21,718 nt of DNA, taken from positions 91,293-113,010 of IMG/VR virus record IMGVR_UViG_3300031867_000016. One strand, 5' to 3'. Source of the DNA: a virus (taxonomy: Duplodnaviria; Heunggongvirae; Uroviricota; Caudoviricetes). Below, one piece after another: positions 1 through 21,718 of the stretch; position 1 is the stretch's first letter; every line of letters starts with the position of its first letter. Made by a program: the position numbers and the translations under genes. The notes beneath the pieces were generated by a model. The model ran no database searches. It had not been told where the DNA came from and saw only the letters and a list, made by a program, of their open reading frames with translations.

Positions 1-466
1 TAAAAGCAAACGCAGCAAGCTGATCATGCGTAAAGGATATGTTTCTTTCAGAGTACAAAACAATTTCCCATGTCGTTGTATCTCCTGCATACATCTGCAG
101 ATTTGGACATGTATAATCGACAGATCTTCCATATGAATCTGGCTTTACACGTTTTGTTACCGCAAGAATGACATGATAGACAGTCAATCCTGTATATGAA
201 TCCGTAATGTATACATAACAGTTAACGTTGTTGCCCCTCTCAAGGGCTTCATCAGGTATCGGAGCTACCCATTTTTCATTCTCCTGATGTGCGACATGGG
301 TTATTGTCTCTTTCATTCCATCAACGGCGTATTGAATCTGAACAATTCGAGCTGTTTTTAAACCAGAAAGACGCAGTTTTAAACCTTTGTCATACTGATA
401 TACGTTGCTGATGGTTTTTGAATGTATGGAAGGGCCGATTTCTACATCGATAAATTCGCTTCTCAC
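1..466 (-). CDS. Probable phage structural/baseplate-associated protein (BppU N-terminal-like), 3' end outside window
   Basis: Not in the ORF track; translated by hand. GTG at 466 is preceded by TAAGGAGG. The frame stays open to the window edge: MRSEFIDVEIGPSIHSKTISNVYQYDKGLKLRLSGL...VAPIPDEALERGNNVNCYVYITDSYTGLTVYHVILAVTKRVKPD... The YQYDxG, IPD and KRxKP pattern resembles N-terminal modules of Bacillota phage tail/baseplate proteins. The ORF is solid; the product is tentative. Confidence 0.6.
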   Translation of the reverse strand, partial: MRSEFIDVEIGPSIHSKTISNVYQYDKGLKLRLSGLKTARIVQIQYAVDGMKETITHVAHQENEKWVAPIPDEALERGNNVNCYVYITDSYTGLTVYHVILAVTKRVKPDSYGRSVDYTCPNLQMYAGDTTTWEIVLYSERNISFTHDQLAAFAF

Positions 467-477
467 GCTATCCCTCC

Positions 478-612
478 TTATGTTGAACACAATAACCATT
501 GTTCGCCGTCATAGTAATAAATGGTACATAACAGCCATGATGTACCGTCAAAATAATAGACAGAAGCATTCACGTAGCCGCTGTCCTGGTAAATCTTTAT
601 GGAGTTTTCCAT
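478..612 (-). CDS. 44-aa hypothetical peptide with an internal tandem repeat
   Basis: Hand translation: MENSIKIYQDSGYVNASVYYFDGTSWLLCTIYYYDGEQWLLCST. A GGAAGG SD-like sequence lies upstream, and the stop TAA overlaps the next gene's SD (TAAGGAGG). Confidence 0.7.
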   Translation of the reverse strand: MENSIKIYQDSGYVNASVYYFDGTSWLLCTIYYYDGEQWLLCST

Positions 613-642
613 AATGATCACTGCCTTCCGTGGCAGAGTTTG

Positions 643-1026
643 TTATGCGGTTTCTTCTTCGATTGCGAGTTCATCTTTTGGGATGTCATAGACTCGAATC
701 CTGTCGGTTTTATGAAGCGCCTCTCCTTTGAGGACGAGGATCTCTTTATAGATGTTGCGCTTGATTTCCTCAATCGTCAAAGGAGAGGTGTACACAACCT
801 TATCAATCATTACGATAGCTGTCTTAGCAGCCAGTGTTCCGCATGCATTGACGAGTGTCTTATTTCGTCTTTCTCTTTTGACCATTTCCCTTGTCTGATA
901 ATTTTCCATGCTCTGGATTCCAACTATTCTTGCGACAGGGATGGCAATATATTTCGATATATTTGCGAAAATGTTTTCCACTTGCAACAAGTGTACCATC
1001 TCCATACTCATCAGTAATCCCAACAC
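643..1026 (-). CDS. RemA/DUF370-like protein (extracellular matrix regulator family)
   Basis: The segment NISKYIAIPVARIVGIQSMENYQTREMVKRERRNKTLVNACGTLAAKTAIVMIDKVVYTSPLTIEEI aligns by eye, without gaps, to the RemA pattern [67 protein letters not shown]. The true start is probably a few codons downstream of 1026. Confidence 0.6.
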   Translation of the reverse strand: MLGLLMSMEMVHLLQVENIFANISKYIAIPVARIVGIQSMENYQTREMVKRERRNKTLVNACGTLAAKTAIVMIDKVVYTSPLTIEEIKRNIYKEILVLKGEALHKTDRIRVYDIPKDELAIEEETA

Positions 1027-1385
1027 CCGTCGCAGAACGGGGCGGCTTCTTCGCCGCCCCCGTTCAGCTCCGTGTCGTATCCGAGTATGCCCATTGTGGT
1101 AGTACCTTCATATCCATCCTGAGTATAGTGGTTCAGTGTTCCAAATAATCCAACATTGGATGTGCCTACAAACCTGCTGTCTCCGTCATATGTCGCAAAA
1201 TCTGCGACAATTCCGCTGTGCGAGGAGCCTGCAAAATTTCCGTCATTGTCATAATGGTTGTAAGATCCTTCAAGCATACCGGGCCAGCTTTCGCCAACCT
1301 TTCTGCCGTTCTCATAGTGAATGTATTGTCCGAATAAACCTCTTTCAGTTCTGATATTTCTGCTCACCGAGCATACTCCTTTCAT
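1011..1385 (-). CDS. Hypothetical Gly-rich protein with ~20-aa internal repeats
   Basis: 124-aa ORF abutting the dnaE stop, with a repeated G-x-S-x-x-G-(L/I/M)-x-G-x-x-x-H-Y unit. Confidence 0.7.
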   Translation of the reverse strand: MKGVCSVSRNIRTERGLFGQYIHYENGRKVGESWPGMLEGSYNHYDNDGNFAGSSHSGIVADFATYDGDSRFVGTSNVGLFGTLNHYTQDGYEGTTTMGILGYDTELNGGGEEAAPFCDGCWDY

Positions 1386-4300
1386 CTAAGCTGCATCAGC
1401 CTGTTCTTTCTTTTCTTTCTTTCTCACTGGTGGATTGCTGACGATCTTATATTCAGATAACCACTTATCAAACTCACCTGTGAATTCACGCTTGCCGTTG
1501 ATGAAACGGCTGCGCGGTTTCTTACTCCATGTTTCAAGAGAGAAGACCGAATTGACATCCAGTTTGTTCACACTGTAAGCGTTCTTCATTACACGCATCG
1601 TTCCTGACGTCCCTCTCTGAAGAGAATATATGCTGATGTTGACACCATATTTATCGTCCAAATCTTTCACAATGTAATAGTTATCAGGAGCGTCTTTGTC
1701 GTAGGAGATACAAAGACCCAGATATTCATTCTCATCCTGAACGGTTTCTACGATAGACAGGTTTTCATTGGGTGTTTCGTCTTCCAGTTTCCGCAGTACT
1801 GTCAGACGAGCCGGGGCAGACTTCAGCGTTTTGCTGATCCTGTTCTTCCCGTAATAGAATTCATTGGCAAGCGTCAGAAGTTTCTTTGACTTGCCGAACC
1901 GTTCGAAGTACCCAATGCGGATCAGTACTTCAACCTGGTTCTTCTTAATGCTGGTATTCATGAGGATATAATAAAGGAGATCAACGAAATAATTGAACTC
2001 CATATCTTTCATGGCTGTCAGGTCATTGGATACATTCTGTCCGATATCTTTTACAGATGCCAGACTCTGAGAGATGGATCCGTTTTCCTTATCAATATAC
2101 CAGTCATTGTTATCATGACCGAAGCGGGCAGCTGTAAGCTTTATACCCTTATATCTTCCCATTTCATCGATGAGAAGAGACACCTTTTTCTTGTCGCCTT
2201 TTTCGGTATAGATATTAAGTACGGTTGCATAGAACTCATATGGATACTTGTATTTCAGATAGGCTCCATACAGGGAGTCCAGTCCATATGCATATGCATG
2301 AGCGCAGCAGAACAGATAGGAAGCCGAAGCCAGAATAACTGACCAGACATCTCCTGCTGTTTTCTCTGCGAGTTGTTGATCGACATGCTGTTTATCGATG
2401 AGATAAGATGTAAAGCCTGGAATAAACTTCTCTTTGTAGCTTTCAACCTTTGCCAGTTTCTTTTTCTTGATTGCCTTAATCAGCAGATATGCATCGCTTG
2501 GTTCAATACCAGCAGCCTGAGCAAGACTGAGTATCTGTTCGTCATAGAACAGATATGAAGAGTCACCGGTAACACCGGTTGCTCCGTTCAGCTTCAGCAT
2601 TTCATCCATTGCCGGTATCTTGTAGTTGTGAAAACTTCTTGATACAAATGAGTCCACAAGACTCTTGGCTCCAGGTCGAATGGCTGCTACGAATGCAGCC
2701 AGTTCGACCGTGTTCTTTGGTTTGAACTGCATAGCTCTCTGTGTAGTCTTTGCACGTTCAAACTGATTGACACATTGGGTAAAACCGTTGCTGTATATAT
2801 CGTAAACATGTGGATCCTTGATCGTTTCAGCGATCAGATCATTGGCTGAGAGCATTGGTTTGCCGGCTCGCTGGAATACCTTGTTGATAATGTCCACAAC
2901 AGTTACTGTCAACAGGTCAATCTTACAGTAGCCGTAAGCGTCTGCTGTTGCACCGTCAACGTACACTGTGTAGACAGGTTCCGTGCTGCCTTTTTTCGGC
3001 TTCTGTCTGATGATGCCAAACTCTCTGCGAAGATCTTTATGATAGACAAGGAATGCACATGGATGCGGGCTGAGGCTGGTGATGATCTGCCTGAACTGTT
3101 TGCTGTCATTGACAATGTTGATGTACTTGTCGTCAATATAGTTTTCAAGAATAACATCGTCATCTACATTGTAGTCAGGATCATCCTGGTTGTTTTCGAT
3201 GGCGTGTTTTCTATCCAGTTCATAGGAAGATATCTGTTTAGAAATGTCATTGGCAATTTCGAATGGAATATTTCTGACAGTCGCCAGCATTTTGAATGCT
3301 GACAAAGTCTGCAGTTTGCCATAGGCAAGCATTGGGAGACACCCGTATTCACCGAAGATCTCTTTGCCAGCCTGTGCAAACGGCGCCTGATCAGCTACGT
3401 TTGTATCAATATCTGGCATGCTGCCTGATGAAAGTTTCTCTGCTGAAATAAATCTTGCAGGATACATTTTGACCGGTGTCTTCAACCTGTTAATGGAAGT
3501 AAAACCCAGTCCATAGTTGGTAGCAAAACTGCAGGCGGAACCTCTTGAAGTGGTCGTCATTACTCCACCGTTCTCTATGCCTTTCTGTACGAGGTCATGG
3601 AGTCCAATAAAGTAATCAGCACTGTTGGTATTTACGATAGTATTCATTTCATTCCGCAGTTCCGCCGCCTCCTCACGGGTCGGCGTCCCTGCTTGTGTTA
3701 TATAGCCATCGCATACCATTTTCTGATAGAGGTGGTTTCTTTGTTCGACAGTGAGATCAGGTCTTGAGATTGGAAACTTGCGTCTCTTGTCAAACGTGAT
3801 CCCTTCAAAGGTTCCTAGAATGGTTGTGTTTTCAAATGCTTCTTCAATCTGAGCCCGGCTGAATATGTTCTGGTCTAGCATCATCTGAAAAGCTTCGTCA
3901 GGCGTGGGAAGATACATGTCAAAGTCGTCGTCCTTGTTGGACTCTTCATCGCTCTTTGCCGTCTTCTTCTTTGCCCAGAGTAATTCCTGTCGCAGGATCT
4001 TATCTTCTTTATTAATGTAGTGGCTGTCTGTCGCATAGATCAGAGGCCATCCGTACTTCTTGTAGATGTCAAGTATTTTTGCGTTGTGTTCAAGCTGGAT
4101 CTTCTGTGGATGATGCTGTACTTCGAGGTAGAAGTTCTCGCGAAACATCTCGTGAAGTACGTTACAGATATCCAGTCCCTGTTCCGGGTCAGACAGAGGA
4201 CCGCCAACGCATGCGGTTGTGACAAGGAAATGTTTATAGTCCAGCTCATTCAGGAGTTCGTAATCGACACGGGCTTTCTTATAGAAGCCTGTTTCGTTTG

Positions 4301-4649
4301 CTCTTGAGAGCATGAAGTTCAGCTGACCAAGTCCTTCATTATCTTTCGCAATGACAATCAGGTGAAAGTTTCTGCCATCCTTGAGTTCAGGATTCCGATC
4401 TGGAACAAAGTAGCATTCCGCTGCAGCGATGGGTTTCATAGTGAAACTTTCGTCACTGTATTTGTCACATAGATCAGCCTGTTCATAGATGTTGCTGCGG
4501 TTGCCGTGCTCTGAGAGGCAGAGCACCGGCACACCGCGCTCTTTCATGACCTTTGCGTAGTCATCGATTGAGGCAGGCGAGTCATTGCGTGTAAAGATAT
4601 TGGAGTAATACGTGTGACAATGATACGGGTAATAGATCGGTGCTCCCAT
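1386..4649 (-). CDS. dnaE: DNA polymerase III alpha subunit (family C) with PHP domain
   Basis: 1087 aa. PHP motifs HCH, EHG and TDSH; polymerase motifs SRGSAC, MPDIDTN, SPHPCA and KIDLL; AIRPG; FCCAHAYAY. SD AAGGAGTGG upstream. Confidence 0.96.
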   Translation of the reverse strand: MGAPIYYPYHCHTYYSNIFTRNDSPASIDDYAKVMKERGVPVLCLSEHGNRSNIYEQADLCDKYSDESFTMKPIAAAECYFVPDRNPELKDGRNFHLIVIAKDNEGLGQLNFMLSRANETGFYKKARVDYELLNELDYKHFLVTTACVGGPLSDPEQGLDICNVLHEMFRENFYLEVQHHPQKIQLEHNAKILDIYKKYGWPLIYATDSHYINKEDKILRQELLWAKKKTAKSDEESNKDDDFDMYLPTPDEAFQMMLDQNIFSRAQIEEAFENTTILGTFEGITFDKRRKFPISRPDLTVEQRNHLYQKMVCDGYITQAGTPTREEAAELRNEMNTIVNTNSADYFIGLHDLVQKGIENGGVMTTTSRGSACSFATNYGLGFTSINRLKTPVKMYPARFISAEKLSSGSMPDIDTNVADQAPFAQAGKEIFGEYGCLPMLAYGKLQTLSAFKMLATVRNIPFEIANDISKQISSYELDRKHAIENNQDDPDYNVDDDVILENYIDDKYINIVNDSKQFRQIITSLSPHPCAFLVYHKDLRREFGIIRQKPKKGSTEPVYTVYVDGATADAYGYCKIDLLTVTVVDIINKVFQRAGKPMLSANDLIAETIKDPHVYDIYSNGFTQCVNQFERAKTTQRAMQFKPKNTVELAAFVAAIRPGAKSLVDSFVSRSFHNYKIPAMDEMLKLNGATGVTGDSSYLFYDEQILSLAQAAGIEPSDAYLLIKAIKKKKLAKVESYKEKFIPGFTSYLIDKQHVDQQLAEKTAGDVWSVILASASYLFCCAHAYAYGLDSLYGAYLKYKYPYEFYATVLNIYTEKGDKKKVSLLIDEMGRYKGIKLTAARFGHDNNDWYIDKENGSISQSLASVKDIGQNVSNDLTAMKDMEFNYFVDLLYYILMNTSIKKNQVEVLIRIGYFERFGKSKKLLTLANEFYYGKNRISKTLKSAPARLTVLRKLEDETPNENLSIVETVQDENEYLGLCISYDKDAPDNYYIVKDLDDKYGVNISIYSLQRGTSGTMRVMKNAYSVNKLDVNSVFSLETWSKKPRSRFINGKREFTGEFDKWLSEYKIVSNPPVRKKEKKEQADAA

Positions 4650-4667
4650 CCTGCCACTCCTTATCTT

Positions 4668-5462
4668 TTATCTGTGACCGTTCGGGCATATCTTTCTGCA
4701 GCTGCATATCTCCGTGCAGAAGAAGTCTGGTCGGTCATTCTTAACTTCCTTTGTTTCAAAGAAGTCCATTAAATCGTAGGTTTCAATTTTTTTGATAATG
4801 TCTGCTGCCCACGTATAGGCTTCGACAAACTCTGTCTTGTCAAAAGGCTTGGATGTTTTATAGTTGTCTGGTTCTTTGAACAGATTGAACATCAGTCTGT
4901 CAGGCCATTTGCCGTATGTTTCAAAGATATACTGCGAATAAAGCAGCTGCTGCTTATACATCTCATGTTCATTTTTCTTGAACTCTTTGAGACTTTTGCT
5001 TTTGTGATCCAATACAATCAGTTCACCTGTCGCTTCATCTTCCATGACCATATCCACGATGCCGATAAAGGGACGGCCTTCGATATTGGTCTTGAATTTC
5101 TGTTCTGTTCCGATGATCTTGTAGCCTTTGAACTCATCGAAGTTCGTGAAGTATTCCAGTCCCTGGTTGTATGCCTTGTCTGCATAGCCTTTTGCTGCAA
5201 GCATTCTGGGCCATGATTCAGGCACAGCCTGCTTGTATCGCTTTATATACTCTGCAGGAAGATCTTCTGCTTTTATTTCACCCTTTGCCCACTGGTCAAT
5301 CAGTTCATGAATGAAGGTTCCTAGCGACGCGAATGCATTGTTTACCAGTTCAGGCTTTGGTCTTTCTATTTTCTGAAGATAGAATGCGTATGGACATTCA
5401 GAAAATGTGGACAACTGAGAATAACTGTATACATGGTTCTCTCCCAATAAGCCCATAGGCAT
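4668..5462 (-). CDS. PD-(D/E)XK nuclease, Cas4/AddB-like
   Basis: N-terminal YSYSQLSTFSECP, then GTFIH, GIVDMV and IVLDHKS, QQLLY, and a C-terminal Cys cluster CTEICSCRKICP. Confidence 0.88.
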   Translation of the reverse strand: MPMGLLGENHVYSYSQLSTFSECPYAFYLQKIERPKPELVNNAFASLGTFIHELIDQWAKGEIKAEDLPAEYIKRYKQAVPESWPRMLAAKGYADKAYNQGLEYFTNFDEFKGYKIIGTEQKFKTNIEGRPFIGIVDMVMEDEATGELIVLDHKSKSLKEFKKNEHEMYKQQLLYSQYIFETYGKWPDRLMFNLFKEPDNYKTSKPFDKTEFVEAYTWAADIIKKIETYDLMDFFETKEVKNDRPDFFCTEICSCRKICPNGHR

Positions 5463-5469
5463 CTCTCCT

Positions 5470-6657
5470 TTAACTAAGTTTTACGGGGTACACGGCATCC
5501 ACACCGTTGGAAGATATCTTTAGTACAAGCTGATATGCAGGACCGAACAGGCGTTTCTTCACTGTATATTCATCTCCGCCAGACACAATTGCACCGTTTG
5601 TAATGACTGTTGTGTTGCCAAAAGTCAGATTCGGTACATGCTTGTGTCCTGCCAGCATGTAATCAATCTTCTCGTCAAGAACTTCAGACAGCTTCTGCGC
5701 TGATACTTTCAGATCTCTGTCAAAATCTCCGTGCACAGCAACATATCTCTTGCCGAAAATGTTGAATGTTGCCATTGTTTTTTCTTCTGTATCATAGAAG
5801 AAGATATTGTTGTAGTTGATAAGCTTCTGTTTGCAGTACCAGGATACAAGCAGATCAAGACGCTCGCCTCTAGCTGCATCATTTGAATTAGGTTCAAGGC
5901 GTGAATGGTTACCGCTGACATCGTTGATGTTGACAACATCAAAATGATCCGCAAGATCTTTGATGAAGCCTGCAATCAGTTCAGATACTCCCATGACCTG
6001 CTGGACCACATCGCTCTGGTTTTCAACTTTGATCAGCGGATGAATGTTGCCGCTGATCAAATCTCCCATTATCGTGAGGAACAGACATCTGATCTTGGTC
6101 TCTCTGCCAATGCGAATGATCTCATGTGCATAATTCATCAGACGCTGCGCGGCTATCTCTTCGTTATACTTGTTGAAAATGTTGTCGAATCTCAGACCGT
6201 AGTGAAGATCGGACAGCATAATATAAAGAGCTTTGTCAGATGCTGGGTCTTTTACAGCAGGCAATGGCAGCGGTTTATCATATGCCTTGATAGCAGCTGC
6301 CAATTCTCCGTAGAAAGAATCGCGTCTTGCATCTTCTCTTACAGTCTTTCTGTACTGATTGCGCTCATCTCGAAGCAATATCTTTTGCTTTTCAATTTCG
6401 CGAATACTGTTCTTAGCCGAAGTGTTCAGCTCTGTATCAAAAAGAGCGCTTGCTGCCGGTGGCTGAAAAGCCGCAACAAGACGCTTGAATTTCTTTCGAT
6501 AGTATGATTCCGTATACTTGCAGTTGAATGCATCATTGCACAGGTCTCGAATTTCATCCCATGTGATGTCAATCTGCCCCGTCTTTTTCATTGTGCCGAG
6601 CCGCCAGAGGTACTCCTCAAGAGACTCGGCTTCCAGTTTATCAAGTTCATTATCCAT
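5470..6657 (-). CDS. Calcineurin-like metallophosphoesterase with N-terminal helical extension
   Basis: All five metallophosphoesterase motifs are present: LSDLHYG, MGDLISG, GNHSR, VHGD and AGHKH. Confidence 0.88.
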   Translation of the reverse strand: MDNELDKLEAESLEEYLWRLGTMKKTGQIDITWDEIRDLCNDAFNCKYTESYYRKKFKRLVAAFQPPAASALFDTELNTSAKNSIREIEKQKILLRDERNQYRKTVREDARRDSFYGELAAAIKAYDKPLPLPAVKDPASDKALYIMLSDLHYGLRFDNIFNKYNEEIAAQRLMNYAHEIIRIGRETKIRCLFLTIMGDLISGNIHPLIKVENQSDVVQQVMGVSELIAGFIKDLADHFDVVNINDVSGNHSRLEPNSNDAARGERLDLLVSWYCKQKLINYNNIFFYDTEEKTMATFNIFGKRYVAVHGDFDRDLKVSAQKLSEVLDEKIDYMLAGHKHVPNLTFGNTTVITNGAIVSGGDEYTVKKRLFGPAYQLVLKISSNGVDAVYPVKLS

Positions 6658-6698
6658 GGAAAGCTCCTATCTTAACTGGAGCTTATCAAATCAGTTCA

Positions 6699-6881
6699 TC
6701 AATTCCAGTTACGTTTGTTATCGAATGCCAGCTTATTGTACATACCGCCGTACATTCCGATGAATTTCTCTGCTTCTTCCTGGCTTGCGCTTTCTATGTC
6801 AAAGCGCAAGCCAAGGATCTCGCAGATATCCATAATATATTTGATCTGTTCTTCCGTAGGTTTAGAGTTCATCAATCTCAT
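6699..6881 (-). CDS. Small hypothetical protein
   Basis: 60-aa ORF (or 57 aa from the ATG at 6872) filling the gap between the RNA ligase and phosphoesterase genes in the same orientation. Confidence 0.6.
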   Translation of the reverse strand: MRLMNSKPTEEQIKYIMDICEILGLRFDIESASQEEAEKFIGMYGGMYNKLAFDNKRNWN

Positions 6882-8223
6882 CCTGTGTCATGTTGTTGAT
6901 CTCACCAGATTCAACAAGCTTGTCAACTGCGATGCCAGCCAGTACCTTATAGTTATGGTTCTTCAGCTTGAATGCTGTGAACTTGCTTCTGTTGAGGATG
7001 CGTACCACAACACCTTCACGGATATGTGTCTTGCCCACAGGATCTGGACCGTCATAGTACTGCTTTGCTTTTTCCATAACATAAGCGCCGGGATCTTCGC
7101 AGTCAGAAGGAATGAAGAATGTTTCAAACAGAGGCACTGTTTCTACTCCGATCTCTCTGCATCTTTTTGCAATCTGAGCAGGGGAGTATTCAATAGTAAA
7201 GCCTTCTTCATTTGTCATAGTCATTCTGTAGACGAAGAGTTTGCAGCATGGTGCAAGATACACACCATCTTCTTCGCTTGGTTCGTACTCACCGTCAACA
7301 TCGCAGCCATAAGAGAATTCAGTTACAGGGCCATACGTGTTGAGGAATTCCTTGTCATTGACTTTCTTATTGTCAACAGTGGGCCTGATCGGCTTGCCGC
7401 CTGGTCCTGTATAGCCGACAATTTCGAAGTATACTTCTTCACCTTTGTTAAGTTTGTTCTCGAAGTGAGCAGCCATATGTTTTCTGAATTCATCGTTGCC
7501 ATAGTATCCTCCATCGAATGAATGCAGTACAACTCTGCGTGTCCCATTGATGTATTCCCATTCAGTCTTTTTGCGAGGCTTGAGATGCAGCAGCTTTTCA
7601 AACCATGTCTGCGGCAGCTCTCTGGTAACAGGAAGATATGCTGTGCGATGACTGGTACCGTCCATCTTGCATGTGATCTGAACAATGTCATTCGGTTTGA
7701 ATTCATCCAGGTTCTTATCAAGATGTTCGGTATCAATATGTTCTTCAAACAGCGGACATTCAAAAGAGATCTTTTTCTTCTTCTCTTTGTCGCTGTATGT
7801 ACGATCACTGTATGCTCTCTTTGGAAGATATTTCTGTGCAATCACAATGCCATTCAGCACTGAGATTTTGTCACCATCACGAAGTTCATTGACATTTGTA
7901 AACTTTGACAGTGAGGAGACTGGAAGACACAAGCCATCCGACTTGCTTTTACGTAGATTGATTGCCTTAACACATCTGGAATTCTCCAGATAGCCGCCGA
8001 TATTCTTGCCATTCTCGTCTGTCTTTCTGACGAGATTATTCTCTGCACAATACTCTTCACCAAGCTGTGTACCGGCAGGAAAATATACGACAAGCTGTCC
8101 TTCTGTATAGGACTTATCTACAATAATGTTATCGTCGAAGCACTGACCGACGAGAAGTCGGTCAGCGTTCGGCAGAGGCTGTAAGTTTTTAATTTTTGTT
8201 ATGTATCCACAATATTCTGCCAT
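6862..8223 (-). CDS. ATP-dependent RNA ligase, Rnl2/DRB0094-like, with N-terminal OB-fold-like domain
   Basis: Nucleotidyltransferase motif I TCKMDGTS (KxDG), FEIVG, motif IV REGVVVR and motif V AFKLKN. The N-terminus (ITKIKNLQPLPNADRL) is typical of DRB0094-family ligases. Confidence 0.88.
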   Translation of the reverse strand: MAEYCGYITKIKNLQPLPNADRLLVGQCFDDNIIVDKSYTEGQLVVYFPAGTQLGEEYCAENNLVRKTDENGKNIGGYLENSRCVKAINLRKSKSDGLCLPVSSLSKFTNVNELRDGDKISVLNGIVIAQKYLPKRAYSDRTYSDKEKKKKISFECPLFEEHIDTEHLDKNLDEFKPNDIVQITCKMDGTSHRTAYLPVTRELPQTWFEKLLHLKPRKKTEWEYINGTRRVVLHSFDGGYYGNDEFRKHMAAHFENKLNKGEEVYFEIVGYTGPGGKPIRPTVDNKKVNDKEFLNTYGPVTEFSYGCDVDGEYEPSEEDGVYLAPCCKLFVYRMTMTNEEGFTIEYSPAQIAKRCREIGVETVPLFETFFIPSDCEDPGAYVMEKAKQYYDGPDPVGKTHIREGVVVRILNRSKFTAFKLKNHNYKVLAGIAVDKLVESGEINNMTQDEIDEL

Positions 8224-8232
8224 ATGTGCTCC

Positions 8233-10074
8233 TTAGATAGGTTGGTCGGTATTGTGTATAATTGCAAACTGCTTGAGGTTTGCGGCTGGATACTGAGGTT
8301 CAAGAATGCCCGTGTGATCCCAGCCGTAAACTGTATTGTCACCGATGTTGCTCTGATAAATGCGTCTGTTTGTCGGATCATAGTCGCAATAGACCAGTCC
8401 GCATTCACCAAAAGCCCTGTTCTTCATTACACGAATATTGGGTTTCTCAATATTCAGAACTGTGTCAGCCGCATTCGTAATGTTTGCACTGCCTGCAACG
8501 TCATCATTGGTTGCTATCTGATCATTCTTGATCTTTCTCGGATGACATACAAGCAGAACGACTACGTTATACTTGACGGCAAACTGCTTGAGCATGAGAA
8601 CGATACGGGTCTGAGCCGCGTATTCATCTTCTCTGCCGGCAGTGAGAGCCATCAGATTATCTACAAGAAACATCTTGCAATGGCAGCGCTTTGCACATGC
8701 CTTAAATTTCTTGAGAAGAATATCTTCAGGAAATTCAGTGAGGTCTGCTGTGTTGTCGAACAGCCAGACTTTGTTGTCAAACCATTCCTGAACACGGTTA
8801 CGGATCTGATCAGAGATCACAGCATATTCTTTGCCACTTTCCTGATTGATCTTGTAACCGATATACTTGCGCTCAGTTGCCTGAAGTGCAAGCCAGTTGA
8901 CAAAGTTGGAAGAGGAAAGTTCACCGCTGTATGCAGCCACGTTGTAGCCATTGTTCATGGCGTTGAGCATGAAGCCGCCGGTGATGGTTGACTTACCTGA
9001 ACCACGCTTGCCAGAGAGAACAACGAGATCACCGAAGCCAAAGCCGCCCAGCATGTTGTCAAGATCTGGAATACCTGTTGCGATACGACGCTGCTGGAAT
9101 GGATCTACGTAATGTACTTTGCCCAAATTCAACATTCCTTCGATCGGCGCAGGCTCACAAGCATCTGCAATCTCTGCAAGCTTTTCTGGACCGTAAGCGA
9201 ACAGGATTTCATTGGCATCTTTGCAGAGCCTGCCATAGTCAGCACCGTTGTAAATCAGTTCAGGATATTCTGGAGGGAGCATGCAGATATCTTCTCCGAG
9301 TCTGCGAAGCACAGACATCTGCATCTTAAAACCGGGTTCATCGTTGTCTCCGAAGATCACGATCTCTTCGAAGTTGCTGAGCCAGTCTTCGCATGTGTTC
9401 AGCCAGTCAAGGTTTTCACATCCGCTTGGAACAGAGACCACATTGGTAACTCCTGCTTCATACAGGCTCAGTGCATCGATCATGCCTTCTGTGATATAGA
9501 GTTTCTTGTTCAGGGATACATTGTCCATACCAAAAAGAATGGGCTCTGTATTACGCATCGCCCATTCTTTCGGTTTGCCAGATCCTTTGATATGCTTCTC
9601 TGGTGTTCTGAACTTTACAAACGTCAGCTTATCGTCTCTGTAAAACGGGAAGACGATATTACCTGTTTCATCACAGCTGACCTTGAATGCATTCAATGTT
9701 TCTTCGCTGATCTTTCTTGTAGCGAAATAATTGATTGCCTTATCCGTAAGCGGACAGAGAATGCTCTCATCAGGGCAGTCATACTGTTTTGTATTCATCA
9801 TATATCTTTTCTCCGTTGTTACCTTGTACTGAACTCCGTTTGCAAAGTCGTTTACCAGTTTGCGGAAAGTGCCGCTCTTGCCGCACTTCCCGCGCATACA
9901 ATTCCAGTAACCAGTTTCTAAGCTGATTGCGAATGTATACTTGTCACTGTTGTTGCCGCCTCCGCAGTATGGACAGTAGTCAGGAATTAATTCATTATCT
10001 TTAATGTTATATTCTTCACCGAAAGTCTTATCTGCGAAATCAATTATGGCGTCATACAGTGACCAGCTTTCCAT
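8233..10074 (-). CDS. Bifunctional primase-helicase (T7 gp4/Twinkle-like)
   Basis: Zn finger CPYC...CMRGKC; TOPRIM ITEGMIDALS and GDNDEPG; SF4 helicase Walker A GKRGSGKST; FLVDNLM; HPRK. Confidence 0.93.
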   Translation of the reverse strand: MESWSLYDAIIDFADKTFGEEYNIKDNELIPDYCPYCGGGNNSDKYTFAISLETGYWNCMRGKCGKSGTFRKLVNDFANGVQYKVTTEKRYMMNTKQYDCPDESILCPLTDKAINYFATRKISEETLNAFKVSCDETGNIVFPFYRDDKLTFVKFRTPEKHIKGSGKPKEWAMRNTEPILFGMDNVSLNKKLYITEGMIDALSLYEAGVTNVVSVPSGCENLDWLNTCEDWLSNFEEIVIFGDNDEPGFKMQMSVLRRLGEDICMLPPEYPELIYNGADYGRLCKDANEILFAYGPEKLAEIADACEPAPIEGMLNLGKVHYVDPFQQRRIATGIPDLDNMLGGFGFGDLVVLSGKRGSGKSTITGGFMLNAMNNGYNVAAYSGELSSSNFVNWLALQATERKYIGYKINQESGKEYAVISDQIRNRVQEWFDNKVWLFDNTADLTEFPEDILLKKFKACAKRCHCKMFLVDNLMALTAGREDEYAAQTRIVLMLKQFAVKYNVVVLLVCHPRKIKNDQIATNDDVAGSANITNAADTVLNIEKPNIRVMKNRAFGECGLVYCDYDPTNRRIYQSNIGDNTVYGWDHTGILEPQYPAANLKQFAIIHNTDQPI

Positions 10075-10088
10075 TCGCTTTCATCTCC

Positions 10089-10484
10089 TTAGAACGGCAG
10101 ATCGCTAGGGTTAGCTGCCGGCGCTGCTGCAGCCTGAGCTGGCTGCGCTGCGCCTTCGCCTGCTCCCTTGCCGCGAGCTACGACGTTCGCATTGGAAGCA
10201 TTGCATGCAAGCTGGCGATGAGTTGTACCATCATTGCCAGTGTATTCGTCAAGATAGATTTCTCCGACAACGTTTACATTGGTACCCTTCTGGGCATGTG
10301 CAGCCATATATTCTGCGTTCTTGCCCCAGGTAGTTACGTTATAGAAGTTGGATGCATACTTTCCGTCTGCACCCTTACGGGATGTGGTAGTGCCGATAGA
10401 AAAACGGCATACCTTATTGCCGTTGAAGTCACTGAGTACAGGGTCTTTAGTAAGGTTGCCGTTAATAAATCCATATGCTGACAT
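10089..10484 (-). CDS. ssb: Single-stranded DNA-binding protein
   Basis: OB-fold pattern GNLTKDP...FSIGT...FYNVTTWGKNAE...KGTNVNVVGEI and C-terminal tail DLPF. SD AAGGAG upstream. Confidence 0.93.
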   Translation of the reverse strand: MSAYGFINGNLTKDPVLSDFNGNKVCRFSIGTTTSRKGADGKYASNFYNVTTWGKNAEYMAAHAQKGTNVNVVGEIYLDEYTGNDGTTHRQLACNASNANVVARGKGAGEGAAQPAQAAAAPAANPSDLPF

Positions 10485-10521
10485 ATTTTTTATCTCCTTG
10501 TGTTTAAACTGTGTTGGTTAA

Positions 10522-11202
10522 TCAGGCTACTTTCTCTTTCTTGGCTGCAGTCTTCTTGGTTGTCTGCGCCTTTACGAGATCGACAAGCGTGGCGCTTAGT
10601 GCGCCTAGCTTGTCTGTATCAGTAGCAAGCTTATAGTTCGCCATACCAATTGCTGGTACGATATATTTGTTTGCGAAGGCCATCTTCTGTTCAGGAGTCA
10701 GGCTTGCGGTAAGCTGCTTTACAGAATCGTCGATGAGACCGATATAGGTCTTGCGTTCCTGTTCTGCGGCGAGACGGGTCTGCTTGGCTTCTTCGGTTTC
10801 TTCAGGAAGATCTTCACCGGCATAGATATAACTGCCGAGACCATGTCTTGAGATAGCCTTGGTCATCGATCTCTGAATTGCCTTGTTGGCATCAGTGCTG
10901 GTAACCTGACCAACAGGAATACTCTTATTCTTGAAGTCCATGATCGGAAGATACTCGATGTGTTCCAGCTTATAATCTCCGTCAACCAGAGTTACGCCAG
11001 TCTTTACCCAGCATGTCTTTCCATCGGACCAGTAGATGCTGCCTTCGGGAGTTTCGTAGATTGTATAATAGGAATCAGGGAAGTATGTCTTGAAGATTTG
11101 CCAGGCCCATGCCCAGCTGAGATACTTCAGACCATTCTTTTCTTCAACGTGCTCATTGACATTGACCTGATTCAGAATAGAGAACCTGTTTTTATCACTC
11201 AT
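10522..11202 (-). CDS. Sak3/DUF1071-family single-strand annealing protein
   Basis: KNGLKYLSWAWAW, CWVKTGVT, EYLPIMDFKNK, NKAIQRSMTKAISRHGLGSYIYAGEDLP. The start was moved to the ATG at 11202 (MSDKNRF), which has a GAGGG SD; the track start was 11271. Confidence 0.88.
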   Translation of the reverse strand: MSDKNRFSILNQVNVNEHVEEKNGLKYLSWAWAWQIFKTYFPDSYYTIYETPEGSIYWSDGKTCWVKTGVTLVDGDYKLEHIEYLPIMDFKNKSIPVGQVTSTDANKAIQRSMTKAISRHGLGSYIYAGEDLPEETEEAKQTRLAAEQERKTYIGLIDDSVKQLTASLTPEQKMAFANKYIVPAIGMANYKLATDTDKLGALSATLVDLVKAQTTKKTAAKKEKVA

Positions 11203-11815
11203 ATTTATCCCTCTCGTATTCATCAACAAGAAGCTTGTTTGCTTCGTCCATAATCCGCAGCTCTTTAGCAATGCGTCTTACCTTGCGATCATGATTGATA
11301 CGCTCACGTTCACGCTTGCTTTCGAGCTCCTTCTGAGCTTCTTCTGCAGCCTTTGCTTTGATGTTTTCATCATCAATCTGCTTCACAAGCCTGTGAATTG
11401 CAGAGTTGGAACCAAAGATCTTCTTTGCCAGTGCAATGCAGAATGCCGTATAGTTGCTGTCGCTTCCGTTCTGGCTGTCTTCTTTGCAGAGACGCACAAC
11501 TGTCTTGGTTCCATCGTTCCAGTAAACAATCGTTGCACCGTTGTTTCGAACCAGTCTGACAGGCTGAATCTCTTCTTCTTCCTGTTCGCATCCTGAGTTG
11601 TCAAAATGGCATATGAAATCACACAAGCCACGAAGACTATCGCTTGATTTCATTGAGTACCCCATGTTCGTGTACGGTGTTACGATACTGTTGTAAATGT
11701 AGTCCTGAGTTGCTGCCACACTGGTTGTCGTATCATCGCTTGATATGGTTATGTTTCCAATATTTGCTGGAATCCAGTAGGAGTTTGTATTTGAGGTCGG
11801 CATTTTTATCATCAC
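11195..11815 (-). CDS. Conserved phage hypothetical protein
   Basis: Contains ATIVYWNDGTKTVV...CIALAKKIFG, a motif I recognise from uncharacterised phage proteins, followed by a coiled-coil-like tail. Confidence 0.75.
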   Translation of the reverse strand: MMIKMPTSNTNSYWIPANIGNITISSDDTTTSVAATQDYIYNSIVTPYTNMGYSMKSSDSLRGLCDFICHFDNSGCEQEEEEIQPVRLVRNNGATIVYWNDGTKTVVRLCKEDSQNGSDSNYTAFCIALAKKIFGSNSAIHRLVKQIDDENIKAKAAEEAQKELESKRERERINHDRKVRRIAKELRIMDEANKLLVDEYERDKYE

Positions 11816-11819
11816 CTTA

Positions 11820-12290
11820 TCAATTTAAATCTGTATACATTGGAGTCTGAGTCAATACGTCCAGCAGTGTCGGTACCTTTTTCAGTTCGGCATCGATTAT
11901 GTTTTTGCCCTGGTCGTCGTATGTTCTGGCCTTCATATCAGGCACACGCTTGATTGCAAGGATGTGACCAAGCGGCCTTCCGAATTTGTCGCATTCAAAC
12001 CAGCATAACATTCCTCTTGGGTAAAACTTTTTCGTATACTTGTGTGCGTACCGCTTGCTGTTATGTCTGTGTTTTCTTGTTCTAAACTTGCTCATAAAGT
12101 CAATCATGACCTGTTTGTCATAGATCGTTCTGACAAGTATCTTCGGCGCGTTCTTATGTTTCCCGTTCGCGTCCACCACACGCCATCCTGATCGGTTGGG
12201 CGAATTTGAATTGGAGCGACAGAGTACGTAGGATGGGACCCAGTTGCCGACTCTGATATCCGGGTCTCCGACAATTGCAAGAAAATACAT
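11820..12290 (-). CDS. Hypothetical basic protein
   Basis: 156-aa Lys/Arg-rich ORF tightly packed between the RNA polymerase gene and the next gene. Confidence 0.7.
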   Translation of the reverse strand: MYFLAIVGDPDIRVGNWVPSYVLCRSNSNSPNRSGWRVVDANGKHKNAPKILVRTIYDKQVMIDFMSKFRTRKHRHNSKRYAHKYTKKFYPRGMLCWFECDKFGRPLGHILAIKRVPDMKARTYDDQGKNIIDAELKKVPTLLDVLTQTPMYTDLN

Positions 12291-12291
12291 A

Positions 12292-15192
12292 TTATGCTGC
12301 CTTCTTCTTTGGTATATAATGTTTTCTTCTGTTTAATCGTTTCTGCAATGTTCTGTTTTCAGCCTGACATTCTTCGCAGCGAATCTCTCTGCTGTTGGTT
12401 CTCTGACACCATGCACCGCAATCACAGCATTCAAAGAAACCTACAGCATCCTTAGGACAAGTGTGGTTGTTGGCCCATGCCGGTATTTTCATTCCACATT
12501 TGTCACAGACTGTGTAGGTTTTCATGTTCTGTTCTATATTATTACATGCGATGTCGCCAAATACTTTCCAGAATGTCTGTTTGTGGGCAGCTTTGTTCAT
12601 GTTTGCGCCGGCAAAGAGATATTTTGCTACGGATGGATAACATTCTTCGATAGTGCCGCATTTTTCAGTGAGCTCCTGAATGATATCCTGACATACGAAG
12701 TCCATAATGGTAGCAATCTTCTGCTCAACCTTATCAGTTTCCTGAAAGGCCATGGCAGTCAGATTGGTTTTGCCTTCGTTGTCAAGCCGTACAAAGATTT
12801 CTACAGCCTGCATGTTATATGGCTGATCATTATCAGTCAAAAGCATCTGCCAATTGAATGGCGGGATATTGGAGAAGTTCATTTTCATGCGGCCTATATC
12901 ATCAAAGGCGGCACAAATTCTGTTCATTGTTGAATTGTTTGGCTTTGCATATTCTTTCGGTTCCTTGCCGGTCGTGTTGCCCGGCAGGAACCTTCTTCCA
13001 TTCTTGCTGAATTGAAAGAAGTGAGGCATACGTCCGTGCTTGCCACCAATAGCTTTATTGATTCGCTTCTTCGCTTCTGGATAGTTCTCATAGGTGTTTA
13101 CGAATCCCGTCTTGGCAGCGTCGATAACCAAATTATTGTAGAAAGTCAATGCTTCAGCCGCATATCTGTCTGGGTTGTCTTTGTTCCATAGCTTTGTCAG
13201 AGAGTTGCTGACTTGACCGATACCGCTGTATTCGTGAGCTCTCTTCAGGCCGTGATAGAATTCTCCTCTTGAAAGCTGATGAGCACCAGCTTTACCGAGA
13301 TCGAAGAACAGAGGTACGATATCAAATTTCTCGATGTTTCTCTGAGCGATGTCGCATACTTCATCATCCCCGACAACGTTGATTTGATCACCGTCAACAT
13401 CGAAAGCAAGAACCTTTGTGATAGGATCTTTCACACTGGTATAGATACCGTCTGTATAGAACCAGTTATAGATGTTCTGGTCCTTTACAACCTTGCGTAT
13501 GCAGTGTTCAAAGTTCAAGTGAGGAGATCTGAGACAGTCAACAACGTCTCTGCTGCGATAGATTTTGCATGCAACTTCTCCGTTGGCGAGAAGACCATTC
13601 GGTTCTTCGATACCAAGGAACCAGTGTTCGCATGCTGCATACCAGTCTGGTATGGCAAAGAGTCGTTTGTTTGCGATCTTGATCTTGCCAGACTTGGCAT
13701 CAAGCAGCCATTTCTTCTTGATATTTTTGAGCGTATCCCTTGTGTATGCTTCTCTGAGAAGCTCTGGATAGATGATCAGAGCTCTCTTATATGGATTGTC
13801 GGAATAATAATCTGCGTTGAGACAGTCAAGCATTGCAGCCTGACTTGAGGCAATGCCTTCAATTTTGTCATGAGTCTTCTTTGTGAATCGAGTTATCTCT
13901 TCATCGGTGAAATCAGTCAGCGTCTGAAGGAATTGATAGCACACAGTCTTATCTGGAAAGTAATCTTCCTCAAAGTTTGTATAGCATGCATGGCATTCAT
14001 TCTCTTTAAATGCCTGCTTGTACGCATCCCATGATTCATAATACTTCCAGAGTTTAAACTGGCTTTTTGTAAAAATGATCTGAATATTCTCTTCGATCAG
14101 ATCGTGTTCTTTGCCATAGATATCCTTGATCTTTGCGCTGCAGTTGTTTACTTTGCAAAACCTGATAAAGTCAAAGGAGCAGAGAAGTCCTTTTACCCAC
14201 GGCATTCTTACCATGAAATTCTTTCTGCTGATACATGGAAGCATCATGCCGGCACCGTCAACATGATTGATAACGGTCGTGTGTTCTCCGCGATCTATCA
14301 CATATTCACTGTTGATGTAGTCGCTTATGCATGTTACCGGTGCTTCAAAGTCAGGTACAACAATGGATCTGTCGATGTCGAATGTTTCCCATGGGAGAGT
14401 AGCGGAAGAGGTGAGGGCTATATAGGCAAGGAGCTTGTTGACATTGATGCCGCCAAGCTCGTTGATCTTTTCAAACGTCAGTCCGCACATCATCTTTGGC
14501 TGTATTCTGTTCCATGTATTCTCTTCCATACATGCGATCTTGTCTGTTCTCAGCTGCCCTGCAGAACTTGTAATGAATACAAACTTTTTGTTCTCAAGGT
14601 TGCCATCAGCGTCAAGAACAGGAACCAGAAAGCCGTCCTGTACAATCTGTTCCAGTATATCTTCTGACTTCCATTTCATGATGAGTTTGTTGAATGTCAC
14701 TTCTTTATCATGAAGTCCCATTGAACGACTCATTTCAGATGAGAATTCAGCGATCTTCTTGGAGGGCTTCAGCGTATTCCATGTTATGCCTTCGGGCCAG
14801 ATTACATTGTCATCTTTATCTTTATCCAGTTTTCTTGTGTCCAAAATGCCACAAAGGCGTACTGTTCTTGGTACGCCTTTGTGACCTGCTATCAGTGAAG
14901 CGAGTTTGTCCTGTTCACTTTTCTTTTCTGCTATATTCTTTTCCCGTATAGATGGATCATGGAGTGAATTCTTAGCTATTTCATCGTCTTCATGATCAAT
15001 TGTGTTTTTCAGGCTGCATATCTTCTGATATACATCCCATTCTTCCTGCGTAAACAGATCGCTGGTAGTTAAACCCATCAGATAAATCTGTTCAGACAAG
15101 TATGTCTTCTTTGCCAACGAAACCACCCCCGGTGTTTTTGTTGGGCAGGATCTCTCTTTCCCCCCATTATTGTTTTTTTCGAATGTCCACAT
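12292..15192 (-). CDS. Single-subunit two-barrel RNA polymerase, YonO-like (related to eukaryotic RdRP)
   Basis: Catalytic AFDVDGDQ (DxDGD); SSAGQLR; HVDGAGMMLP; FMVRMPWVKGLL; KSQFK; RSPH; N- and C-terminal Cys clusters. The true start may be the TTG at 15117 (MAKKTYL), preceded by GGGGTGGT; the ATG at 15192 has no SD. Confidence 0.87.
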   Translation of the reverse strand: MWTFEKNNNGGKERSCPTKTPGVVSLAKKTYLSEQIYLMGLTTSDLFTQEEWDVYQKICSLKNTIDHEDDEIAKNSLHDPSIREKNIAEKKSEQDKLASLIAGHKGVPRTVRLCGILDTRKLDKDKDDNVIWPEGITWNTLKPSKKIAEFSSEMSRSMGLHDKEVTFNKLIMKWKSEDILEQIVQDGFLVPVLDADGNLENKKFVFITSSAGQLRTDKIACMEENTWNRIQPKMMCGLTFEKINELGGINVNKLLAYIALTSSATLPWETFDIDRSIVVPDFEAPVTCISDYINSEYVIDRGEHTTVINHVDGAGMMLPCISRKNFMVRMPWVKGLLCSFDFIRFCKVNNCSAKIKDIYGKEHDLIEENIQIIFTKSQFKLWKYYESWDAYKQAFKENECHACYTNFEEDYFPDKTVCYQFLQTLTDFTDEEITRFTKKTHDKIEGIASSQAAMLDCLNADYYSDNPYKRALIIYPELLREAYTRDTLKNIKKKWLLDAKSGKIKIANKRLFAIPDWYAACEHWFLGIEEPNGLLANGEVACKIYRSRDVVDCLRSPHLNFEHCIRKVVKDQNIYNWFYTDGIYTSVKDPITKVLAFDVDGDQINVVGDDEVCDIAQRNIEKFDIVPLFFDLGKAGAHQLSRGEFYHGLKRAHEYSGIGQVSNSLTKLWNKDNPDRYAAEALTFYNNLVIDAAKTGFVNTYENYPEAKKRINKAIGGKHGRMPHFFQFSKNGRRFLPGNTTGKEPKEYAKPNNSTMNRICAAFDDIGRMKMNFSNIPPFNWQMLLTDNDQPYNMQAVEIFVRLDNEGKTNLTAMAFQETDKVEQKIATIMDFVCQDIIQELTEKCGTIEECYPSVAKYLFAGANMNKAAHKQTFWKVFGDIACNNIEQNMKTYTVCDKCGMKIPAWANNHTCPKDAVGFFECCDCGAWCQRTNSREIRCEECQAENRTLQKRLNRRKHYIPKKKAA

Positions 15193-15241
15193 TTTTTGGG
15201 GGAATATTTCAATCGTTTGCGAATTGCATGCATTTATTATC

Positions 15242-15481
15242 GAACTGTTTTTAAAATACCAACTATTTTAATTCTTATTAATAGATCACCTCCTACCTGG
15301 TGGAGGGCGCCTGCAGCTGGCTTGATCTTATGCGAAGCATCAGATCAAGCCGAGCTGCGAGGCGCCCATAACCAAGGTGGAGGTGATCTATTGGCTAGTT
15401 TCTGTGTTTCATTCGGTAATACCAGAATGATATTCTAAATTATCTTTAGAATAAATTTCTTGGTATTCTAATTCACAGTTC
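15242..15481 (-). ncRNA. Retron-like msr-msd ncRNA, unit 1 (distal)
   Basis: Flanking inverted repeat 15460-15481 / 15242-15262 (12 bp including one G-U, an internal loop, then 7 bp). An unpaired G at 15459 faces a G at 15263. SL1 15431-15453; SL2 15410-15429; 113-nt msd-like hairpin 15280-15392. Confidence 0.75.
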
Positions 15482-15489
15482 TCCAATAT

Positions 15490-15670
15490 AATAACTAACT
15501 TATTTATATCTTAGTCACAAAGCTCGCCGGCTTCAGGAAGAGCTCTTGCGGCGGTGCTTTAGCTCCGCCGCGATGAGCTCAGTCCGGAAGCCGGCGAGCT
15601 TGAAACGCCATACTGTCGCACATTCGATCATACCAGAATGCCTAAGTTTCCTTAGAATATCTTAGTTATT
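15490..15670 (-). ncRNA. Retron-like msr-msd ncRNA, unit 2
   Basis: 9-bp flanking inverted repeat 15662-15670 / 15490-15498. G at 15661 faces G at 15499. SL1 15642-15655 has a GAAA loop; SL2 15621-15640; 82-nt msd-like hairpin 15520-15601. Confidence 0.75.
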
Positions 15671-15675
15671 TAACC

Positions 15676-15853
15676 CTGTGTCTGCATAAGCAATATGTTT
15701 CCATCTAAAATTTATTTCATACGTTGATACCTCACCTGGCTATACCTAAGGAGCCAGGTGAGGTATAACAACTTTATAGTTTCATTCTTTCGGTAATACC
15801 AAAAAGAGCGTTTGTACGCTTTTCATGGAAACATATTGATTATACAGACACAG
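15676..15853 (-). ncRNA. Retron-like msr-msd ncRNA, unit 3 (proximal)
   Basis: 29-nt flanking inverted repeat (27/29 Watson-Crick) 15825-15853 / 15676-15704. G at 15824 faces G at 15705. SL1 15807-15820; SL2 15787-15806; msd-like hairpin 15723-15772 with a 15-bp perfect core. Confidence 0.8.
15839..15844 (-). promoter_or_regulatory. Candidate sigma-A -10 box (TATAAT) at the 5' end of the ncRNA array
   Basis: Perfect TATAAT on the minus strand. The -35 region is weak (TTAAAA/TAAAAT at 17-18 nt spacing). Confidence 0.3.
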
Positions 15854-15864
15854 AGCAATGCATT

Positions 15865-16284
15865 TTAAGCCGCTACGGGATAAATGCCCTTCTTTGCAAG
15901 AATCTGATAGATCATAAATTCACCTTTGCGAGTCCAATACCTGAAGCAATGACTGTTACGTTCAGGAACCGTATATCCCATGTTTTCATATTCCTTTGTC
16001 AGGTGACAGCGGTTGCCAACCATAAACATTGCATTGGCTGCAACAAGAATTCTATTCAGTTTCTTTGCGCTGATATTATATTTTTCTGCAATTTCTGTAA
16101 TTGTGAGAGATCCGCTGGCATCCAGCATATAATAATTAGCATAGTCTACCAGAGCCCTGTTCTGATTGTAGAATTCCTTATAATACTGGAGTTCTCGCTT
16201 TTCTTTTTCAAAGCTTTTGAATTCGTCTTCAAGGATCGTCTTAATTTCCTTGCAGACACGTTCGATTTTGATGTTGTGTACCAT
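15865..16284 (-). CDS. Phage antirepressor KilAC (ANT C-terminal) domain protein
   Basis: ASGSLTITEIAEKYNISAKKLNRIL...YENMGY...YWTRKGEFMIYQIL matches the KilAC pattern. The N-terminus is coiled-coil-like, with no BRO-N domain. Confidence 0.8.
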   Translation of the reverse strand: MVHNIKIERVCKEIKTILEDEFKSFEKEKRELQYYKEFYNQNRALVDYANYYMLDASGSLTITEIAEKYNISAKKLNRILVAANAMFMVGNRCHLTKEYENMGYTVPERNSHCFRYWTRKGEFMIYQILAKKGIYPVAA

Positions 16285-16298
16285 TTTTACTCTCCTTA

Positions 16299-16493
16299 TT
16301 ATCTTTCACCATCGGCACAGAACCAGTCTGACCTTTTGTAAACATCATAAATATCACACCAGTAACCTTTGAATGGCTCTGGACATTTATCTCCATACTT
16401 GCAGTCTTTGCAGCATACGACTTCTGGAAAATTCAGCTTTTCAAGCGCTTTTTCAGTGGCTTCATCAGAAGCTTCTATAATGAACTTTCTCAT
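16299..16493 (-). CDS. Small Cys-rich phage hypothetical protein
   Basis: VVCCKDCKY...YWC...DWFCADGER, a pattern common in small Bacillota phage proteins and probably Zn-binding. Confidence 0.75.
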   Translation of the reverse strand: MRKFIIEASDEATEKALEKLNFPEVVCCKDCKYGDKCPEPFKGYWCDIYDVYKRSDWFCADGER

Positions 16494-16597
16494 TTTTCAT
16501 CATCCTTATGTTTTTCGTCGTACCAGTTAAAGATTGCTCTCCATACTATTGGTGATATAATGACCAGATACCAGCCGATTGCACAGAATATTTCCAT
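16490..16597 (-). CDS. 35-aa putative single-pass membrane peptide
   Basis: Hand translation: MEIFCAIGWYLVIISPIVWRAIFNWYDEKHKDDEK. Its stop overlaps the next start (ATGA). Confidence 0.6.
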   Translation of the reverse strand: MEIFCAIGWYLVIISPIVWRAIFNWYDEKHKDDEK

Positions 16598-16598
16598 G

Positions 16599-16775
16599 TT
16601 ACTTTCTGGAATAACGACACGGTCTCATGCGAGGCATACCGCGCTTTACGAGCAGATTGTATACGCTGGGCTTGTATTTCTTATAGATCCAGCCGCCTTC
16701 AGGTGTCCTGCGTTCATAGTAGATAGCTGTTTCATTGGCATTCCATGCCTTTTCAAATTCTATGTCTTTTGTCAT
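16599..16775 (-). CDS. 58-aa hypothetical protein
   Basis: Hand translation: MTKDIEFEKAWNANETAIYYERRTPEGGWIYKKYKPSVYNLLVKRGMPRMRPCRYSRK. ATGA-coupled to the upstream ORF, with an AAGGAA SD. Confidence 0.65.
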   Translation of the reverse strand: MTKDIEFEKAWNANETAIYYERRTPEGGWIYKKYKPSVYNLLVKRGMPRMRPCRYSRK

Positions 16776-16978
16776 AGTGCATCGTTCCTTTCTTCATCTG
16801 CTATATACATGTCAAGATACCTGTTTCTGGCTTTGATAATATCATCTGTTGTAAGCTTACGATGGAGTTTGCAGTCTCTGTCGTTCATTTTGAATGACAT
16901 CTTTATACCAGTGGCATTGCGAGGAATGTCGATGAGAATTGACATCTCATCGACATAAACAGGTTCTGAGTTTTTCAT
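16772..16978 (-). CDS. 68-aa hypothetical protein
   Basis: Starts 2 nt after the RT stop, with a GAGGTG SD inside the end of the RT gene. Confidence 0.7.
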   Translation of the reverse strand: MKNSEPVYVDEMSILIDIPRNATGIKMSFKMNDRDCKLHRKLTTDDIIKARNRYLDMYIADEERNDAL

Positions 16979-16980
16979 TC

Positions 16981-18165
16981 TTACACCTCTTCATTGAATT
17001 TTACAACGGTACCATGTTTCAGATACTTGTTGATATCGATATTGAATTTCTCTGAAATGTGCGTAATGACGTATTCTGTATATTTCCTGTCAACCATTTT
17101 GTAGTATGCGATCAAGCCAAGTATCTGATTGTCGGTCTTGTCAACTTTGTCTTCAATACCGTTTCCTCTGGCAGCGACTCTTGTAAGCAGAGCCTTGAAT
17201 TCCTTCTTTTTGCGCCAGCCAATCGTAATATTGTTGTCTTTGTTGAGCATGAGACCGAGATTCCAGTTTTTACCGGCAATAGAGCCGTAACGGGTCTTCT
17301 TACTGTTGATTTCGTAATAATACCCAAGCTCAGTAAATGTGTTCTTCACAATATTGATAACATCTGTGTACTTGAATGACTGCTTGGAACTGAGCAGCAT
17401 ATCATCAGCATATCTTGTATATGTGATTCCCATTTTACGCATCTTTTTGCTGAACTCGTAATCAAACGGAATCATAATAAGATTCGTCAGAATTGGGCTG
17501 ATAACGGTACCCTGAGGCAGTCCACCGTCAAGCATGCAGATTTTGATAAGCCCAATCATTTCTGTATATACATAGTATGGAAACACATTGAATGGATGAA
17601 TATACCTCAATATGTTTTCAATCATTGCCAAGTTTGTGTTATCAAAGAATGAATGAAGATCGAGCTTAAGAAACCACTTCGATTCATTCTTCTTGTGCTT
17701 ATTCAGGCAGTTGATAATATTCTTCTTCTTGATATAAGCACATGCTGATGCATGATAGCCACAATTCGGAAACATTTCCTCAATAAGGCTCTTGATCATT
17801 CGGTGAAGATACCGCAGCGTTTTATCGGGATCGCGAATAATGCGTACACCGCCAGATTTCTTCGGGATCTCATATACCTTGTAGTGATCTTTGAGATCTG
17901 GATTGGCGACAAGCATTTCTGAATGATTTCTCATGACGTAATTGTAAAGATGTTTTATGTCTTTCTCGTACTTGGCATAGTTCTTTACCATTGTACCGTC
18001 AAAATAATTAGTAGAATATTTGCGGGTCACAGTTGTAGGAACTTTACGCTTTTCAGCTTTTACAAACTGATCCTCGCTGACTTCCTGCTCCAACATGGAC
18101 ATGAAGTCTGGACTTTTACTTTTTCTGTAAACAAAAATTGGCTTGTTAACATAAACTTCAGCCAT
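16981..18165 (-). CDS. Reverse transcriptase, retron-like
   Basis: 394 aa. YEIPKKSGGVRIIRDP; ACAY...NCLNKH (region X, NAxxH-like); LKLDLHSFF; GLPQGTVISPILTN; YTRYADDMLLS; NLGLMLN at the region Y (VTG) position. No maturase or endonuclease domain. Confidence 0.92.
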   Translation of the reverse strand: MAEVYVNKPIFVYRKSKSPDFMSMLEQEVSEDQFVKAEKRKVPTTVTRKYSTNYFDGTMVKNYAKYEKDIKHLYNYVMRNHSEMLVANPDLKDHYKVYEIPKKSGGVRIIRDPDKTLRYLHRMIKSLIEEMFPNCGYHASACAYIKKKNIINCLNKHKKNESKWFLKLDLHSFFDNTNLAMIENILRYIHPFNVFPYYVYTEMIGLIKICMLDGGLPQGTVISPILTNLIMIPFDYEFSKKMRKMGITYTRYADDMLLSSKQSFKYTDVINIVKNTFTELGYYYEINSKKTRYGSIAGKNWNLGLMLNKDNNITIGWRKKKEFKALLTRVAARGNGIEDKVDKTDNQILGLIAYYKMVDRKYTEYVITHISEKFNIDINKYLKHGTVVKFNEEV

Positions 18166-18182
18166 GTTGAAACTTCCTTTCT

Positions 18183-18869
18183 TTATGCTGCGTCGATTGT
18201 AAAATTAAAAGCATCAATGAGAATGATGCTCTTCAATTCGCCGCTTTTTACGAAATTGATAAAATTTGCGACTCCTGCCGCGCAGATCATTCGTACAGTT
18301 GGACAGACCGATAATGACAAATTACATGCGCTAACAGGTGTTTCGGCTTGTGCTTCTTCGCTGGTAAAGTTCATTCCTTCGAAGAAATTCGCAATATCAG
18401 CCGGTTTTGACCAGTCAGCAGCATAATGCTGCGCGTCTGTCAGTCTCATGCGATAATCGAACATCGCTTTGATATTCAGGTTGTATTTGTTGTCAGTAAC
18501 GATTTTCTTGCGAAGTTCAATACTGTCAACTGCCAGAATGACGTAACCAGACAGTCTCTGACCGATATAGCCTTCTTTGACAATTTTGAGTGTGCCGGCA
18601 TTATTCAGTTCCGGGTTAATGGCTTTCAGGTGCTCTGCGAGTGCTTCAACCTTATATTTGCCAATATCTGCCTCTGTATAAAGCTGATTGGCAATATTGT
18701 GACTTTCGACCGTATCGAAATCATACAGGGTAATTTTGGTAATACCGAAACGAGTAAGGTTTTCAGCAACAGTCGAACCAATCGCGCCGCATCCTATGAT
18801 GTGGATGCGGTCGCGAAGTTTCTCAGGCTGAAAGAAATCATATGACTTTACGATATTCATTCCAGTCAC
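18183..18869 (-). CDS. ThiF/E1-like adenylating enzyme
   Basis: IIGCGAIGS, YDFDTVESHNIANQ, KYKVEAL and AVDSIELRK. The Zn-binding CxxC pairs of ThiF/MoeB are absent. A candidate catalytic Cys lies in PVSAC. Confidence 0.9.
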   Translation of the reverse strand: MTGMNIVKSYDFFQPEKLRDRIHIIGCGAIGSTVAENLTRFGITKITLYDFDTVESHNIANQLYTEADIGKYKVEALAEHLKAINPELNNAGTLKIVKEGYIGQRLSGYVILAVDSIELRKKIVTDNKYNLNIKAMFDYRMRLTDAQHYAADWSKPADIANFFEGMNFTSEEAQAETPVSACNLSLSVCPTVRMICAAGVANFINFVKSGELKSIILIDAFNFTIDAA

Positions 18870-19618
18870 CTCTGATAACTGTAGTACGAATAATTGTCAT
18901 CATTTTCGTAATAATTTGCCAGTTTCTTGTCTTCAGAGCCCATCAGCCGGGTTCCTTTGGTTGAATAGGAAACATTTGTTACTTTTGTTACCTTCTTGTC
19001 GGCATCTTCGAGAATATCCCAGATAGATGTATCATCATCAAATATAACATCGATACAGAGATCTTCCTCGTCATAGACCATGCCAGTCTCCATATCGTAA
19101 AGCTCCCAAGACCATGCGCCTTTCTTGTTGAAAATGCCGAAAATGAGATAGCCGGTATCTCCGAACTGAGAGATAAGATCTGTGCGTTCTCTCATATCGA
19201 CATTGCTTGGATTGGTACCCATATTAACATGAGAATGCCCATAGAAGCGGATTTTGTTGAATATGTCGTCAGGAAGTGCATTTTTCCATTCGTCATATTC
19301 CTTTTCATCGGTATCAACAGTCGCTGCGGATACTTTCTGCGGAAATACGAGAATGTCGGTAATGACAAAGATCTTCTTATCAGGATGCTCAACAATGCCT
19401 CTCCAGCCGATTTCCGAGTCGTAGCAATTGATGAGCGTATACATCTTGATATAGGCTTTCGGAGTAAAGAGAACCTGAATCGGATCATCCGAAACAGTCT
19501 TCTTCAGCGTGGTTGTATACGAGATATTGCCACCAGTGAATTTACCATTCAGTAATTTGGTGGAAAAGTCAGACATAAGCTGTTCATAGATTTCATTCGT
19601 CAGTCTGAACGGTTTCAT
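18866..19618 (-). CDS. JAB/MPN (JAMM) metallo-isopeptidase
   Basis: Catalytic Glu in SEIGW and an exact JAMM motif, H-S-H-x7-S-x2-D (HSHVNMGTNPSNVD). Confidence 0.9.
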   Translation of the reverse strand: MKPFRLTNEIYEQLMSDFSTKLLNGKFTGGNISYTTTLKKTVSDDPIQVLFTPKAYIKMYTLINCYDSEIGWRGIVEHPDKKIFVITDILVFPQKVSAATVDTDEKEYDEWKNALPDDIFNKIRFYGHSHVNMGTNPSNVDMRERTDLISQFGDTGYLIFGIFNKKGAWSWELYDMETGMVYDEEDLCIDVIFDDDTSIWDILEDADKKVTKVTNVSYSTKGTRLMGSEDKKLANYYENDDNYSYYSYQR

Positions 19619-20528
19619 TCTTTTCGTCTCCTAATAAAATAATTGGATCGATTTCGGTGATAGGGTAGGCTGCGGCCTTCTGATGGCCTCCGCCTCCGTG
19701 CTGTTTTGCAATTTCGCTGAGATCAGGTGAATGATCCAGTCCACGAAGATGAACGGATTTACCCATTTCAATCACAGCAACATAATCAATATTTGTACCG
19801 TATTTGGTTGCAATCGTGTTGCCGACGAGGGAAATATTGTTTTCAGCATAAACACAGGCAATTTTATGCCCATTTGCTTCGATAATTTTGGCCTCATCAG
19901 TCTTACGATCTGTATATTCATGGGCCTGTTCTTCCTTGTATTTGATGAATTTGAGAATAGTTTCATCAAAAAGCTGGAATGATGCGTAAGGATGATCAGT
20001 GATGGTATCAATGACATATTTGATAAATGTGTCATGATCGACCATGTAGCAGAAATGGTTCAGCTGCTGAGGAAGACCGAGTTTGGTTTTGTCAAAGCGA
20101 TATGTATCATATTCCGCTACTGCGTCTGCAAAACTCATAATTGCAGTCACGGCTTCATCAAAGAAGCATCTTGCTGCGATGGATGTTGCGCTGTCGATGC
20201 CATTAACTACGATTCTGCACCACGGATAATTCATGTGTTCTGAGGTCTTATGGTGATCCATCAAACGAACCTTGAGCGTATTGCCATAGCTGTTGACAGT
20301 CTTGTCGATCTTTTCTGCAAGTTCATCGCTGATAGACAGATCAGTGATGAGCAGTGCCGCTGATACCTTATTGCCATTATCCAGATAGTCATTGATTTCT
20401 TTCTCAACATTGTCATAATCGACATAGTGAGTTTCGATCTCATCGCCAGTCATACGGGCGTAGAGCTGTGCCAGAGCAGCACAGCTCACGCCGTCAAGGT
20501 CTGTATGTGTGAAATGGTAAATTTTCAC
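19593..20528 (-). CDS. DHH/DHHA1 phosphoesterase (NrnA/NrnB oligoribonuclease-like)
   Basis: THTDLDG, ITDLS, MDHH, YDTY and C-terminal GGGGHQKAA. Confidence 0.92.
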   Translation of the reverse strand: MKIYHFTHTDLDGVSCAALAQLYARMTGDEIETHYVDYDNVEKEINDYLDNGNKVSAALLITDLSISDELAEKIDKTVNSYGNTLKVRLMDHHKTSEHMNYPWCRIVVNGIDSATSIAARCFFDEAVTAIMSFADAVAEYDTYRFDKTKLGLPQQLNHFCYMVDHDTFIKYVIDTITDHPYASFQLFDETILKFIKYKEEQAHEYTDRKTDEAKIIEANGHKIACVYAENNISLVGNTIATKYGTNIDYVAVIEMGKSVHLRGLDHSPDLSEIAKQHGGGGHQKAAAYPITEIDPIILLGDEKNETVQTDE

Positions 20529-21718
20529 TTATTGCCTCCTTGAAGAATGTCAAGTACTTCGAGCGCAGTATAGAGTTTTCCGTCTTTATCTTCATAGATC
20601 TTTTCTTCAGAATGTCTGCCGTAAATGTCCTGCATGAATCTGGTCATGGTTGGAGTTTCCTGCAGATTGACACTTGCCGCTGAAAGCTGACATGTAGTAA
20701 TTGCTCCAGGAATGTCGCCATCCATTAGATACCTGACGATTGCAGACTGATAACCACCGAGACAGCTGAAATAACCGATATGCGGATTGATCATTCTTGT
20801 ATCGTCAACCGTATCCAGACTGTATCTGTCCAATGCACAAACGGAACTTTCTTTAAGGTTGAATTTGTAGCCAGCCTTCATTCGCATTCTGAATGTTTTG
20901 CTGTACAGCGCAGTCATGAACAGTTTCTTGTTGTCATCGTCAATGAAATGTTCATTGATACCAACATATTCCTGACCTTCACCATCAAGATAAAACAGGC
21001 TCTTCTTGTCTTCCAGCATTGATTCGAATACATCTTCGTCGTATTCCTCAAAATATGTATTGACTTCAAAGCGGAAAGTGGCATTGCCGTTGTTGGCTCC
21101 TGTGACAATAATGTTGTCGTTGTTTGTGATAAATTCCAGAATATGATCTTCCTTATCGTTCATATTTCTGTAGGCAATGAGTCTCAGGTTATTGTCCTGA
21201 ATTTGCTGATTCAACGAAGAAATTTCATCAAAGTAGCGGTCGATGTTCCGTTTGATGCTTTCGTTCTGATCTTTGATCTTTGTCATCTGTGCTTCATGGA
21301 TATTCTTTGTGAACCCGTTAAGCAAATACTCAGTTCTCATCTTATTGAAGCATTTCTGCTTAAGCGCATAAAGAATATTGATGGTTTCTGAATAGTGAGG
21401 TCCACCTGGTCTATCATCGTAGAAGAATGACGCAAGATATGCCTTTTCTTCATCAGTCAGAGGCTTTTCCTCGAAATACCATGGTGCCAGTCTGCGGAAG
21501 AGACCGCAGAAATAATGAAATGTCTCGACAGACATTTTGTTGGTAATAATAATTGATCTTTTGATTGTCGGATTGATGAATACCCGACATGTGAGGAAAT
21601 CCTCAATTTTATGATTAATATCAGGCTGTTCGATCCAGCCTTCGGGAATTTCGAAATTCAGTGTAATGGTGCCATGCCGCTGCATGTTGATAATAAAGAG
21701 AATGTTTTCTTCGTCATC
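20525..21718 (-). CDS. Putative E2-like (ubiquitin-conjugating fold) protein with N-terminal coiled coil, 5' end outside window
   Basis: C-terminal INPHIGYFSCLGGY resembles the E2 signature HPN/HPH-(x)n-CL, and it lies next to JAB and E1 genes. The 33 nt upstream of the ATG at 21685 are in frame and open (DDEENILFIIN), so the gene continues past the window. Confidence 0.6.
   Translation of the reverse strand, partial: DDEENILFIINMQRHGTITLNFEIPEGWIEQPDINHKIEDFLTCRVFINPTIKRSIIITNKMSVETFHYFCGLFRRLAPWYFEEKPLTDEEKAYLASFFYDDRPGGPHYSETINILYALKQKCFNKMRTEYLLNGFTKNIHEAQMTKIKDQNESIKRNIDRYFDEISSLNQQIQDNNLRLIAYRNMNDKEDHILEFITNNDNIIVTGANNGNATFRFEVNTYFEEYDEDVFESMLEDKKSLFYLDGEGQEYVGINEHFIDDDNKKLFMTALYSKTFRMRMKAGYKFNLKESSVCALDRYSLDTVDDTRMINPHIGYFSCLGGYQSAIVRYLMDGDIPGAITTCQLSAASVNLQETPTMTRFMQDIYGRHSEEKIYEDKDGKLYTALEVLDILQGGNK

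Follow-up and report, generated by a model that had tools for sequence, protein, structure and literature searches.

A large uncultured rumen phage with a 113-kb genome encodes, within one locus, a retron-type reverse transcriptase (RT), an array of three retron-shaped RNAs and a ubiquitin-like (Ubl) conjugation system. Together they probably constitute a new phage-borne type of retron, with the conjugation system as its partner module. Known retrons act as toxin-type defences in bacteria and have a single template RNA each. The clade of large gut and rumen phages represented here keeps a retron-type RT with several putative templates, which change fast between strains. If the RT and the Ubl set work together, the locus joins defence-related RTs and bacterial ubiquitin-like tagging, two subjects studied apart so far. 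The window is the whole stretch of 21,718 nucleotides that was analysed, and all features described in it lie on the minus strand.

The RT gene (16981-18165) encodes 394 amino acids and was assigned by profile, structure and clade-alignment matches. Its catalytic site is intact, since the motifs IPKKSGGVR, LPQG and YTRYADD are all present in the translated reading frame, in agreement with the retron-like core described in a preliminary description of this DNA. Pfam RVT_1 matches with 93 bits. The best PADLOC model is that of retron RT_II-A (172 bits), and the top 25 matches are all retron models. Among NCBIfam models, retron_St85_RT (NF038233) reaches 184 bits, under its curated threshold of 235 bits, compared with 90 for the group II intron RT (TIGR04416, cut-off 300), 53 for Drt2 and 41 for Drt3a. 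The closest PDB matches are the RTs of Ec78, Ec83, Ec67 and Ec86, retron RTs scoring 3e-21 against 4e-14 for a group II intron RT. Retron models thus outscore other RT classes in all three collections, and the earlier assignment to the retron type holds. Additionally, an Rfam search of the window at E <= 1 gave no match, one chance miRNA match aside, and in particular none to group II intron RNA domains around the RT.

Regions X and Y of the RT are atypical, as had been claimed, and this was borne out by alignment to the solved Ec78 RT and by a comparison of 52 clade members with 42 bacterial retron RTs. Region X reads NCLNKH (clade pattern xDAxK(R/K)H); its 'CLNKH' aligns with 'NAAAH' of Ec78, with the His alone kept, whereas NAxxH is present in 37 of the 42 bacterial RTs in the same scan. 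In region Y, 'NLG' stands opposite 'VTG' and only the Gly is retained; it forms part of a nearly invariant NWNLG in 52/52 clade members, compared with (V/I)TG in the bacterial RTs. The region X His and the region Y Gly are the most conserved residues of both motifs (Mestre et al. 2020, PMC7736814). Rules for recognising retron RTs by NAxxH and VTG therefore overlook a large lineage. Moreover, the alignment to solved retron RTs begins at about residue 93 of the phage protein and at about residue 27 of Ec78, which gives an N-terminal extension of about 65 amino acids, close to the 60 estimated earlier. The extension is kept across the clade alignment, with a Tyr at position 5 and a Thr at position 45 nearly invariant.

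More than 500 phage contigs, SPbeta-like and associated with gut Clostridia, form the monophyletic clade in which the RT falls, and RTs within it have diverged down to 35% identity. The phylogeny that had been proposed as a check covered retron RTs, and in it the phage clade stands apart from 42 bacterial retron RTs on a long stem (1.23) with a support of 0.82. Contigs of the clade occur in Clostridia genome bins and extend to 278 kb, so these phages may be temperate. No nucleotide match to GenBank phages was found, and the sole GenBank record with both E1 and RT is an uncultured 35-kb contig (MT835544.1). A protein scan of JGI metagenomes yielded two distant loci only.

Throughout the clade, almost without exception, the RT follows genes for a Ubl, an E2-like protein, a JAB peptidase and an E1. 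Among 90 RT loci, E1 was found in 85, JAB in 84, the E2-like gene in 81 and Ubl in 74, and the contigs end where E1, JAB or the E2-like gene is missing. When loci were fetched by E1 alone, the RT was present in 79 of 80, or 79/79 of the usable ones. Linkage in both directions (79/79 and 85/85) speaks for a single system and against two passengers. The preliminary description had seen no recognisable effector next to the RT, and the linkage of the RT with the Ubl set revises that view; the survey of homologue neighbourhoods that it had suggested brought out these partners. PADLOC effector models matched no neighbour, except for E1-E2 models on the E1. A literature search found no paper linking a retron-type RT with E1/JAB genes or describing natural retron arrays, and 'ThiF' is absent from the text of PMC7736814, which covers retron types I-XIII.

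The E1-like adenylating enzyme of the ThiF family (18183-18869; 228 aa; Pfam ThiF 1.6e-24) carries a GCGAIGS nucleotide loop and shows the strongest conservation of all genes in the module, with 48-78% identity in the alignment. It is followed in the upstream direction by a JAB/JAMM metallopeptidase (18866-19618; 250 aa) with the JAMM motif E...HxHx7Sx2D, and 26 homologues show no variation at E69, H128-S-H130, S138 or D141; profile support comes from one homologue with a weak Prok-JAB match. A DHH/DHHA1 phosphoesterase (19593-20528; 311 aa) has the motifs DxD, DHH and GGGH, weak Pfam DHH and DHHA1 matches, a match to PHROG 4771 (1e-19) and a weak NCBIfam RecJ match. It is restricted to a subclade (7/90 RT loci).

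The E2-like gene (20525-21718) runs past the contig end, and a C-terminal part of 386 amino acids lies in the window; its reading frame was followed across the junction. The protein is about 470 amino acids long. A coiled coil precedes its UBC/RWD-like domain, and H302, C308, G310 and N340 are invariant in the alignment (NPH...C). Its model (pLDDT 85) has a topology that fits UBC. In VIA-align, RWD domains scored Z 6.5-7.8 and the bacterial E2 8tyz_C scored Z 6.0 over residues 178-339. Foldseek gave no match of the model in the PDB; AlphaFold DB clusters returned one homologue and a weak UBC-named row, and the Atlas a weak Prok-E2_D lead. With middling structural scores (Z 6-7.8) and the motif, the protein is best termed E2-like. 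The Ubl is encoded outside the window, on the minus strand at G000:C1:531-1142. Its predicted beta-grasp model (pLDDT 95) matches SUMO, ubiquitin, ISG15 and UBL domains in Foldseek at 1e-4 to 2e-3. In this phage the Ubl carries a fused domain of 125 aa, and in relatives a domain of about 130 aa is fused or adjacent. Across loci the point of splitting or fusion of the Ubl is precisely DNA|A, and Ubls encoded alone terminate in ...ADNA with 0-3 further residues; the terminus is Ala, without Gly-Gly. No conserved Gly-Gly end was found on the RT, E1, JAB or E2-like protein either. The JAB peptidase probably releases the Ubl at ...ENA|A.

The module is embedded among the replication genes and shares their strand, with genes overlapping or tightly spaced, and a Sak-like annealing protein, an SSB and exonucleases are found 5-7 kb away. 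The E1 gene stops at 18183 and the RT starts at 18165, and the claimed gap of 17 nt agrees with these coordinates. Downstream of the RT, five small ORFs of 68, 58, about 35, 64 and 139 aa (15865-16978) precede the RNAs; the 139-aa product has a KilAC/ANT domain. These ORFs vary among relatives, and the 58-aa ORF alone recurs, in the L002 group. The first structured RNA unit starts at 15856, which is 1124 nt past the RT stop, and three retron-shaped RNAs are present where candidate templates had been placed, 1.1 kb downstream and beyond the five ORFs. In several relatives an RNA unit is in the canonical position, immediately upstream of the RT. In another (L007), the first unit starts about 10 nt past the RT stop, with a conserved hairpin about 40 nt downstream. 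The downstream position is a local trait of the subclade, which gained small genes and lost the spacer between E1 and RT. A YonO homologue (YonO-like RNA polymerase) is encoded directly downstream of the array in this subclade, and yonO is near the RT in only 12 of 90 RT loci. No tRNA was found in the window. Contigs from an RNA run cover only 16391-16610 and 18576-18900, at a depth of 2-4, corresponding to parts of the small ORFs and E1; they could be DNA carry-over, do not count as evidence of transcription and say nothing of the RT or the RNAs.

The RNAs occupy a 672-nt spacer that folds into three a1-P1-P2-P3-a2 modules (z = -26 for minimum free energy). Each has flanking arms (a1 and a2), a G after the 5' arm, two small hairpins (P1 and P2) and one long hairpin (P3), and each was delimited by the minimum-free-energy fold, the helix table and covariance model R1. 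Unit A (15673-15856; 31.9 bits) is composed of a1 at 15856-15825, G at 15824, P1 at 15820-15807, P2 at 15805-15787, P3 at 15766-15727 and a2 at 15704-15673, with arms of 31 bp (17 + 14 bp). Unit B (15490-15670; 34.2 bits) has a1 at 15670-15656, G at 15661, P1 at 15655-15642, P2 at 15641-15620, P3 at 15606-15514 and a2 at 15504-15490, and its arms are short (13 bp; 9 + 4 bp). Unit C (15235-15488; 36.6 bits) has a1 at 15488-15460, G at 15459, P1 at 15453-15431, P2 at 15430-15409, P3 at 15392-15280 and a2 at 15262-15235; its P3 spans about 49 bp and its arms pair over 24 bp in three segments. All three units have the G after a1, as do 20 of 41 units from relatives, and an 'AG' stands just before a2 in 3/3 units. 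A longest-helix test of the a1/a2 arms in 41 units performed no better than shuffled controls, and this test is blunt because of G-U pairs and AT-rich sequence. The hairpins lack T-tracts, and a sigma-70-like promoter match overlaps unit A, such matches being no commoner than chance.

This RNA architecture is confined to RT loci. All three copies of the P2 motif in the 113-kb genome lie in the array. The P2 loop has a perfect stem in 41 of 572 cases on the RT strand and in 6 of 571 on the other strand, and the perfect stems on the RT strand are of 25 different kinds. In 35 of the 41 cases P2 matches lie at most 2.5 kb from the RT, often between E1 and RT. Furthermore, covariance model R1 placed 43/43 matches on the RT strand in the 980 kb searched. 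Outside this set, the exact 17-nt P2 pattern gave 18 single matches in IMG/VR, about the number estimated from chance alone, and a 32-nt pattern gave no match in JGI metagenomes.

The long hairpins are hypervariable and carry compensatory changes. Between strains that are about 97% identical, two of the three P3 hairpins are replaced or about 12% diverged. In strain X2, the inner part of the unit B P3 (15531-15607) is swapped for a diverged stretch of equal length, and the unit C P3 is about 12% diverged compared with 1.9% in its flanks, with compensatory pairs at 15344/15326 and 15347/15323. In strain X4, the unit C P3 is replaced by 74 other letters. The strain variants come from read data alone, as pattern and protein scans of IMG/VR and JGI yielded no strain copies. 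No P3 sequence recurs elsewhere in the 113-kb genome or among 90 related loci, where chance matches extend to at most 12 nt.

Based on these features, the RT would recognise the conserved P2 hairpin in each of the three tandem RNAs, prime on the G following the 5' arm and copy each P3 into a stem-loop single-stranded DNA. The partner would be a complete Ubl conjugation set and not a toxin, comprising the Ubl, the E1, the E2-like protein with its conserved Cys and the JAB peptidase, plus the DHH phosphoesterase in the subclade. The RT-DNA complex may act as a sensor or regulator of the conjugation machinery, as in bacterial tripartite retrons, and the system may act in phage-phage or phage-host conflict, a role from which the fast change of the hairpins would follow. 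A bolder version, which we consider rather doubtful, is that reverse transcription and Ubl tagging form one machine in which RT-made hairpin DNAs, quickly exchanged between strains, set when or on what the phage's Ubl, E1 and E2 act in conjugation. The RT-DNA complex could then restrain the E2 or E1, or bring a DNA-binding target to the E2/E1 set, and a virus of bacteria would possess a nucleic-acid-programmed protein-tagging system. A complex prediction of E1, E2-like domain and RT scored 0.00 and gave no verdict.

Several other readings were weighed against that of a retron partnered with the Ubl set. The RT might make abundant hairpin DNAs as counter-defence decoys in lytic growth, sequestering or deceiving the host's sensors or nucleases, with the Ubl set as a separate tool for taking over the host that is only carried along. 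A module in the replication gene block, retained while the RTs diverged so far, with hairpins that evolve fast and keep their shape, would suit such decoys, and interference of viral retron-like RTs with host defences has been put forward as a speculation in a published survey (PMC13681634). However, the reciprocal linkage favours one system, no match to a known anti-defence family was found, and defence by a prophage fits equally if the clade is temperate; decoys therefore appear unlikely. Repurposing of the retron by the phage, as suggested earlier, is possible, a prophage-borne defence role being at least as likely. The RT may alternatively make no retron-like use of the RNAs and work by protein priming or without a template, like AbiK and some DRT enzymes, perhaps by means of its N-terminal extension. 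The conserved extension with its Tyr 5 and Thr 45, and the alteration of regions X and Y, with their roles in retron priming and msr recognition, speak for this, but Abi and DRT models score far under retron models and a covarying RNA hairpin, specific to one strand, is found with the RT through the clade, which leaves such a mode highly improbable.

Very little also favours a function of the array as regulatory, terminator or origin elements before the YonO-like gene, unrelated to the RT. Its place upstream of yonO in the replication module of the subclade and the chance-level promoter match over unit A agree with it; against this, P2 follows the RT and not yonO, always on the RT strand, the hairpins are without T-tracts, and origins or terminators are not expected to be swapped in strains this similar. 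Least probable is that the RT makes editing DNA, by DGR-like mutagenic homing or as donor for the annealing protein of the phage. The nearby Sak-like protein, SSB and exonucleases and the hypervariable template hairpins might point that way, but the RT does not belong to the DGR class, the variation falls in the template, itself a self-complementary hairpin, and neither a DGR template repeat with a variable copy nor a further P3 copy was found in the genome.

A phage-borne retron with a Ubl partner has its closest known relatives in the bacterial tripartite retrons, particularly St85/Sen2 (II-A) and Ec78/Ec83 (I-A). Their RTs belong to the same sequence family, and they share flanking arms, the G after the 5' arm, 5' hairpins, a long hairpin and conserved partner genes next to the RT. 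Unlike them, the phage locus has three tandem templates located downstream instead of upstream, an RT that keeps only the His and Gly of regions X and Y and bears the extra N-terminal segment, and a position in the core of a large phage genome. The Ubl/E1/E2/JAB set takes the effector place of bacterial retrons and is outside the 13 described effector types. With Bil and the Cap2/Cap3 of type II CBASS, the phage set shares the joint encoding of an E1, a JAB peptidase and a Ubl or Ubl-like tail, together with an E2 or, in the phage, an E2-like protein with a putative catalytic Cys. It differs in the absence of a cyclase, in a Ubl that ends in ...DNA rather than Gly-Gly and is fused or adjacent to the domain of about 130 aa, of unknown fold family, in the long E2-like protein with its coiled coil, and in being phage-carried and joined to an RT throughout the clade. 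The viral RTC3/RTC5 clusters (PMC13681634), compared by description, likewise contain retron-related RTs of gut tailed phages; that survey reports clusters only, without RNAs, neighbourhood or hairpin variation. Engineered multitrons (bioRxiv 10.1101/2023.07.17.549397) similarly let one RT serve serial retron RNAs, whereas the phage array is natural and its hairpins have no homology to any target found. A natural multi-template retron would be of interest for making several DNAs per cell.

The window's RT is encoded on the minus strand (16981..18165, 394 aa) and carries the motifs IPKKSGGVR, LPQG, and YTRYADD, so its catalytic site is intact. It belongs to RVT_1 in Pfam, and all of its best 25 PADLOC matches are retron RT models. 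The top model is type II-A with 172 bits, and types I-A and III-A follow so closely that the RT fits no single retron type. Among NCBIfam models, retron_St85_RT comes first with 184 bits, below its cut-off of 235, and the other scores are those of group II intron RT (90), Drt2 (53), and Drt3a (41). The closest solved structures are the Ec78, Ec83, Ec67, and Ec86 retron RTs.

An alignment was made of 42 bacterial retron RTs and 52 clade members. The bacterial RTs and 34 of the clade members came from species-representative genomes; the other 18 were the RT of the window and 17 RTs of phage loci. The unusual regions X and Y noted in the preliminary description were upheld by this alignment and by alignment to the Ec78 RT, in which CLNKH stands opposite NAAAH and NLG opposite VTG. 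All 52 clade members have a region X of the form xDAxK(R/K)H, which is NCLNKH in the window's subclade, and a region Y of the form N(W)xLG, whereas the bacterial retron RTs carry NAxxH (37 of 42) and (V/I)TG. At the boundary between the two groups, where the motifs switch, the tblastn score also falls from 134 to 114 bits. Judged from these sequences, the unusual motifs are genuine and set a clade apart. The region X His and the region Y Gly, which are the most conserved residues of both motifs (Mestre et al. 2020, PMC7736814), are both retained in the RT. The proposed N-terminal extension is also genuine: about 65–90 residues are kept across the clade, with Tyr5 and Thr45 nearly invariant. 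Phylogeny supported a monophyletic clade beside the 42 bacterial retron RTs (support 0.82, stem of 1.23 substitutions per site); this part of the proposed placement stands for a tree that holds retron-type RTs only, with no non-retron outgroup.

The gap between the end of E1 and the RT is 17 nt, so no template RNA fits upstream. Downstream of the RT lie five small, poorly conserved ORFs and then a 672-nt spacer (15193-15864), whose minus strand folds into three adjacent modules (z = -26); the location suggested earlier for the templates, 1.1 kb downstream past five small ORFs, thus held. In each module, the 5' arm is followed by a G and a short A/U linker. Three hairpins come next, the variable P1, the conserved P2, and the long P3, and after them A/U-rich sequence that closes with AG, and the 3' arm. 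This predicted layout is that of a retron msr-msd RNA. All three units lie on the minus strand. Unit A (15856-15673) has arms of 31 bp and a P3 with a 15-bp stem, unit B (15670-15490) has arms of 13 bp and a P3 of about 32 bp, and unit C (15488-15235) has arms of 24 bp in three segments and a P3 of about 49 bp. At 15839-15868, the minus strand matches a sigma-70-like promoter (TTAAAA-18-TATAAT) at 10 of 12 positions; such matches are no commoner here than in shuffles. The -10 box falls inside the outer arm of unit A, and a start there would set the RNA 5' end at the 14-bp inner arm. One of the small ORFs that separate the RT from the RNAs encodes a Cys-rich, possibly zinc-binding 64-aa protein (CCKDC...C...C...C; 16299-16493, minus strand).

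The classical position of a retron RNA is just upstream of its RT. Five related phage loci (L082, L071, L088, L075, and L037) have a unit between E1 and the RT and further units downstream, with seven units in L075. In locus L007, the first unit starts about 10 nt past the RT stop, with the P2 hairpin about 40 nt downstream. Since units adjoin the RT in such relatives, the 1.1-kb separation in the window is the result of small genes having been inserted.

In the P2 hairpin, a 5-bp stem is followed by a single bulged base and a GGU/A(C/U)C stem with a 3-nt loop. Its only three copies in the whole genome lie in the 672-nt spacer. Pair counts in its seed alignment are biased, as seeds were picked for pairing; the fair test is the strand contrast. 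Across 78 related loci, a perfect 5-bp stem was found at 41 of 572 P2-loop matches on the RT strand versus 6 of 571 on the opposite strand, with a chance expectation of about 0.7% (about 4 of 572). Stem sequence varies among these 41 perfect matches (25 versions), and 35 of them lie no farther than 2.5 kb from the RT. Moreover, all 43 matches of a P2 covariance model at E <= 0.05 in 980 kb fall on the RT strand. By these counts, P2 is a specific, strand-bound putative RNA element that tracks the RT. In the subclades of L008, L023, L020, and L050, the repeated units carry a 5-bp stem and a 10-nt loop that differ in sequence from P2. Such units flank the RT in L008 (5690-5990 and 7180-7730) and L023 (7390-7760 and 8885-9240); in loci of this type the loop is followed by TAACAA, and the templates are 200–300 nt, T-poor, and weakly structured rather than GC-rich hairpins.

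The long hairpins are the fastest-changing part. Close strains from contigs of other sequencing runs, differing by 1.9–3.4% overall, were aligned on window 14900-18900. Strain X4 has 74 other letters in place of 15275-15393, which is the P3 of unit C (15280-15392). In strain X2, the inner P3 of unit B (15531-15607) is swapped for a diverged stretch of equal length, and the P3 of unit C differs by one insertion and at least 11 substitutions over 92 nt, against 10 differences in about 540 nt in the remainder of that contig piece. Two of these substitution pairs, at paired positions of the 10-bp helix, are compensatory (15344/15326, A-T to T-A; 15347/15323, A-T to G-C). The positional counterparts in locus L002 have arms in common with the window's units and unrelated hairpins. 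Such fast, shape-keeping turnover would suit an arms race, whether against other phages or against the host. No second copy of any P3 was found in the genome or the related loci, which is evidence against a DGR-like target.

The neighbourhood survey proposed earlier found the E1, JAB, and E2-like genes constant across RT loci. Fetching by the RT gave 90 loci, of which 85 have E1 upstream on the RT strand, 84 have JAB, and 81 have the large E2-like protein; the RT loci without these genes are contigs cut just before the RT. Conversely, 79 of 80 loci fetched by E1 alone have the RT downstream, and the remaining locus ends 333 nt after E1. E1 is the best conserved of the set (48–78% identity), the JAB motif E...HSHx7Sx2D is invariant, and so is P-H...C-x-G in the E2-like protein. 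The DHH phosphoesterase is limited to the window's subclade. Residues 178-357 of the E2-like model show the element order of a UBC fold; Foldseek gave no match with this model, and VIA-align placed RWD domains (Z 6.5–7.8) and the bacterial E2 8tyz_C (Z 6.0) above other non-coiled-coil rows. The large upstream protein is considered E2-like with moderate confidence. JAB homologues (of window 18866-19618) have Tyr/Asp-rich low-complexity C-terminal tails, and some of them finish in ...Y(L/M)GG(K/R), which gives the peptidase itself a di-glycine end like that of a Ubl. Many E2-like homologues (of window 20525-21685) end in an acidic tail whose last residue is aromatic (...DDDEFEF, ...EEDDLF), recalling SSB C-terminal tips.

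The last 127 nt of the contig (112884-113010; window 21592-21718) recur at positions 108-234 of the whole contig (G000:C1) and not at position 1, so the contig closes on itself; its first 107 nt resemble an assembly oddity. Reading through the junction adds about 84 residues to the E2-like ORF, which then reaches about 470 aa, as in its homologues. Closure also places directly upstream of it a gene outside the window (G000:C1:531-1142, minus strand, 203 aa) for a Ubl fused to a 125-aa domain. Of the 90 loci, 74 have homologues of this gene ahead of the E2-like gene, mostly as two genes, one of 130 aa and then the 75-aa Ubl gene; in the fusion, the Ubl comes first. The 75-aa product ends in ...VVKADNA plus 0–3 residues, and in the window's subclade the two parts are fused exactly at ...ENA|A. 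The fusion model has a pLDDT of 95 with a confidence dip at the junction, and the first 70 Ubl residues match SUMO, ubiquitin, ISG15, and UBL domains (Foldseek 1e-4 to 2e-3, about 72–80 residues, 3.0–3.6 A). Ubls that need trimming by a peptidase are usually recognised by a conserved C-terminus that carries short variable tails or is fused to another domain. JAB is the obvious candidate for this trimming step, which we infer. The 130-aa domain, without a Pfam match, may be the Ubl's partner or target. Some relatives have an RNase H gene (Cauli_VI and RNase_H domains; L008 878-1522) next to their Ubl genes and upstream of the RT by a few genes. In bacterial retrons, completion of msDNA depends on host RNase H1.

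Taken together, the parts are consistent with a tripartite retron whose effector place would be taken by a Ubl conjugation set and whose single RT would serve three templates. Less likely rival explanations are that the units are unrelated regulatory hairpins, against which the strand contrast and RT proximity of P2 speak; that they are editing donors, against which the lack of second P3 copies in the genome and related loci speaks; or that priming is of a non-retron kind, against which the far lower Drt scores and the strand-bound P2 hairpin speak. If the tripartite retron reading is right, it may, by analogy, protect the lysogen against other phages, because phage defence is the known role of retrons, Bil, and CBASS-type E1/E2/JAB sets. 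Alternatively, it may aid the phage against its host, a role favoured by its position in the core replication block and its conservation across a deep clade. Our literature search did not find a retron-type RT joined to E1/JAB genes described. Clusters of viral retron-like RTs appear in a metagenome survey that gives neither RNAs nor neighbourhoods for them (PMC13681634), and retron arrays have been presented as an engineering tool.

The 113-kb phage contig comes from a bovine gut sample, and the window covers its replication block, with genes for a family A polymerase, exonucleases, RNA ligase, primase-helicase, SSB, and a Sak-like annealing protein. YonO is the single-subunit RNA polymerase of SPbeta-like phages. 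Its homologue here (12292-15192, minus strand, 966 aa, DVDGD motif, 34–36% identity over >90%) puts the phage close to the SPbeta-like phages that infect Firmicutes. Clade members from genome collections come from metagenome bins of gut Clostridia (Oscillospiraceae, Lachnospiraceae, and Christensenellales). The RNA ligase gene (PHROG 968) lies at 6862-8223 on the minus strand, and RNA ligase/kinase-phosphatase genes also occur near the RT module in relatives.
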